Assembly (NCBI GenBank): GCA_963805625.1
Contig: CAWDVE010000014.1
Coordinates: 148,299-212,298 of the forward strand
Source of the DNA: an uncultured Candidatus Rokubacteria bacterium
GTDB taxonomy: Bacteria > Methylomirabilota > Methylomirabilia > Rokubacteriales > DASRDR01
Length of the DNA stretch: 64,000 nucleotides
Direction of reading: 5' to 3'
This document shows positions 1-64,000 of the stretch, piece by piece; within the stretch, counting starts at the first letter, position 1, and every line of letters starts with the position of its first letter. Made by a program: the position numbers and the translations under genes. The notes under the pieces are model-generated. The model saw only the letters and a program-made list of their open reading frames with translations. It searched no databases and was not told where the DNA came from.

Positions 1-330
1 GCGCGCCACCTCGTGCACGAAGCCGATCCCTATTTCGCCGAGCCGATTCCGCCCGAGCGGCTCAGCGTCCCGCCCGAGCGCCGGGGCGTCATGACCAAGT
101 GCACCTTCTGCAAGGAGCGGGTGGACGACGGCCGGGCCCGGGGCCTCCGGCCCGGGGTGGATCCCGACGCCACACCGATGTGCGCGGTGGCATGCATCAC
201 CGGCGCGATCGTCTTCGGCGACCTCGACGATGCCGGCAGCGCCGTCGCGAAGCTTCTCGCCCAGGGCGATGCCGTCCCGTTGCTGCCCGAGTGCGGCACC
301 GCACCCTCTGTGTTCTACCGGACGAGGTGA
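1..330 (+). CDS. 4Fe-4S dicluster electron-transfer subunit of a molybdopterin oxidoreductase (DmsB/NrfC/PadC-like), 5' partial
   Basis: KCTFCKER...PMCAVACITGAIVFGDLDD and the C-terminal GTAPSVFY are typical of NrfC/DmsB; the frame is open from the window edge. Confidence 0.85.
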   Translation, partial: ARHLVHEADPYFAEPIPPERLSVPPERRGVMTKCTFCKERVDDGRARGLRPGVDPDATPMCAVACITGAIVFGDLDDAGSAVAKLLAQGDAVPLLPECGTAPSVFYRTR

Positions 331-334
331 GCAA

Positions 335-1234
335 ATGGGCCCAATCGCCGCACGGCCACTGGAGGGCCCGGCACACGAGAGCCGGATACCCCTACTCCCG
401 CCGATCGCCCAGGCCCTCTGGGGCTGGCCCGCCGTCCTTAACTTCGCCCTGGGGGGGCTCGGCGCCGGCCTCTACGTCATGGCGGCCGTGACCGCCGGAT
501 TCGCCCCGTCGCCGGCGCTCCGGATCGCCGCGTGGCTCGGGCCGCTCCTCGTCCTCGGAGGCTTTGGCGCCGTCGCCACGGAGGCCGGCCGCCCCTTCCG
601 CGGTCCGCGTGTCCTCGCGCGCGTCCGGACTTCGTGGATGTCGCGCGAGCTCTGGCTCGGCGGCGTCTTCACGGTCCTCGCTGCCGGCGGCCTTCTCCTC
701 GAGGAAACAATTCTGCGCGCCCTGGCGGCCGCCGCAGGGGCCGCTCTCGCGCTGGCCCAGGGGCAGATCCTGCGGCACGCCCGGGGCGTGATGGTCTGGG
801 CGGTGCCCCCGATGCCGTTCGTCTTCCTCACCTCAGCCCTCGTCTCCGGCTCGGGCCTGCTCATCGTGCTGGAGGCGGGGAACGGGTCATCGCTGGACCA
901 GCTACTCGGAGCGGCTCTCACCGTCCTGATCGTGCACGTCTGCGCCTGGTCGGTGCTCGTCAGCTGGTCGCATGACGGGGCGTTCCGCCAAGGTGTCCGC
1001 CCACTCCGCGAGGGGCCGAGTGCCCTGGTCATCGTCGTCGGAGGCTATGTCCTCCCGTCACTGCTCGCCGCCCTCGCCATCGCTCTGCCCCGGCTCGGGC
1101 CGTCCCTCGCGGCCGCCGCCGGCGCTCTGATGGCCGCCGGTCAGGTCTTTGCGAAGGCCGCCGTCATCCTGAAGGCGGGTCAGCTCAGACCGGTCTCGCT
1201 CACGCTGCCGCCGCTCCAGAGGAGGTCACCATGA
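335..1234 (+). CDS. NrfD/DmsC-family membrane anchor subunit (PadD-like)
   Basis: [17 protein letters not shown] and TSWMSRE motifs, multiple TM segments; directly follows the Fe-S subunit. Confidence 0.8.
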
Positions 1235-2046
1235 TCGCCGGCGCCGGAGTCGACGTGGGTTCGACCCAGACCAAGGCCGTCATCATCGACGGCGCGCGCC
1301 GGATCGTGGCGCGAACCCTGATCGCAACGGGGGCGAACGTCTCCCGCGCCGGTGAGCGCGCGTTCATCGCCGCCTGCGAGACCGCGGGGCTTCCGCGCGA
1401 GGCGGTGAGCTACGTCGTCGGTACCGGCTACGGCCGCTACAAGGTGACGTTCGGCGACGCCCAGATCACCGAGATCACCTGCCATGCCCGGGGCGCACAC
1501 TTCCTCTTCCCCGGGTCGCGAACCGTGATCGACATGGGCGGCCAGGACACGAAGGCGATCCGCGTGAACCCGGACGGCTCCGTGATGGACTTCTCGATGA
1601 ACGACAAGTGCGCGGCCGGCACCGGTCGCTTCCTGTCCGCGGCGGCCGACGTCACGGGCATCGGCCTCGACGAGATCGGGCCCGTGTCCCTCAAGGCCAA
1701 GGCGCCGGTGCGGCTCACGTCGGTCTGCACGGTCTTCGTCGAGTCCGACATCATGTCCTACCTCGCCCAGCGGAAGACGGTTGAGGACATCCTGGGCGGG
1801 GTCCACAAGGCGATCGCCACGCGGACGATGTCACTGGTCCGGCGCGTGGGCGTCGAGGACGAAGTCACGTTCACGGGCGGCGTCTCTCGCAACGTCGGCA
1901 TGGTCCGGGCACTCGAGAACGTCCTCGGGCGGCCTCTCAACGTGAGCCCGGACGGCCACTTCATTGGGGCGCTCGGAGCGGCCCTCTTCGCTCTCGAGCG
2001 GGCCGAGGCCGCGGCCGGCGCCGTCGTCCCGGCAGGAGGGAGCTGA
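1231..2046 (+). CDS. CoA-substrate-specific enzyme activator (ASKHA ATPase), BcrA/BzdQ/HgdC-like
   Basis: [47 protein letters not shown] motifs. Confidence 0.9.
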
Positions 2047-2049
2047 GTC

Positions 2050-2850
2050 ATGGTGGTCGCCGGTATCGACCTCGGGTCAGGCACCACGAAGTGCGTGCTC
2101 GTCGACGGCGAGCGGATGGTGCGCGGGCACGGCATCGTCCGGACCAAGGCCGACTTCGAGAAGGTCGCCCGGGAGGTCCTCGATGCGGCGCTGGCGGACG
2201 CGGGCCTCTCGTCCGAGGCGGTCGCCTACACGGCGACTACCGGCCTCGGCCGCAGCGCGATCCCATTTCGCGACATCCAGATCACCGACCTCACCTGCGG
2301 GGCGCGGGGAGCGGCGACCCTGTTTCCCGCCACGCGCTTCGTCCTCGACATCGGGGCCCAGTGCTCGCGCGCGATCCGACTCCGCGACGGCGGCAAGGTC
2401 AAGGAGTTCCACATGAACGAGAAATGCGCAGCGGGATCGGGCGGCTTTCTCGAGCGGGCAGCCAAGTATCTCGAGGTGACGGTCGCCGACATCGGCCCCC
2501 TGTCGCTCGCCGCAGCACAACCCCAGCCGATCTCGAGCGTCTGCGCGGTTCTCGCCGAGTCCGAGATCATCAACCACATCTCGGAGGGCGTGGCGGTGGA
2601 GAACATTCTCCGGGGGATCCACGACTCCCTGGCCGACCGGGCGCTGTCCCTACTCAAGCGCGTGGGGCTCGACGGGGATGTCACCCTCATCGGGGGCGTG
2701 GCGCTCCAGGCCGGCATGGTCGCGGCGCTCCGGGACAAGCTCGGCGTGATGGTCAACGTGCCCGACGAGCCTCAGCTGACCACCGCTCTCGGCGCCGCCG
2801 TCCTCGGTCTCCAGCGCCTGCAGCGGCTCGGCGCCCCGGCGGCAGCCTGA
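2050..2850 (+). CDS. Second CoA-substrate-specific activator subunit, BcrD/BzdP-like
   Basis: GIDLGSGTTK, TGLGR, MNEKCAAGSGGFL, CAVLAESE; divergent paralogue of the upstream gene. Confidence 0.88.
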   Translation: MVVAGIDLGSGTTKCVLVDGERMVRGHGIVRTKADFEKVAREVLDAALADAGLSSEAVAYTATTGLGRSAIPFRDIQITDLTCGARGAATLFPATRFVLDIGAQCSRAIRLRDGGKVKEFHMNEKCAAGSGGFLERAAKYLEVTVADIGPLSLAAAQPQPISSVCAVLAESEIINHISEGVAVENILRGIHDSLADRALSLLKRVGLDGDVTLIGGVALQAGMVAALRDKLGVMVNVPDEPQLTTALGAAVLGLQRLQRLGAPAAA

Positions 2851-2890
2851 CGGACTGGACCGATTGGGCAAGGACGAAAGCGAGGGAGCC

Positions 2891-3337
2891 ATGAGCCGCG
2901 CGGACGTGATGGTGCGCCCCCTGGAGCCGACCGACATCGACGCCATCGTGACGATCGACGAGAAGCTCTCGGGTCAGACGCGGAAGGACTACTGGCAGCG
3001 GCGGATCGAGATCGCGAGCCTCCGGCCGCCCTGGATGTCGATGGTGGCGGAAACGGACGGCCGGGTCGCCGGCTTCCTCTTCGGCTGGGTCGGCGAATCG
3101 GAGTTCGGGATCCCCCAACGTACCGGGTGGGTCGACCTGATCGGGGTCGACCCGGCCTACCGCAGTCGGGGCGTCGCCCACGCCCTCCTCGACCGGTTCG
3201 TCGAGAGCGGCCGGGAGCTCCGGGCGCTCGAACGGGTCGCTACCCTCATCGACCTCGGCCAGGTAGACGTCCGCGAGTTCTTCCTGCGCCAGGGCTTCCA
3301 GCCCGGGCGGATGGTCCAGCTGGAGCGCGCGGTGTGA
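2891..3337 (+). CDS. GNAT family N-acetyltransferase
   Basis: IGVDPAYRSRGVAHALL acetyl-CoA motif A; RBS GAGGGAG before the ATG at 2891. Confidence 0.85.
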   Translation: MSRADVMVRPLEPTDIDAIVTIDEKLSGQTRKDYWQRRIEIASLRPPWMSMVAETDGRVAGFLFGWVGESEFGIPQRTGWVDLIGVDPAYRSRGVAHALLDRFVESGRELRALERVATLIDLGQVDVREFFLRQGFQPGRMVQLERAV

Positions 3338-3527
3338 CGCCGGCCGATGTGATCGCGGTCATACCCCGGCCGCCAGGCTCCGGCCATCCTGGACGCGTGA
3401 CCACCGTCCACGTGCTCCCGCCAACAAGAAGGCTGAGGCTTCCCTTCACCGCGGCCACCGACAGTCCGTGAACGCCGTGCGCGTCATGGGCCCCGCGAGC
3501 CCCACGCGCTAGGAAGGAGCCCGCCCC

Positions 3528-3671
3528 GTGAACGGGGTCATCGACTACTGGTGCAACATCTTCACCCCCGAGGGGATCCGGGCGAGCTTCACCGAGCAGC
3601 CGGAGCTGGCGGAGGTCTTAAGCTCTGAGCGGCCGGATGAGGGCGGTGACGTGCTGGCTTCCACGAGCTGA
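3528..3671 (+). pseudogene. N-terminal stub of an amidohydrolase-2-like gene
   Basis: Strong RBS AGGAAGGAG, then GTG and NGVIDYWCNIFTPEGIRASF, after which similarity is lost and the frame stops after 47 aa. Confidence 0.4.
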
Positions 3672-3720
3672 CGATGGGGGCTGACGACGGCGCCGTCCCC
3701 AGAAAGGGGGTCGTCCCACC

Positions 3721-4299
3721 ATGTCCTGTCACCTCCACCTGAAGCGCCCGGCCACGGCCCAGGCCGGCCAGGCGACCGCGGACCTTCGGGACGAGCACGA
3801 GGTGATCCTTCAGGCGCTCGCCGTGCTCGAGCGGGTCGCCAGCCGCCTCGCGTCCGGCCAACCCGTAAGCGACTCGACGCTGGCCGAGCTCGTCCAGTTC
3901 CTGCAGACATTCGCCGACCGCTGCCACCACGGCAAGGAGGAAGACCAACTCTTCCCCGCCATGCGGGCCAAGGGTGTCGGAGACACCCTTGCCGTCTTCA
4001 AGGAAGAACACGAGGAAGGGCGGCGCTACCTCCGCACCATCGCGAGCGGCGCCTCCAACGCCGAGCGGGCGGCTGCGGCGCGTCGCTATGTCGCCATGCT
4101 GCAAGGCCACATCGAACGCGAGAACGAGGTCCTGTTTCCTATGGCCGATGGGCTCTTCACCGCCGAGGAGCACGGCGCCCTGGCGCGCGCATACGAGGAC
4201 GTGGAGCGCCAGGTCGCGGGCGCCGGCGCCCACGAGAGGCTCCTGACCACGCTGGCCCGGCTCGACGCCGCCGTGCCGCGGGACCGGGCCACGCCATGA
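3721..4299 (+). CDS. Hemerythrin HHE domain protein
   Basis: LRDEHEVI, CHHGKEEDQLFP, EHEEGR, HIERENEVLFP. Confidence 0.9.
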   Translation: MSCHLHLKRPATAQAGQATADLRDEHEVILQALAVLERVASRLASGQPVSDSTLAELVQFLQTFADRCHHGKEEDQLFPAMRAKGVGDTLAVFKEEHEEGRRYLRTIASGASNAERAAAARRYVAMLQGHIERENEVLFPMADGLFTAEEHGALARAYEDVERQVAGAGAHERLLTTLARLDAAVPRDRATP

Positions 4300-4739
4300 G
4301 CGTCCCGGTCAGGAGCGTCGACCGCGTCGCCATCGCCGTCCGTAGCCTGGATCGGGCACGCGCCTTCTTCGAGCGTCACTTCGGCGCGGAGTTCGGCCCC
4401 GTCGAGGACGTCGCGGTGGACGGCTATCGCTATGTCCCGTTCAGGATCGCCGGCTTCACCCTGGAGCTCCTGGAGCCGTACACCCCCGACAGCCCGATCG
4501 CCCGGTTCCTCGATCGCCGCGGGGAAGGCGTCTACCAGATCTCTTTCATGGTCGACGACGTCGATGCCGCGGCGGCCACCCTGCGGGCCGAAGGCCTCAC
4601 CGTCCTCGGCCCCCGCACGTACGACACGGACGTCGTGCTCGAGGGATGCCGGTGGAAGGAGGCCTTCGTCCATCCGAAGGACGCCCACGGGGTGCTGCTC
4701 TTCCTCGGCGAGCGGACACCGGTGACCGAGGCGACCTGA
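4296..4739 (+). CDS. VOC family protein, methylmalonyl-CoA epimerase-like
   Basis: VAIAVRSLD, LELLEP, IARFLDRRGEGVYQI, FVHPKDAHGVL; the usual metal-binding His residues appear replaced by Arg/Gln. Confidence 0.8.
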   Translation: MSVPVRSVDRVAIAVRSLDRARAFFERHFGAEFGPVEDVAVDGYRYVPFRIAGFTLELLEPYTPDSPIARFLDRRGEGVYQISFMVDDVDAAAATLRAEGLTVLGPRTYDTDVVLEGCRWKEAFVHPKDAHGVLLFLGERTPVTEAT

Positions 4740-4828
4740 CCGGGCTCGGACGTGCCCCATCTCCCCTGCACGTTCCTTGATCCACGGCCGAACGCGTCAG
4801 CTCGACTGACGAATGCCTCGCGGACCCC

Positions 4829-5260
4829 TCAGCCACGGAGCGAGAGGCCGAGGAGGACGATCGACAGGGCGACCAGGACGTTCAGGCGGGCGACCCAGGA
4901 CGCTCGGACGCGAGCGGACGGATCCGCACCGGGGAGGTTGGCGCGCGGGCCGAGGACGAAGTCGTGGAACGCGCTCAAGAGCAGAGCGAGACCCACGAGC
5001 CCCAGCTTCCCGTGGAACCGGCCGGAGCGGAGCAGGCCTGGTTGAAACCACAGGTTCAGGAGCCCCGTGAGGAGCAGAATCCCCAGCGCGATCCAGGCGA
5101 TCGTCCGGAAGCGCCGACCGCTGTCCTGGATGAGGCGCGCCCGGAGCGTCGCGTCGCCGAGCGCCCGGGCCGTGGGGACCAGGACCAGCGCGATGAACAG
5201 CATGCCGCCTACCCAGGTGATCGCCGAAAGGACGTGGACCCAGCGGACGAACAGCGCCAC
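4829..5260 (-). CDS. CopD/DUF4149-like four-TM membrane protein
   Basis: RWVHVLSAITWVGGMLF...SAFHDFVLGP; the GTG start overlaps the stop of the Crp/Fnr gene. Confidence 0.75.
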   Translation of the reverse strand: MALFVRWVHVLSAITWVGGMLFIALVLVPTARALGDATLRARLIQDSGRRFRTIAWIALGILLLTGLLNLWFQPGLLRSGRFHGKLGLVGLALLLSAFHDFVLGPRANLPGADPSARVRASWVARLNVLVALSIVLLGLSLRG

Positions 5261-5970
5261 TACTGCGACTCGCCCTGGGCGCGGGCGCGCAAGGCAGCCT
5301 GGTCCCGTACGATGAGGCGGCCACCGTGGTCCTCCACCAGCTCGTCCCGCAGCCAGCGGCTCACCACGCGGATGGCTGTCTCCACCGTGGTCCCCGACAT
5401 GTCGGCCAGGCTCTGACGCGTCAAGTGGAACGGCAACTCGACCCCGCGCTTCGTGCGGACCCCCTCCCGGTCCGCCAGCCGCAGCAGGGTGGCCGCCAGG
5501 CGCGCCTCCACCGGCTCGGCCGACAGGGACTTGACCGAGTCGTGGGCGGCCCGAAGCCGCCGGCCGATCAGGAGCGCCATCTCGCGGACGACCGGCGGAT
5601 GGCGTTCCGCGAGACCCACGACGACGTCGGCCGGGATCTGCACCACGATACTGGGCTCCGTCGCCTGGGCCGACGCCGGATAAGGTCGTCGCTCGATGAC
5701 GGCGACGCCGCCGAAGATCTCGCCGGGGCCGAGCAGCTCCAGGACCACGTCCTTGCCCGTGCGGGAATGATGCACAATCCGCACATGCCCGGCCCTGACG
5801 AGACAGAGCCACAGCGCCGGATCGCCCTCGTGGAACACATACTCTCGGGCTCGGCAGGGCACCTCGCGCGCCGCCGCCGCGAGGGACTCCAGCTCGAGGG
5901 CCGGAAGCCCAGCAAACACGGAGCTGGCCCGCAAGAAGTCGAGCGCTTCCCCGGAGTCCGGACGCGACAT
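5260..5970 (-). CDS. Crp/Fnr family transcriptional regulator
   Basis: cNMP-like beta-barrel (VFHEGD, GPGEIFGG, YPASAQA) and HTH LTRQSLADMSGTTVETAIR. Confidence 0.92.
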   Translation of the reverse strand: MSRPDSGEALDFLRASSVFAGLPALELESLAAAAREVPCRAREYVFHEGDPALWLCLVRAGHVRIVHHSRTGKDVVLELLGPGEIFGGVAVIERRPYPASAQATEPSIVVQIPADVVVGLAERHPPVVREMALLIGRRLRAAHDSVKSLSAEPVEARLAATLLRLADREGVRTKRGVELPFHLTRQSLADMSGTTVETAIRVVSRWLRDELVEDHGGRLIVRDQAALRARAQGESQ

Positions 5971-6089
5971 CGGCGGCCAGGATAGCACGCGGCGCCGAGC
6001 CGAGACCGGCTGGCGACCCGGTGCGGGAGCCCGACGCTCCTCGAATCAGTCCTGACCGGTTGCGTCCAATCCAACCCGTCTGTGGCCGA

Positions 6090-6659
6090 TCAGTGCCGGT
6101 CGTCACCTTTCGGTCGATCCCCGACGGGCGACTGAACTGACGTCGCACCGCCTTCAGCTCGCCCCTCAGCAGGGAGGGTGTGCCAGCGCTCCTTGGCCAC
6201 GACCTTGGGCTCCGCCGGATCTCCTTCGTAGGCCGGGGTCATGATCTGCACGCCGTACTCGTTGAACACATCCAGAATGTTGCGGTGCATGTCCGAGTAC
6301 AGCGCATTCATCGCCTGCGCGTTGTCGCAGTAGGCGTTGAGCTCGTACAGTCAGGCGCCGGCAAAGTCGATCCGAGCGACTTGGCTGCCGGCACGAACGG
6401 CTCGGACTGCACCGCTGGATCTCGAGCAGGCGCGATGTTCCCGGATGACACGGGCGCGATCGCAGCCGGAACCGACATGGCGCCAACGACCCAGAAGAGG
6501 ACTCGCCACCGGCGCGACGGAGGCCGTTTGGGGTCCCGCCTCCTGCATTTCCTCCAGCGCACCAGCCTGATCCTCGACGGGATCGGCCGCGCGCGCGGGC
6601 GCCGCGTCAAGGAGCGCCCAGACCTGAATCGCGATTCCCGCTATGAAAATTGCTTTCAT
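6090..6659 (-). pseudogene. Degraded, internally deleted MscS mechanosensitive channel gene
   Basis: C-terminal YELNAY...NILDVFNEYGVQIMTPAYEGDP is MscS-like; a signal-peptide-like start MKAIFIAG lies at 6659; the middle is frameshifted and far too short. Confidence 0.65.
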
Positions 6660-6685
6660 GACTCCTTCCATCGGAACCGGTCCTC

Positions 6686-9055
6686 TCAGCGGCCGCCGGC
6701 CAGGGCCTGGCTCCACTCGACCGGATCCTCCGGCGCGACCCCCGCGGGCCGGAGCCCCGACGAGGTCTGGAGATCCGCCCAGCTGAGGCGGCCGTCGACC
6801 CCGTACGGGCGGAGGCGGACGCGGCCCGACGAGGGCTCCACTCGGACCTCCACGAAGCTCTGGTAGAACGGCGCGACGTTGACGTCGAATGCCGCCGAGA
6901 GCCACTCCACCGAGTACGGCCAGGCGCCCAGGTACTGGGTCCACCACCAGAAGGGCGCCTTCCAGGGCGGGAGGGTCGCCCGGATCTTCCCGGTGACCTG
7001 GGCGGTCGTCGGGTGGAACGCCCAATCGGCGGCGGCCGGCGCGGCCGGCCAGTCGAGCGCGGTGCCGAAGCTCAGGTAGGCCCCACCGCCACCATTGACG
7101 ACGTGGGTGACGCCCCCGCGGCCACCGCCATCCCCGCGCTCCAGGTAGTACTCGAGATCGTGAGTGTCGCCGGCCATGACGATGGCGACCCCGTGCTGGC
7201 GCAGGAGCCGGTGGAGCGCGAGGAACTCGTCGTCTCCCTCCGCCCGGTAGAGGCCCCCTGCGTACAACGGATGGCCCAGAATGGCCATCGTGAATTTGCC
7301 GCGCGCCGCGGCGAGCGCGCCCTGGAGCCACGCATGCTGGGCCGGGTCGACCCGCCGGATGACCCCGGTGTCGACGGCCAGCAGCGCGAAGTCACGGGTC
7401 TGGATCTGGAAGAAGGGGGCGCGCTGGAACCCCGTGGGCACCCCGTACTGCCGGCGAAGCTGCCCGGCCTGGGCGATCAGCTCCTCGATCCGCCCGTCCG
7501 TGGTGCTCGTGAGCCGGTTGTCGACCTCGATCCGCGCCCGCATCGTCCGCCGGGCTGCCTCCTCGGTCATGAACGTGGCGGCGAACGCCTCCAGTGCGTC
7601 GTACCAATCGTGATTGCCGGGGATGGCATACACCGGCTTGCCGGTTCCCTTAAAGGGCAGCCAGAACTTCGCCTCGTAGTCTTTCATCGCCCCCACCGGG
7701 TAGACCACGTCCGACGACACCACGATGAAGCGCACGTCCTCGCGCCGGGCCACCGCGAGAAGCTGGTCCCGCAGGATCTGCTGGGACGCGTCCCCTTCGC
7801 CGGGGTCGCCGATGACGATGAAGGCGAAGTCCCCACCGTCCGCGACGCCGGGCGGCGTCACCGCGAACGCCTCGGCGCCGGCGCGGGGCTCCTGGTCCAA
7901 CACCGTCGCGACCATCGCTTCCCGCCAGGTGTCGGTGCGCGCCTCGGCCCAGCGGTTCCACATACCCGCCGCCCAGTTCTCGGTGTCGAAGAACCAGCTC
8001 ATGCCGAACACCGGGGACGTGGCCGCCACGAACGCAGCGGCGGGTAGACCGATCTGGAGGCCGCGGCTCAATGCCGCGGGCAGTGAGTAGCGCGCCGCAC
8101 GGAGGCGCACGGCGAACCGGAGCCGGTGGTCGAGCCAGGCCCGGACAAGCGCGCGCGTCCACCGGGAGCCGCTTGCGTCGAGGCACCACGCCCACGCGCG
8201 CCGCTCGAGCCCCCGGCTGGCGCGTCGGGTGAGCAGGCGGGCGGGGATCACGACCCCGAACGCGATGAGAAGGGCGAGGGAGAGGTCACCCAGCACGGCC
8301 ACGAAAGGCGACAGGACGCCGAGCGCCGACCGGTCTAGGCCCATGCGGCCGAGGTGAATGCCGAAGAGCGTGACGGCGAACGCGGCGATCCAGCCCCGGT
8401 CGATCCCCGCTCGTCCCTGCTCCTCTGTTGCCAGACTACGGGCGAGGTCCGCCAGGGCCGGGCTGTCCGCCAGATCCAGGTCCTGCGCGACCGTGTCGCC
8501 GGTATCCTCGGGCGTGTAGGCCGGCGTCGTGATGATGCTCCACGTCGTGCCCACGAGGCGGAATGCGCCAGCGGCGGCGATCGCCCACCGGACGGCGGAT
8601 CCGCGGACCAGGAGCAGCAGGACCGCCAGCAGCCCGTAGCCGAGCGCGGGCAGGGCCCGGGCTCGAAGCCCGGGCCCTGCCCCGGCGGCGCGGCCCACGG
8701 CGTTCCGGAGCGCGTCGACTCCGAACCAGGCCGCGAGCAGAAGCAAGATGGCCCGGCCGGCCAGGTCGCCGGCCTGCAGGACCAGTACGCCCATGGCGAG
8801 CGTGATCGCCCCACCGATCCACGCCGCGCGTCGGCCCTCCGCGGTCGACCGGCGAACGCCGTGAGCGAGCTCGAGGCAGGCTCCTGTCAGGAGCGCGAGC
8901 CCCACGACCGTCGGGGTGGCGGGCCCCGCGAAGAGCGGCGCCACCGCGGCGAGCGCCGCCAGCAGCAGGACGACGGCGCCCAGCCCGCTCGGTCCGGGGC
9001 GCGCCGGTCCGGTCGCCGCAAACATCCCGCGCAATCGTTGGCGGGGATCTCGCAT
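6686..9055 (-). CDS. Membrane protein: N-terminal HdeD/DUF308-like TM region fused to a calcineurin-like metallophosphoesterase
   Basis: IGDPGEGD, SDVVYP, PGNHDWY, GHPLY, AGDTHD motifs after a long hydrophobic N-terminal half. Confidence 0.8.
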   Translation of the reverse strand: MRDPRQRLRGMFAATGPARPGPSGLGAVVLLLAALAAVAPLFAGPATPTVVGLALLTGACLELAHGVRRSTAEGRRAAWIGGAITLAMGVLVLQAGDLAGRAILLLLAAWFGVDALRNAVGRAAGAGPGLRARALPALGYGLLAVLLLLVRGSAVRWAIAAAGAFRLVGTTWSIITTPAYTPEDTGDTVAQDLDLADSPALADLARSLATEEQGRAGIDRGWIAAFAVTLFGIHLGRMGLDRSALGVLSPFVAVLGDLSLALLIAFGVVIPARLLTRRASRGLERRAWAWCLDASGSRWTRALVRAWLDHRLRFAVRLRAARYSLPAALSRGLQIGLPAAAFVAATSPVFGMSWFFDTENWAAGMWNRWAEARTDTWREAMVATVLDQEPRAGAEAFAVTPPGVADGGDFAFIVIGDPGEGDASQQILRDQLLAVARREDVRFIVVSSDVVYPVGAMKDYEAKFWLPFKGTGKPVYAIPGNHDWYDALEAFAATFMTEEAARRTMRARIEVDNRLTSTTDGRIEELIAQAGQLRRQYGVPTGFQRAPFFQIQTRDFALLAVDTGVIRRVDPAQHAWLQGALAAARGKFTMAILGHPLYAGGLYRAEGDDEFLALHRLLRQHGVAIVMAGDTHDLEYYLERGDGGGRGGVTHVVNGGGGAYLSFGTALDWPAAPAAADWAFHPTTAQVTGKIRATLPPWKAPFWWWTQYLGAWPYSVEWLSAAFDVNVAPFYQSFVEVRVEPSSGRVRLRPYGVDGRLSWADLQTSSGLRPAGVAPEDPVEWSQALAGGR

Positions 9056-9421
9056 TGCGCGACTCTAGCACGCTCCATTCGAGGTAGGCGCCTCAGTCCG
9101 AGATTGGGCCGGACGACGAGGCGAGGGTCATTCGACATTCCCCAACCGGAATGTCCGGCGGCTTGGTGATCGGCGCCCGCGCCGCTATCGAGCAGGCGCC
9201 CCTGGCGCGGGTCGGCGGGACTCCGAGGACGCGATCAGCACGCCGTTGACCATCCGCCACGACGAGGGCTACCGCTGGCTCACCAAGACGGGAGCGAAGT
9301 CCTCTACCCTTCCGGCCCGGCCTGGCCACACCAGGCGCGGGAGAGCTGGGCGCGCCCCCGTAGGGGCTCACCGCCGGCAGTCCTCGCCACCCAGGCCAGA
9401 TGATCTGGCGGACCGCGCGTC

Positions 9422-11080
9422 CTACGCGCCCAGCCGGTCGAAGACGTTACGCGTGATGCGCTCGACGAACATGTCGCCTCCCTGCAGGCCGTACGCCCAT
9501 TCGGTCGAGCCGCAGTTGAAGACCGTCCCCTTGCCCCGGCTGAAGGCGACCATGGCCGCGGTGCCGTACCGGTACTTCTCCAGCCCCGCCGGCGTGACCG
9601 TCCCGTCGAGCTGGCGCACGACCGCCTCCAGGTCCCGCTGGTCCCACATCACGTCGCGCTCGCCGGACGGCCGCTCCCCGAGCGACGCGGGCGCCAGGGC
9701 CAGGATCTCGGTGGTCATGGGCGCGCCGTCGCGGCCGGTCGGGTACGGCAAGCCATGCCGCGTCACGAAGTCGAGCCCATCGCACTCGTAGCCGACGATC
9801 CGGTCCCGGTCGCCGAAGACGTCGCCGTACTCCAGCTGGGTGCCGGCGAACACCCAGTGAGCGGGGCGGTACACCATGTAGCCGCCAGAGGAGCGCGGCA
9901 TGACGTAGCCCAAGCGGTGGTAGCCGCCGCGGGTGAAGGACAGGCCAAAGGTCTGGTTCTCGGGCCGCCCCGTGCGCGGGTTCGACCACATGCCGGTCAG
10001 GTACTTCTCCTGCGCGGTGCCATAGACGGGGTCGAACTCCGGCACGTACTTGTAGCAGACCATGTCCTGGCCGCCGTTCTCCAGCCGCACCTGCCAGAAC
10101 GCGGCGTTGCCGATGAAGAACGCCGCGTGCCCGCCGGCAGCGACGAAGTCGTCCACCACATCGCGCTCCTGCCACGTCCAGTACTCGTCGTGCCCGACCG
10201 TCGTCAGCATGCGGTACCCATCCACTACCCCGGGGTCGCTGTCCAGGTCGCCCTGCACGCAGTAGTCCAGCGCGTAGCCATTGGCTTCCATCCACGGGAC
10301 GAAGATCGACTCCCACGTGTGGAAGCCCGCGAACCGCGTCCAGTGGTGGTAGCCCTGCTGGACGTGGCGTGGGAACGCGTCGACGAGCGGACGCTCGCCG
10401 AAACCCGGGGTACCCGTGTTGGTGTTGCGAATGGTGCTCGGCACCCGGTGCAGCAGGCCGCGCTGCCACGGCCGCTGGAACGACAGCCGGCACGCCACCG
10501 AGCGGTCGTCGCTCGCGTAGAGGCACTTGCCCCCCCAGGCGTTGTAGGCGGCATAGGTGTTGGTGGACAGGACCATCAGGATCTTCGCCACGCGCTTCCG
10601 GGCAGGCGCGCGCACGACGAAGAAGTGGTCCCACTCGAGAGGCTCGCCCTTGGCGTCCTCCGCGCGCAGCGTCACCGCGTAGTAGCCCGACCGCCAGTCC
10701 CTCGGGATCCGGAACGCGAAGCCGTCCGGCCACCCGCAGCCGCGGCCGAACGCCTCGGGCGGCGTCGGATGGAGGGCGCCCCGAATGCCGCTCCGTGTGT
10801 ACACGAGGTCGCGCCCAGCACCGACCCGCGCGATCTCGATCGAGTATCGCGACGCGGAGGTGGAGGTGTGGAACCGCACCTCGTCGCCCGGCAGGTAGCT
10901 CAGCCGGTCCGTGTAGCACCAGAGGCCGCGCTCGCCGGGCCGGGTGAGACGGTCGTTGTCGGTGCCGACCAGCTTGATGATGAGGCTCAGCCGTCCGGGC
11001 GGTGGCATGTAGGACACCGCATCGGCCGGAGGCCGCTGGGCGACCAGCGCCGCGCGCGGGTCACGTTTCCGCTGGGTCAT
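9422..11080 (-). CDS. N,N-dimethylformamidase beta-subunit family protein
   Basis: YTDRLSY, TNTYAAYNAWGG, SFQRPW, GHDEYW, GNAAFWQVR, VGYECDG, VFNCGSTEW. Confidence 0.85.
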   Translation of the reverse strand: MTQRKRDPRAALVAQRPPADAVSYMPPPGRLSLIIKLVGTDNDRLTRPGERGLWCYTDRLSYLPGDEVRFHTSTSASRYSIEIARVGAGRDLVYTRSGIRGALHPTPPEAFGRGCGWPDGFAFRIPRDWRSGYYAVTLRAEDAKGEPLEWDHFFVVRAPARKRVAKILMVLSTNTYAAYNAWGGKCLYASDDRSVACRLSFQRPWQRGLLHRVPSTIRNTNTGTPGFGERPLVDAFPRHVQQGYHHWTRFAGFHTWESIFVPWMEANGYALDYCVQGDLDSDPGVVDGYRMLTTVGHDEYWTWQERDVVDDFVAAGGHAAFFIGNAAFWQVRLENGGQDMVCYKYVPEFDPVYGTAQEKYLTGMWSNPRTGRPENQTFGLSFTRGGYHRLGYVMPRSSGGYMVYRPAHWVFAGTQLEYGDVFGDRDRIVGYECDGLDFVTRHGLPYPTGRDGAPMTTEILALAPASLGERPSGERDVMWDQRDLEAVVRQLDGTVTPAGLEKYRYGTAAMVAFSRGKGTVFNCGSTEWAYGLQGGDMFVERITRNVFDRLGA

Positions 11081-11350
11081 CGCGTGAGCTCCCCGGTCCG
11101 AGGCGTGCACGTCAGGGCGGCGTCCACCGTGGCGCCACCGTCACGTCGCTTCTACTCGGTCATCCGGACCGATGCAAGAGCCTCCGCCGGCGGCGCCGCT
11201 CTCTCCCGCGTCACCGGCCCCTGTCCCGGGCGCCGGCCCGAAGCGTCAGGCACCGCAGGATGCTCGCGACGTCGGCCGGACCATAATCGCGACACGATGC
11301 TTCCGCGCGGCCCACGACATCACCGCATCCCTGGAAGGAAGCCTCACAAG

Positions 11351-11696
11351 GTCGACGCGCCCTTGCGGCCTCGCGTGAAGGTGTGGGTCGTCTTCGCCGA
11401 CCGGCGAAGCTCGGCGACGGCCGGGCCCGCTTCTTCGAGCTGGTCGACGAGCTCGGCTCCATCGGAAGGCCGTCGACCAGATGGGCATGTCCTACCGGGC
11501 GGCGTGGGGGTACATCCGCGAACTGAAGGCCGCCGCCGGATTCGCGTTCCTCACGCGAAAGCCGGGCGGCGGGGGCACGGGCGGCGCGCGCTCGAGCAAG
11601 GAGGGACGAGCCTTCCGGGCTCGGTACCGTCGGTTCCGCGCCTCCCTCGATCAGCTCACGCAGCGTCAATTCGCGCGAACGTTCGGGGAGCCTTGA
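11351..11696 (+). pseudogene. ModE N-terminal-type winged-helix regulator with two frameshifts (possibly assembly indels)
   Basis: Across frames it reads RVKVWV..KLGDGRARFFELVDELGSI..KAVDQMGMSYRAAWGYIRELK..RKPGGGGTGGA. Confidence 0.75.
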
Positions 11697-11712
11697 CTGA
11701 TACTTCTGATGC

Positions 11713-12312
11713 ATGACTGACCGACCTCGGATCTGGCTGGTCCGGCACGGCGAGACGGAGTGGTCACTCAGCGGGCAGCACACGGGGCGCACCGACGTGC
11801 CCCTCACCCCGGCAGGCCGGCGCCAGGCGGAGGCCCTCGGGCGCCATCTGGCCGGGCATTCGTTCGCGCTCGTGCTCACGAGCCCGCTCGGCCGAGCCCG
11901 CGAGACCTGCCGCCTCGCGGGCTACGAGAGCAGCGCGCAGATCACGGATGACCTCCGCGAGTGGGACTACGGCGTCTACGAGGGACGGACGACCGCCGCC
12001 ATCCGAGTCGGGGAGCCCGGCTGGTCGATCTGGAGCCACCCGGTCCCCGAAGGGGAATCCATCGACCAGGTGGGAGCGCGGGCCCGCCGCGTCATCGACC
12101 GGGCTCTCGGTGCGGGCGACGACGTCGCGCTCTTCAGTCATGGCCACCTACTCCGGATCCTCAGTGCTGGCTGGATCGGCCGGCCTCCGACCGACGGCCG
12201 TCTGTTCGCTCTCGCCCCCGCATCCGTCAGCGTTCTCGGCTGGGAGCGCGAGACCCGGGTCATTCAGTCCTGGAACCTGACAGTCCCCCCTGCCCCCGAG
12301 AGCAAGACGTGA
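11713..12312 (+). CDS. Histidine phosphatase (phosphoglycerate mutase-like) family protein
   Basis: LVRHGETEWS, SPLGRARET, EWDYG, SHGH. Confidence 0.92.
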   Translation: MTDRPRIWLVRHGETEWSLSGQHTGRTDVPLTPAGRRQAEALGRHLAGHSFALVLTSPLGRARETCRLAGYESSAQITDDLREWDYGVYEGRTTAAIRVGEPGWSIWSHPVPEGESIDQVGARARRVIDRALGAGDDVALFSHGHLLRILSAGWIGRPPTDGRLFALAPASVSVLGWERETRVIQSWNLTVPPAPESKT

Positions 12313-12360
12313 GACGGACCACCGGACACGCTGGGAGTCGGCCGCCCGGGGCGGCGGCCT

Positions 12361-13617
12361 TCAGGCGGGTTCGCGGCGTGCTGGTCCCTCGTCGATCAGA
12401 TAGCTGAAGCGGGCGACGAACTCCTTCTCGCCGAGCCCGCTCGCCGCGGCGAGGGCCGCCAGTTGCTGCGGGCGCTCGAAGTCCTCGCGCTTGAGGCGGA
12501 TCATGTACGCGTAGAGCGTCCGGTAGGCCTCGGACGACACATCCGCATAGCGGAGCCGTACGCGGCCGGTCCGAGGATCGAGCAGCTCGCGGAAGGGAAC
12601 CGGGACCAGTCGCCCACCCTGGATGGTCACCATCGCCTCGGTGCCGCCGTCGAGGAGGAAGCGGGTCGCCGCGTAGCCGAGACTTCGCGCGTACTGGGTG
12701 TCGTAACCGCCGGGCGGCGCGCAGCGCAGCTCGTAGCCGAGGTCCTTGGCCGCGATGGCGATCTCGATGCCGCGGGCGGCGAGGCTGGCCGACACCCGGT
12801 CCTTGAGGCTGCGCGCGAGCTCCAGATCCGCCAGCCGGACGTTGCCGTAGGTGTCGTAGGACACCGAGCCCACGGTCTCGGGATCGAGCTTCTCCAGGAT
12901 GCCTTCGGCCAGGAGCGCGACCCCGTGCTGGCGTCCGTGGGCGCGCCGCTTGATGATCGCGCCCTCGAGGATGTCCGCGACCTGCGCCAGCGGCACGCGG
13001 GCGCCCGGGAACTCCTCGCCGACCAGCATCAGGGTCGCGCCGGCGGCGCCGCCGATCCCGAGGGTGAGGTGACCCGCATGGCGGCCCATCACGGTCACGA
13101 AGAACCACTTCTCCGTGGTCGCGGCATCCTGCATCAGGTTCCGCACCAGGTCCTTGCCGAGGTTGACCGCGGTCACGAAACCGAAGGTCGGGACGTCGTC
13201 CGGCAACGGCAGGTCGTTGTCGATGGTCTTGGGGACGTGGGCCACGGCGAGCCGCCCCGCGAGCGCCGCCGCGATCTGCGCGCTGGCGAAGGCGGTGTCG
13301 TTCCCGCCGATGGTCACCAGGTAGGAGACCTCCAGCTGGCGGAGGCTCTCGGCCACCCGGCGGAGCGACTCCGCCGACTGCGTCGGGTTCGCGCGCGACG
13401 TGCGGAGGATCGAGCCGCCCTCGAAGTGGATCTGCGACACCTCGTTGATGTCCAGCTCCTGGACGTGCGAGAGGTCGCCGCGCATCAGCCACTTGTAGCC
13501 GTCGAGGAGCCCGACCGCCCGCAGGCCCTGATTGCGGGCCTCGATCGCGGCGGCCGCGATGACCGCATTGATACCCGGAGCCGGCCCGCCACCGACCAGG
13601 ATCGCGAGGGTCTTCAC
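12361..13617 (-). CDS. pfp: 6-phosphofructokinase, probably PPi-dependent
   Basis: GGGPAPGIN, GGNDT (Asp at the specificity position), PKTIDND, MGR, GYELR. Confidence 0.88.
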   Translation of the reverse strand: MKTLAILVGGGPAPGINAVIAAAAIEARNQGLRAVGLLDGYKWLMRGDLSHVQELDINEVSQIHFEGGSILRTSRANPTQSAESLRRVAESLRQLEVSYLVTIGGNDTAFASAQIAAALAGRLAVAHVPKTIDNDLPLPDDVPTFGFVTAVNLGKDLVRNLMQDAATTEKWFFVTVMGRHAGHLTLGIGGAAGATLMLVGEEFPGARVPLAQVADILEGAIIKRRAHGRQHGVALLAEGILEKLDPETVGSVSYDTYGNVRLADLELARSLKDRVSASLAARGIEIAIAAKDLGYELRCAPPGGYDTQYARSLGYAATRFLLDGGTEAMVTIQGGRLVPVPFRELLDPRTGRVRLRYADVSSEAYRTLYAYMIRLKREDFERPQQLAALAAASGLGEKEFVARFSYLIDEGPARREPA

Positions 13618-13656
13618 GAGCGGAGTCTGCCTACCATGTCCGCTGGGCCGCGCCGG

Positions 13657-14682
13657 TCACGCGACGGTGCGCTCCAGGTCGGGGGTGTACTGCCCGCGCC
13701 GGGCGGCGCCGTTCATGCGAGCGCGGTGGTAGAAGGCCTGCTGCCCGGCCGCGACCCGCGTCGGATCCCCCCGCCACGCCCGGATCGCCGATTCCTGGAG
13801 CGCGCGCCCGTAGGAAAAGCTGAGAGCCCACGGATGCGACATCCCGGGCGCGTTCATCGCGTTCAGGTGGGCGGTGGCCCGCTCCTCGCTCTGGCCGCCA
13901 GAGAGGAACACCATGCCCGGCACCGCCGCCGGGACCGCGCGCCTGAGACAGCCGACGGTCGCCGCCGCCACCTCGGGGACGCCGGCCTGGCGAGCGCATT
14001 CCTTGCCGGACAGCACCATGTTCGGCTTGAGGAGCATCCCCTCGAGCGCCACCCCTTGCTTGCGGAGAGTGTGGAACACCGCCTCGAGCGTGGTCTCGGT
14101 CGCCTCGAAGCAGCGCTCGATGGTGTGGTTCCCGTCCATCAGAACCTCGGGCTCGACGATCGGCACCACCCCCGCCTCCTGGCACAGGGCCGCGTAGCGA
14201 GCGAGCGCGTGGGCATTGACCTGAATTGCCCGATCCGTGGGAAGGCCGGGACCGATCGAGATCACCGCGCGCCACTTGGCGAAGCGGGCCCCCAGCGCGG
14301 CGTACTCGGCAAGCCGCTCGCGCAGGCCGTCGAGACCTTCCGTCACCTGCTCTCCGGGCGCGCCCGCGAGCGGCTTCGCGCCCCGGTCGACCTTGATGCC
14401 CGGAATGATCCCCTGGCGCGCGAGGACCTCGACCAGCGGCGTCCCGTCGTCCGCCTTCTGGCGGATCGTCTCGTCGAAGAGGATGACCCCGCTCACGTAC
14501 TCCGCCACCTTCGGCGTGCTGAGGAGCATCTGGCGGTAGCAGCGGCGGGTCTCCTCGGTGTTCGGGATGCCCACAGCCTCGAAGCGGCGGCCGATGCTGG
14601 GATGACTCTCGTCGGCGGCGAGGATGCCTTTACCCGGCGAGACCAGGGCGCGGGCCGTGGCCTCCAGTCTTTCCGCGTTCAT
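13657..14682 (-). CDS. fba: Class I fructose-bisphosphate aldolase (animal/plant-type family)
   Basis: GKGILAADES, FAKWRAV, PIVEPEV, Schiff-base LLKPNMV, FLSGGQS, FSYGRALQ. Confidence 0.95.
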   Translation of the reverse strand: MNAERLEATARALVSPGKGILAADESHPSIGRRFEAVGIPNTEETRRCYRQMLLSTPKVAEYVSGVILFDETIRQKADDGTPLVEVLARQGIIPGIKVDRGAKPLAGAPGEQVTEGLDGLRERLAEYAALGARFAKWRAVISIGPGLPTDRAIQVNAHALARYAALCQEAGVVPIVEPEVLMDGNHTIERCFEATETTLEAVFHTLRKQGVALEGMLLKPNMVLSGKECARQAGVPEVAAATVGCLRRAVPAAVPGMVFLSGGQSEERATAHLNAMNAPGMSHPWALSFSYGRALQESAIRAWRGDPTRVAAGQQAFYHRARMNGAARRGQYTPDLERTVA

Positions 14683-14731
14683 TCCCTTCTCCCCTGCCCG
14701 CGAGCGGCCTCAAGCCGCTCCTGTCCCTCAG

Positions 14732-14795
14732 AAAAAAGAGCCATAGCTGTGCGGCCTTATGAGTTCGACGGCACCGGCACGATAGCCAAAGGCTC
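14732..14795 (-). terminator. Long hairpin plus U6 tract upstream of fba (terminator or attenuator)
   Basis: On the minus strand GAGCCUUUGGCU...AGCUAUGGCUC is followed by UUUUUU. Confidence 0.5.
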
Positions 14796-14855
14796 GACCT
14801 CGGACCACCAGAAGAGATCTCCTTGGCCATGCGACGACCTCTTCCTGGCCCCGCA

Positions 14856-14882
14856 TGTCGATCTCCGGTCGGCCTCTTCGAC
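14856..14882 (+). promoter_or_regulatory. ECF42-type promoter (orphan)
   Basis: TGTCGA-N17-CGAC; flanks nearly identical to the promoter at 29421-29447. Confidence 0.7.
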
Positions 14883-15362
14883 TATACCGTGAGAGACGGT
14901 CGCCGGATCGGCTCAAGAATCGAATGGAGGACAAGTCCCTCCCCTGGTAGCCTCGCCCTGCCCGACCACGGTCGGACGGATCTCGGAGCGCTGGTCGAGT
15001 CGACGCGATCAGCGTTCGGTGTGCCACATGCCCGGTAGCGCTCCGCCGAGCCAGGCGCAGGGGACGGCCGTGAGCGCGAGCGTGATCGGGTACGTCGGGC
15101 TCTCGTCCTCACGAGCGCCTTCCTGATCGTCGAGGTCGTCGGTGGCGTCTGAACGGGCAGTCTCGCGCTACTGGCCGATGCCGGCCACAGGCCGGCATCG
15201 GTGGACTCGTCCTGCCTCTGGCAGCACGGTTCGCCCGAAGGCCGCCAACAGCGGCCAACACCTACGGCTACTGCCGGATGGAGATCCTGGCCGCGCCAGC
15301 CAATGGTGTGGTGCGGTTCAGGAGCACGCGAGTCGGTCAGGACGGGTATCGGCGGGGAACGC

Positions 15363-16178
15363 TCACCTGCCCTGGGGCTCCCACATCAGGATCTCCCCCT
15401 TGCCCAGGCCCGACGTGTCCCCCGTATACCGCTGATAGATTCCGTCTCCCACCTCCGGAGGCATCGGGAATCCGAGCGTCCACAGGTGCCGGGCGTAGAC
15501 GCGCAAGAACGTCGGCCGATACGCGCAGTCGTACGCGAAGGTCGGCAAGAGGTGGATCGGCGTCAGCGAGACGATCGTGCCGCGCGCCATCCAGGCGCCC
15601 GTCCGGATCTCGGCGCCCCCGAGCAGGAAGATCGTGCCGCCCTTCATCTGCAGCCCGGCGAAGTCGCGCACGGGACCGGCGACGGCGATGATGCCGCGCC
15701 TCATGCGCATGCCTACCTCGATGCCCGCCGAGCCCTCGATGAGAATCGTGCCCTGGTTCATCCCCTTCGGACTGCCCCGATAGGCAGCCCCGACCTGCCC
15801 GCCGGCATTCCCGCGAATGCGGATCAGGCCTCCCGTCATCTCGGCGCCCAGCCAGTCCGAGACGTTCCCGGTCACCTCGATGGTGCCGCCCTTCATGGAG
15901 GCACCGAGATGCATGCCGACGTCTCCGACGATGCTGACGCGGCCCCGCGTCATGCCGCGGCCGATCCACTTGACCTTCCCGAGGTCGCCGCGGATCGCGA
16001 GCTCGTCGCTGGCCGCACCCTCGATGTCGAAGAAATCCTCGAGGCGATGCTGCCGCTTCCCCAGGAGCACCGGCAAGCCGCGGATCGCGTCGCGGGTGAG
16101 CCCCGCCGTCACGTCGGGCGAGAGGCTCTCCGCCTCGAGGGGTACGGTCGGCTGCTCCTTCAGCGTGAGCGTGATCAT
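15363..16178 (-). CDS. fwdC: Formylmethanofuran dehydrogenase subunit C
   Basis: PLEAESLSPD, GXGXG beta-helix repeats (GMHLGASMKGG, GAEMTGG, GMRMRRG), C-terminal YTGD..GKGEIL. Confidence 0.95.
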   Translation of the reverse strand: MITLTLKEQPTVPLEAESLSPDVTAGLTRDAIRGLPVLLGKRQHRLEDFFDIEGAASDELAIRGDLGKVKWIGRGMTRGRVSIVGDVGMHLGASMKGGTIEVTGNVSDWLGAEMTGGLIRIRGNAGGQVGAAYRGSPKGMNQGTILIEGSAGIEVGMRMRRGIIAVAGPVRDFAGLQMKGGTIFLLGGAEIRTGAWMARGTIVSLTPIHLLPTFAYDCAYRPTFLRVYARHLWTLGFPMPPEVGDGIYQRYTGDTSGLGKGEILMWEPQGR

Positions 16179-16242
16179 GACCGTCCGGGTCGATCCCCTG
16201 CGGGAGATCGCCGGGTCGATGACGGAGGCATCGGGCGGACCG

Positions 16243-17877
16243 TCAGGCGCGCGCCCGGCACTCGGCGAGCTGCAGGCCGTGGACGCGCTCCGCCTCGACC
16301 GGATAGTTGTCGAACGACATCGTGTAGCACTGCTGGAACACCGGGCGCAGGTACTCCTCGATCTGGGCGTCGTAGGCCGGGTGGACGACGAACTGTCTTC
16401 CCTCGACCACCGCCCTCACCTGACCCTCCTCGACCACGATCTCCCCGCCCTTGATGACGTAGCGCGGCGACTTGAACAGCGCCACGCCCTCGGGTCTCTC
16501 GTGGTAGATCGCCACGTCGGCGTCCGCGCCCACGCCGAGGTGCCCCTTCTGTGAGAGTCCGAGCGCTCGTGCGGGCCCCGCGGACGTGATGGTCACGATC
16601 TCGGAGAGCGTGTACTGGCGGTCCAGATCGGCCAGGACGGTCCGCTTGAGCGCCTTCGGAGGCAGGGTCTTCACCCGCTCCCGGCGGTAGTCCACGTCCA
16701 TCAGGAGCTGGACGATCTCGGAGTAGCGCCAGAACCCGCCCCCGTTGGGATGGTCGGTCGTGAGGAAGATCCGCCACGGGTCGGTGATCAGGAGCAGGAG
16801 CTCGAGGCCCACCGCCCACTGCACGGCGTTGACCAGGCTGCTCTTCTTGTAGACGTACGGCACGATCCCGCAGCCGGTCTCGTTCTCGACGTCGAGGTTG
16901 CCCCACTTGCGTCCGGTGAGCTCGTGGAGCAGGTGCTGCCACGGTCCGTCGGCGGTGATCGTCATGGCCTTCCCGAACAGGATGGCACCGGCGTCGGCGG
17001 TGAGGGCGGGATGCGCGTTGAAGTACTCGGCGATCGTGGCCGTCTCGGAGCGAATCGTGGACCAGTCGTCGCCGCCGTACGCGTGGAACTGGAGATGCGC
17101 CATGTGGGCGCGGCGTCCCTCCAGGATCTTCATGGTCTCGAGGGTCGTCGCGACGTTGCCGGGCATGCCCAGGTTGTTGCAGTGGAGGTGGAGCGGGTGC
17201 GGCAGGCCCAGCTCGTCGATGATGCTCGCGAGGCTGGCGATGATCCGGGCCGGCGTCACCTTCTGGTAGCCTTCCACCGGATCGGAGAGGCTCCTGGCGT
17301 TCTTGCCCCACTTCCAGGCGGCCACGCCGCCGGGGTTGACGGCTTTCACACCGTAGGTCTTCGCCGCCCAGATGAGCCAGGCCACGACGTGACTGGCGCG
17401 CTCGGTCTCCCCGGCCTCGAGGAGGTCCATGACGATCTCGTTGTTCGCCATCAGGAGCAGGCAGGCCTTGTCGACGATCGGCGTGTCGCGGAGCTCCTCG
17501 TGGGTGTGCTTGGCGCTCAGGACCGGGACCGCCGCCTCTGTCACCGTTGTGTAGCCCATCCCCGCGTATAGGTAGCCGGTGGCGAAGGTCGTGGGCATCA
17601 GCCCGCCGAGGCCCATCCGGCGCTCCGGCGTGTGCAGAAACGGCAGGCCCTGGCGTTGGGTTTCCGGGCTCATCGCCCGGGCGAAGTTGAGCGCGGCACC
17701 CGCCACGTGGGTGTGGATGTCGACCCCGCCGGGGAAGACGACCATGCCGGTCGCGTCGATCCTGCGGCCGCCGGGGACGTCGGAAACGATCCGTCCGTCC
17801 GAAATGCAGACATCCCGGACCTCACCGTCGACGTGGTTGGCGGGGTCGTAGACCTTCCCGCCCGTGATGCGCAGCAT
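16243..17877 (-). CDS. fwdA: Formylmethanofuran dehydrogenase subunit A (amidohydrolase)
   Basis: GGVDIHTHVAG, GVKAVNPGG, HLHCNNLG, HLQFHAY, TTDHPNG; binuclear metal ligands intact. Confidence 0.95.
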   Translation of the reverse strand: MLRITGGKVYDPANHVDGEVRDVCISDGRIVSDVPGGRRIDATGMVVFPGGVDIHTHVAGAALNFARAMSPETQRQGLPFLHTPERRMGLGGLMPTTFATGYLYAGMGYTTVTEAAVPVLSAKHTHEELRDTPIVDKACLLLMANNEIVMDLLEAGETERASHVVAWLIWAAKTYGVKAVNPGGVAAWKWGKNARSLSDPVEGYQKVTPARIIASLASIIDELGLPHPLHLHCNNLGMPGNVATTLETMKILEGRRAHMAHLQFHAYGGDDWSTIRSETATIAEYFNAHPALTADAGAILFGKAMTITADGPWQHLLHELTGRKWGNLDVENETGCGIVPYVYKKSSLVNAVQWAVGLELLLLITDPWRIFLTTDHPNGGGFWRYSEIVQLLMDVDYRRERVKTLPPKALKRTVLADLDRQYTLSEIVTITSAGPARALGLSQKGHLGVGADADVAIYHERPEGVALFKSPRYVIKGGEIVVEEGQVRAVVEGRQFVVHPAYDAQIEEYLRPVFQQCYTMSFDNYPVEAERVHGLQLAECRARA

Positions 17878-17883
17878 CGACCT

Positions 17884-19215
17884 CTAGGCCGAGAGCGGTG
17901 TGCCGTTCGAGGCCGGCGTCCAGGGCGGCTTGGCGGCGGCGGCCTGGCGGATGCGGCGAAGGACTTCCTCGTCCGTCGGATACGGCGAGCGCAGCGCCGG
18001 CCGGAGCGGCAGCGGCATCTCGTCCATGCGATACACCGTGCCGGGCGCGCTGATCCCCGTCGCCGCCGTGGTGATGTGCACGCGCGCCAGCCGGCTGGTG
18101 TGGGTCACCTTGGGGTCCAGCACGATCGTCGGAATGCGCTTCAGGTGCTCGATGGCCGGCTGCGGCATCGTGGCCCCGGGATCGGCGCCCAGGATCAGCG
18201 CGGCGTCGTTGTCGCCGCGGACGAGCAGATCCACCGTCGAGAACTCGCCCGGATTGAAGCGCGGGTAGCCGCGCGACAGGTTCACCCCGAACGGATACCC
18301 GGTCGTCCAGCGGATGACCATGTCGGCACCGGTCACGTTGCCGTGACCCCGCATCGGCATGGCCACGAACTTGGTGAAGGCGTTCAGCTCCGTCACCAGG
18401 GTCAGGACCGACGCGGAGTTCATGTGCTTGCCCCGCGTCATCGACAGACCCATGCCGAAGAAGAGCACGCCGAACCGGGCGCGCTTCATCCGGTCGACGA
18501 GGTCCTGCAGCTGCTCGACGGTCACGCCGGTCTCCGCCACGCGCTCGGGGTTCACCGGCCGGCCCTTGAGCAGCGCGAGCAGGGTGGTGACGACCTCGAA
18601 GTCCTTGCCGGGCTGGATCTGGAGGAACATGTCGGCCGCCTGCGCGCTCGGGGTCTCGCGGATGTCCACGAGGACCATCGTCCGGTCCTTGCGGCCCTGC
18701 GGCACGAACTTGCCCTTCTGGGTCAGGGTGTACTTGGTGAAGTGCCGCGGGTGGCATTCCGCCGGGTTGCCGCCCCAGTAGATGATGAAGTCGGCGCGGT
18801 TCTTCACTTCGCCCAGCGTGCACGTCACCTTGCCCCCCAACTGGGCGGCTATCTCAGTGGGACCGTGTCAGAGGGAGGTGTGACTGTCGATCACGCCTCC
18901 GACCAGCTCGGCCAGGCCGACGGCTTCCCGCTGAGCTTCGCAGGTGATGTTGCTGAGCCCGTAGACCAGCGGCATGTGGGCGTCGTAGAGGAAGCTCGCC
19001 GCCGCCTCGACCGCCGCGTCGACCGTGGCCGGCTTCCCGTCGATCAGCGCGTCCGGGAAGAGCCGCTCGGCCGTGTGGTTCTGGAACCAGGCGTCGCCCA
19101 GGCTGCAGGCGTTCTTGCTCTTGACGATCCGGTCACCCTCGGCGTGGAGCTCGATGTCGTCGCACACGCACCCGCAGAAGGTGCACGTCGCGTTCTTCAC
19201 GATGGTGACGGTCAT
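17884..19215 (-). CDS. fwdB: Formylmethanofuran dehydrogenase subunit B, selenocysteine-containing (443 aa, Sec116)
   Basis: ORFs 18868-19215 and 17884-18840 are in the same frame; the TGA at 18868-18870 gives SL-U-HGP at the conserved CHGP W/Mo ligand; N-terminal CTFCGCVCDD Fe-S motif; PMRGHGNV. Confidence 0.92.
18832..18849 (-). promoter_or_regulatory. Candidate bacterial SECIS for fwdB
   Basis: GCCGCCC-AGUU-GGGGGGC hairpin (one G-G mismatch) starting 18 nt after the UGA; unusual codons (ACT, ATA, TTG) for this GC content. Confidence 0.55.
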
Positions 19216-19436
19216 CCGTCGCTCGCTTCCGGTCCGTCCTCCCGCCCCAGCCGGGGCGGCATGACGAAGGTTCAGCCAAGCTCCCGGCCCGGAAAGCTGC
19301 CCCGGGTCCGGAGCGGGCGGTAGCGACCAGTCTCGACCAGCTCCCAGGCCGGGGCGCGCTCCGTCACCGGAGCTACCGGAGGCGTCGCCTCCTCGCCGCT
19401 CGCCCGCGAATCGTCGGGCAACCCTGCCGCAGCCAT
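19212..19436 (-). CDS. Candidate 74-aa selenoprotein of unknown function (RELG-U-TFVMPP)
   Basis: RBS GGGAGAGGGAG and ATG at 19436; in-frame TGA at 19272-19274 with a downstream hairpin; the read-through stop overlaps the fwdB ATG (ATGA). Confidence 0.55.
19242..19259 (-). promoter_or_regulatory. Candidate SECIS for the small ORF
   Basis: Perfect 7-bp stem CCGCCCC/GGGGCGG with a GGCU loop, 12 nt after the UGA. Confidence 0.55.
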
Positions 19437-19464
19437 GACGGCTCTCCCTCTCCCGAAACGGCTA

Positions 19465-19821
19465 CTACCCTGACGCCGGACCTTCGGACCCGACGGGCTC
19501 GACCTCGACTTCCCAGCCCTTCGACGTGGGCATCCCGGTCCCGTCGGTGCCGCCGCCCATGAGCCGGCAGGTGGGGGGGCCATATGGGACGAAGATCATC
19601 CCCAAGGGCACCTTCCCCTCAGTGCACTTGAAAGTGGCCTCACCGTACGGGGTCCGAACCTGGACACTTCCGCCCTGAGCGATGCCGACCGCCTTCATGT
19701 CCTCGGGATGCATCGTCAAGGTGCTCACGATGGCCTGGTACTCGGGGTAGTCTTTGCCCACGTTGACCTGCAGACCCTGCTTGGTCGTGCGACCGGCGTT
19801 CATGATGAACCGCTTGCCCAT
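19465..19821 (-). CDS. fwdD: Formylmethanofuran dehydrogenase subunit D (molybdopterin-dinucleotide binding)
   Basis: GRTTKQG, MHPEDM, GMIFVPYGP, TDGTGMPTSKG. Confidence 0.9.
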   Translation of the reverse strand: MGKRFIMNAGRTTKQGLQVNVGKDYPEYQAIVSTLTMHPEDMKAVGIAQGGSVQVRTPYGEATFKCTEGKVPLGMIFVPYGPPTCRLMGGGTDGTGMPTSKGWEVEVEPVGSEGPASG

Positions 19822-19949
19822 CGTTCCTCTCTCCGCATGAGGCTCGAGCGGGCGCACAACGGCGCCCGCACCTTCAATCACACCATAGCATGCGGCGTGG
19901 AGGAAGGTCAGGCCCAGACCGAGAAGCTACGAACCGGGTCGGTCAGCGC

Positions 19950-20220
19950 GTGACGGCGCTTCCGGCGCGACACTTTCGGGTGTTCCCGGGCGAGGGCGTT
20001 GCGGAGATGGCCGAGCTCGGCCGCCGGCTGGACAAGCCAGGGTACCGCGGGGACTACAGCTTCGAAGTCTTCAACGACGACTACTGCGCAGTTGCCGTTG
20101 CCGCTCGTGGCCGCCCGCGCCAGCCGATCCGTCAAGTGGATCACCGGCCGGATATCACGCCGCAGTCTGCCGGTAGCGCGCACCGATCACGTAGACGGCC
20201 GGTGCGCCGCGTCGGAGTGA
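19950..20220 (+). pseudogene. C-terminal remnant of a sugar-phosphate isomerase/AP-endonuclease-2 TIM-barrel gene
   Basis: ARHFRVFPGEG...GYRGDYSFEVFNDDY, then a frameshift; no N-terminal part. Confidence 0.6.
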
Positions 20221-20391
20221 GCCGCGGCACCGACGTCACATCGCGGCTGATGAACCGGCTGCGCCCTCCCCGCCAGAGGGCAAACGTGAGCCGCGTGGCG
20301 CGACCCCCGGCGGCCAGGACCCGGTAGGACAGCACCCGGTAGCCCCGGCCGCGGTTTCAGAGACGGTGTCAGCTGGGGCTCCGGCGCGATC

Positions 20392-20637
20392 TTAGGCCGC
20401 CCGCTTTGATCGACAGGCTCTACAGGTGCGCTGGGCCTTCGAGACGCTCTCGAAATCCCGGCCGCAGCTCAGGCAAGAGAGGTGGCGAATGCCCTCGGGC
20501 CACAGATTGACGGAATCAGCAGATGCCCTGCATTGAAGGTGCACCATCTCTCCGTGCTCGAGGATGCGGTAGGCGCCGAGTAGCATCGGGGAGGAACAAA
20601 CAGGACACGTCGAGCTCAACGTGACCATGGATCCCAC
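20392..20637 (-). CDS. Small putative double zinc-finger protein
   Basis: CPVC..HLQC..CLSC..CRAC in 81 aa; RBS GGAAAGGTGG. Confidence 0.6.
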   Translation of the reverse strand: MGSMVTLSSTCPVCSSPMLLGAYRILEHGEMVHLQCRASADSVNLWPEGIRHLSCLSCGRDFESVSKAQRTCRACRSKRAA

Positions 20638-20734
20638 CTTTCCGTTCAGGAACGATCGCTCCGTTGACGCCGGTACCTCGAATATCCGGCGTCCATCGGC
20701 AGCGGTCGGGCCTGTCGTGGTTCAATCGCATCCA

Positions 20735-20983
20735 TCACGGGCGGGACTCAGGCGACGTGTCATCTGGTCGTGGCGTCCAGGCTCCCGTCGCATACTCACG
20801 CAAGGCCTGCACGAGCACTCGGCGCAACGTGGTGTTCTCGCTCACCGCGCGGACGCGCGCCGCTCGCTGGACGGGCCGCGGCACGCCGCGCACCAGGTAG
20901 ATGCCGCTCGTCGCCAGGCGAGCCAGGACGCGAGTCGATCCGGAGCGGCTTCCCCTCATGGACACGTTCATCGTCAGTCCCAT
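20735..20983 (-). CDS. Small ribbon-helix-helix-like protein
   Basis: IYLVRGVPRPVQRAARVRAVSENTTLRRVLVQALREY pattern; RBS GGGAGGG. Confidence 0.5.
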   Translation of the reverse strand: MGLTMNVSMRGSRSGSTRVLARLATSGIYLVRGVPRPVQRAARVRAVSENTTLRRVLVQALREYATGAWTPRPDDTSPESRP

Positions 20984-21207
20984 ATCCGTTCCCTCCCAGC
21001 GAACAGCACTGCTCCCATCCCCGGGACCGTGACGCTCCCGCATGCACCCCCCTCAGAGAACCGCGCACGTCCACTCGACTCCGGGCGGCCGTCGGGGCCA
21101 ACGTGGAAGAGAGGATCGGCGGTCAGGACGGCGGCGTCTTAGCCAGGACACCCGGCGCGTGAGCGCGTGATGTTCGGAGCCATCTCCGCATGCGCCGCTC
21201 CGAACCC

Positions 21208-21600
21208 CTAGCTCGTCGGCATCAGCAGCGTTGCGCAAGCCTCGGCCACGCGGCGATCGGCCTCCTGTTCACCCGGCATCGTCGCCCACCCCTGCTTGCC
21301 GACGTACTCACCGCGCTGCCAGCTGCTCTCGTCCTTCAACGCCGCGAGCTTCTGCCCCTTCCCGAGATCCTTCGTGGATTGAGTGACGCAGATCGGGGCC
21401 AGGCGCCGGACCACCGCGTCGGAGGCCATGGTCGCCGCCGTCTCCCGAGCCGTGCCTCCCGTGACCCAGCCGCCCCAGCTGAAGCCGACGATCATCGTGA
21501 GCACCGCCGAGGCCGCGCACGCCCAGAAGAGCACCGTCTTCGTGGGGCGCGCCTCGCTCCAGCGCTGTCCAAGACTCAGCTTCCCTCGGTTCGTGTCCAT
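21208..21600 (-). CDS. Conserved hypothetical membrane-anchored protein
   Basis: MIVGFSWGGWVTGGTA..LAPICV..GWATMPG..VAEACA; RBS GGAAGGAG. Confidence 0.8.
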   Translation of the reverse strand: MDTNRGKLSLGQRWSEARPTKTVLFWACAASAVLTMIVGFSWGGWVTGGTARETAATMASDAVVRRLAPICVTQSTKDLGKGQKLAALKDESSWQRGEYVGKQGWATMPGEQEADRRVAEACATLLMPTS

Positions 21601-21715
21601 GCGTTGGCTCCTTCCCTGTGACCGCGACACCGGTTGAGGTCGTCGATCGCCTGCGCCGCCGCCTTCGGGCTGACGCAGCGGGAGGCCGCCGGGGCAGCCA
21701 TGGGGGCGGGACCTC

Positions 21716-21742
21716 CATACTGTATGCATACAGTAGTACAGT
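21716..21742. promoter_or_regulatory. GntR operator copy 1, overlapping a minus-strand sigma70-like promoter
   Basis: CATACTGTATG-N7-TAGTACAGT; TTGACA on the minus strand near 21754-21759. Confidence 0.7.
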
Positions 21743-22247
21743 TCGTGTGGACGTGTCAAGGCCTCGCCGGCGGAGAAACCGCGCATGGGGCGCGGCCCGT
21801 CCCTTGTCGCCCGGCCGGTCGAGGCGGGGTCCATCCGGTGAGGACCGGAGCTAGATTGGCGCCCGTCGCCAGACGCACGGCGCGGGATCCCTGTCGAGCC
21901 CGCCAGCCCCCGCCAAGGCCCGCCAAGATCCGAGCGACGCGCGGGCCAGGAGCGGCTAGGCCGCCCGCTTCGTGATCGCCTGCCCGCACGTCGGGCAGGC
22001 ATAGCGCGTGATCTTGCGGTCCACGTCGTGCCGGCGGAGTGGAGCCGCCGGCATGGGCTTCCCCTTGTCAGGGCAGTTCGAGGTCGGACAATTCGGTGCT
22101 TCCGCCATTGCATCCTCCTGGGGGATACAGGTTCAGGCCAGGCCGGTCACGCAGGCTCGAGACGGGCGGCGCCTTGCCCCCGGATCGTCAGTCACGCCTC
22201 AGAACGGTCCCGGCGCGGCCCTTCGCCTCTGGATCGGGCTGCGACCT

Positions 22248-23426
22248 TCAGGGCATCTGCTCGCGCACCAGATCCCGGCCCAGGCCGGTGTCGGCGGCAT
22301 CCGGCATGCCCATCCGTCGCAGCCACCGGAAGTGGGAGGCGATTCCCGCCCAGAACGATCTGTGCACCGTGTACCGGATCCCGAACTCTCGGCAGGTCTG
22401 CTCCACCAGCTCCGATATCGCCGGGTAGTGAACGTGGCTGATCCGGGGAAACAGATGATGCTCGATCTGGAAGTTCAGCCCACCCACGAGCCACGACATG
22501 ATGCGACTGCGGCGGGCGAAATTCACGCTCGTCTCGGCCTGGTGAACGGCCCAGGCGTGCTCGATGCGACCAGTGCTTGCGCGAGGCAAGGGAAATTCTG
22601 CCTCTTCGACGCAGTGGGCCACCTGAAACACCACGCTGAGCAGGAAGCCCATGACGATCCCGCTGAGGACGTAGTAGCCGAGAACGACGAATAGCCGATG
22701 AAATTGCAGCGGAATCCCGAAGGCCAGCGTGAAGAAGACAACCTTGCCGGCCACGAAGATCACGAGCTCCCAGCCCCTCGGACGAGGCACGCGGTGGAAA
22801 TTGATGCGGCCCCTGATGATCCGACGGAAATCGTCCAGGCACTGCCATTTGATCGCCAGAAACCCATAGAGCGGCCACAGATACAGGTGCTGCCATCGAT
22901 GAAACGGAAGCCGCTTCTGGTCCGGCGCCAGCCGCGCGAGGGGGGCGAGATCGATGTCGGTATCGTGGCCAGCGACGTTAACGTACGTGTGATGGAACAC
23001 CCCATGCTTCCAGCGCCACAAGTAGGAGCTCCCGCCGATCAGCTCCAGGGTCAATGCCGTGAGCCGGTTGACCCAGGGGTGATTCGAGTAAGCTCGATGG
23101 CCGCCGTCGTGCTGGACGTTGAGGCCGATCCCCGCTGCAAACAGACCGAGCAAGATGGCCAGGGGCACGCCCTCGATCCAGGTCCGGGCCAGGAACACCA
23201 GCGACACGTACGCACCCGCGAACCCCATGAGGAGGATCGCCGTCTTCACGTACATCTGCCAGCAGTCGCGTTGCCGCCGACCGGTGGTCCAGAAATGCTC
23301 CGTGACGCGACGCCGAAGCGCGAACTGGAAGGCCGTATCGTGACTGAAGCTCAGTGCTCTTGCCGATGACGCGGTTCGAGCCCGTTGGCTTCTGGGTCGG
23401 ACGGGAGTCTCCTGCGCGTTGTTCAT
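22248..23426 (-). CDS. Membrane fatty acid (acyl-CoA) desaturase
   Basis: Three His boxes HDGGH, HGVFHH, QIEHHLFP. Confidence 0.92.
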   Translation of the reverse strand: MNNAQETPVRPRSQRARTASSARALSFSHDTAFQFALRRRVTEHFWTTGRRQRDCWQMYVKTAILLMGFAGAYVSLVFLARTWIEGVPLAILLGLFAAGIGLNVQHDGGHRAYSNHPWVNRLTALTLELIGGSSYLWRWKHGVFHHTYVNVAGHDTDIDLAPLARLAPDQKRLPFHRWQHLYLWPLYGFLAIKWQCLDDFRRIIRGRINFHRVPRPRGWELVIFVAGKVVFFTLAFGIPLQFHRLFVVLGYYVLSGIVMGFLLSVVFQVAHCVEEAEFPLPRASTGRIEHAWAVHQAETSVNFARRSRIMSWLVGGLNFQIEHHLFPRISHVHYPAISELVEQTCREFGIRYTVHRSFWAGIASHFRWLRRMGMPDAADTGLGRDLVREQMP

Positions 23427-23638
23427 CTCTCTCTCTCGACGAGTTTAGAGGGCATACCGGCGCCATGGGTCGCCCGTATGCCATGTGCGGACGAAGAAGA
23501 CCGCGGTCCCACAGGCGCTCACACGTGGCCGATGCCGCGGGAGCAGATCGGGGCGGCGTTCTTCGCGGCCGGTGCCGCCGGCACCATTCCACCCGGTCCT
23601 CCGGTGGCCCCTGCCGTGAACGTTCGAGGCGACCTCCA

Positions 23639-23911
23639 CTACAGGCGCATCTCCAAACTGGCGATCTGCGCGACGGACCGCCCGATGTGCCAGCCGAGCA
23701 GTGAGGCGAGTCCGCTCAACACCCCGGCATCGTCGCGTAGCACGGCGAAGTACCGGCCGGCCGCATCTTCCATGGTGAGGGTCAGGGACTGCGCCGCGAG
23801 ATCTCCGCGCGCCGCGACCAGGACACCGCGCTCGTCCCTGGCCCCTTGGCTGGCTCCGGTGCTCGCGGCTCGCCAGTTCGGCGGCCAGCACGGCAAGTCT
23901 CGTACCATCAT
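23639..23911 (-). CDS. Hypothetical protein
   Basis: Plausible 90-aa ORF (VRDLPCWPPNW...IGRSVAQIASLEM) co-directional with its neighbours. Confidence 0.5.
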   Translation of the reverse strand: MMVRDLPCWPPNWRAASTGASQGARDERGVLVAARGDLAAQSLTLTMEDAAGRYFAVLRDDAGVLSGLASLLGWHIGRSVAQIASLEMRL

Positions 23912-23949
23912 GCGCGTCTCCCGGCGGCGGATCGGCGACGCCTCCGTCA

Positions 23950-24306
23950 TCAGAGGTCCTTCAACCGGTCCGTTGCCTCCTGGAGCCTTTGCCGGTCGTC
24001 TCCACCGGCCACGGCTCCACTGGCTTCGGGTACGGTCACGTCCGAGAGCTTCTGATTGGCAGCGACGATCCACTTGTCGATCTGTTCGATCCACAGCGGG
24101 ATCAGGGCTTCCTCGCTCGTGAAAGTCAAAGCCCGATTCCGAATCGTGATCCGACTCGGATGATGGGGCTCCTTCCAGTCATCCGGCGCCTGGAAGGCGC
24201 GGCGCCATGCCGGTGAGGGTGTCGCATTGAGCGCCACGCTCAGGTCGTATTCCGGACCCCGCACGGCGATCGGAATGGGCGGGCCGATGCGCTTGATGTC
24301 GTCCAT
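23950..24306 (-). CDS. Hypothetical protein
   Basis: Protein-like composition (LNATPSPAWRRAF...IDKWIVAANQK); RBS GAGAG. Confidence 0.6.
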   Translation of the reverse strand: MDDIKRIGPPIPIAVRGPEYDLSVALNATPSPAWRRAFQAPDDWKEPHHPSRITIRNRALTFTSEEALIPLWIEQIDKWIVAANQKLSDVTVPEASGAVAGGDDRQRLQEATDRLKDL

Positions 24307-24324
24307 GTCACTCTCGGTCAGTCT

Positions 24325-24516
24325 TCATCTCGAAGCAGGGTCGAGAGACGTGGTTGTCGATGGGCTCGACGGCGGCACCTCCGCGCGCCGCTGGGCCGCG
24401 GCCAGGCACCGATCATGAATCACGTTGTCGCGTCGCATGAAGATGAGCGCCGTGCCTGGAGGAATGGACCGTGAACAGACTGGGCAAACCGGATCACACG
24501 CCGTGTCGGAAAGCAT
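24325..24516 (-). CDS. Small CxxC...HxxC zinc-finger microprotein
   Basis: CPVCSRSI...VIHDRC; RBS GGAGAGGG. Confidence 0.55.
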   Translation of the reverse strand: MLSDTACDPVCPVCSRSIPPGTALIFMRRDNVIHDRCLAAAQRRAEVPPSSPSTTTSLDPASR

Positions 24517-24629
24517 GACTCACCCTCTCCTTCTGGCCGCCGGGTCTGGGACCTGGACCGTGGGCATCAGCCGCGAGCGGCTGGGTCCTGCACTGAACCG
24601 AGTCGCGAGCCCCCACATGACGGTGGTCG

Positions 24630-25739
24630 TCACGCTGTCCTCTTTCTCGGTCCGCGGCTCCCCCGAGCGGCTGCCGTTTTTCCGTCTCGGCGAGGCCGGC
24701 TCCGAGGCGAGCGGCCTGGAGCGACCGGCGGCCGGACCGTCTCCGGGCGAGCGGACAGCGGGGCGGGCGGGCGGTCCCCATCCTGTTGCGCCAGGATGGT
24801 CCCGAGTATCTGGATGGCCCGCTCGTTGAGCGCACGATCGTCGACGATCACTGGCACTGTGGGCCCTACGAGGTCCCGCACTCGCGCCGCGGCCGCGGTG
24901 GGACAGACGATCGCGTCCACCCTCCGCACCAGCCGACTCAGCGCCGGGCCCTCGGCCGGGCCCACCTCAACCCGCGTGATGTTCGGCAAGGTCGCGTTGG
25001 CGATCGAGTGCTCCAGGTTGTGAGCCGTCTCTCGCCCACCGGAGACCACGCCCACTCGCGTTCCTGCCGGTAGCCGGGCCAGTCGGTGGAGAGTCTCCAG
25101 ATGCACCTCGGCGAGAAGCGCGACCACCGGCACCCCCAGTCCGTCCAGCCGGCGCTCCACCTCCGGGAGGTGCCCGAAGCTTGTCACCGCGGCGGCCCAG
25201 CGATGGGTCCCGGTCTGCCGCCGGACGCTGGTCGCCAGGTCCTTCAGGAGCACCTTGGCCACCCGGACCGGGAGGTGGGCCTGGAGCTCCCGTGCGAAGA
25301 AGTCGAGCTCCGGTTCGCTGCACTCCACGAGGAGGACCTCGGCGGCCTCCCGAAGAACGGCCAGCCCGACGCTGGCCACGCTCAGGACGCCCACGGCCAC
25401 GTCGTCGGGGGTCATGCGGAGGGCCGCCGCCCGGATCACCGTGTCCTTCAAGAAGTCTTCCCGCAGGGTCGGAGCCGGGCGGGCCGGCGGCGTCGAGGCC
25501 ACGAATACCCCTTTGCCCCGCCGCGCCTCCACGTATCCGCTCCGCTTGAGATCCTCGATCGCGCGCGCCACCGTGTTCGGGTTGATGCCGAGGAAGCCCG
25601 CCAACTCCCGGATGCTCGGCAAAGCCTGGTCTCGCGGCACGCCGCCGCCCTCGATCACATGCTTCAGCTGCTCCGTCAGCTGCCAGCGGATCGGGATGGG
25701 GCTGTGGGCATCAACACGGAGTCGCGCCGGGATAGTCAT
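24630..25739 (-). CDS. GntR family regulator (YtrA-like HTH with an extended C-terminal domain)
   Basis: PIRWQL, LPSIRELA..INPNTVARA..RRGKGVFV. Confidence 0.9.
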   Translation of the reverse strand: MTIPARLRVDAHSPIPIRWQLTEQLKHVIEGGGVPRDQALPSIRELAGFLGINPNTVARAIEDLKRSGYVEARRGKGVFVASTPPARPAPTLREDFLKDTVIRAAALRMTPDDVAVGVLSVASVGLAVLREAAEVLLVECSEPELDFFARELQAHLPVRVAKVLLKDLATSVRRQTGTHRWAAAVTSFGHLPEVERRLDGLGVPVVALLAEVHLETLHRLARLPAGTRVGVVSGGRETAHNLEHSIANATLPNITRVEVGPAEGPALSRLVRRVDAIVCPTAAAARVRDLVGPTVPVIVDDRALNERAIQILGTILAQQDGDRPPAPLSARPETVRPPVAPGRSPRSRPRRDGKTAAARGSRGPRKRTA

Positions 25740-25763
25740 ACTGTATGAGTGACATAGTACAGT
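25737..25763. promoter_or_regulatory. GntR operator copy 2 (autoregulatory), overlapping the start codon and -10
   Basis: CATACTGTATG-N7-TAGTACAGT; minus strand TTGACG-N16-TACTAT. Confidence 0.7.
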
Positions 25764-26167
25764 ATGCACAATTCCCGTCAAGGGTGAAAAAGTCGACTCG
25801 GCGGGGCCCGGAGCCCGTGACGTGCGCGGCCGCGGGGTGCCACCACTCCTGGCTTCGGAGTTGGCTTGGGAGTCGGCGCGGGCGCATCCAGAACCGAGAA
25901 GCCCGCCGGGTTGACCGGGGCACCCCCGGAAAGGAAGTATCCTGGGAGTAGGTCCCAGACCTCGAACGCCGGACGAAACCTGGGTCGCCTCGCCGCCCCA
26001 GAAGCGGACGGCAAGGCCCGTTCGCGCAGCCCTTCGCTCGGTTACATCGGGATCGACGGGACGCCGGCGATCAGCGTCTTCGTGTCGGAGCAGGACCGAG
26101 GCGCGGTCCAAGTGAGGCCGACCTCGCCTGAGGCACCCCGGTGGTCATCCGAACGGGCCGGCCGCTC

Positions 26168-26584
26168 TTAGCCCGACGACGGGAACGCCGACGGGCGAGA
26201 TGACCCGCGCAGCGGCAAGAGCCGCCAGCGGCCGTAGGCGACGAACGCCGCGAGGAGTCCCACCACCAGCGGGATCAGCGCGGGCGCTGGACCCATGGTC
26301 GCCAGCGTGATCCCCGTCGCCCCGATCATGATGAGCACCAATCCGGCGGCGGCCAGCGGTGTCAGACCCGGCCGGATGTGCAGGAGACCGGGCAGGATCA
26401 GTCCGATCGCGCCGAGCACCTCGGCGATCCCGAGGAGCCGCAGGAAGAGGCCCGGCAGCGCCACGTCCTTTGTCATCTCCTCGATCGGCAGGATCAGCTT
26501 CGTGGCCCCGGCGAATAGAAAGGTGAACGCGAGCAGTCCCTGCACGATCCACAGTGTGCAGGTCAGACGCTTTGCTTCTGCCAT
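26168..26584 (-). CDS. DoxX-like family membrane protein
   Basis: LWIVQGLLAFTFLFAGATKL, GIAEVLGAIGLILP, LTPLAAAGL. Confidence 0.88.
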   Translation of the reverse strand: MAEAKRLTCTLWIVQGLLAFTFLFAGATKLILPIEEMTKDVALPGLFLRLLGIAEVLGAIGLILPGLLHIRPGLTPLAAAGLVLIMIGATGITLATMGPAPALIPLVVGLLAAFVAYGRWRLLPLRGSSRPSAFPSSG

Positions 26585-26805
26585 CCTTCTTCTCCTTGGT
26601 CAGTCCGGTCGGCTCCGCAGCGAGCGGAGCCGCATTGGCAGGCCAGCCCCGCCAAGTCGGATCGCATCGGCCAGCCGACTACTGAGCGAACTCCGTCCCG
26701 CCTCGGGCCCGGCGGGCACCATCGCCGGCAAGTCTTCTGGCAGCTCGGCGGAGCCCGCACCGTCGTACGCGGGCGGGACCGGCTCCCGTTCGGCGAATCG
26801 CCACT

Positions 26806-27345
26806 CTATGCCCTGGGAACCGCTTCCGCCACCGCTTTCATCTGCGCCAGCCCCTTCTCGAACTGGCCGCCGATCATCTTGTCCATGCTCATGAACAGGC
26901 AAAGAGCCTTGGCGATGAAGTTGTTCTTGCCGGTCATGCTCCACGTGACGGCGGTCTGGTCGCCCTCGGGCTTGAAGGTGAACTCCGCGGTGCTGGTGCC
27001 CGCGAAGGGCTTCAAGAACTTGAGGTCGATCGTGATCAGGTCGTTCGGGCGGCTCTCCGTCATCGTCATGCGCCCTTCGCCCACCTCGGAGTTGCCGATC
27101 CACGTGTAGATGGCGCCGGCTCCGGCGGGCGCGCCCTCGTAGGTCTGCTTGATCGCCGGATCGAGCTTCGCCCACGGATTCCAGGCTTCCCACTTGTGGA
27201 AGTCGTTCACCTGCGCGAACACGGCCGGCGCCGGGGCGGCGATGGTGGTCGTCCTCGCGATGCGGAACTCGGACGGCTGCATGGCCACGAGGCCGAGGAA
27301 CGCGATGACGATCACCGCGAGACCGATGAAGATCTTCTTCAGCAT
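26806..27345 (-). CDS. SRPBCC/polyketide cyclase family protein
   Basis: N-terminal TM, VNDFHKWEAWNPW, GEGRMT, FLKPF, DKMIGGQFEKGL. Confidence 0.88.
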   Translation of the reverse strand: MLKKIFIGLAVIVIAFLGLVAMQPSEFRIARTTTIAAPAPAVFAQVNDFHKWEAWNPWAKLDPAIKQTYEGAPAGAGAIYTWIGNSEVGEGRMTMTESRPNDLITIDLKFLKPFAGTSTAEFTFKPEGDQTAVTWSMTGKNNFIAKALCLFMSMDKMIGGQFEKGLAQMKAVAEAVPRA

Positions 27346-27379
27346 GGTAATTCTTCTCCGGGCTGGCTTGGGGCCGACG

Positions 27380-27814
27380 CTACGGGGTCCTTCGGTCATG
27401 GCTCCGCCCCGATGCTCGTCGATCGCCGAGGGACACCGCCACCGCCGGTGGCGGATGCAGCTCCGTCGGCAGACCAGGTATCTCGATGACCGGCCGGACT
27501 TCGACGGTGCCACGGCGGGCCATCGGAATCCGTGCGGCGATGGCGATCGCCTCGTCGAGATCCCGGGCCTCGACCAGGAAGTAGCCGCCCAGCTGCTCCC
27601 GAGTCTCCGCGAACGGACCGTCTGTCACGAGTCGTCTGCCGTCGCGCACCCGCACGCTGGCCGCCATCGACGTGGGGTGCAGCGGGGCGGCCGCGAGATA
27701 CTGCCCGGCGGATTCGAGCTCGTGCGCCAGCTCGGTGGACTCGCGGTAGCACTGCTCCCGCTCGGACTCGTCCAGGGCCCTCTCGGCCAGGTAGATCAGC
27801 AGCATGTACTTCAT
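27380..27814 (-). CDS. YciI/DGPF-family protein
   Basis: MKYMLLIY, VTDGPFAETREQLGGYF, GTVEVRP. Confidence 0.92.
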   Translation of the reverse strand: MKYMLLIYLAERALDESEREQCYRESTELAHELESAGQYLAAAPLHPTSMAASVRVRDGRRLVTDGPFAETREQLGGYFLVEARDLDEAIAIAARIPMARRGTVEVRPVIEIPGLPTELHPPPAVAVSLGDRRASGRSHDRRTP

Positions 27815-27838
27815 GCGTTGGCCTCCATTGTCGCCATG

Positions 27839-28135
27839 CTAGCCGCCCGCCATGGCGCCGACGATCAGGAAGGGCTCGACTCCCCTCGCGACCGTGTCGG
27901 GCAGCGGGGCGTCCGCTGGCTCGTGAGACAGGTCCTGCTCGCAGGCGAAGAACCTCACGAACGCTCGGCGCTGCTGCGTGACGTGATCGCGAATCGTCCC
28001 GCGCAGCATCGGATAGGAAGCCTCCAGGGTGTCGAGCACCGAGCGCTGCGTCACCGGGCCCTCGACGTCGAGTTTCACTTCACCGTCGACGTGCGCGAGC
28101 GTCCGCAGATGTGCCGGAAGCACGACCCGGATCAT
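27839..28135 (-). CDS. MoaD/ThiS ubiquitin-like protein
   Basis: [10 protein letters not shown]...RFFAC..., C-terminal AMAGG; ATGA-coupled to the upstream gene. Confidence 0.88.
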
Positions 28136-29319
28136 GACAGCGTCTGGACCTCGACGGACACCACGGACGGTAGATCTCGGACGATGGGCGCCCAGCGGTC
28201 CCCCGCGTCGGCCGAGACGTAGACCTGCCCGCCGGTGGTGCCGAAGTACACGCCGCACGGATCGAGCGCGTCGACGGCCATGGCGTCGCGCAGCACGTTG
28301 ACGTAGCAGTTGCGCTGCGGCAGGCCGTTCGTGAGCGCCTCCCACTCGCCGCCGCCCGTCCGGCTGCGGTACACGCGCAGCTTGCCGTCCGGCGGGTAGT
28401 GCAGGGAGTCGCTCGTGATCGGGACGACGTAGACGGTCTCCGGCTCGTGCGCGTGCACGTCGATCGGGAAGCCGAAGTCGGTCGGCAGGTTCCCGCTGAC
28501 CTCTCGCCACGACTCCCCGGCGTCGTCGCTGCGCATGACGTCCCAGTGCTTCTGCATGAACAGGACGTCCGGGCGCGATCGGCTCATCGCGATGCGGTGA
28601 ACGCAGTGGCCGACCTCGGCCGTGGGGTTCGGGATGTACAGCGAATGGAGGCCCCGATTGATCGGCCGCCAGGTCTTTCCCGCATCGTCGCTGCGGAATG
28701 TGCCCGCCGCCGAGATGGCGACGAAGATCCGTCCGGGATGGCGCGGATCCAGGAGGATCGTGTGGAGGCACATCCCCCCGGCGCCCGGCTGCCAGGAGGG
28801 CCCCGAGCCGTGGCCGCGCAGTCCGGCGAGCTCCTGCCACGTCGTGCCCCCGTCGGTCGAGCGGAACAGGGCGGCGTCCTCGATCCCGGCGTAGACGGTG
28901 TCCGGATCGGTGAGCGATGGCTCCAGATGCCAGACGCGCTTGAACTCCCACGGATGCGGGGTGCCGTCGTACCACTGGTGCGTGGTCAGGGGCTTGCCGG
29001 TCCCGGGAGACGTGTCGTACACGAACTTGTTGCTCTCGCCCTTGGGCATGCCCTCCGGGGTGGTGGTCGGCTCGCCGGGGGGCGTTCCAGGTTGGAACCA
29101 GGTCTTGCCTCCGTCGTCCGAGCGCTGAATGATCTGCCCGAACCAGCCACTGGACTGCGACGCGTACAGCCGGTTCGGGTCAGCGGGAGACCCCTTGAGG
29201 TGGTAGATCTCCCAGCCGGCAAAGTGTGGCCCACTGACCTCCCACCGGTCTCGCTTGGCGTCCGCCGTCAGGACGAACGCGCCCTTTCGGGTACCAACCA
29301 GGACTCGTACCTCGCTCAT
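28132..29319 (-). CDS. BNR/Asp-box beta-propeller protein (sialidase-like)
   Basis: Repeated [35 protein letters not shown]. Confidence 0.9.
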
Positions 29320-29420
29320 TCCTTGCTCCTTCCCGAGCTTTGCAGAGATTCACGGCCGGCCAGAGTCACGCCCATCCGATGCCACACGCAGGGCACCCGG
29401 GCGCCTTCTCTCACTGTATA

Positions 29421-29447
29421 GTCGAACGACCCGGCTGGAGATCGACA
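29421..29447 (-). promoter_or_regulatory. ECF42-type promoter of the beta-propeller operon
   Basis: Minus strand TGTCGA-N17-CGAC. Confidence 0.75.
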
Positions 29448-29688
29448 CTCCGGGGGCGTGGGCCCCGGACAGCTGGGGGGGCCGCGGCCTCTACCCCTCC
29501 CTCGCGGGCGGCCAGGGCAGGGCATCCCCTGCGACGAGGTCCAGGAGCGCAACCTTGCCGCGTCCAGCGGCGGCGCGGGACGGGGGCTAGCCGAAAGCCA
29601 TTCCGGGCACAACCGCAAAGACCCTGCAGCCCGGTGTGTTCCGTCGTCATGGGGCATCCAGGTGCCGCCTTCGCTCTCGGCTGGCACC

Positions 29689-29715
29689 TGTCGATTCTGC
29701 GCCCGCCCGAGCGAC
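29689..29715 (+). promoter_or_regulatory. ECF42-type promoter of the DUF1428 gene
   Basis: TGTCGA-N17-CGAC. Confidence 0.7.
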
Positions 29716-29935
29716 TATCTGGCGTGCACGGGGAAACAATCACGCATCGGAAACGATCACGCATCGGTGCCTGGTCCCCTTGAAGGAGACGGGGCCGGCC
29801 GCCCTGCCCTCGCGGGTCGGCCGGGCGACCATGGCCTCGGGCTTCGCTCCGCGAGTGAGCCCGCGGCGGAGTGGGCGCGCCAGCAGGTAAGAACCGTCGC
29901 CCGCTCCGAGGACCTCACCCTACCAGGGAGGAATC

Positions 29936-30295
29936 ATGCGTTACGTTGACGGCTACGTGTTGCCCGTACCGAGGAAGAATCTGGAAGCGTACGTCCGCAT
30001 CGCCCGAAAGGCCGGCAAGATCTGGCGGGAGCACGGCGCGCTCGAGTACCGCGAGTGTGTCGGCGATGACCTCAAGGTGAAGTGGGGGGTGGGGTTCCCG
30101 CGAATGGCCAGGGCCAAGCTCGGCGAGACGGTGGTGTTCTCGTGGGTCGTGTTCAAGTCGCGCACCCATCGCGATCGGGTCAACGCAAAGGTGATGAAGG
30201 ACCCGCGGCTCACGAGCATGGTGGATGACACGTCGATGCCCTTCGACATCAAGCGCATGGGTTACGGCGGATTCAAGATCCTGGTCGACGCCTGA
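29936..30295 (+). CDS. DUF1428 family protein
   Basis: YVDGYVLPVP, GALEYRECVGDD, MPFDIKRMGYGGF. Confidence 0.92.
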   Translation: MRYVDGYVLPVPRKNLEAYVRIARKAGKIWREHGALEYRECVGDDLKVKWGVGFPRMARAKLGETVVFSWVVFKSRTHRDRVNAKVMKDPRLTSMVDDTSMPFDIKRMGYGGFKILVDA

Positions 30296-30449
30296 GCGTG
30301 CGATAGGCGTCCTCACGGCCACTTGACGAGGCCTGCGGCGCGCCCCCGGTGGCCGGGACCCGGGAGTGGACTCCTGCCGCAGGTGAGAGGCCGGGGCGAA
30401 GGGGGAGTGCCCGCGACGCGAGCGCGCGAGCTTCCCCCTCGCCCGGTGG

Positions 30450-30845
30450 TCAGGCCGCCTTCTCGTCCGTCTGCCAGATTCCGAAGGCGTTCCCCTCGGT
30501 GTCCTTCAGCCACACGAACCAGCCCATCCCCTTCACCGGGGTCTTGGGCATGATCTCCTGGGCGCCGAGCCGTTTTGCCTTCTTGGCGTACTCATCGACG
30601 CTCTCGACGCCGATGTAGTTCACCGGCGGGTGCCCGGCGTGCTGGCGGCGCATGAGCCCGCCGTTCACGCCGGGGCGGGTGGGCATGCCCTTCCCGTCCA
30701 TCGGGACGGTCGAAACCATCCAGTACTCGGGACCGCTTTCCGAAGCCCACTTCTGGATCTCCCAGCCGAAGAGCTCGCGGTAGAACTTCGTCGCCCGCTC
30801 CGGGTCGTCTGCCGGAATCTCGAAGTGCACGATTGTGTGATCCAT
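30450..30845 (-). CDS. VOC/glyoxalase family protein
   Basis: IVHFEIPADDPERA, VNGGLM, DTEGNAFGIWQ. Confidence 0.92.
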   Translation of the reverse strand: MDHTIVHFEIPADDPERATKFYRELFGWEIQKWASESGPEYWMVSTVPMDGKGMPTRPGVNGGLMRRQHAGHPPVNYIGVESVDEYAKKAKRLGAQEIMPKTPVKGMGWFVWLKDTEGNAFGIWQTDEKAA

Positions 30846-30963
30846 TTTTCCGCTCTCCCCTCCTGAGGTTCGCCCGATCCCGGGAGTCGGCCGCGCTCAT
30901 TGGGCACAGGGTGACCAACCACCGCGGCACGTCCTCGCTGCGGGAGCCTTCCTTCACTCTATG

Positions 30964-30990
30964 GTCGATTGGACCGACGTGAAATCGACA
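30964..30990 (-). promoter_or_regulatory. ECF42-type promoter of the VOC gene
   Basis: Minus strand TGTCGA-N17-CGAC. Confidence 0.75.
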
Positions 30991-31240
30991 GCCTCGGCGA
31001 ATGCGAGGACGGCGCATGGCGGAGGGTCGGCGTTCCCAGGAGGGGGCGAAACCGTCGACACGGTCGAAGCGCCGACGTCGTCCTCTCCGGTGACCTGCCA
31101 CCCCGGCGTCGGGTATCCTTGGTCGGAGTGGGGACTCTCTCGCGGGGCGCGGTCAATCCAGAACCGCGCGTGGACCACCGTTTCCCTCTCGAACCCCGCC
31201 GGGGGTCGTCCTGGAAGGCCGGCGCGCTCGGCCGACCCGG

Positions 31241-31268
31241 TGTCGATTTGAGGCTCCCCCCGAACGAC
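31241..31268 (+). promoter_or_regulatory. ECF42-type promoter of the DGPF-sigma operon (autoregulatory)
   Basis: TGTCGA-N18-CGAC; the spacer has a C homopolymer that may carry a +1 error. Confidence 0.7.
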
Positions 31269-31319
31269 AATCCGGTGTCCATGGCCGCTGACCCCTGACC
31301 CTGAACCAGGAGGGAGATC

Positions 31320-31670
31320 ATGAGGTACCTGTGCCTGATCTACGCCGAGGAGAAGAGGGTGGGTGCCATGACCAAGGCCGAGTCGGATGCCTTCACAGGC
31401 GAGTACTTCGCCTTCACTGAGGCGATCCGGAAGAGTGGCCACCTCCTCGGGGGGGAGGCCCTGGAACCCGTTCACGCTGCCACGACCCTGCGCATGCGGA
31501 ACGGCAAGATGTCCACTACCGACGGCCCCTTCGCGGAGACGAAGGAGCAGCTGGGCGGGTTCTACCTCATCAAGGCCCGGGACCTGAACGAGGCTATCCA
31601 GGTGGCCTCGAGGATCCCGTCGGCGCGCCTGGGGAGCATCGAGATACGGCCGATCCGGGAGTTCGAGTAG
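31320..31670 (+). CDS. YciI/DGPF-family protein
   Basis: MRYLCLIY, TDGPFAETKEQLGGFY, GSIEIRP. Confidence 0.92.
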   Translation: MRYLCLIYAEEKRVGAMTKAESDAFTGEYFAFTEAIRKSGHLLGGEALEPVHAATTLRMRNGKMSTTDGPFAETKEQLGGFYLIKARDLNEAIQVASRIPSARLGSIEIRPIREFE

Positions 31671-31685
31671 TCGTGGCCGGGAGCC

Positions 31686-32945
31686 TTGCTGGTGAGTGAG
31701 GACGCGGCCGAACGGATACGGGACAGGGTGGAGGCAATCTATCGTTCCGAGTCGCGCCGCGTGCTGGCCACCCTCATCCGCCTCCTCGGCGACTTCGACC
31801 TGGCCGAGGAGGCGCTCCACGAGGCCTTCGCAGCCGCGGTCGAGCAATGGCCGCGGGACGGCACACCGACCAATCCTCGTGCGTGGCTCGTCTCGGCCGG
31901 CCGCTTCAAGGCCATCGACAGCCTGCGCCGGCGCGCCCGGTTCGACGCGTCGCTGGGGGATCTCGCCGAGCAGCTCGACGCCGACGCGCACGAGGCCGCG
32001 GAGCGGGAGGCCGAAGACGTCGAAGACGACCGCCTGCGGCTGATCTTCACCTGCTGCCATCCCGCCTTGCCGCCGGCCGCCCAGGTGGCGCTGACGCTGC
32101 GCGAGGTGTGCGGCCTCACGACCGAGGAGATCGCGCACGCCTTCCTCAGCGCGCCGACGGCGGTGGCCCAGCGAATCGTGCGCGCCAAGGCGAAGATCCG
32201 GGACGCGCGGATCCCCTATCAGGTGCCGGCCCGAGCCGACCTGCCGGACCGGCTCGACACGGTGCTCCACGTGATCTACTTGGTGTTCAACGAGGGATAC
32301 TTCGCGTCCTCCGGCGCCTCGCTGACGCGGCACGATCTCTCGGGCGAGGCCATCCGGCTGGGGCGGCTCCTAATCGAGCTGCTGCCGGAGCCTGAGGCGG
32401 CGGGGCTCCTTGCGCTGATGTTGCTCCACGAATCGCGGCGCCCCGCGCGGACCTCGCCAGACGGCGAGCTGGTCCTGCTGGACGCGCAGGACCGCTCGCT
32501 CTGGAATCAGGCGCAGATCGCGGAGGGCTCAGCGCTGGTGGGACGCGCGCTCTCCTCGCGTCGCATCGGGCCCTACACGCTCCAGGCGGCGATCGCGGCG
32601 GTGCACGCCCAGGCGCCCACCGCCGCCGCGACGGATTGGTCCCAGATCGTCGGCCTGTACGACGTGCTGATGCGGGCCGATCCGTCGCCGGTCATCGAGC
32701 TGAACCGTGCGGCGGCGGTGTCGATGCGCGACGGCCCTCTGGCGGGCCTGGTTCTCATCGACGCGATCCTCGCGCGAGGCGACCTGACGGACTACCATCT
32801 GGTCCACTCGGCGCGGGCGGACCTGTGCCGGCGGCTGGGACGAACGACGGAAGCCCGCGCCGCCTACGCACGCGCCCTCGAGCTGACACGGCAGGAGCCG
32901 GAGCGGCGCTTTCTCGAACGACGCCTGCGCGAGCTCAGGGGCTGA
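31686..32945 (+). CDS. ECF sigma factor with C-terminal TPR extension (ECF42-type)
   Basis: LAEEALHEAF, DDRLRLIFTCCHPAL, VIYLVFNEGY, GPYTLQAAIAAVH; adjacent to a DGPF gene. Confidence 0.92.
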   Translation: MLVSEDAAERIRDRVEAIYRSESRRVLATLIRLLGDFDLAEEALHEAFAAAVEQWPRDGTPTNPRAWLVSAGRFKAIDSLRRRARFDASLGDLAEQLDADAHEAAEREAEDVEDDRLRLIFTCCHPALPPAAQVALTLREVCGLTTEEIAHAFLSAPTAVAQRIVRAKAKIRDARIPYQVPARADLPDRLDTVLHVIYLVFNEGYFASSGASLTRHDLSGEAIRLGRLLIELLPEPEAAGLLALMLLHESRRPARTSPDGELVLLDAQDRSLWNQAQIAEGSALVGRALSSRRIGPYTLQAAIAAVHAQAPTAAATDWSQIVGLYDVLMRADPSPVIELNRAAAVSMRDGPLAGLVLIDAILARGDLTDYHLVHSARADLCRRLGRTTEARAAYARALELTRQEPERRFLERRLRELRG

Positions 32946-33193
32946 GCGACTGCCTTGCGTGTCAAGCGGGTCGCCATGGGCGAAGGTCGCATGCCCGCGG
33001 AGCAGCTGCGCCGGGCGCGGTCGCCGGGCCGCCGGGATCGGGCACCACTCCTGGCCTCCGGGATCTCCGCCTCGGAAGATCCCTCTCACCGGAGCCTGGC
33101 GCCCGCCGAGACGGTCCGGCGAGCCCGTCCCCGATGACGCCCACGCGATCGTAACAAGCAGCCGCGCGGCGAGCGTGTCCGGACGATCCGCGA

Positions 33194-36100
33194 TCAGACG
33201 CTCGGCCCTTCATCGCCCGCCTCGCTCCCGCCGGCGACGGGCGAAGCCGCGGGCAGCATTCGCCGGGTGCTGCCCGGGTCGACACCGGCCGCGCGATGCG
33301 CTCCCGATCGGAAGAAGGTCGTGCGGTCCAGCACCCGCGTCTGGAACCCCTCGAGGTAGAGGTAGATCACCGGCGTCACGTAGAGCGTGATCAGCTGAGA
33401 GACCAGCAGGCCGCCCACGATCACCAGGCCAAGCGCCCGCCGCGACGCGCCGTCCGCGCCGACGCCCACCGCGATCGGGACCGCCCCGGCCACCGCCGCC
33501 AGCGTCGTCATGACGATCGGCCGGAACCGGTCGATGCTCGCGTCGTGGATGGCACTGGTCGGCTGCCTCCCCAGCCTCGACGCGGTGCCGCGCGAAGTCC
33601 ACGATCATGATGCCGTTCTTCTTCACGATGCCCATGAGCATGAACATGCCGACGAACGCGTACAGGGTCGCCGGCTCGCCGAAGGCGTAGAGCGTGGCGA
33701 GCCCGCCCACCAGCGCGGTGGGCAGGGTCGACAGGACGGTCAGGGGGTGGACGTAGCTCTCGTACAGGATCGCCAGGATCACGTACATCACGAACACGGC
33801 GAGCGCCATCAGGAACGTCAGGTCCCGGACGGTGTTCCGGAAGGTGAGGGCCTCGCCCTGGAGCTCTGCGCGGAGCGTGGGCGGCACGATGGCGGCGGCC
33901 GTCTTCGTGATGTGGTCGGTGGCATCCCCGATCGCCACACCGGGCTTGAGGTTGAAGAAGAACGTCACGCTCGTGAACTGGTTGATGTGGTTCACGGCCT
34001 GCGGCCCGAGGGATGTCTTCCAGGTGACGAGCGCCTTCAGCGGCACGAGATTCTTCCCGTCGTCGGACCGGATGTAGAGCCGTGACAGGTCCTCCGGGTG
34101 GGCGCGTGCCGAGTCCTCGATCTCGAGGATGACCTGGTACTGGTCCTGCGGCTTCTTGATCAGGTAGACGTAGTTCTGGGAGTAGGCGTGCGCAGCAGCG
34201 ACAGGATGCGAGTCTCGGAGACCCCGTACATCCTGGCCTGCTCGCGCCGGAGCTCGATGTCGAGGTTCGGCGTGTTGTTGAAGAGGTCGGAGGACACCGT
34301 CGCGAACCCCGGGTACTCGAAGAGCTTCGCCATGAGCTTGCCCGCCGCCTCGTACACCTGCTCGGGGTTGACCCCGGAGACGGAGAACGCGTACTGCCCC
34401 TGGTTCTGGTTCGTCGCCCCGGTGCTGATCTCGAGCACGGGATACGGCCGCAGAAACGCGAACATGCCGGGGACCGCGCTCATCTTCCCCATGAGCTGGC
34501 CGGCGACGGCGGCGATGGGCGCGCGCTCCTCGGGGGGCCGCAGGAAGGTAAACGTGATGCCCTGGTTCGAGGACAGGAACGCGCCGTTTCCGGTCATGGT
34601 GAACGCAGTGACAACATTGTCGTCCGAGTGGAGCACCTGGTCGGCGCGGTCCTGGAAGCGCTGCATCTGGTCTGGCGACGAGCCCTCGCGGGCGATGAAG
34701 ACGCCGAAGATCACGCTGCTGTCGCCGACGGGCAGGAACGCCTTGGGCACGATCGTGAACAACCCGATCGTGCCCACGAGGCAGACCACCCAGATGACGG
34801 CGGCAACGGCGCGCCGCCGCAGGAACCAGCTGAGCGACCGGCCGTAGAACGACAGGACCCTCCGCTCAACGCCGCCCATCACCCGCTCCATCCACGTCTG
34901 GCGCGCGCCGTGCCCTCGCTCCGACAGGAGCCGGGCGCACATGAGCGGCGTGAGCGTCAGCGAGACCAGACCCGAGGCCAGGATGGCCACCACGATGGTG
35001 ACGGCGAACTCGCGGAAGATGCGGCCGACCAGCCCCGGCATGAACACCAGCGGCAGGAAGACCGCCGCCAGCGAGATGGTCATCGAGAGGATGGTGAAGC
35101 TGATCTCCCGGGCGCTGTTGAGCGTGGCCTCGAGCGCCCGCTCGCCGTGCTCCATCCGCCGCACCGTGTTCTCCAGGAACACGATGGCGTCGTCCACGAG
35201 GAATCCGATCGCCAGCGTCAGGGCCATGAGCGACAGGTTGTCGAGGCTGTAGCCGAGCATCCGCATCGCGACGAACGTGAGCAGCAGCGACAGCGGCAGC
35301 GCGACCGCCGGGATCAGCGTGTCGGTCGCGCGGCCCAGGAAGACGAAGATCACGATGACGACCAGCACGAAGGCGATGATCAGCGTCAGCTGCACGTCGT
35401 GCACCGAGTTCACGATCGTCTGCGAGCGGTCGTAGATCGGCGTGATCCGCACCGCGCCCGGAAGCTCGGCCATGATCACCGGAACGAGATCGCGGATGCT
35501 CTGGGCCACCTTCACCGCGTTGGCGCCCGCCTGGCGATAGACGGCGACGACAACGGTGGCGGAGGGAATCGCGTAGCCGCGGGCCCAGAACCGCATGGTG
35601 ACACGCTCGTCCTGGACGGACTCCCGAACGTCGGCGACGTCGCGCAGGTACACCGGCGCACCGTCGCTCGAGCTCACGATCAGGCTCTTGTACGCGTCGA
35701 CGCTGTCGAGCTGCCCGTGGGGCCGGAGCAGCGCGGTGCCCGTCGGCGAATCGAGCTGGCCGGCGCCGGAATAGCTGGTGCCCCCGCGGATGGCCGCCGC
35801 CAGATCGTCGATCGAGATGCCGCGCGCCCACATCGCCGCCGGGTCCGCCTTGATGCGGATGGCCGTCTTGGCGCCGAAGACGGCCACGCGGCTCACGCCC
35901 GGCAGGATGCTGATGCGCTGACCGACCTGGGTGTTCGCGTAGTCGTAGAGCTGCCCGGCCGTGATCGAGTCGCTCGTCAGCGCGATGTACATGATCGGCT
36001 GGTCGTTCGGGTTCGTCTTGGAGAAGGTCGGCGGCGACGGCAGGTCGATCGGGAGGCTGCCGGTGGCCTGGGTGATGGCCGTCTGCACGTCGGTGGCCGC

Positions 36101-36409
36101 GGCGTCGATGCTCTTGTCGAGGGCGAACTGGAGCGTCAGGCTGACGTGCCCCTGGGTGCTCTTCGACGTGACGAGCTCGAGCCCGGTGATCTGCATGAAC
36201 TGGCGCTCGAGCGGCGTCGCGATGTTGTTGGCCATCGTGTCCGGGCTCGCCCCCGGATAGTCGGCCTGCACCTGGATCACCGGATAGTCGACCGCGGGCA
36301 GGTCGTTGACCGGGAGCTGGCGGTAGCTCAGGATGCCGAACAGCACCACCGAGGCGGTGAGAACCGCCGTCATGACCGGGCGGCGGATGAACGGCTCGGA
36401 CAGGTTCAT
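33194..36409 (-). pseudogene. RND efflux permease (MdtB/MdtC-like), frameshifted near 34190 and 33555 (probably assembly indels)
   Basis: MNLSEPFIRRPV, GFLVDDAIVFLEN, GIVKKNGIMIVDFA, RFRPIVMTT spread over three frames. Confidence 0.88.
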
Positions 36410-37821
36410 GACTTGGGAGCGGCGGGAGGCGCGGCCGGGCCCGGCGGCGCGACGGGCTGCTCGATGCGGACCTTCCCGCCGGGCGTGACACCCATCTGGC
36501 CAGCGGTGACGACCCGCTCCCCGGGCTTCACGCCGCCTGCCACGATGACGAGATCCCCTTGCCGCTGCCCGAGGGTCACCGGCCGGATGTCGGCGGTCCC
36601 GTCGTCCTTGACGACGTAGACGAACAGACCCTTCGCCGAGGCCTGCGGTGCCGTGGCGGGGATGAGCACGGCCCCCGCGACCCGGCCGAGGATGAGGCGG
36701 ACGTTGACGAAGCGCCCGGGCCACAGGCGCCGCTCGCGATTCGGCACGGTCGCCCGGAGCTTCACCGTCCCGGTCCCTTCCTGCACCGCGTTGTCGAGGA
36801 AGGTCAGCGTGCCGGGGATGACCTTGTCCGCCTGGTCGGGCAGCCGGACCTCCACCTGGAGCTGGCCCCCCTGCATGTGCCGCTGCACCTCGCCGAGGTC
36901 GTTCTCGGTCACCGTGAACTCCGCGTAGATCGGGTCGAGGCGCTGGATGCTGAGCAGCGAGCCCACGTTGGCGGTCACGATGTTGCCGAGGTCGACGAGG
37001 CGCTGGCCCGCGCGCCCGTCGATGGGCGCCCGGATCTCCGTGTACGCGAGCTGCAACCGCGCGCTCTCGACCGCCGCCTCGTTGGCGCGGACGGTCGCTC
37101 GCGCGTTCTCCACGGCGGCCTGGCCCGCTACCACCGCGGCCCGCGCCTGCGCGAGACTGGCCTCGGCCGCAGCGATGGCGGCCTTGCCGTTCTCGACCAT
37201 CGCCTGGTCGGCGCGGAGGGTGGCCGCCGCGGTCTCCATCGCGGTCCGGACCTGATCGCTCTGCTCGCGGGCGACGTACCCCTGCCGGACCAGCTCCGAG
37301 TAGCGCTGATCCTGCACCCGAGCGTTCTCGAGCTGCGCCTGGTCGCGCACGACGTTGGCCTCGGCCTGGGCGAGCTGCGCCCGGACCTGGGTGAGCGCCG
37401 CCTGCGCCTGCTGGACCGCCGCTTGATCGCGCGCCAGATTGGCCTCGGCCTGGCGCGCCTGAGCCTGATCGCGCGCCACGTTGGCCTCGGCCTGCTGGAC
37501 GGTCGCCTGGACGGGGCGCGGATCGATGGAGAACAGGAGGTCGCCCTGCTTGAGATCGGCACCGTCCGCGAAATGGATCTTGACGATGCGTCCCGAGATC
37601 TGCGGCTGGACGGAGACGACCTCGTTGGCCACGGACTTGCCGATGGCGTCGAGATAGAGAGGCGTGTCGCGCGCGATCGCGGTCGCCACGGCGACCGGTG
37701 CGGGCGGGCGCTCGAAGGCCGGCTGCGCCTGCTGCTGGCAGGCGGCCAGGGCCAGGGCAAGGAGACCGACTCGGGCCAGCAACCGGGCCGAGAGGACAAT
37801 CGACGGCACAAAATTCATCAC
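36406..37821 (-). CDS. RND efflux periplasmic adaptor (MdtA-like) lipoprotein
   Basis: Lipobox LAAC, GDLLFSIDPRP, long coiled coil, IRAPIDGRAG, GTGTVKLRA. Confidence 0.93.
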   Translation of the reverse strand: MMNFVPSIVLSARLLARVGLLALALAACQQQAQPAFERPPAPVAVATAIARDTPLYLDAIGKSVANEVVSVQPQISGRIVKIHFADGADLKQGDLLFSIDPRPVQATVQQAEANVARDQAQARQAEANLARDQAAVQQAQAALTQVRAQLAQAEANVVRDQAQLENARVQDQRYSELVRQGYVAREQSDQVRTAMETAAATLRADQAMVENGKAAIAAAEASLAQARAAVVAGQAAVENARATVRANEAAVESARLQLAYTEIRAPIDGRAGQRLVDLGNIVTANVGSLLSIQRLDPIYAEFTVTENDLGEVQRHMQGGQLQVEVRLPDQADKVIPGTLTFLDNAVQEGTGTVKLRATVPNRERRLWPGRFVNVRLILGRVAGAVLIPATAPQASAKGLFVYVVKDDGTADIRPVTLGQRQGDLVIVAGGVKPGERVVTAGQMGVTPGGKVRIEQPVAPPGPAAPPAAPKS

Positions 37822-37846
37822 GGTTCCTGTGGTCGCTCCGGCCGCA

Positions 37847-38530
37847 TCACGACGTGAGATGCGACAGAGCCTCGGGGTGGTAGTGGCGCCGGATCGCCGC
37901 CTCCTCCAAGCCCATCCCGCGGAGGAGGAACCATACAGCTTGGATGACCAGCGTCGACCGAGAGATTCCGTAGTCGACGGCCGGAATCTTGGGATGGAGG
38001 TGGAGCATCAGCGCGAACGCCAGATGGTGGACGAACCAGGCGCGCAGGTCGCGCCGGACGGGTATCGCCTTCAGGTCGCCGGCCTTGACGGCCGCCGTGA
38101 TGCACGCCTCCACCTTCCGGATCCAGCTGGCTCCGAACTGCTTGGCGCCGAGCCGCACGAACTCGGCGTCCTCCAGCAGGCTGCGGAGGGCGAGGCGGTG
38201 CATGGTCGTCTTGTGCAGATCCTCGCGGAGAACGAAGTGCGATGTCAGGAAGTGCACCAGCACGACCAGCGTCGACGTCGAGGGCGGGAGCGCGAGGACG
38301 CGGGTGAACTCAGCGGCCATGGGCCCGTCGGCACATGCCTCGAGCATGGCGACGTAGAGCGACTCCTTGCTGGGGAAGTGTTTGTAGAGGAGCGCCTCGG
38401 AGACCCCCGCCGCGCGGGCTAGCTCCCGCGTGGTGGTGCCGTCGAAGCCCTTGTCGGCGAACGCCCCCTGGACGGCGGTGACGATCGCCTGGCGCCGTTC
38501 CCGGGATGGGAGCCGGATCCGCTTCCTCAT
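37847..38530 (-). CDS. TetR/AcrR family regulator
   Basis: FADKGFDGTTTRELARAAGVSEALLYKHFPSKESL. Confidence 0.93.
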   Translation of the reverse strand: MRKRIRLPSRERRQAIVTAVQGAFADKGFDGTTTRELARAAGVSEALLYKHFPSKESLYVAMLEACADGPMAAEFTRVLALPPSTSTLVVLVHFLTSHFVLREDLHKTTMHRLALRSLLEDAEFVRLGAKQFGASWIRKVEACITAAVKAGDLKAIPVRRDLRAWFVHHLAFALMLHLHPKIPAVDYGISRSTLVIQAVWFLLRGMGLEEAAIRRHYHPEALSHLTS

Positions 38531-38539
38531 GCATTCAAG

Positions 38540-38555
38540 GTGAGCATGCACTCAC
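38540..38555. promoter_or_regulatory. Probable TetR operator
   Basis: GTGAG-N6-CTCAC inverted repeat immediately upstream of the tetR start. Confidence 0.55.
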
Positions 38556-38885
38556 TCTCTTGTCCAGCCGGAAGCGTCGCGCCGCCTCCCTCGTCGCGAC
38601 TCTCCCCGCGGTAAGGCGTGAATATCATTGACGGGAGAAGCCGGATCGCCCGTCGACTGGTCCGGATGGCCCCGGACCCCGGGCGAGAGGTCATCCGGCC
38701 GCGGCGCCCGCGGCGAGCCGGCGGATCGCAATGATCCGCGAAGCCGTCCTCTCGCTCCCCGTGCCTCTGGCGCGGCCCCGCGCGCTGGGGTATGGTCGAC
38801 CGGTGGTCGGCCGGCGCGCCGCGAAGTACGTGCCCGCTGAGCCGCGAGAGAAGGCCCGAACGCACACCACTGTGGAGGGAACGGC

Positions 38886-39878
38886 ATGAAGAAGCCGCTG
38901 CTCATCCTCACCAGCGTCGCGGTGCTCGCGCTCGCCGTCAGCAGCCCGGCCATGGCGCAGAAGAAGACCCTCGCGGTCGTCGTCAAGGGCCTGGACAATC
39001 CGTTCTTCACGGTGCTCGGCAATGGCTGCGAGCTGTGGAACAAGGAGAATCCGAACTCCGAGTACAAGTGTCTGTACACCGGTCCGGCGTCGAGCGCGGA
39101 CGAGGCCGGTGAAGTCCGGATCGTCGAGGACTTGATCAATTCCGGCGTCGCGGGGATCGCCATCTCGCCGTCGAATGCCCCTGCGATGGCCAACATGCTG
39201 AAGGCGAAGAAGCCCACGATGCCGATCATGACGATCGACGCGGACCTCGGCGAGGCCGATCGGGCGCTCCGGAAGACCTACCTCGGAACCAACAACTACG
39301 ACATGGGCGTCTTGATGGCGAAGCACCTCAAGGGGTTGAAGCCCAAGGGCGGCACCGTGTGTCTCCAGCTCGGCAACGTCGCGGCCGACAACATCAACGC
39401 CCGGGCCCAGGGGTTCCGCGACACCGTCTCAGGGAAGAAGGGTATCGCCCGGCTCAAGGGCGAGGGCGGCTGGACGGAGATCAGTGGCTGTCCGCTCTTC
39501 ACCAACGATCAGATCGACCTCGCCAACCAGCAGATGTCGGACACCTTCATCGCCAACCCCAATCTCGACGCCTTCATCCTCGTCGGCGGCTGGGCGCAGT
39601 TCGGCCCGCAAGCCTACGCGCAGGTCACCGACCAGGTGATGGCCAAGCTGAAGGAGAAGAAGCTCGTCATCGTGGCCGGCGACACCCTGCCACCACAGAT
39701 GAACGCCCTCAAGGCCGGCCGGAGCCACGCGCAGATCGGCCAGCGCCCGTTCGAGATGGGCCATCGCGCCCCCGCGGTGCTCATCGACCTTATCAACAAG
39801 AAGCCGGTCAAGGATCCGCTCTACACCGGCCTCGACGAGTGCACCCCGCAGAACATCGGGAAGTGCCCGGCGCAGTAG
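38886..39878 (+). CDS. Sugar ABC transporter substrate-binding protein (RbsB-like)
   Basis: Signal peptide, KGLDNPFF, GTNNYDMG, IGQRPFEMG. Confidence 0.92.
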   Translation: MKKPLLILTSVAVLALAVSSPAMAQKKTLAVVVKGLDNPFFTVLGNGCELWNKENPNSEYKCLYTGPASSADEAGEVRIVEDLINSGVAGIAISPSNAPAMANMLKAKKPTMPIMTIDADLGEADRALRKTYLGTNNYDMGVLMAKHLKGLKPKGGTVCLQLGNVAADNINARAQGFRDTVSGKKGIARLKGEGGWTEISGCPLFTNDQIDLANQQMSDTFIANPNLDAFILVGGWAQFGPQAYAQVTDQVMAKLKEKKLVIVAGDTLPPQMNALKAGRSHAQIGQRPFEMGHRAPAVLIDLINKKPVKDPLYTGLDECTPQNIGKCPAQ

Positions 39879-39902
39879 CCCGAGATCGCATGCCGGGCTC
39901 CG

Positions 39903-39928
39903 GGGCGCCTGCGGGCGCCCTTTTTTTT
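39903..39928 (+). terminator. Intrinsic terminator between the SBP and ATPase genes
   Basis: GGGCGCC-TGCG-GGCGCCC followed by T8. Confidence 0.8.
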
Positions 39929-39997
39929 CCGGCGGCGCAGCCACCCCATGGTCACCCGGTCTCCCGGGGCGAAGGGCGATAGGGGGGTCCTCGACCC

Positions 39998-40738
39998 ATG
40001 GCACTGCTCGAGCTCTCCGGGATCTCCAAGCACTTCGGCGCCATCCAGGCGCTGATCAACGTGTCCCTCTCCCTGCGACCCGGCGAGGTCGTCGGCCTGA
40101 TGGGCGACAACGGCGCGGGCAAGTCCACGCTCGTCAAGATCGTCGCCGGGAACTATCCTCCCAGCGGCGGGACGATCGAGATGCTCGGCCGCAAGGTCGC
40201 CTTTCACAGGCCGGCCGATGCCCGGGCCGAAGGCATCGAGGTCGTCTACCAGGATCTGGCGCTCTGCGACAATCTCACCGCCGCGGCGAATGTCTATCTG
40301 GGCCGCGAGCTCCTGCGCGGCTTCGGTCCGTTCCGTGTCCTGAACTACCGGGCCATGTACCAGCGGGCGGGAGAGCTGTTCGCCGAGCTGAAGTCGGAGA
40401 CGAGACCGCGCGACCTGGTCCGCCGGATGTCCGGCGGCCAGCGTCAGGCCGTCGCGATTGCGCGAACGCGGCTGTCGGAGCCCAAGATCGTCCTGATGGA
40501 CGAGCCCACGGCCGCCATAAGCGTGCGGCAGGTGGCCGAGGTGCTCAACCTGATCCGGCGGCTGCGCGACCACGACATCGCTGTCGTGCTCATCAGTCAT
40601 CGCATGCCGGACGTCTTTGCCGTATCCGACCGGATCGTCGTGCTCCGGCGAGGCGAGAAGGTGGCGGACAAGGCCATCGCGGACAGCTCGCCGGAAGAGG
40701 TCACGGGCCTCATCACCGGCGCGATCGAGTCCGCCTGA
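39998..40738 (+). CDS. Sugar ABC transporter ATP-binding protein
   Basis: Walker A GDNGAGKST, MSGGQRQ, LMDEPT, ISH. Confidence 0.95.
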   Translation: MALLELSGISKHFGAIQALINVSLSLRPGEVVGLMGDNGAGKSTLVKIVAGNYPPSGGTIEMLGRKVAFHRPADARAEGIEVVYQDLALCDNLTAAANVYLGRELLRGFGPFRVLNYRAMYQRAGELFAELKSETRPRDLVRRMSGGQRQAVAIARTRLSEPKIVLMDEPTAAISVRQVAEVLNLIRRLRDHDIAVVLISHRMPDVFAVSDRIVVLRRGEKVADKAIADSSPEEVTGLITGAIESA

Positions 40739-40781
40739 TGGACGCCGCGGCCGTCGACGCCCGGGGGCGCCACACGAGACG

Positions 40782-41801
40782 ATGACTCTCGAGGATTCGA
40801 CCGGCAAGCAGGCTCGCGGCAATCTACTGAGCTGGCTCGTCAGCCGCCAGACGTTCTGGGTATCCTTCGCCGCCGTGCTGGCCTTCGTCCTCCTGTCCCT
40901 GGCAAGCGACGTCTTCGCGACGCAGCAGAACCTCTTCAACGTCACCCGCAACTTCGCCTTCGTCGGAATCATCGCGCTCGGCATGACCGCGGTCATCATC
41001 ACCGGTGGCATCGACCTGTCGGTCGGAGCCGTGCTGGCGCTCTCCGGCATGGTCATCGGGATGTCGATGAACGTCGGCGCTCCCTTCTGGGTTGCGGTTC
41101 CGCTCGCGCTCGGCGCCGCACTCCTCGTCGGCAGCTTCAACGGCGTGATGATCGCGCATGTCGGCATGCCCCCTTTCGTCGTGACCCTGGGTATGCTGTC
41201 CATCGCGCGGAGCCTCGCGATGGTTCTGTCCAACAACCGGATGGTCTACGAGTTCGGCCCCGACCAGGCTCAGCTGCTGGCGCTCGGCGGCGGGTTCATC
41301 AGCGTGGCCGTGCCGTTCCGCGACGCCATCCGGGTGCCGAACCCGGTCGTGTTCCTGATCGTGATGGCGCTGGCCACCGGCTGGGCCTTCCGGTGGACCA
41401 AGTGGGGCCGGCACGTCTTCGCCGTCGGCGGCAACGAGGCGGCGGCGAACCTCACCGGCGTGCCGGTTCGCCGCGTGAAGGTGAGCGTCTACATGCTCTG
41501 CAGCGCGTGTGCCGGAATCGCCGGCATCCTCGAGGTGGGATGGCTCGGCACGATCAGCACGAGCCTCGGACAGGGCATGGAGCTCGCCGTCATCGCCGCG
41601 GCCGTGATCGGCGGGGCGAATCTGATGGGCGGCGGGGGTACCGCGCTCGGCGCGGTCGTCGGGGCCGCGCTCATCGAGATCATACGGAACAGCCTCATCC
41701 TGCTCGGCATCAGCACCTTCTGGCAGGGCACCTTCGTCGGCAGCTTCATCATCGTCGCGGTGCTGTTCGATCGGTTGCGGACCGGGCGCTCCGACGACTG
41801 A
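40782..41801 (+). CDS. Sugar ABC transporter permease (RbsC-like)
   Basis: GGIDLSVG, PFVVTLG, AVGGNEAAA, IAAAVIGG. Confidence 0.93.
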   Translation: MTLEDSTGKQARGNLLSWLVSRQTFWVSFAAVLAFVLLSLASDVFATQQNLFNVTRNFAFVGIIALGMTAVIITGGIDLSVGAVLALSGMVIGMSMNVGAPFWVAVPLALGAALLVGSFNGVMIAHVGMPPFVVTLGMLSIARSLAMVLSNNRMVYEFGPDQAQLLALGGGFISVAVPFRDAIRVPNPVVFLIVMALATGWAFRWTKWGRHVFAVGGNEAAANLTGVPVRRVKVSVYMLCSACAGIAGILEVGWLGTISTSLGQGMELAVIAAAVIGGANLMGGGGTALGAVVGAALIEIIRNSLILLGISTFWQGTFVGSFIIVAVLFDRLRTGRSDD

Positions 41802-41969
41802 CGTCTGGCGGCCCGCTCCGATCGAGCCGGAGGGCGAGGGTGCCTGCGACACGGGCTCGGCCGGCCGGCGACCGGAGGCCCGGCATCCAAGTCTCGTCCG
41901 CGGCTGGTCTCGGGGTCGCCGGCGAGTCTGGGCGGCTGGCGGAGAGCCGATCCGACTCGCGAGACGGGA

Positions 41970-42302
41970 CTAGCGGGCGGGGCGATAGGCCTTGGCGACG
42001 GCGTCCGCTTTCTTCATCGCCCCCACCCCTTCAGTCCCCGACATCAGGACGGTGGTCTTGCTGGCCTTGATGGCGCCTCCAGCGGCGACCCCCAGCGCGA
42101 TCGCGGCCATGCTCTCGTTGCCTGGCACATCCGCGATGATGACGAGGTCGTACTCGCCGAAGCACAACCACCCTCCGACCAGCTTGCCCCCCACGGCCTC
42201 GCACACCTGGCGCCCCACGGTCTCGACCCGGTTCTGCGGGTTCTTCAGCTGAGCGCTCCAGGACTCGGGAGTGTAGGCGGCCTGGTACATGTAGAGCGGC
42301 AT
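41970..42302 (-). CDS. GYD domain protein
   Basis: YMYQAAYTPE, FGEYDLVII. Confidence 0.85.
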   Translation of the reverse strand: MPLYMYQAAYTPESWSAQLKNPQNRVETVGRQVCEAVGGKLVGGWLCFGEYDLVIIADVPGNESMAAIALGVAAGGAIKASKTTVLMSGTEGVGAMKKADAVAKAYRPAR

Positions 42303-42467
42303 GATGGACCTCCGTGGTTCGTAGTTCTCGGCCAGGACCGGTCTCCGCCAGGGCGACATGATACCGCCGCAGCCACGGCCCGCCAATCGCGGCCGCTCGG
42401 AGGGGCCCTCGACGGAGCAGGTACAATGATCTCGGAGCGCCGAGCCTGCACGCGGGAGGTCTTGCCC

Positions 42468-43334
42468 ATGGCCGAATCAAGGAGAGTGACCAAGGTCGTC
42501 ACGCCGCCAGAACCGGTCGTCGAGGGCGCCGGGGTGCACCTCGGGCGGAGCATCGGCACCCGGCGGCTCGATCACCTCGATCCGTTCCTCCTGCTCGATC
42601 ACTTCGAGTCGGCCGAGCCGGCGGACTATCGGGCCGGCTTCCCGTACCACCCGCACCGCGGCATCGAAACGGTGACGATCGTGAGGAAGGGAGAGGTGCG
42701 GCACCGCGATTCCCTCGGCCACCAGGGAAGCATCGGCGCGGGGGACATCCAGTGGATGACGTCGGGGAGCGGCATCCTCCACGAGGAGATGCCGCAGGTG
42801 CGTCCCGAGGGCATCGCCGGGCTCCAACTGTGGCTGAACCTGCCCGCGCGCGAGAAGATGACGCGACCCAAGTATCGGGATCTCCAGGGCGGTCAACTCC
42901 CTGAGGTCGAGGCGACCGAAGGCGCGCGGCTTCGGGTGATCGCGGGCGAAGCAGCCGGCAGGCGCGGTCCGGTCGAGGGCCTGGCCGTCGCTCCCAAGTT
43001 CGTGGACGTGACGCTCCCGCCCGGCACCGCCTTCCGCGAATCGGTGGCGCTAGGCCACACCGTCTTCGCGTATCTCGACCACGGCGACGTCCACTTCGGC
43101 CCGGAGCGAAAGCCCATCCGCGGTCCCGCCCTGGTCGTCTTCGGTGACGGCGATCTCGTGGAAGCCTCGGCCGGGACCGACGGGGGCCGCTTCCTGCTCG
43201 CGGCGGCCCGGCCGCTCGGAGAGCCGATCGCCCGCTACGGGCCGTTCGTCATGAACACGCGGGCGGAGATCGAGCAGACGCTGGAGGATCTCCGCACGGG
43301 TCACTTCATCCGTGAGGAGCCGGGCGACAGTTGA
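42468..43334 (+). CDS. Pirin family protein
   Basis: DPFLLLDH, HPHRGIETVT, HEEMP, YGPFVMNT. Confidence 0.95.
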   Translation: MAESRRVTKVVTPPEPVVEGAGVHLGRSIGTRRLDHLDPFLLLDHFESAEPADYRAGFPYHPHRGIETVTIVRKGEVRHRDSLGHQGSIGAGDIQWMTSGSGILHEEMPQVRPEGIAGLQLWLNLPAREKMTRPKYRDLQGGQLPEVEATEGARLRVIAGEAAGRRGPVEGLAVAPKFVDVTLPPGTAFRESVALGHTVFAYLDHGDVHFGPERKPIRGPALVVFGDGDLVEASAGTDGGRFLLAAARPLGEPIARYGPFVMNTRAEIEQTLEDLRTGHFIREEPGDS

Positions 43335-43835
43335 TTCCTGCCCGAGGCGGGGTGATCGGCTTCACGCGATCATTCCCTGGCGCGATCGACGCCAGCCCGG
43401 TCTCGCCATCCTGCGCGAGACATCGGGTGCCGCGTCGGAGCGGATCCAGCCCGCCGCAGCCGGCGAGCGCTCGTGCAGGGTCTCGGGAGCCGGGCCTTCA
43501 GGCGCGCCGCGCGTAGCGAAGATATTCCGGACCGGCATCGGCCCCACCCCTCCTCGCATGGCCATCGACCGGCCGGACGTCCCCTCGCCTGTCCCCCCGG
43601 ATTCCGTGACTCTCTCCCGGCACCTTCCAGCCGGTGCGATGTCGCCGGGCTTCACGCGGCCGAGGGATGCGACCGTGCCGCGACGATGCGCCGCGACGCG
43701 AATGCGCCCTGTGACCGCGGAGGACGCCAGGGTGCGGACCGCGGCCGCCGGCCATCTCGCCCGGCTCCGCCGGCGGCCTGAGGAATGCTAGGGTGAACCG
43801 GACCGCAGGATGGGGCGGAACGGAGGGAAGACCGC

Positions 43836-44477
43836 GTGGGTCCAGCCCAACACGGGAGCGAGCATCGGCGACACTTCTCCATGCTCCGCTCGTTCCATTT
43901 GGCCGACTTCTTCACGCTGGCGAACGGCTCCTGCGGCACCGCCGCCATCTTCTTCGCGATGGCTCACATGCGCGAGGCGGCGCCGGAGAAGGTCTACGCG
44001 GCCGGGGCGCTCATCGTCCTGGCTCTCGTGTTCGACGTCGTCGACGGGCGGGTCGCGAGGTGGCGTCACCGAGCCTCCCCGCTCGGGCGCGAGCTCGACT
44101 CGCTGGCCGACGTGATCAGCTTCGGGGTGGCCCCGGCCTGTCTCGGCTATACCGTGGGCATGTCCAGCCCCATCGACCAGCTGGTCCTGCTCTACTTCGT
44201 CGCCTGCGGGATCAGCCGTCTCGCGCGATACAACGTCACCGCGGAGGCCATGTCGGCGGAGACGGGCAAGGTGACCTACTTCGAGGGGACCCCCATCCCG
44301 ACGAGCGTCCTCCTCGTCCTGCTGCTCCTGGCGCTGGCAGGCGCAGGCAGGATCGGGGAGACGCTCCCGTTCGGCTCGCTCTCGATCAGGGGCGCCGTCT
44401 TCCACCCCTTCGTCCTGACGTTCGGGCTCTCCGGATCGCTGATGATCAGCAAGACGCTCCGGATCCCGAAGCCCTGA
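43836..44477 (+). CDS. pssA: CDP-diacylglycerol--serine O-phosphatidyltransferase
   Basis: DVVDGRVAR..GRELDSLADVISFGVAP, RLARYNV, FEGTPIP. Confidence 0.85.
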   Translation: MGPAQHGSEHRRHFSMLRSFHLADFFTLANGSCGTAAIFFAMAHMREAAPEKVYAAGALIVLALVFDVVDGRVARWRHRASPLGRELDSLADVISFGVAPACLGYTVGMSSPIDQLVLLYFVACGISRLARYNVTAEAMSAETGKVTYFEGTPIPTSVLLVLLLLALAGAGRIGETLPFGSLSIRGAVFHPFVLTFGLSGSLMISKTLRIPKP

Positions 44478-44685
44478 GGCGACCTCTCGGGCCCTTGCCG
44501 CGCCGGCCGAGAGACCATCGCCCATCCAACTCGGCACCCCGTGAGTCCCGCGGCGCCTTCCGGAGAGACCGGGAGGCAGGCCCATCTCGCCGGCCGCGTG
44601 GCGGCCACGCTGACGGCGAAGGCTTCCGAGCTTCTCGCGCAGTCGTCGATGATCGAGGAGGTCGACGTGGCCGCGACCGCACTCC

Positions 44686-45525
44686 CTAGAGCGTCGGGAG
44701 CTCGCGCGGCCGCGGTCCGAGCGGGAAGGCCTCGTCAATCCGGGCGAGCTCGGCCTTCGTCAGCTCGAGATCCCCGGCTCCCGCGTTCTCCGCCACGTGC
44801 TCCGGCCTGCCTGCCTTGGGGATCGTGAAGAGCGAGGACCACCGCACCAGGAAGCGAAGCGCGACCTGGCGTGGGGTGGCGCCGTGCGCCGCGGCGATCT
44901 CTTGCAGCACGCGGCCACCCTTCGTGCGCGGACCGGGAAAGCGCCCGTGTCCGAATGGGCTGTATCCTACCACGGCCACGCGATGCTTCTCGCACCAGGG
45001 AATCACGGCGTGCTCGATCGCGCGCTCTTCCAGGTGATAGAGCACCTGGTTGCACGCCATGCGGCCCTCGCCTGCGATCAGGCGGGCCGCTTCGAGCTCG
45101 TGGACGTCGAAGTTGCTCACGCCCCACGACAGGATCTTGCCGCCGCGCCGAAGCTGCTCGAATGCGGCGATCGTGTCCTCCAGCGGGTGCTCGCCGGCCC
45201 AGTGCAGGAGGTACGAGTCCAGCCGGTCGGTTCGGAGCCGCGCCAGCGACCGCTCGCAGGCCGCGATGGTCCCCTTCAACGTGGCATGCTCGGGAAGGAC
45301 CTTCGAGACCAGAAAGACGTCGTCGCGCCGCCCATCGATCGCTCCGGCGATGACCTCCTCGGCGTCGCCATACATCTCGGCGGTGTCGATGTGCGTCATC
45401 CCGAGATCGAGGCCCCGGCGCAGCGCGGCGACGGCGGCCGCGCGATCGCCCCTGTCCAGGTACCAGGTGCCCTGGCCGATCGCTGCGACATCCCGTGTGG
45501 TCGAGCCGAAGCGACGCCGCTCCAT
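44686..45525 (-). CDS. Aldo/keto reductase
   Basis: GQGTW, IDTAEMYG, LVSKV, YLLHW, GVSNF, TIPKA. Confidence 0.93.
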   Translation of the reverse strand: MERRRFGSTTRDVAAIGQGTWYLDRGDRAAAVAALRRGLDLGMTHIDTAEMYGDAEEVIAGAIDGRRDDVFLVSKVLPEHATLKGTIAACERSLARLRTDRLDSYLLHWAGEHPLEDTIAAFEQLRRGGKILSWGVSNFDVHELEAARLIAGEGRMACNQVLYHLEERAIEHAVIPWCEKHRVAVVGYSPFGHGRFPGPRTKGGRVLQEIAAAHGATPRQVALRFLVRWSSLFTIPKAGRPEHVAENAGAGDLELTKAELARIDEAFPLGPRPRELPTL

Positions 45526-45593
45526 GTTCGTCCTCCGGACGGTTTCTCGATCGGTCCTGGCTCGGCACCTCGGGCCGCTCCCCGAGGCCCGGC

Positions 45594-46046
45594 TCAGCCG
45601 ACCACCCGCTCCAGCCGTCGCGCGATCTCCGACTTCGGCTGCACTCCGACGATCCGGTCGACCTCGCGGCCCTGCTGGAGCACGAGCAGCGTGGGAATGC
45701 TCTGGACCCCGAACCGCGCCGCCGTCGCCGGGTTCTCGTCCACGTTCAGCTTCGCGACTCGGACACGTCCGGACATCTCCCCGGCGAGCTCCTCCACCAT
45801 GGGGGCGATCATCCGGCAGGGCCCGCACCACGGCGCCCACATGTCCAGGAGCACCGGCAGAGGCGAGCGCTCGACGTCGGCGGAGAACGTCGCGTCGGTC
45901 ACCGTGATCGGCGTCGAGTCGACGGGCAGGGGCGTCTTGCAGCGCCCACAGATCGGCGCCAAGCCCTGCGCCACTTTCGCCCACGGGACCCGGTTGGCCG
46001 CGCCACAGACCGGGCACCGGATGAGGCGCGTGTCTGGCGAGGGCAT
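45594..46046 (-). CDS. trxC: Thioredoxin 2 (zinc finger plus Trx domain)
   Basis: CPVC..CGRC N-terminal zinc motif and WCGPC active site. Confidence 0.93.
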   Translation of the reverse strand: MPSPDTRLIRCPVCGAANRVPWAKVAQGLAPICGRCKTPLPVDSTPITVTDATFSADVERSPLPVLLDMWAPWCGPCRMIAPMVEELAGEMSGRVRVAKLNVDENPATAARFGVQSIPTLLVLQQGREVDRIVGVQPKSEIARRLERVVG

Positions 46047-46338
46047 CACGTGGAGGCGGCGAGGCGCCGCGCCGCGTGGCCATACCGCCTCAAGAGAGCG
46101 CCCCTCCCGGCACGTCCGCCAGGGCGCCGCTCCCGCTGAAGGGCCACGTCCGACCGGAACGAACCATCGTGGCGTAGCGAACGCTCGAGCGTCGGTGGCG
46201 CATGATCCAGTGCCCGGTTCATTGTGCTCGCCCGGCGCCACCACGGTCAATCGCACGGCCTGCCAAGCGCCATGCCGCCTGAACACGCCCAGGGTCCAAT
46301 GGACGGCGGGCGCGGTCCGGTCTAGGGTCTGGCCGGGT

Positions 46339-47167
46339 GATGCGGCTCCTCTCGAGACGAACATCGCCCAGGCCACCGTCCGGCTGATCGCGGGATTTGC
46401 CCTGAAGGTGCTCGGCGCCATCGCCGTCTGGTTCGTCGCCCGCCGGGTCATCGCGCACGTCGCGCGGCTGGTCGTCCGAGGCTGGTCGTCCGCAGCCTCA
46501 AGCACCCCTTCGACCAGACGGTCGCCGGGTACATCGGAACGGCCGTCGCCGTCCTCCTCAACATCGGGATGATCCTCGGCATCCTCGGCCTGTTCGGCAT
46601 CGAGACGACGAGCTTCGCCGCGCTGCTGGCCGGCGTCGGGGTGGCGGTCGGGGCCGCGTGGGGCGGGCGGCTCGCCAACCTCGCGGCAGGCATCTTCCTG
46701 CTCATCCTGCGCCCTTCAAGATCGGCGACTTCATCCAGGCCGGCGGTATCATCGGCACCGTCCCAGGAGATGGGCCTGTTCGTGACCACCATCGACATGA
46801 TGGACAACGTCAGGACGTTCGTCGGAAACAACAAGATCCTGTCCGACAACATCCAGAACTTCACCGCGAACCCGTATCGGCGCGTCGACCTCGTGGCCCA
46901 GCTCCACAACGTGGTCGACCCCCAGGCGGCGGCCCGTCTCCTCAAGGCGCAGCTCGCCCGCATCCCGAACGTCCTCGCCCAGCCCGCGCCCGACGTCGAG
47001 ATTCTGAGCGTCAACCCCCTCGGCCCGGTCCTCGCGGTCCGGCCCTACTGCCACCACGAGCACTACTGGCAGGTCTACTTCGACACCAACCGGGCCATCC
47101 GCGAGTCCTTCGGCGAGGCGAGCTTCCCCGTCCCGAGCAAACGTGTTCGTGCGGAGCGCCGGCTAGC
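46339..47167 (+). pseudogene. MscS mechanosensitive channel with several frameshifts
   Basis: FGIETTSFAALLAG, LRPFKIGDFI, NNKILSDNIQNF, RPYCHHEHYWQVYFD spread over frames. Confidence 0.8.
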
Positions 47168-47258
47168 GCCGGAGCACCGGGCCGCCTTGCGCCCGCCCTC
47201 GAGCCCGGACTACCCTGGGCTCCGAACGGGCCAGATCCGAACGGGAGCGAAAAACCGC

Positions 47259-47963
47259 ATGGAATTCGCCGTCGAGCCGGACGTCTTCGCGCGCTTTCCA
47301 GGGATGCGTCTGGCCGTCGTCGTGGCGCGCGATGTGGACAACCGTGAAGACCGACCCCCGGTCGCCCGCGCATGGGCTGAGACATGGGCGGCGGCGGCGA
47401 GCGCGGCGGCGCCGTACGGGAACGCGCAGTCCCATCCGCGCGTTCTCGCGTGGCGGCAGCGCTTCCAGGCGATCGGTGTCTCCATGCGGCACTTCCCCAC
47501 GTCGATCGAGGCGCTCCTCCGGCGCGCGATGAAGGGCGGCGCCCCATTTCGCATCAACCCGGTGGTCGACTTCTACAACGGCGTGTCGCTCCGCCACACT
47601 GTGCCCGTCGGCGGCTTCGACCTGGACCGCGTGCCCGATCCCCTCGCCGTCCGGCTCACGCGGGACGGTGATACCTTCGCGGCGCTCGACGGCGACGGCC
47701 CGGTCCCCGTGCCGGCCGGAGAGGTCGCCTACGCGACGGGCGCAACGGTCCTCACCCGTCAACTCATGTGGCGTCAGTCCCGCGATGGGCTCATCCACCC
47801 GGAGACCCGCTCCGTGTTCCTCGTCTCCGAGAGCCTGCCCGAGGCGGGTGCCGGCCTGGCCGAAACCGTTCTCGACGAGCTCGCTGCCGGGCTCGGCCAG
47901 AACTTCGGGGCGTCGGTGCGTCGCTTCGTCGTCGACGCCGCCACGCCACGCATCGGCTGGTGA
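47259..47963 (+). CDS. Free-standing B3/4 (PheRS-beta editing-like) domain protein
   Basis: PTSIEALLRR, INPVVDFYNGVSL, GGFDLD, WRQS. Confidence 0.88.
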   Translation: MEFAVEPDVFARFPGMRLAVVVARDVDNREDRPPVARAWAETWAAAASAAAPYGNAQSHPRVLAWRQRFQAIGVSMRHFPTSIEALLRRAMKGGAPFRINPVVDFYNGVSLRHTVPVGGFDLDRVPDPLAVRLTRDGDTFAALDGDGPVPVPAGEVAYATGATVLTRQLMWRQSRDGLIHPETRSVFLVSESLPEAGAGLAETVLDELAAGLGQNFGASVRRFVVDAATPRIGW

Positions 47964-47965
47964 CA

Positions 47966-48299
47966 TGCGGGTGACGGACGAGGCGATCTCCATCGACCTC
48001 GCCCGACGACGCCGGCTTCTCGTCGCGACGCTGGCCGCCACCCGGCTCGCCGACGCCGCGGGCGCCGGACCCGTCCTCGCCGACTGCCGGCACTGGCTCG
48101 ACCGCGGGCCGGCGTGGGCCTCGTCGCGGTCGGCATGGCGCGTCAGGGCTTCGATCTCGAGCTCACGCGCTTCGGCGACGAGGGCTGACGCGCCACCTTC
48201 TCCCCGGCCGGGCGCGCCCACTCCGTCGCCGCCGGCTCGGCCTGGGAGGCCGCGCCCTGGCGGGCCGTCCAGCGAGCGGCCTGGGAGGCGCTCGGATAG
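47966..48299 (+). pseudogene. Disrupted conserved hypothetical protein (WLD..GMARQGFDL..PWRAVQRAAW family)
   Basis: One frameshift near 48105 and a TGA at 48186 in G*RATF, where Trp is expected. Confidence 0.6.
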
Positions 48300-48385
48300 C
48301 CAGAATTCGCACGGCGACGGCACGCGCGACGCGTCGCCACCGCCCGGCGGCCCGCGGGCCGCCGGCTCCTAACGGGAGAACGGCC

Positions 48386-49726
48386 ATGGACTACGATCTC
48401 CTCGTCATCGGCGCCGGCACCGCGGGCACGTTCGCCGCGCGCAAGGCGGTTGCGCTCGGCGCCCGCACCGCACTCGTCGAGCACGATGGCTTCGCCGGCA
48501 CCTGCCTCGGCACCGGCTGAATCCCCAAGAAGGTGCTGGTCAGCACCGTCGAGCTCGCGTGGCGCGCCGGAAGGGCCGGCGAGCTCGGGATTCGCGGCAC
48601 GGAGGGGATCGGGCTCGACTGGAGCGCCGTGATCGCCCGGAAGAACCGCCTGGTGGCGAGCTGGTCGGAGGGGAAGCCCGAGGCGCTCGAGCAGCAGGGC
48701 ATCACCGTGCTCCGCGGGCGTGCCCGCTTCGCGGACCCGCACGAGATCGCGGTCGACGGACGCCGCGTGACGGCGGAGCGGATCATCCTCGCCACGGGCT
48801 CCGCCCCCGCGCGGCCACCGATCGAGGGCATCGAGCGTGCGCTGACCAGCGATCAGTTCCTCGAGCGAACGACGCTCCCTGGCCGGCTCGTCGTGATCGG
48901 CGGCGGGGCGATCGGCATGGAGCTCGGCTTCGCGTTTGGCCGGGCCGGATCCCGCGTCACCGTGCTCCAGTCGGGCGCTCACGTGCTCCCGGCGGCGGAT
49001 GGCGAGGTGCGGGGGGCGCTCCTCGCACTGGCGGCCGACGCGGGGCTCGAGGTCCGGACCGGCGCGCGCGTCTCGCGGGTTGCGCCCGACCTGACGGTCG
49101 AGGCCGAGGTCGGCGGCCGCGCTGAGTGGTTCGCCGCGGATGCGGTCCTCGTCGCCACCGGCCGACCGCCCAACACGGCGGACCTCGGGCTCGCGGCGGC
49201 TGGTGTCGCGCTCGAGCGCGGTGCGGTGCGCGTCAACGAATTCCGGCAGTCGACGACCGCGCCTCACGTCTACGCGGCAGGCGACGTGACGGGCAGTCAC
49301 CAGCACACGCCGGCCGCGTGGTACGAGGGCCAGCTCGCTGCGGAGAACGCGCTCCAGGGCAACCGGCGGGCCGCCGACTTCAGTGTCTTCCCGACGGCCA
49401 CGTTCACGATCCCGGCGCTCGCCCAGGTGGGCCTCACCGAGGAGGCCGCCCGGGAGCGCGGCGGACGCGTCGCGGTCGGGCGGGCACCCTTCACCGACTC
49501 GACCGCGGCGAGCGTCCGCGCGGAGACCGAGGGGCTCGTCAAGGCCGTGTTCGACGAGCCTACCGGACGCCTGCTCGGCATGCACGTTCTCGGCTCCGGC
49601 GCCGAGGATCTGATCCACGTCGCCGCCGTCGCGATGCGGGCGGGCCTCACGCGAGAGGACCTCGCCGGCATGCACTACGTGTTCCCGACGCTCGCCGGCT
49701 CGGTCTTCGACGCGACGTGGCCGTGA
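48386..49726 (+). CDS. Class I pyridine nucleotide-disulfide oxidoreductase with Sec (CxxxxU, Sec45; 446 aa)
   Basis: RBS GGGAG; MDYDLLVIGAGTAG FAD motif; AGTCLGTG-U-IPKK with TGA at 48518-48520 in frame with ORF 48533-49726; IGGGAIG, ATGRPPN, AAGD. Confidence 0.9.
48532..48547 (+). promoter_or_regulatory. SECIS element
   Basis: GGUGCU-GGUC-AGCACC exactly 11 nt after the UGA, same spacing and loop as the E. coli fdhF SECIS. Confidence 0.85.
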
Positions 49727-49766
49727 CGCACCGGACTGGTAGCGGGGCGATCCGGACCGCCCCCCG

Positions 49767-51707
49767 CTAGAGCAAGCCCATCCAGCGCCAGGCCGGCACG
49801 CTGGCGCAGAGCGCGAGCACGCTCGCCGCACCGTAGACCAGAGCGGCCGGACGGGCGAGCCGGTGGTCGAACAGGCGGCCGCCCGTCCCGTGGTAGAGAG
49901 CGAGATAGGTGGTGCTCTGGTACGGGACGACGAAGCCGTTGCAGGCAATCGTCGCGACCACCGCGACCACCAGTGGGGAAATCCCGGCCGCCCCGGCGAC
50001 GGGCGACGCGGCGATCGTGAGCAGGGGCGCGGCCGCCTGCCAGCGGAGGACGAGGCTCGCCAGGAACCCGAGCACCGCAAGCCCGGCGATGAAGGCAACG
50101 GGCGCTCCGGCGAGGCCGCCCGTCACGTCGCCGACGAGGCCCGCGAGCCAGCGGTCGACGCCCGTCGCGGCGAGCACGTCGGACAGGCTCGCGAGCATGC
50201 CGAAGAAGAGCGCGAAGCTCCAGTTCACCCCGCGGAGGGTGTCCGCCGTCACCAGGCCCCCGGCGCCGAGCAGTGCGAGCGCGAGCACGGCGACCCAGGC
50301 CGGATCGATCCGGTGGAGCGGCTGCGTCGCGAAGCCCAGCAGGAGCCCGGCTCCGATCGCCAGACAGACGCGCTCCGCCCGCGAGGGGCGCCCGAGGAGC
50401 GCTCGCTGCATCGCGAGCACGCCCGATCGTGGTCCCCTCGGCGCACGCTCACCCGGGCGCGGCCGGTACAGCCAGAGGAGCGCCGCGAGCATCCCAGCGA
50501 GGAGGAGCGCATTGGCCGGCGCCGCGCACACGGCCCACCCGACCCACCCGGCGCCCGCCCGCACCTCGGCGGGCAGCACGGCGTGGGCGAGCACGGCCGT
50601 GGTCGAGCTGGTCATGAACACGGCGCCCATTTGGCCGAAGCCCACCAGGGCGGCCAGGGCCAGCCCGGCCGCGGGCCGGGAGCCGGGCGCATAGCCGAGT
50701 GCCTCGATCAGCTCGGCGAGAGCCGGCGCGAGGAAGGCGACGCGGCCGGTCGCATTCGGGACGGCCGGGCCGAGCGCGACCCCCGTCAGCGCGAGCGCCG
50801 CGGCCTGACCGGCGAAACCGCCCCGGGACCGGCCGACGATCCCGAGCGCAAGCCGATAGAGCAGGCCCGTCGAGGCCAGCACCCCGCCGAAGGCCAGCAC
50901 CGCCACGACGAGGACCCAGCTCGGCGTGGCAAAGCCCGCGAGCCCCACCCGGGCCGGCGCGACACCGCCAAGCGTCCACAGGGCGATCGTCAGGAGAGCC
51001 AGGACCCCCTCCGGCAGCACCTCGAGGGCGAGGACGGGCACCATGGCACCGAGCGTCCCGAGGGCGTGCCAGCCGGCCGGCTCCAGCCCCGCGGGGGGCG
51101 GTGTCACCCACGTCACGGCAAGGATCGACACGGCCAGCGTGCCGCCCAGGGCACGCCTGAGAGGTGAAACGGAACGGGGCTCCGCGACCACTCCAGCGGC
51201 AGCACCCCGCTCACCGCGATCACCCCCCGCCTCCGGATCCCGGGCCTCGACGGTCCCCACCCCGCGAACGTTGGCGAGCCACACGCGCTCGCTGAGCGTC
51301 GCGGCGATCGCGAGCGCGACGGCGGGCTCCTTGGCCACCAACCCGAGGAACCGGCCCCGCTCGAGCCTGAGCGCCTCGGCCGCCCCGTCCGCCCGCACCG
51401 TGGTCGAGCGAGGCCGGTTCGAGAGGAGGGCGATATCTCCGAACGTCGCCCCCCGACCCCGCGTCGCAAGCCGCCGGTCGACGCCGGTATCCGGCCACCC
51501 GACGTAGTCGCTGAACGCCCCGTGAAGCACCACGTAGAAGGCGTCCCCGGGATCGCCCTCGCGGAACACGATCTCGCCCGGCCCGAACCGGACTCGCTCG
51601 AAGTGCGCGGCCAGCTTGGCGAGGGCCACCCGGTCGAGCCCCGCGAACAGCGGCACTCCCGACAGGACGTGGGCGGGCTCGTCGTCGGGGATCGCCTGGC
51701 TCGGCAC
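49767..51707 (-). CDS. DASS/SLC13 anion transporter with N-terminal cyclic-nucleotide-binding domain
   Basis: FREGDPGDAFY..TFGDIALL..RPRSTTV, then PPAGL, VPNATGR and about 12 TM segments. Confidence 0.85.
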   Translation of the reverse strand: MPSQAIPDDEPAHVLSGVPLFAGLDRVALAKLAAHFERVRFGPGEIVFREGDPGDAFYVVLHGAFSDYVGWPDTGVDRRLATRGRGATFGDIALLSNRPRSTTVRADGAAEALRLERGRFLGLVAKEPAVALAIAATLSERVWLANVRGVGTVEARDPEAGGDRGERGAAAGVVAEPRSVSPLRRALGGTLAVSILAVTWVTPPPAGLEPAGWHALGTLGAMVPVLALEVLPEGVLALLTIALWTLGGVAPARVGLAGFATPSWVLVVAVLAFGGVLASTGLLYRLALGIVGRSRGGFAGQAAALALTGVALGPAVPNATGRVAFLAPALAELIEALGYAPGSRPAAGLALAALVGFGQMGAVFMTSSTTAVLAHAVLPAEVRAGAGWVGWAVCAAPANALLLAGMLAALLWLYRPRPGERAPRGPRSGVLAMQRALLGRPSRAERVCLAIGAGLLLGFATQPLHRIDPAWVAVLALALLGAGGLVTADTLRGVNWSFALFFGMLASLSDVLAATGVDRWLAGLVGDVTGGLAGAPVAFIAGLAVLGFLASLVLRWQAAAPLLTIAASPVAGAAGISPLVVAVVATIACNGFVVPYQSTTYLALYHGTGGRLFDHRLARPAALVYGAASVLALCASVPAWRWMGLL

Positions 51708-51759
51708 AGCCCCATCCTACGATGGGCACGCCAACGCCCCCCATAGAGGCCGCTGCGCC

Positions 51760-51788
51760 TTGACAGCTTCCCCGGCCCGGCCTAGGCT
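51760..51788 (+). promoter_or_regulatory. Sigma70-like promoter
   Basis: TTGACA-N17-TAGGCT. Confidence 0.6.
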
Positions 51789-51946
51789 CCCCCCAAGACT
51801 CAGACGCCCGGAGCCCCGGGGGCGACCATGCGGTTCGACGCGACCCCAAGCCTTCCCCTTGCCGTCTGCCGCGGCGGCGCGCACTCTCCGGCGCGCCTGA
51901 TGCCGTCGTGCGCTGCGGGGCGCTCCTCGCGGCCCGAGAGACGACT

Positions 51947-52768
51947 GTGAGCATCATCACGATCTCGTCGGCCCTCGGGAGCTCCGGTGAAGCGATCGGC
52001 CGTGCCCTCGCCGAGGAGCTGACCTACACGTTCGCCGGTCGCGAGATCATCCTGAAAGCCGCGGAGCGCCTCGGTCAGGGCGTCGCCGAGCTCGAGCGGC
52101 TCCTCGAGGGCCGGCCCAGCCTCCGCGAACGCCTCACGGAGACACGCCGCGACTACCTGGCGGCCGTCGAAGCGGTGGTCTGGGAGTTCGCGGCGCGAGA
52201 CAACGTGGTCCTCATCGGGCGCGGCTCGACGTTCGTGCTCCAGCGCATCCGCCACGCCTTCCGCGTGCGAGTGACCGCGCCGCTGGACGTGCGCGCCCGC
52301 CGGCTGGAGGCCGAGCGCGGACTCGTGCCCGACGCCGAGGAGGTGGTTGCGCGCAGCGACCGTGACTGGGCGGCCCGGATCCGCCACCTCTACGACGTGG
52401 CCCTGGACGATCCCCTGCAGTACGATCTCGTGCTCAACACGGCGCGCATCGACGTCCCCACGGCGGTGGCGACGATCCGCGCGTCGCTGGCCGTCGCGCG
52501 CTTCCACTCCACGTCGGCCTCGCTCGCCGAGGTGCGCGACCGCTGCATGACCGCACGCGTGCACGCGGCGCTGCTGACCAACTCCCGGACGCGGGAACTC
52601 GGTCTGTTCTTCAGCTGCCGAGACGACCAGGTCTCCCTCAGCGGGCGGGTGGCGCGAGACGACCAGCGCCGCATGGCCGAGGAGGTCGTGGGGCGCCTGC
52701 CGGGCGTCAGCCGGGTGCTGAGCGAGATCGTCGTCATCCTGCCGCCGCCGACCCCGCCCGGGCCCTGA
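51947..52768 (+). CDS. Cytidylate-kinase-like protein with C-terminal BON domain
   Basis: [28 protein letters not shown]; C-terminal [18 protein letters not shown]. Confidence 0.8.
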
Positions 52769-52879
52769 CCGCAGGTGGGAGCGGGGCTCCGGCCCGCATC
52801 CCCGGCCCGCGTCGCGCGTCAGGCGCCGGGCGGCGCGCCGGCCGTCTCCCAGATGAGCACCTGCCTCGGCCCCGCGGTG

Positions 52880-53193
52880 TGATCGGCCGCTCATCCGCTG
52901 GGCGAGACCCGGATAGATGATCCCCTTGTGCCCTTCCGAGTCCTTGTGCTCGAGCTCTCCGTCCAGGACCCAGGTGACGATCTCCATGTCCTGGGGGGGG
53001 GGGGCGGAAGCCGGTGCCGGCCCGCACAGTGTCGTCGTTCGACACGAGCAGGAGCCCGTGATGGGTGTTCCGGGTCGTAGTGACTGGAGAAGCTGAAGCG
53101 GTGATGGGAGTCGCGCCAGCCGATCCGCGTGCGGACCCGCTCGTCGGCCCGGCGGATACCGACGGCCGACACTGGGGTCGAGGGGGTCGCCAT
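52880..53193 (-). pseudogene. Truncated, frameshifted pirin (YhhW-like)
   Basis: [46 protein letters not shown], then truncated. Confidence 0.8.
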
Positions 53194-53357
53194 CGGAGGT
53201 CTCCTCCCGGGATCCAGGCCGCTCAGACCAAGCCGCGCAGGTGGCACGACTGGCACCACGTGTTGCGCGCGCGGGACCCGGTCGACGCGAAGGCGCGTCT
53301 ACCCTACGATGGCGTGCGCTGCGCGGCCCCCGGTGACGGGCCGCGCGCGCGAGGAGG

Positions 53358-54236
53358 GTGCTGGTGCTCTGGTTCGTGCTCTCGGTGGGAAGCGCCTTGT
53401 TCCAGGTCCTCCGGAACATGGTGATGAAGCGGCTCGGCCACTCCCTCGACGAGACGATCAACGTCTGGGGCCGATTCACGTTCATCCTGCCCTTCGCGGC
53501 CGCGCCGCTGCTCGTCCAGGGCGTCCCACCCCGCCAGCCGGGGGTGTACTGGTACTGCTTCCTCTTCGCCGTGACGCAGATCACGGGGACCCAATGCCTG
53601 GCGCTCGCGCTGAAGGTCGCCGAGATCTCGCTCGTCACGGCGCTCTGGAAGCTCTCGGTCGTCCTGCTGGTGGTGTGGGGATACCTTGCGCTCGGCGAGG
53701 AGCCGTCGCTTCTCGGGATCGTCGGGGTGCTCGTGTGCGTCGCCGGCGTGTACCTGATCAACGTGAGCCGGGCGCGCGTGTCGTTCTGGGCGCCCCTCGT
53801 CTCGCTGATCCGCGACCCCGGCCAGCGTTACACTCTCGGCGCGGCCCTCTTCTACGCCCCGTCGGTCGTCCTGATCAAGAAGATCGCGCTCCTCTCGAGC
53901 CCGGCGTACGCGGTCTTCATGGGCTATCTCTTCTGTTCGGTGCTGATCACGCCCTGGGTGCTCTACCGCTCCGCCCGCTACTTCCGCCAGCTCGGCCGGC
54001 ACTGGCTCGGCTTCGTCGGGCTGGGCGCCTTCGCCGCCCTGTCGACCCAGCTCGGCACGACGGCCTACACGATGACCGTGAGCTCGTACGTCGAGGCGGT
54101 CAAGCAGATCGAGATCCTGCTGGCGCTGGTCATCGGCTGGCTCATGTTCGGCGAGAGCGCGCGGATCCGCCAGATCTGGCTCGGCTGCGCCGTCATGCTG
54201 GCGGGGATCGTGATCCTCATCCTCGGGAAAGGGTGA
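53358..54236 (+). CDS. DMT/EamA family transporter
   Basis: Ten TM segments with two EamA repeats ([15 protein letters not shown]). Confidence 0.88.
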
Positions 54237-54424
54237 CCGGTACCTCACAGCGCCGCGCGCGGTCGTCGCCCGCTTGTTGCTCCCTGAGGGGCCCACTGCC
54301 GCTTGCCTCGCTCAGCGAGATCGCGCTATCGTCCGGTCGCTGCCTGTCGCTGCGACGAGGACGTTACCCGCTGTAGAGTCCGAAAAAGGAAAGAGCGCCC
54401 CGCAGGGCGCGTGGGAGGATTGCG

Positions 54425-54748
54425 ATGCCCAAGTACCTGTTCGAAGCGTCCTACACCCTGGAAGGTGCCCGGGGCGTCATCAAGGACGGCGGCTCCAAGC
54501 GTCGGACCGCAGTCGAGGCAGTGACGAAGAGCCTCGGCGGGCGGGTCGAGGCATTCTACTTCGCGTACGGTGAGACCGACGCCTTCGTGATCGTCGATCT
54601 GCCCGACTCGGTCAGCGCGACGGCCGTCGCGCTGACCGTGGGAGCCAGCGGCGCCGTCCGGCTCAAGACGACGGTCCTCATCACCCCGGAGGAGGTGGAC
54701 CAGGCGGTCAAGAAGACCGTCGCCTACCGCGCTCCGGGCTCGAAGTAG
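54425..54748 (+). CDS. GYD domain protein
   Basis: KYLFEASYT, FYFAYGETD, KTTVLITPEE. Confidence 0.88.
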   Translation: MPKYLFEASYTLEGARGVIKDGGSKRRTAVEAVTKSLGGRVEAFYFAYGETDAFVIVDLPDSVSATAVALTVGASGAVRLKTTVLITPEEVDQAVKKTVAYRAPGSK

Positions 54749-54803
54749 CGACTCGGGAACCCGCGCGCCTACCCGGCGTGCTGACGCGGGGGCCAAGCCC
54801 GGC

Positions 54804-55913
54804 TCAAGCCCCGGGCTTGTGCGGCGGGAGCGGCACGCCGAATCGCGCCGCCACCTTCCCGAGCTCGGCCCACGTCGCGGGAGGCAGCGGGATGCCCTCG
54901 CGGCTCCGCCGCGCCCGCGCCCGCGCCTCGGGCTCGCCGGGCACCAGCACCTCGGCGACCCCCTCGGCGGGCGTCTGGCGCTTGGCGGCGTCGAGCGCCT
55001 CGTCGACGAGCTCGACGTAGCGGACCGGATCGCCAAACGCCGCCGGGTCCACGACCTGGAGGAACACGCCGGCGATGCGGCCGCGGACGTCAGTGGTCTC
55101 GGGCGGCGCCGCGCCGACGAGGGTGGGTTCCGGGTCGCCGATCATCCCGAGCGCGCCGAGCAGCGCAGAGGCGAGCCCGAGCCCGTAGCCCTTGTGCCCG
55201 GCGACGGCGCCGCCGAGCGGCAGGAGCGCCCCGCCCGCGTAGAACGCCTCGGCGTCACGGGTCGGGTGCCCGTCCGGGTCCACGATGGCGTCGGGCGGGA
55301 GCGGCTTGCCCGCCGCCCGCGCCACACGGACCTTGCCCTCGGCCAGCGTGGACGTCGCGGCGTCGAAGATGAAGTGGCGCCGGCGCCCCGGCACCGAGAG
55401 CGCCCAGGGGTTGGTCCCGAGAAAGCGCGTCCGGCCTCCGAAGGGCACGACGCCGCCGATGCCGGCACCCACCGCTCCCACCGTCACGATGCCGATCAGG
55501 CCCTCGGCGGCCGCGCGCTCCGCGTACTCGCCGAGCCGGCCGATGTGGGTCGAGTGCCGGACCGCCACCATCGCCACCCCGTGCTGGCGCGCCCGCTCGA
55601 TTGCCCACTCGAGGGCGAACATCGTCGAGTGCTGGCCGAACCCGCGCCGGGCATCGACGAGACCGGCCACCGTGCCGCCCCGCGTGAGCACGGGACGGGC
55701 GGAGGGAACGAGCAGGCCCAGGTCGGTGTCGCCGACGTACTGCGGGACCCGGATGACGCCGTGGGAGTCGTGACCGGCGAGATTGGAGCCCACCAGATGG
55801 CGCGCCAGCTCGGCCGCCACGTCAAGATCCGCCCCCATGCGCCGGGCGACGGCGGCGACGAACTCGCGGAGAGGATCGGGCGGGCAGAGCACGGGGAGCT
55901 TCGCATCGGGCAT
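54804..55913 (-). CDS. Ldh_2 family NAD(P)-dependent oxidoreductase (YbiC/HcxB-like)
   Basis: GHDSHGV, HIGRLG, GTNP, GHKGYGL, LVPGEPE. Confidence 0.92.
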   Translation of the reverse strand: MPDAKLPVLCPPDPLREFVAAVARRMGADLDVAAELARHLVGSNLAGHDSHGVIRVPQYVGDTDLGLLVPSARPVLTRGGTVAGLVDARRGFGQHSTMFALEWAIERARQHGVAMVAVRHSTHIGRLGEYAERAAAEGLIGIVTVGAVGAGIGGVVPFGGRTRFLGTNPWALSVPGRRRHFIFDAATSTLAEGKVRVARAAGKPLPPDAIVDPDGHPTRDAEAFYAGGALLPLGGAVAGHKGYGLGLASALLGALGMIGDPEPTLVGAAPPETTDVRGRIAGVFLQVVDPAAFGDPVRYVELVDEALDAAKRQTPAEGVAEVLVPGEPEARARARRSREGIPLPPATWAELGKVAARFGVPLPPHKPGA

Positions 55914-56075
55914 GGGACGGGCCTCCGTTCACGAGAATGACGGCGCCGTCGATCATCGCACAACACCCGGACCCCCTGGACAGCCGTCGCGTCCCGCCCT
56001 ACCCTGAGGTCCGTCGGGCGGATCGCCGGAAGGCGACTCCGCCCGCGCGTCGTCGATCACCACCAGGAGGCCCCG

Positions 56076-57500
56076 ATGAACGCGACCGACCTGTCCTACA
56101 CGCCCGCCCTCGAGCTCGGCCGGCTCTACCGCGCGAAGACCCTCTCGCCGGTGGAGGTCACGGAGGCGGCGCTCGCCCGGATCGAGCGACTGAACCCGAA
56201 GCTGAACGCCTACCTCACGGTCACAGCCGATCACGCGCGCGAGCTGGCGCGGGCCGCCGAGGCGCGCCTCGTGCGCGGCCAGCCTCGCGGCCCCATCGAC
56301 GGCATCCCGTACTCCATCAAGGATCTCGAGCCGACGGCGGGCATCAGGACGACGTACGGATCGAAGTTCTTCGAGCACAACGTCCCGGCCGAGGACGGCG
56401 CGGTCGCCTCGAGGCTCCGCGGCTCCGGGGGCGTCCTGCTCGGCAAGACGAACACGCCCCATTTTGGCTACAAGGACATGTGCGACAACCTGATCGGCCC
56501 GCCGTGCAAGAACCCCTGGAACCTCGCCCGCACGTCGGGCGCCTCCTCGGGTGGCGCGGGAGCCGCGGTCGCGGCCGGGCTCGGCCCCCTGGCCCACGGC
56601 TCCGACGGCTCCGGGTCCATCCGCATCCCGTCGGCGCTCTGCGGGATCTTCGGCCTCAAGCCCTCGCTCGCCCGCGTGCCCTACTGGCCGAGCGCGGATC
56701 TGTGGGGCGCCCGCTCGCACAACGGCCCGATGACGCGAACCGTCCGGGACGCGGCGATCCTGCTGCAGGCCCTGGCGGGCCCCGACGCGCGCGACCCGCT
56801 CTCGATCGACGCGCCGCCGGAAGACTATCTCGCCGCCTGCGAGGGCGACGTGCGCGGCTGGCGCGTGGGCTGGAGCGTCGACCTCGGATTCGCCTCGGTG
56901 AACCCGGAGGTCGCGGAGCTGACGGCGCGCGCGGCCCGGCGGTTCGAGGAGCTGGGCGCCCACGTGGAGGAGGCGAAGATCGACTGGGGGCACCCCTACG
57001 AGTTCCACAAGATCATCTACTCCGCGAGCGTGGCCGCGCGGAACTACGATCGTGCCCGAGAGCGCCCCGACTGGATCGAGCCCACGCTCATGCGCATGAT
57101 TCTCGACGCCGGCCAGTGGACGTCGATCGACTACCTGAAGGCGCATCTGGCGCGGACCGAGTTCTGCGAGAAGGTGCGCAAGACGCTCGACCGCTATCAG
57201 CTTCTCCTGACGCCGCAGATGCCGGTCGCCGCCTGGCCCGCCGACCCCGGCCCCTTCGAAGGTCTGCCCGACCTGGGCGGCAAGCCCGCTCACTCCATCT
57301 TCGACCGTGTGCCGTTCATGTATCCCTTCAACCTGACGGGCTATCCCGCCGCCAACGTGCCGTGCGGGTTCACGCGGGAGAAGCTGCCCGTCGGGCTCCA
57401 GATCGTCGGACGCTGGCATCGCGAGGCGGATGTGCTCAGGGCTGCCGCCTGCTTCGAGACGCTCCAGCCCTGGGCATCGCACCGCCCCCCGCTCGACTGA
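56076..57500 (+). CDS. Amidase signature family protein
   Basis: IKD, GKTNTP, GASSGG, GSDGSGSIRIP, NLTGYPA. Confidence 0.95.
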   Translation: MNATDLSYTPALELGRLYRAKTLSPVEVTEAALARIERLNPKLNAYLTVTADHARELARAAEARLVRGQPRGPIDGIPYSIKDLEPTAGIRTTYGSKFFEHNVPAEDGAVASRLRGSGGVLLGKTNTPHFGYKDMCDNLIGPPCKNPWNLARTSGASSGGAGAAVAAGLGPLAHGSDGSGSIRIPSALCGIFGLKPSLARVPYWPSADLWGARSHNGPMTRTVRDAAILLQALAGPDARDPLSIDAPPEDYLAACEGDVRGWRVGWSVDLGFASVNPEVAELTARAARRFEELGAHVEEAKIDWGHPYEFHKIIYSASVAARNYDRARERPDWIEPTLMRMILDAGQWTSIDYLKAHLARTEFCEKVRKTLDRYQLLLTPQMPVAAWPADPGPFEGLPDLGGKPAHSIFDRVPFMYPFNLTGYPAANVPCGFTREKLPVGLQIVGRWHREADVLRAAACFETLQPWASHRPPLD

Positions 57501-57610
57501 GGACGCCGGCCGGCACGTTGACCGAGTGCGCGGGGTCTCGCATAGCGCCATAGGGGCCGCGACGAGGATCCGGCGCCCTGGCCGGGTCACGCGGCCGAGG
57601 GGAGGTCGCG

Positions 57611-57918
57611 ATGCCGCTCTCCGCTTCGGATGCCGTCTCGGCTCGACTCGATCGGCTCGAGCGTGAGGGCCGCCGATGGAGACGGTGGCCCTCGGCTCGT
57701 GGCTCGCGATCGCGGCGCTCCTGCTCCTCGGCCAGAGCCCGCCGCGGGCACCGCGGCCCGCGAGCCCTGCCCGCACGGTCGAGGCCGAGCGCTTCGTCCT
57801 GCGGGACGCGCGCGGCCGCGCCGGCGCAATGCTCGGCCGGGGGGCCGACGACACCCCCCATCTCACGCTCCACGACCTGGGCGGCCAGCCGCGCGCGGTG
57901 CTGCGAGACAGGATACTA
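57611..57918 (+). pseudogene. Frameshifted, truncated hypothetical membrane-anchored protein
   Basis: RLDRLERE..RW, then a TM and VEAERFVLRDARG in a shifted frame; runs into the convergent gene. Confidence 0.5.
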
Positions 57919-58305
57919 GCCCTTGACGTAGGAGAGCTTCTCGGCGACCTTCCCGTCCCGCACGCGGAGGAGATCGACGCCCCGCACGTGGCCCGCCGAC
58001 CCGTCCGCGTTCCGCCAGCGATAGCACCACTTCACCACGCATCGGGCTCCGGCGGCGAACATCTCCTCGGTCTCGAACGCGGCGGACGGCGTTTCCCGGA
58101 AGAATCGCTCCCAGAAGCGCCGGACCGCGGCCTGACCCACGTGCCGCTCCCCGTCGGGGGGCGGCAACGTGTTCTCGAAGATGCAGTCCTCGGTCATGGC
58201 GCGCATGACGCCGTCCACGTCGTGGCGCGCGAACGCGTCGAGGAAGCGCCGGGCCACGGCCAGCGTGTCGGCGGTTTCGGGGTCCGGGACCGCGCGGTCG
58301 TCCAT
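57916..58305 (-). CDS. SnoaL/NTF2-like protein
   Basis: RFLDAFARHDVD, GQAAVRRFW, RGVD..VRDGKVAEKLSY. Confidence 0.9.
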   Translation of the reverse strand: MDDRAVPDPETADTLAVARRFLDAFARHDVDGVMRAMTEDCIFENTLPPPDGERHVGQAAVRRFWERFFRETPSAAFETEEMFAAGARCVVKWCYRWRNADGSAGHVRGVDLLRVRDGKVAEKLSYVKG

Positions 58306-58374
58306 GTCGCTCCCCAGGCAGCAGTCGGCCGGCGTGAGCCGCCGGCCCCGGGACCGGCGCCGCGGGACGAACAA

Positions 58375-58451
58375 TGGTGAGGCGTGGTGGATTCGAACCA
58401 CCGACTCCCCGCTTAAAAGGCGGGAGCTCTGCCTGGCTGAGCTAACGCCTC
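58375..58451 (-). tRNA. tRNA-Lys (anticodon TTT)
   Basis: Acceptor stem GAGGCGT/ACGCCTC plus ACCA, D-arm AGCTCAGCCAGGCAGAGC, anticodon arm CCCGC-CTTTTAA-GCGGG, T-arm GGTTCGAATCC. Confidence 0.97.
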
Positions 58452-58460
58452 GCGCGAAGC

Positions 58461-58489
58461 ATTCTGCGAGGTTACGGGGCGCGAGTCAA
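58461..58489 (-). promoter_or_regulatory. Sigma70-like promoter of tRNA-Lys
   Basis: Minus strand TTGACT-N17-CAGAAT ending 10 nt before the tRNA. Confidence 0.65.
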
Positions 58490-58613
58490 TCGGGGTGGGG
58501 ATGCACGATCGCCGCATGCGATCGTCTGGGTAGATCGGGACGCGACGCGCACTTCGCTCCAATCCGCAGGCGTGCCAACGCAGACGGCCTCGACATGCCC
58601 CGAGACGGGCCGA

Positions 58614-59591
58614 TCAGGCCGTCGGCACGCGGGCCGCGCGGCGTCGCTCGCGCTGGGCACGCGCCTGGTGGTGGAGCACGTAGACGCCAGCGGCAACGGT
58701 CGTGGCCACGCCGAGAAGGGTCGACGGGCCGGGGACGTCACCCCAGAACACGTAGCCCCACAGCACCGCCCACCCGATCATCACGTACTCGAACGGGGAT
58801 ACCGTGCTCGCGGGCGCCACGCGGTAGGCCTGCGTCAGGCAATAGATCCCGACGCTCGAGATGAGCCCACAGAGCGCCATGCGTCCGATCGCCCCCCAGG
58901 GCGGCAGCGTCCAGCCGCGCACCAGGAAGGCGAGGCTCGGATGAAGGCCGGCACCCCGGTCTCCCCCGGCCGCGGCGAGCCCGCTCGTCGCCGCCACCAG
59001 CACGGACACCAGGGTCGCCGAGAACACGATGGTGGCGCCCGAATCCCTCCGGCCCAAGTGGCGCGTGATCGTCTGCGAGATCGCGTAGCAGAGCGCCGAC
59101 AGCACGGCGAGCAGGGCCGCCGGCTCGAACGCGGCAGCCCCCGGGCGCAGCACCACGAGCACTCCGACGAAGCCGAGTGCCACGGCCGACCAGCCGCGCC
59201 GGTCGACCGGCTCGCCGAGCGCGAGCGCCGAGAGCGTGGTGACGAACAGCGGCGCCGCAAAGGCCACCGACGTGACCGTGGCCAGCGGGAGCGCGGCGAT
59301 GGCCATGTAGTACGTCGTGAAGGACACGAGGCCCAGCAGCCCTCGCACCCCGTGGAGCCACGGCTGCTGGATCGGAAGGGTGACCGAAGCGCGCTCCCGC
59401 CACAGGAGCCACGCGAAAAGCCCGAGCGCGACCAGGCTGCGCACGAACACGATCTGGAGGACCGCGTACTCGCCGCTCAGGCCCTTGATCAGGACATCCT
59501 GCACGGGGAACACGGATGCCCCCACCAGGATGAAGGCGATCCCGTGGAGGGGCCGGTCGATCCTGGCAGCCGGCGCCGGGAATGACGTCAC
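58614..59591 (-). CDS. DMT/EamA family transporter
   Basis: QIVFVRS, PLATVTSVAFAAPLF, LGE, PFEY, VFWGDVP. Confidence 0.92.
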   Translation of the reverse strand: MTSFPAPAARIDRPLHGIAFILVGASVFPVQDVLIKGLSGEYAVLQIVFVRSLVALGLFAWLLWRERASVTLPIQQPWLHGVRGLLGLVSFTTYYMAIAALPLATVTSVAFAAPLFVTTLSALALGEPVDRRGWSAVALGFVGVLVVLRPGAAAFEPAALLAVLSALCYAISQTITRHLGRRDSGATIVFSATLVSVLVAATSGLAAAGGDRGAGLHPSLAFLVRGWTLPPWGAIGRMALCGLISSVGIYCLTQAYRVAPASTVSPFEYVMIGWAVLWGYVFWGDVPGPSTLLGVATTVAAGVYVLHHQARAQRERRRAARVPTA

Positions 59592-59720
59592 GGGAGCCGG
59601 CGGGAGCCGAGCGTCCGCCAGGTCATCTGCGCGATCGTCACCGACGCTCCCCTCGCCTCTCCGGAATAGTCTCCGCTTGCCGTGCCGGTATCTTACCGCG
59701 CGAGGATCTCCGAACGCGCC

Positions 59721-60197
59721 TCACGGCCATGGGGGCGAATCGCTTCGCGTCGCATCGGCGGCGGGGGCGGAGGGCTCGGCCCCCGCGTCACCCCGTCGCT
59801 TGCCGGTCAGCTGCCGCCGCCAGCGTGCCCGCATCTCGGCAGGACGGAGCGACGGCATGAATCGGCGAGCGGCGGGCAGCTGGAGCAGGAGCACACATAG
59901 CGCCGCGAGCGCCACGGCGTCTGGCCGATGGAAATGAATGCCGCGCACGGCCTCGTGACTGAGGAACACGTAGGCGGCGAAGCGGGCGCGCGGCTGACGG
60001 CGCCAGACCAGCCAGGCCACGTACGGCGCCGCCAGACCGTACGCGACGTAGTTCCAGGGCCGATCCGGGGCGAAGTTGGCAACCCGAAAGCCGGCGAGGC
60101 TCAGGGCCTGGAGCACCGGCGCGAGCGCCAGCCACGCCACGAGCAGCCGGACGACGGCCGGGCGGTGGTCGCCCGCGCGGTCACCCTCCGCCGTCAC
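59721..60197 (-). CDS. Hypothetical membrane protein
   Basis: Several hydrophobic segments; co-directional with the DMT gene. Confidence 0.5.
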   Translation of the reverse strand: MTAEGDRAGDHRPAVVRLLVAWLALAPVLQALSLAGFRVANFAPDRPWNYVAYGLAAPYVAWLVWRRQPRARFAAYVFLSHEAVRGIHFHRPDAVALAALCVLLLQLPAARRFMPSLRPAEMRARWRRQLTGKRRGDAGAEPSAPAADATRSDSPPWP

Positions 60198-60342
60198 CGA
60201 CCCTCCTACCCGCGGTCCGCCCCGCCACCATCCCGAGCGTCCCGCGAGCCCCGACGTCGGCGCCGTCTTGACGCTCCGGAGGCCGCCGCGCTAGCATCCC
60301 CGCGAATCGACTGCTGGGCACGCTACGCATCCGCGCGGGAGG

Positions 60343-61299
60343 ATGGTCATGGCCAAGACGCTCGACGAGCTGGAGCTCCGCGCACTTCTCGCCGCCGACT
60401 CGGCGGGACCGCGAGCGTCCTCGCCCTACGCGGACAACGCCCGCTACCTCACCTCCCTCGACGGCTTCAACATCAAGCGCCCAGCCATCCCCGCCCACGT
60501 CTTCCGCGCCGAGCGCGACCGGGTGCTGGCTCCCGACGCGCCGACCGGCCTCGTACCGCTCGACCTCTCGGCGACGCTCGGACTCGGCTACCCCGCGACC
60601 ACGCCGTTCATCCTGTCGCGCTACGCGCGAATCCGGGCGGGAGACACGCTCCCCACTGCCTTCCGCGCGAGCACGGAGCTCTATCACGTGATCCGCGGGT
60701 CGGGCACGACCAAGGCCGGGGACGGGGGATCGCTCCCCTGGCAGGAGGCCGACACCTTCTGCCTGCCCGGCGGCGGGGCCACGCGCCACGCCGCGGTCGA
60801 GGACACCGTGCTCTGGATCACGACCAACGAGCCCCAACTCGAATTCGAGGGGCTCCAGCCGCCGGCCCCGGGCGCGGGGCCGATCCAGCCCGCCCTCTAC
60901 CCAATGGCGGAGATCCGGCGGCGGCTGCTCGGCGTCTACCTGGATCCCCGCGGGGCGGCGATGCCGGGCAAGTCGATCAACCTGGGGAACGTGGCCCTCG
61001 AGTCCAGTCGCACCACCACGCCGTCCTTCACGCTCGCGCTGAACTCGCTCCTGCCCGGCGAGGCGCAGCGCGGCCACCGCCACAACGCGGTGGCGGTGAC
61101 GCTCGTCCTGGCCGGCGAGCGCTGCTATTCCCTGATCGATGGGGAGCGTGCGGACTGGGAGCCCCACACGGTGATGATCACGCCGCCCGCCGCCTTCCAC
61201 TCCCACCACAACGACGGGAGCGAGCTCGCGCTCTTCCTCATCGTCCAGGACGGGGGCGTCTACTACCACTGCCGGACGATGGGCTTCAGCTACAAGTAG
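60343..61299 (+). CDS. Bicupin protein, gentisate 1,2-dioxygenase-like
   Basis: LLPGEAQRGHRHNAVA, ITPPAAFHSHHN, VQDGG; TTGACG-N18-TAGCAT upstream. Confidence 0.8.
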   Translation: MVMAKTLDELELRALLAADSAGPRASSPYADNARYLTSLDGFNIKRPAIPAHVFRAERDRVLAPDAPTGLVPLDLSATLGLGYPATTPFILSRYARIRAGDTLPTAFRASTELYHVIRGSGTTKAGDGGSLPWQEADTFCLPGGGATRHAAVEDTVLWITTNEPQLEFEGLQPPAPGAGPIQPALYPMAEIRRRLLGVYLDPRGAAMPGKSINLGNVALESSRTTTPSFTLALNSLLPGEAQRGHRHNAVAVTLVLAGERCYSLIDGERADWEPHTVMITPPAAFHSHHNDGSELALFLIVQDGGVYYHCRTMGFSYK

Positions 61300-61305
61300 C
61301 CCCGG

Positions 61306-62616
61306 TCACGGCAGGCAGAGCTGGCGGAGGTCGGGAAACCAGCGCGTCAGGCGCGACGGCTCAACGAGGATGGTCTCGTAGCGGCCGGGGCCGGTCGAAA
61401 CGAGCGAGATCTCGCACTCGATCAGGTCCTCGAGCCACCGGATGTAGTCGTGGGCGCGCGCCGGGAGGGCCCCCCAGGTGCGCAGCCCCGCGGTCTCGCT
61501 GAGCCAGCCCGGGCGCTCCTCGAACACCGGCTCGAGCTGCGCGACGATGCGCTCCTCTCCCGGCCACTCGCGGAGCGTCGTCCCCTTGTAGCGGTAGCCC
61601 ACGCCCACCAGCACGGCATGGCAGGGATCGAGCACGTCGAGCTTCGTCATCGCGAGCGTGTCGAGCCCGTTCACGCGGACCGCGTGGCGGAGGAGCGGGG
61701 CGTCGAACCACCCGCACCGGCGCGGCCGGCCGGTGACCGCTCCGTACTCCTTCCCCCGAGCCCGGATCAGCTCGCCAAGATCGCCGGTGACCTCGGTGGG
61801 AAACGGCCCGCCCCCGACGCGAGTGGCGTAGGCCTTGGTGATGCCGAGCACCCCGTTGATGCGGGTGGGCGGGACCCCGGTGCCGGGCGCCGCCCCACCA
61901 GCCGAGGCGCTCGATGCCGTGATGTACGGATAGGTGCCGTGGTCGATGTCGAGCATCGTGCCCTGCGCGCCCTCGAAGAGCACCGATGCTCCGTCACGCA
62001 TCCATCGGTGCAGGAGCAGCGCCGTGTCCGCCACGTGCGGGCGGAGCCGCTCGACGGCGCCCGCGACGGCCTTCACCACCTCTTCCACCTCGAAGGTGTC
62101 GCGGCCATAGGCGCGCAAGAGGTGATTCTTGACGGGGAGACACGCCTCGAGCTTCTCCCGGAAGTGGGCCTCGTCGAGGAGGTCGCCGACGCGGATCCCC
62201 AGCCGGGCCGCCTTGTCGGCGTAGGCCGGCCCCACGCCCCTGCCCGTGGTCCCGATTCGCTCCTGGTCCATCGCCTGGTCGAGCGCCCGGTGGTGGGGCA
62301 GGATCACGTGAGCGGCGTGGGAGACGTAGAGCTGCTCCACACCGATCCCGGCCGCCGCCAGGCCGTCCAGCTCCGCCACGAGCCCGATGGGGTCGACGAC
62401 GGTCCCGCAGCCGATCACGCTCTTCTTGCCGGGTCGAAGGACGCCCGAGGGCACCAACTGGAGGACGAAACGTCGATCCCCCACCACGATGGTGTGGCCC
62501 GCGTTCGGCCCGCCCGAATAGCGCGCGACGACGTCCACGCAGGGGGCGACCAGGTCGACGACCTTCCCCTTCCCCTCGTCGCCCCACTGGGCGCCCACGA
62601 TCACAATGTTAGGCAA
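61306..62616 (-). CDS. purA: Adenylosuccinate synthetase
   Basis: GAQWGDEGKGK, GPNAGHT, IGTTGRGVGPAY, FEGAQG, GAVTGRPRRCGW. Confidence 0.97.
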   Translation of the reverse strand: MPNIVIVGAQWGDEGKGKVVDLVAPCVDVVARYSGGPNAGHTIVVGDRRFVLQLVPSGVLRPGKKSVIGCGTVVDPIGLVAELDGLAAAGIGVEQLYVSHAAHVILPHHRALDQAMDQERIGTTGRGVGPAYADKAARLGIRVGDLLDEAHFREKLEACLPVKNHLLRAYGRDTFEVEEVVKAVAGAVERLRPHVADTALLLHRWMRDGASVLFEGAQGTMLDIDHGTYPYITASSASAGGAAPGTGVPPTRINGVLGITKAYATRVGGGPFPTEVTGDLGELIRARGKEYGAVTGRPRRCGWFDAPLLRHAVRVNGLDTLAMTKLDVLDPCHAVLVGVGYRYKGTTLREWPGEERIVAQLEPVFEERPGWLSETAGLRTWGALPARAHDYIRWLEDLIECEISLVSTGPGRYETILVEPSRLTRWFPDLRQLCLP

Positions 62617-63937
62617 GAGCGCCTCCGGGAGCGGGCTCGAGGACGCGGCTCGGCGCCGCCATCAGTGCCGCGAGCGGCCAGGTGACCTCCTGCCCCCCCG
62701 CCGGGTCGATCACGCGCACGTCGCCACGCCCGAGCCCCGCGTGGTCGATCACCACGGCCCGCGCGGCGCGGATGTCCCGCGCGTAGGCGATCGACTCCTC
62801 GAGCGGCCGGCTCATGATGTCCCGGGCCACCGCCAGCCCCAGCTCGCGGAGCCGCCGGCAGAGGGCAAGAGCCGTGCCCTTGTCCTCGGTGAAGTCGATG
62901 ACGAAGAACTCCGGCCCGGTGACGCGAGGCTCGAGACCCTGCGCGGCGAGCGCGAGGAGGATGCGATTCACGTCGAACGCGAATCCCGTTGCCGGGCAGG
63001 GCGTGCCGAAGCGCCCGAGCATCTGGTCGTACCGGCCGCCGCCCACCAGCTCGGCGCCGAATCCGTCGACGTACCCCTCGAAGCTCACGCCCGAGTAGTA
63101 GTCGAACCCGCGGACCTCGCCGAGGTCGAGCAGGATCGCCCCGCCGAGGCCGTAGGCGGTGAGCAGCCGGTGGACCTCGGCGAGCCCGGCCACCGCGCGC
63201 TCCGACCGGGGGTTCTGGACGAGCGCCGCCGCCCGCCGGATCACGTCCGTCCCGCCCTGGAGACCGGGCAACGCCAGCACCAGCTCCGCCGTCGCGGACG
63301 GAATGGACAGCTCCCCGACCAGGCGCGTCAGCTCCGCCACGTCCTTCCGTCCGAGGGCCTCGCGCAGGGCCCGCGTCACGTCGCGCCCGACACCGAGGCT
63401 GTCGAGTACGCCCCGCACGAACTCGACGTGGCCGACGTCGATCTGGAAGCGCTCGAACCCGGCGGCCCGGAACGCCTCGATGGTCATCGCGATCATCTCG
63501 GCGTCCGCTTCCGGCTTGTCGAGGCCGATCAGCTCGACCCCCGCCTGGTAGAACTCCCGCATGCGGCCGAGCCGCGGCGCCTCGTGCCGGAACACGTTCG
63601 TCCGGTACGCGAGACGATAGGGCTTGGGCCGGTCGCGAAGCCGGGTGGCGGCGATGCGCGCGATCTGGGGCGTCACGTCGGCGCGGAGCGCGAGCATCCG
63701 CCCCGTGTCACGGTCGCCGAACTTGAACATCCCCTCCTGGAGCACCTCGTCCGTCCCGAGCGCCAGGACGTCGAAGAACTCGAAGGTCGGGGTCATGACC
63801 TCGCGGTAGCCCCACAGCCGGAAGACGCCGAGGAGGCGCTCCTGGAGGCCCCGGAGACGGGCTGCCTCGTCGGGGAGGTAGATCTTCACCCCGGTGGGGA
63901 GCTGTGACTGAAGGTTCCGCCGGTCCATAGCATTCAT
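62609..63937 (-). CDS. hisZ: ATP phosphoribosyltransferase regulatory subunit
   Basis: WGYREVMTP, LRADVTPQIAR, REFYQAGVE, GGGRYD; hisZ-purA synteny. Confidence 0.92.
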   Translation of the reverse strand: MNAMDRRNLQSQLPTGVKIYLPDEAARLRGLQERLLGVFRLWGYREVMTPTFEFFDVLALGTDEVLQEGMFKFGDRDTGRMLALRADVTPQIARIAATRLRDRPKPYRLAYRTNVFRHEAPRLGRMREFYQAGVELIGLDKPEADAEMIAMTIEAFRAAGFERFQIDVGHVEFVRGVLDSLGVGRDVTRALREALGRKDVAELTRLVGELSIPSATAELVLALPGLQGGTDVIRRAAALVQNPRSERAVAGLAEVHRLLTAYGLGGAILLDLGEVRGFDYYSGVSFEGYVDGFGAELVGGGRYDQMLGRFGTPCPATGFAFDVNRILLALAAQGLEPRVTGPEFFVIDFTEDKGTALALCRRLRELGLAVARDIMSRPLEESIAYARDIRAARAVVIDHAGLGRGDVRVIDPAGGQEVTWPLAALMAAPSRVLEPAPGGALA

Positions 63938-64000
63938 GCCCGGGAGCCGGGCAAACCCTCGGAAGTATACGGGATGGCCGGACGCAAATCCAGCGACCGC

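Follow-up and report, generated by a model that had tools for sequence, protein, structure and literature searches.

The window, a 64,000-nt stretch of a Rokubacteria contig, carries on its minus strand a formylmethanofuran dehydrogenase (fwd) operon in which a small gene lies between fwdD and fwdB (Table 1). As stated in a preliminary description of this DNA, the small gene opens with an ATG (19436–19434) preceded immediately by a GGGAG run, extends for 54 codons to a TGA (19274–19272), is followed 12 nt past this TGA by the hairpin CCGCCCC-GGCT-GGGGCGG (19259–19242) and continues for 19 further codons to a TGA (19214–19212) that overlaps the ATG of fwdB (19215–19213); the read-through product likewise agrees with the sequence given there. 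A lower CCUUC/GGAGG stem, which had been suggested as an extension of the hairpin, is present in the computed fold of the source genome, but relatives do not conserve its 3' side. The ATGA overlap had been taken as a type of coupling that recurs in the window; the other junctions of the fwd operon are instead gaps of 28, 6 and 64 nt, with no overlaps. The in-frame TGA of fwdB stands where Cys-type relatives have Cys.

Table 1. Features of the fwd operon and their positions in the window.
Feature	Position	Strand	Remark
Small gene	19212..19436	minus	74 aa with UGA as Sec, 54 aa otherwise; relatives found
Conserved 24-residue core, Trp31–Gly54	19275..19346	minus	beta-hairpin at residues 31–41 predicted (AlphaFold2)
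In-frame TGA, putative Sec55	19272..19274	minus	TGA kept across relatives
Thr-Phe and two hydrophobic residues 3' of UGA	19260..19271	minus	codon-level selection
SECIS-type hairpin	19242..19259	minus	comparative tests and consensus model of PMC13188914
ATGA overlap of small gene and fwdB	19212..19215	minus	not universal among relatives
fwdD (molybdopterin dinucleotide-binding domain)	19465..19821	minus	PF01568 above cut-off; NF042908 below cut-off
fwdB, in-frame TGA at 18870–18868	17884..19215	minus	TIGR03129, 509 bits (cut-off 327.8)
Own SECIS-type hairpin of fwdB, loop AGTT	18832..18849	minus	weak fold in source genome
fwdA-like amidohydrolase	16243..17877	minus	PF07969; subunit name putative (family and gene order)
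fwdC-like GXGXG protein	15363..16178	minus	PF01493; subunit name putative (family and gene order)

The sel genes, which the preliminary description had named as a point to be checked, are found in the source genome: tRNA-Sec (selC), selA and selD are present, and selB is present in two frames, split at a C6G5 run (G000:C21:223609-225488). Since selB scored above the cut-off in all five other carriers tested, the split is likely to be an assembly indel. A rough whole-genome scan (G000) gave 48 TGA read-through candidates, many of which presumably resemble selenoproteins by motif (thioredoxin-like UxxC, UGSC and AhpD-like CxxU), and the source genome seems to be rich in selenoproteins. The genes fae, mtd, ftr and mch are found in the same genome on another contig.

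Relatives of the small gene were found in four phyla (Methylomirabilota, Acidobacteriota, Planctomycetota and Gemmatimonadota), and the gene is present at all eight Sec-fwdB loci found in the source genus; a whole-genome search found no paralogue elsewhere in the source genome. Scanning species genomes yielded 34 loci (Rokubacteria, Acidobacteriota, Planctomycetota and Gemmatimonadota), the metagenome scan confirmed at least 372 stretches, of which 80 were kept for analysis, and the protein searches returned 754 entries (the best 120 listed) and 156 entries (150 listed). These relatives are non-independent samples, and locus counts are not convertible to probabilities. Three weak profile matches in Planctomycetota (L168–L170) lack the core and were excluded. 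In 100 distinct loci, 11 of the 24 residues preceding the UGA are invariant, and the pairwise differences in this core comprise 41354 synonymous versus 19019 non-synonymous changes. Judged by this conservation, the small gene is a real, conserved and widespread gene. Its own ATG or GTG start is found in 53 loci, of which 48 have a start-to-UGA length of 49–56 codons, and 45 loci have no start of their own; the end of fwdD contains a TTG in its +1 frame at 43 of these 45 loci versus eight of the 53, and the starts are thus also under selection. A programmed frameshift from fwdD was discarded as a general explanation, each of the three phases being represented (55, 28 and 12 of 95). In an AlphaFold2 model of the product, confidence is restricted to residues 31–41 and the mean pLDDT is 57. 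At two loci (L058 and L117) the variable arm between fwdD and the core contains insertions of short repeated elements, and the frame stays open; in G008 (L009/L062) both the start frame and the fwdB overlap are broken, possibly by assembly indels. Contigs of relatives from RNA libraries cover the core and the fwdB start in three of four runs and are not taken as evidence of expression; none of the RNA-library runs contained half of the words sought.

At the codon aligned with the UGA, TGA is found in all 114 loci, whose final stops are TGA in 89, TAA in 13 and TAG in 12, and also in all 58 matches among the 401 Pirellulaceae genomes (30 of 30 of those read codon by codon) and in 21 of 21 matches among 211 Planctomycetia genomes, these three sets sharing some members. 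Neither TAA nor TAG occurs at this codon in any locus read. The UGA is followed by Thr in 97 and then by Phe (+2) in all of 100 distinct loci, and the pairwise differences at +1/+2 are 3429 synonymous and 293 non-synonymous, compared with 995 and 17785, respectively, at +11 to +14. This pattern of substitutions shows that codon-level selection acts on both sides of the UGA, the 3' side being short, at about four residues before the stem. The two checks on relatives that had been proposed therefore turned out in favour of read-through: the TGA is fixed while true stops vary, and conservation extends past it into the Thr-Phe pair. Among the 150 listed proteins, one Cys and one Trp occur at the UGA site, each from a single short contig. 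The Cys form (P0131), on a contig of 1068 nt, could be a base error, and its frame continues past the site; the Trp form may come from the code choice of the gene caller. In the DNA loci read no Cys was found at the site, one of the scan patterns being able to capture Cys forms.

The simplest alternative is that the UGA is a true stop, so that the product is a protein of 54 aa and the hairpin serves solely to bind SelB or to protect the mRNA. Gene callers do end the protein at the UGA in 120 of 120 and 148 of 150 listed entries, and the single hairpin has no significance by itself, but such a stop would have to be reconciled with the exclusion of TAA and TAG from the loci read, with codon-level selection at +1/+2, with a Cys form that stays in frame and with fwdB overlaps that keep the read-through register, and we consider it very improbable. 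The register is kept over 11 spacings, which supports read-through, although it is also what ordinary operon packing would give.

The evidence for the hairpin is comparative, since at the 69% GC of the source genome the hairpin alone lies within chance (z = −1.55). By a test of our own criteria, in which the distance window was chosen after the family had been seen, a SECIS-type hairpin is found in 103 of 114 loci versus 49 of 1500 true TGA stops of the source genome. The stem sequence differs in Pirellulaceae, and double-sided stem changes exceed those in all 500 shuffles, so that the covariation that had been proposed as a check is observed among the relatives; the +3 slide control gave a covariation score of 0.195 versus 0.208, yet 58% versus 98% paired. 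The bacterial SECIS consensus has a loop of 3–9 nt with G in one of the first two places, lies 16–37 nt past the UGA and has a stem of at least four pairs and an energy below −7.5 kcal/mol (PMC13188914, section 5); the hairpin of the small gene fits it in loop, distance, stem and energy, with no difference found, and would function as a putative SECIS. In the hairpin of fwdB, the loop codons are CAG-TTG in every one of 146 contexts, TTG being one of 39 Leu codons in the source fwdB; in the source genome it contains a G–G mismatch and its fold has z = +1.0. The sections of PMC4807772 covered here give no SECIS for this fwdB/fmdB gene type. Considering the fixed TGA, the conservation downstream of it, the covarying hairpin and the sel genes of the genome, the earlier proposal of a Sec-containing product of an unrecognized family is well supported, and a selenoprotein is very probably made from the small gene, as far as sequence comparison can tell.

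The small gene accompanies one type of FwdB. Among 61 fwdB-like loci, it was found at all 16 of this Sec type (54–74 bits) and was absent at the other 45 (at most 1.3 bits), which include Cys-type operons and one locus (L180) from an unpublished genome (G510), on which no conclusion rests. In Pirellulaceae, 58 of the 401 genomes carry the small gene, including, among the matches listed and apart from 102 weaker ones, 55 of the 55 genomes with a near-full-length FwdB of the clade, and in a quick tree 24 carriers fall on one branch with a support of 100. The searches thus show a strict co-occurrence of the small gene with one FwdB clade in the genomes covered, and it is likely that the family is a new selenoprotein family tied to this bacterial Sec-FwdB clade. 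Two Sec-fwdB loci of the Methylomirabilis family lack the small gene, and fwdD abuts fwdB there; since these and the Cys-type operons do without it, the small gene is not generally needed. The FwdB encoded downstream of the small gene has TGA at its Sec site in 96 of 97 readable loci and Gly (GGA) in one (L093:1138-2421), where the small gene keeps its TGA; the Gly is either a real change or a base error. At L205 and L208 (Methylomirabilota family f13) the Sec-FwdB is of another, distinct type, in which fwdD and fwdB overlap directly and the small gene is absent. Some carriers of the Sec type additionally hold a Cys-type fwdB, and at the right ends of L046, L051 and L053 a second fwdB-like gene (62–66% identical) lies on the opposite strand just past the Sec-type operon, possibly a Cys isoform.

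No known protein was found to match the product in sequence. No family in Pfam or NCBIfam matched it at E up to 1, and no PDB sequence matched it at E up to 10. Profile comparison, which covered FwdD and both parts of FwdB, gave an hhalign probability below 1%; the earlier statement that the product is not one of the known Fwd/Fmd/Fhc subunits agrees with these PDB sequence and FwdD/FwdB profile comparisons. A placement of the core on the FwdD N-terminus by MAFFT was rejected, as hhalign gave no support for it, as was a likeness of the U-T-F motif to the C-T-F of FwdB (four columns, P = 0.09). Table 1 of PMC13188914, which lists 119 prokaryotic selenoprotein families (2026), has no entry like it, and a literature search, chiefly outside subscription journals, found no description of the family.

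Two roles had been proposed for the small gene, a Sec-containing accessory subunit and a leader; a new accessory protein fits the comparative data better, whereas a leader is not a feature of the family. According to the leader proposal, ribosomes arrive at the fwdB start and couple to it only once Sec has been inserted, and synthesis of FwdB would thereby follow the selenium supply. This would suit the small gene being seen only before Sec-type fwdB, the overlap with fwdB in 55 of 108 measurable loci (gap of at most 20 nt in 87 of 108), the SD-like word ahead of fwdB in only 20 of these 55 overlap loci and the additional Cys-type fwdB of some genomes. However, the SD share is similar in control overlap genes (56 of 166), the overlap is found in only two of 29 Pirellulaceae loci and about one of 21 further Planctomycetia loci, and gaps reach 376 nt, with an inserted gene. 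The opening energy of the fwdB start shifts by medians of 0.85 and 1.2 versus 1.15 kcal/mol in controls, and by 0.3 kcal/mol in the source genome; comparison of opening energies, of terminated versus read-through states and of control genes found no start-hiding RNA switch at fwdB. Coupling also leaves the 24-residue core unexplained, and G1085 keeps an intact small gene away from fwdB. In this genome one contig carries ftr, fwdD, the small gene with its TGA and hairpin and then a CinA-like gene, while a second carries Sec-fwdB and fwdA and shows no remnant of the small gene; the split lies inside two large contigs, and the copy could be a recent relic. On the short contig L148 there is no fwdB within 350 nt past the small gene, and split operons are represented by these two cases, one genome and one contig. 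At L063 another ORF of about 90 aa, which we take to resemble a HicB antitoxin, lies between the small gene and fwdB. L218 speaks against the accessory protein instead, as the small gene there is 1372 nt away from fwdD but still beside fwdB. The claim of a leader coupled to fwdB is thus weak, and we regard it as unlikely for the family as a whole; a secondary effect of coupling may exist in overlapping loci.

The small gene could act on expression without the overlap if the core stalled the ribosome at the UGA and polarity then set downstream transcription or mRNA stability. Ribosome-stalling peptides look alike in having a core of about 25 residues that ends at the stall codon and a conserved start-to-stop length; the invariant residues here fall in the 24 codons ahead of the UGA, and the start-to-UGA length is narrow, as given above. 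Selenium-dependent translation coupling has been reported for fdhF-Sec of Treponema primitia (PMC3892789), and, as there and in TnaC, UGA decoding here could likewise affect downstream genes. Such a sensor is nevertheless improbable, given that no terminator-like site was found on the coding strand, T-runs occur in none of 54 overlap spacers and in 11 of 73 other spacers, selection also acts on residues past the UGA, the core tolerates internal insertions and the next gene in G1085 is the CinA-like gene. A comparable E. coli system is selAB, with a SECIS-like element in the 5'-UTR. In contrast to such selenium-responsive and leader-peptide systems, the small gene lies inside an operon, has a conserved protein core, shows neither a terminator nor a start-hiding switch and persists apart from fwdB.

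We therefore return to the accessory protein. A role as a protein is supported by two-residue insertions that four entries of the 150 listed proteins carry where the beta-hairpin is predicted to turn, by the Cys form, by an extra N-terminal motif common to the Pirellulaceae members and by an entry of 138 aa in which FwdD is fused to the core via about six residues (five contigs), the fusion and the Cys form each being a single record known from a protein entry rather than from DNA. It is also supported by the independence of the small gene from the position of fwdB in G1085 and L148 and by the intervening gene in L063. On balance, the product is probably a small accessory selenoprotein that works as a protein with Fwd, at the FwdB/FwdD module. 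SelB would bind the hairpin and Sec would be inserted at the UGA, giving a mostly disordered arm of 25–30 residues, then a short core that forms a beta-hairpin, and after it the Sec and a tail that varies. The core may dock on FwdD/FwdB and bring the selenol near the Mo/W centre, where it may activate or protect the centre or relay electrons to it, accompanied in about a quarter of members by a Cys seven residues upstream. A more specific and tentative version is that the dedicated Sec peptide gives the Mo/W formylmethanofuran dehydrogenase a second selenium, either as a docked selenol/selenenyl-sulfide relay or as a donor of a Se ligand; a Cys-Sec relay described for HdrA (PMC13518236) is cited as an analogy. 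If true, the DMSO-reductase superfamily would gain a new kind of subunit or maturation factor.

The product might instead be a sacrificial selenium carrier that passes Se on to the Mo/W centre or undergoes processing, the core serving as a recognition leader. The near absence of Cys in place of Sec (one of 150 listed proteins and none of the DNA loci read), the tail without constraint past +6 in 100 distinct loci and the presence of Cys at −7 (38 of 157 loci, 41 of 141 representatives) would agree with such a carrier, Phe and Tyr, each one base from Cys, being equally common or commoner at −7. Against it, among 51 flanking ORFs scanned at 14 loci no protease or modifying enzyme was a repeated neighbour of the operon, and the FwdB of L093 with Gly at its Sec site is still accompanied by the small gene; a carrier role thus seems unlikely, and the accessory protein is retained as the working model.

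Among the closest known arrangements is that of the planctomycete P2, for which an fmdD-fmdB(Sec)-fmdA-fmdC operon is given in S9 Table of PMC4807772; the gene order and the Sec-containing B subunit in a bacterium are the same as here, whereas the candidate table has fmdB and no small selenoprotein, the comparison being with the table and not with the DNA of P2. The main text of PMC13326102, as far as it bears on this subject, does not name the enzyme. A small Sec-containing subunit is known in VhuU of the F420-nonreducing hydrogenase of Methanococcus (PMC2933860; PMC13188914, Table 1), a small selenoprotein within a larger metalloenzyme of the same kind as the working model. However, VhuU is classed with the large subunit of the hydrogenase and contains a UxxC motif (PMC13188914), whereas the product of the small gene has none. 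A split subunit of this type is not encountered here: FwdB is full length, and profile comparison gave no significant match with either FwdB or FwdD. VhuU itself is a split-off C-terminus of the hydrogenase large subunit.

No relatives of the family are known and its Cys forms are almost absent, so that searches relying on pairs of Cys and Sec would overlook it; its product stands in databases shortened at the UGA. The small gene is a marker of a bacterial Sec-FwdB clade that is widespread in soil and aquatic settings and tied to H4MPT-linked one-carbon metabolism. According to a 2026 review (PMC13188914), it is not known what Se does in FwdB, and a dedicated second selenoprotein would be a direct handle on this. 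As 58 of 401 genomes of the Pirellulaceae, a family with cultured members, are carriers, the small gene should be testable.

The flanks of the 14 scanned loci hold mostly H4MPT-pathway genes or unrelated ones. Further downstream in the window, the strand of the operon also carries a dimethylformamidase-like gene, a phosphofructokinase and a class I aldolase (9422–11110 and 12361–14682). An aldolase is close to the Sec-fwdB operon in L038 too, where fdhD lies 3' of fwdC. Formate-dehydrogenase-like and Nuo51-domain genes are divergent from fwdD in L035 (3954–4295) and L039 (701–4111), and the formate-dehydrogenase-like gene of L035 has an in-frame TGA.

Follow-up and report, generated by a model that had tools for sequence, protein, structure and literature searches.

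Class I flavoprotein disulfide reductases have a CxxxxC redox centre, and it is its second Cys that contacts the flavin as the charge-transfer residue. Glutathione reductase (GR), dihydrolipoamide dehydrogenase (Lpd) and RclA share domain order, fold and the motif GxCxxxGCxPxK with the gene described here, but those enzymes keep a His-Glu pair and two Cys. Mammalian-type thioredoxin reductase (TrxR) is alike in being an FAD-dependent oxidoreductase with selenocysteine (Sec), but carries it on a C-terminal tail. The mercuric reductase MerA (TIGR02053; PDB 5x1y, 1zk7, 4ywo) resembles the reductase in fold (TM 0.89), in its N-terminal redox pair, in having an aromatic residue for the acid-base His and, at some relatives' loci, in occupying the slot behind mer genes; unlike MerA, the reductase has a flavin-side Sec and is without the C-terminal Cys pair, NmerA and Tyr264. 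The MerA of Gelidibacter salicanalis (GbsMerA; PDB 8k40; PMC10587081) is similar in that it has no NmerA, Cys tail or His-Glu pair, shows the PKK and TP motifs and is encoded behind merT/P. It differs in sharing only about 30–37% identity, in using Cys rather than Sec, and in its Asp47 and essential Tyr437, which are Ile and mostly Phe in the reductase family. The GbsMerA clade is a neighbour of that family, with a branching order between them that is not settled by the tree. Catalogued Sec flavoproteins (CoA-disulfide reductase, TIGR03385, with UGxP; type III sulfide:quinone reductase, NF049943; HdrA) are other families with other motifs, and none is listed with Sec in a CxxxxC centre. NF041115, named 'putative mercuric reductase' (UxxU), is a 74-position metal-binding domain and not a flavoenzyme; HMA domains like it, and MerB-like selenoproteins, are operon neighbours of relatives of the reductase. 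The MerB-like neighbour differs from SaoL in having LU, not CU, and scores 62.4 bits against a cut-off of 140.

The window, a 64,000-nt stretch of DNA from an uncultured Candidatus Rokubacteria bacterium, contains a gene that, by its sequence, is a class I flavoprotein disulfide reductase with the redox centre CxxxxU. The best-matching relatives also put the host near Rokubacteria (Methylomirabilota). The features of the locus are listed below in window coordinates.

47259..47963, + strand: B3/4-domain gene, upstream neighbour, thought to be unrelated to the system
48374..48378, + strand: Shine-Dalgarno-like GGGAG, 7 nt 5' of the ATG, from the sequence
48386..49726, + strand: predicted class I flavoprotein disulfide reductase gene, 446 aa with Sec45, from frame reading, domains, relatives and fold
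48410..48427, + strand: FAD-binding GxGxxG (GAGTAG, residues 9-14), outside the standard ORF call
48503..48505, + strand: Cys40, substrate-side member of the redox pair (its first position); the relative L010 has TGA here (UxxxxU)
48518..48520, + strand: in-frame TGA, codon 45, predicted Sec45, flavin-side member of the redox pair (its second position), from conservation in relatives
48532..48547, + strand: SECIS-like hairpin GGUGCU-GGUC-AGCACC, starting 11 nt 3' of the TGA, with the false GTG start 48533 inside it
48899..48916, + strand: NAD(P)H-binding GGGAIG (residues 172-177), from sequence and alignment
49301..49327, + strand: family motif QH(T/S)PxxWYE (residues 306-314), from an alignment of 70 members
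49673..49699, + strand: HYVFPTLAG (residues 430-438), with F433 and G438 in place of the His-Glu pair, from the same 70 members
49767..51707, - strand: cNMP-binding DASS-type anion transporter, convergent downstream neighbour, thought to be unrelated

From the ATG at 48386 the frame reads MDYDLLVIGAGTAG...AGTCLGTG-TGA-IPKK and, past the TGA at codon 45, a further 401 codons stay open to the TGA at 49724-49726. This final TGA is a true stop, and relatives end in TGA, TAG or TAA. A plain ORF call begins at GTG 48533, within the hairpin. An earlier, sequence-only reading had argued that this call misses the FAD-binding N-terminus, that AGTCLGTG-TGA-IPKK falls on the GGTCxxxGCIPxK redox motif, and that a hairpin GGTGCT-GGTC-AGCACC follows 11 nt after the TGA. 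All of this held: GAGTAG is recovered from the upstream ATG, frame reading and homologues agree on the redox motif, and the hairpin has the position and sequence proposed for it. No promoter or terminator consensus was found at the reductase locus, and the neighbouring genes (MscS, B3/4 domain, DASS transporter) carry little functional information. A small conserved upstream gene (47968-48300, +) has a frameshift and a TGG-to-TGA change here that are absent in relatives. In the MscS gene (46357-47147, +) the frame changes near 46480, and the opposite strand carries a thioredoxin gene (45597-46049, -); the synteny of both is retained in close relatives. The window also holds a tRNA gene at 58378-58451 (-), found with Rfam RF00005 and called tRNA-Lys by ARAGORN.

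The TGA at the second redox Cys codon almost certainly encodes Sec. Among 58 genome loci returned, 19 are family members (55-90% identity), 18 of which have TGA with the same hairpin, while the remaining one (L019) has TGT at the Sec position and a broken hairpin. The 18 include L010, with TGA at both Cys positions (UxxxxU); in this gene (L010:5001-6338, genome G250) there is one clear hairpin only, 3' of the second TGA. The reductase gene was found in 19 of 251 Methylomirabilota genomes, always with TGA (19/19). It occurs in 17 of the 20 genomes of the host family and in none of 159 from a sister family. In the class to which G253 belongs, 7 of 251 sampled genomes have the gene, all seven with TGA. 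A metagenome scan covering 59 of 64 parts, with a pattern in which TGA, TGC and TGT were all allowed, found 121 matches at 120 loci, and removal of 9 unrelated matches left 112 from the family; TGA is present in 111 of these and the single exception is TGT. TGA and hairpin recur in over 100 distinct loci, with identities from about 53% to 90%, although the metagenome and genome loci are related and these counts are therefore not independent events. Cys forms nest among Sec forms in the tree. Reversion from Sec to Cys was not upheld as the direction of change, since the AU test leaves a Sec-only clade acceptable (p-AU 0.55).

The hairpin presumably matches the E. coli fdhF SECIS in spacing and loop. 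Across the genome, only 45 of 152,587 TGAs are followed by this hairpin geometry, a rarity that speaks for more than chance at the reductase TGA. All six stem pairs are present in 108 of the 111 metagenome TGA matches; the single TGT match has four, and the hairpin is broken in both of the two Cys forms. Because the scan pattern fixes amino acids, selection on the hairpin was tested at synonymous sites. Across 93 unique contexts the stem is encoded by AAG (93/93), GTG (93/93), AGC (93/93) and ACC (90/93); the Lys codon preceding the stem splits 50/43 and the Val codon of the loop 41/31/13/8. Among 114 other conserved columns, taken from 41 full-length genes, none reaches 95% for one codon. Judged by these codons, the hairpin is under selection, with the synonymous sites of the stem frozen and the loop free. 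The folding energy of the 58-nt region is no better than that of shuffles (z = 0.27), a covariation analysis of 15 hand-picked sequences found no compensatory stem changes, and the Rfam SECIS model has no match within the window. In the same genome, hairpins occur 9-14 nt after UGA in selD, in a MerB-like gene and in two glutaredoxin genes. Glutaredoxin-like genes with UxxC and a hairpin are located at G000:C13:454803 and C10:725102.

The genome of the window encodes tRNA-Sec (selC), selA, a Sec-type selD and selB. In the latter a homopolymer run is one base short, which splits the gene (G000:C21 about 224977-224988; L002 about 1485). This slip is absent from the contigs of all four soil runs (4/4), which restore the frame, and selB is over cut-off in 5/5 relatives; the frameshift is most likely an assembly slip. 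Of the 251 phylum genomes, 215 have selA (G034 and G076, marked unpublished, among them). Both selA and selB are over cut-off in the four TGA genomes tested (4/4), and neither has a match over cut-off in the Cys genome G251, whose completeness is not given.

It is very improbable that the TGA is a nonsense mutation, a sequencing error or a codon recoded as Trp or Cys. The assembly does have slips, that in selB being an example, and a genuine one-genome nonsense change from TGG to TGA lies 330 nt upstream of the Sec TGA. The latter, however, is common to more than 100 distinct loci of widely varying identity, together with selection on the hairpin. The upstream TGA provides an internal control, being TGG in all aligning relatives and absent from the hairpin matches. 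Recoding as Trp or Cys is opposed by the ordinary TGA stop at the end of the same gene and by the presence of tRNA-Sec. An assembled contig spanning 48300-48777 has two differing letters, and the TGA is not among the changes listed. Sec in the N-terminal redox centre, as first claimed from the letters of the window, is in agreement with TGA conservation, the frozen hairpin, the Cys forms with their broken hairpin and the Sec machinery. The Cys/Sec split with SECIS co-conservation and the sel genes, on which that reading made its claim depend, are both there: TGA comes with the hairpin and TGT with a broken one, and selA, selB, selC and selD are present in the window's genome. The evidence supports a real selenoenzyme family, uncatalogued, within a known enzyme class.

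The domains of the protein (PF07992, PF00070 and PF02852, corresponding to FAD, NAD(P)H and dimerisation) are in GR-type order. A structure model of the monomer (mean pLDDT 80.6; residues 431-436 below 50) gave Foldseek TM values of about 0.9. Among solved structures, MerA 5x1y is the best match in both sequence and fold; Lpd follows closely, and neither the model nor Foldseek distinguishes the two. With all NCBIfam models the protein stays under the cut-off: lipoamide_DH has the top score (348.9 bits vs 408.8), and the scores are 343.7 vs 454.45 for TIGR02053 (MerA), 307.2 vs 480 for glutathione reductase and 234.8 vs 740 for RclA. In a tree of 148 of the 150 representatives at 50% identity (two fragments were excluded), the reductase family branches as a clade of its own (support 100), apart from those of MerA, Lpd and GR; among these representatives it is a small set of its own, consisting of truncated entries. 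The best 120 database homologues are all shortened to 392-399 aa and lack the redox motif, so that the family is hidden in annotation; in public records the truncated proteins go under the names E3 or glutathione reductase.

Positions 207/212 of the MerA redox pair correspond to C40/U45. Two further points read from the sequence earlier, FPT in place of HPT and the lack of a C-terminal CC as in MerA, are borne out by the alignment (F433-P434-T435, with G438 at the Glu position) and by the protein end, FDATWP. Among 70 full-length members, residue 433 is F in 66 and Y in 4, Gly438 (the Glu position of the HxxxxE pair) is present in 68, and the His-Glu pair is absent in all 70. Q306, W312, Y313, E314 and H430 are invariant (70/70). 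There is no further conserved Cys, 54 of the 70 members being without any Cys outside the redox centre. MerA Tyr264 falls in a gap of the alignment to 5x1y, and the adjoining column is variable. A mammalian-type C-terminal Cys-Sec tail is not present: several relatives have TAG or TAA where the last TGA stands, and no Cys precedes it. In the cofactor rules for such enzymes, an acidic residue some way past GGGAIG marks those that use NADH; here the sequence at that place is Q195-S-G, with no acidic residue and, in the family, usually no Arg. By the defining features of those enzymes, as far as they can be read from sequence, the reductase is not MerA, Lpd, GR or RclA.

A mer-module gene lies within 2.5 kb upstream in 10 of 121 distinct loci, a count in which many loci have just 168 nt of upstream sequence (7 short loci were omitted from the tree). 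All ten belong to deeper Rokubacteria branches, and there are none in the 21-row subclade of the window or in the 56-row second clade. The window's genome has a MerB-like gene and glutaredoxins only, unlinked, and no match to merT or merE. The operon in G229 consists of an ECF sigma factor, an anti-sigma factor, MerT-like/HMA (UxxU), MerE, a Sec MerB-like protein, a YruB glutaredoxin (UxxC), a zinc ribbon gene with three TGAs and, last, the reductase. Its MerB-like protein has Sec at the position of MerB Cys159, and a near-canonical merB is divergent from the operon. Variants of this gene order are found at G230, L086 and L091. In the G251 operon, arsR-merT-merP-glutaredoxin-merA, a canonical MerA occupies the reductase slot, and the Cys-form family gene is 5.3 kb away on the opposite strand. 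In G376 the slot is filled by a GbsMerA-type reductase, and a member of the reductase family is also present. Since G251 and G376 hold a family member as well as another mer-operon reductase, the family is not always a dedicated MerA. The region L266:3916-9375 (G376:C48) encodes an anti-sigma factor, a MerT-like protein with CU, an HMA domain with UxxC, the GbsMerA-type reductase and a peroxiredoxin-like gene with TGA. MerA was over cut-off in none of 21 host-family genomes. The gene context of relatives suggests mercury or soft-metal handling, and on this basis a mercury or soft-metal substrate is proposed.

A selenium-rich mer-like module is widespread in Rokubacteriales, usually without the reductase (L229:7570-11042 in G229:C3, L230, L237, L240, L244-L262). 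Its parts are MerR or ECF sigma/anti-sigma, a Sec MerB-like protein, YruB glutaredoxin with UxxC, MerT-like plus HMA (UxxU), and MerE; there is also a LysW-like double zinc ribbon, with Cys or, in G229, three TGAs. The MerB-like selenoprotein is found in 83 of the 251 phylum genomes, nearly always with TGA, and in 63 of the 159 sister-family genomes (G076 is one), where the reductase is missing; none of 20 MerB-like regions examined in the sister family has an adjacent reductase. This distribution rejects the MerB-like gene and the reductase as an obligate pair. The MerB-like selenoprotein at G000:C10:1625577-1626230 (L213) has an LU motif at MerB Cys159, and an 8-bp hairpin with the loop GGUC begins 11 nt after the UGA. 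A Pfam MerB search of five outside genomes gave no match, and its control was silent too. The adjacency of an arsenosugar glycosyltransferase (4 genomes, convergent), considered as a functional link, is read as ancestral synteny. In the second clade (L020, L021, L064-L135), the gene before the reductase is usually an MGH1/GH63-like glycoside hydrolase (34 loci clustered), and a putative transporter or membrane protein is usually downstream (18 loci).

The best explanation, held tentatively and at somewhat less than an even chance, is a MerA-like Hg(II) reductase, an enzyme working like MerA without being one. SelB would read the hairpin and Sec would be inserted at the UGA. NAD(P)H (NADPH being somewhat more likely) would reduce FAD, which would open the Cys40-Sec45 selenenylsulfide. 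Hg(II) might be released by the MerB-like lyase or carried by the Sec-bearing HMA domain; the selenolate would pull it, or a similar soft metal, into the site from Se- or S-ligated carriers, so that the C-terminal Cys pair and the acid-base His would be unnecessary. The reduced flavin would then yield Hg(0) for release. In the lineage of the window the gene would have left the mer-type operon, and the enzyme would act unlinked on cytoplasmic metal-thiolate complexes. This explanation is favoured by F/Y at the position of the acid-base His, as in MerA, and by mer-type genes directly upstream in a minority of relatives. Against it are the lack of a mer gene at the window locus, the 111 of 121 loci that are unlinked, and the missing MerA residues Y264 and C628/C629. 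Mercury binds selenium very tightly and inhibits selenoenzymes, which may hinder Hg(II) reduction. GbsMerA reduces Hg(II) without NmerA and without a Cys tail (PMC10587081), but its Y437F mutant is inactive, and with Phe in 66/70 family members this counts against an Hg(II) reductase. In archaeal MerA the Phe is accompanied by Glu (PMC4500099); that Glu is Thr/Ser in the reductase family.

An unlikely but credible role is that of an accessory redox recycler, reducing a small disulfide, selenenylsulfide or diselenide that has a good leaving group and so keeping glutaredoxin and the other Sec proteins of the metal-stress module reduced; it would help against mercury or thiol stress with no metal reduction. 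The YruB glutaredoxin is a constant operon member, in Sec and Cys versions, the PKK and TP motifs are GR-like, and a selenolate leaving group would probably not need the missing His. NADPH-supplying neighbours are found at some loci (transketolase, transaldolase, 6-phosphogluconate dehydrogenase), and in G251 and G376 family members stand alongside another mer reductase. No candidate low-molecular-weight substrate was identified, however, and the mer-like module does without the reductase in the sister family. The buried N-terminal centre of the GR fold is generally unreachable for thioredoxin-fold proteins, and this also counts against a recycler.

Rather improbable is a general oxidant or quinone reductase (RclA- or diaphorase-like) for HOSCN, chloramines, peroxides or quinones, in which the exposed Cys/Sec pair or the flavin would do the reducing, with mer linkage as a local recruitment. 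Most loci are indeed without mer genes, and some have oxidative-stress neighbours (MsrPQ-like, AhpC/TSA, thioredoxin). RclA, a bare CxxxxC flavoprotein, can perform such reactions, and Sec enables HOSCN reduction by mammalian TrxR (both PMC9335216). But RclA retains the His-Glu pair, its NCBIfam cut-off is not reached, and the neighbours differ between clades. That the enzyme is an Lpd or GR of the ordinary kind in which Sec has taken the place of Cys is highly unlikely. Such an identity would agree with the top-scoring NCBIfam model and with the names of the truncated proteins in public records, but the reductase is below both cut-offs, its family lacks the His-Glu pair throughout and has a clade distinct from those of Lpd and GR, none of 97 neighbours scanned is a lipoyl-domain or E2 gene, and two HPT-type Lpd genes are encoded separately in the genome.

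In section 7 of a 2026 review (PMC13188914), the catalogue of 119 prokaryotic families contains no Sec in a CxxxxC flavin centre. Term searches of a 2022 review, of deep-Sep, SelCysML and the BSepDB article with its supplement, and of the Olavius paper and the SAO preprint found none in this centre. No published report of the reductase family was found in a search that left subscription papers, bioRxiv supplements and the BSepDB database itself outside, and the one entry returned by a motif search of the literature was an unrelated rhodanese. In two other lineages it is the first Cys codon that is TGA (UxxxxC). One of these (L022:2113-3507, L026:5001-6389) is from Actinomycetota with selA/selB and adjoins glycogen-debranching genes. 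The other, the P0131 group (L268-L272), combines UxxxxC with PKK and has TGA in 5/5 matches; both of its complete members have a C-terminal CC like that of MerA. A broader proposal, speculative and unlikely as a whole, is that Rokubacteria may have an all-selenium Hg pathway, in which a Sec-MerB lyase and a UxxU carrier would lead to a selenolate-flavin reductase invisible to merA surveys, and that at least three separate lineages would have Sec in the GR-fold CxxxxC centre, at either position.

None of the selenoprotein catalogues consulted lists the flavin-side Cys of this well-studied enzyme class as a Sec site. With a selenolate-flavin centre that occurs naturally, the role of the flavin-side residue can be tested directly, and natural CU, UC, UU and CC versions are available for comparison. 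Genomes with merB but no merA are an open question (PMC8261052). If the reductase is an Hg(II) reductase, it would be one answer to these merB-without-merA genomes in abundant soil bacteria, and selenoproteins would be handling a metal that usually poisons them.
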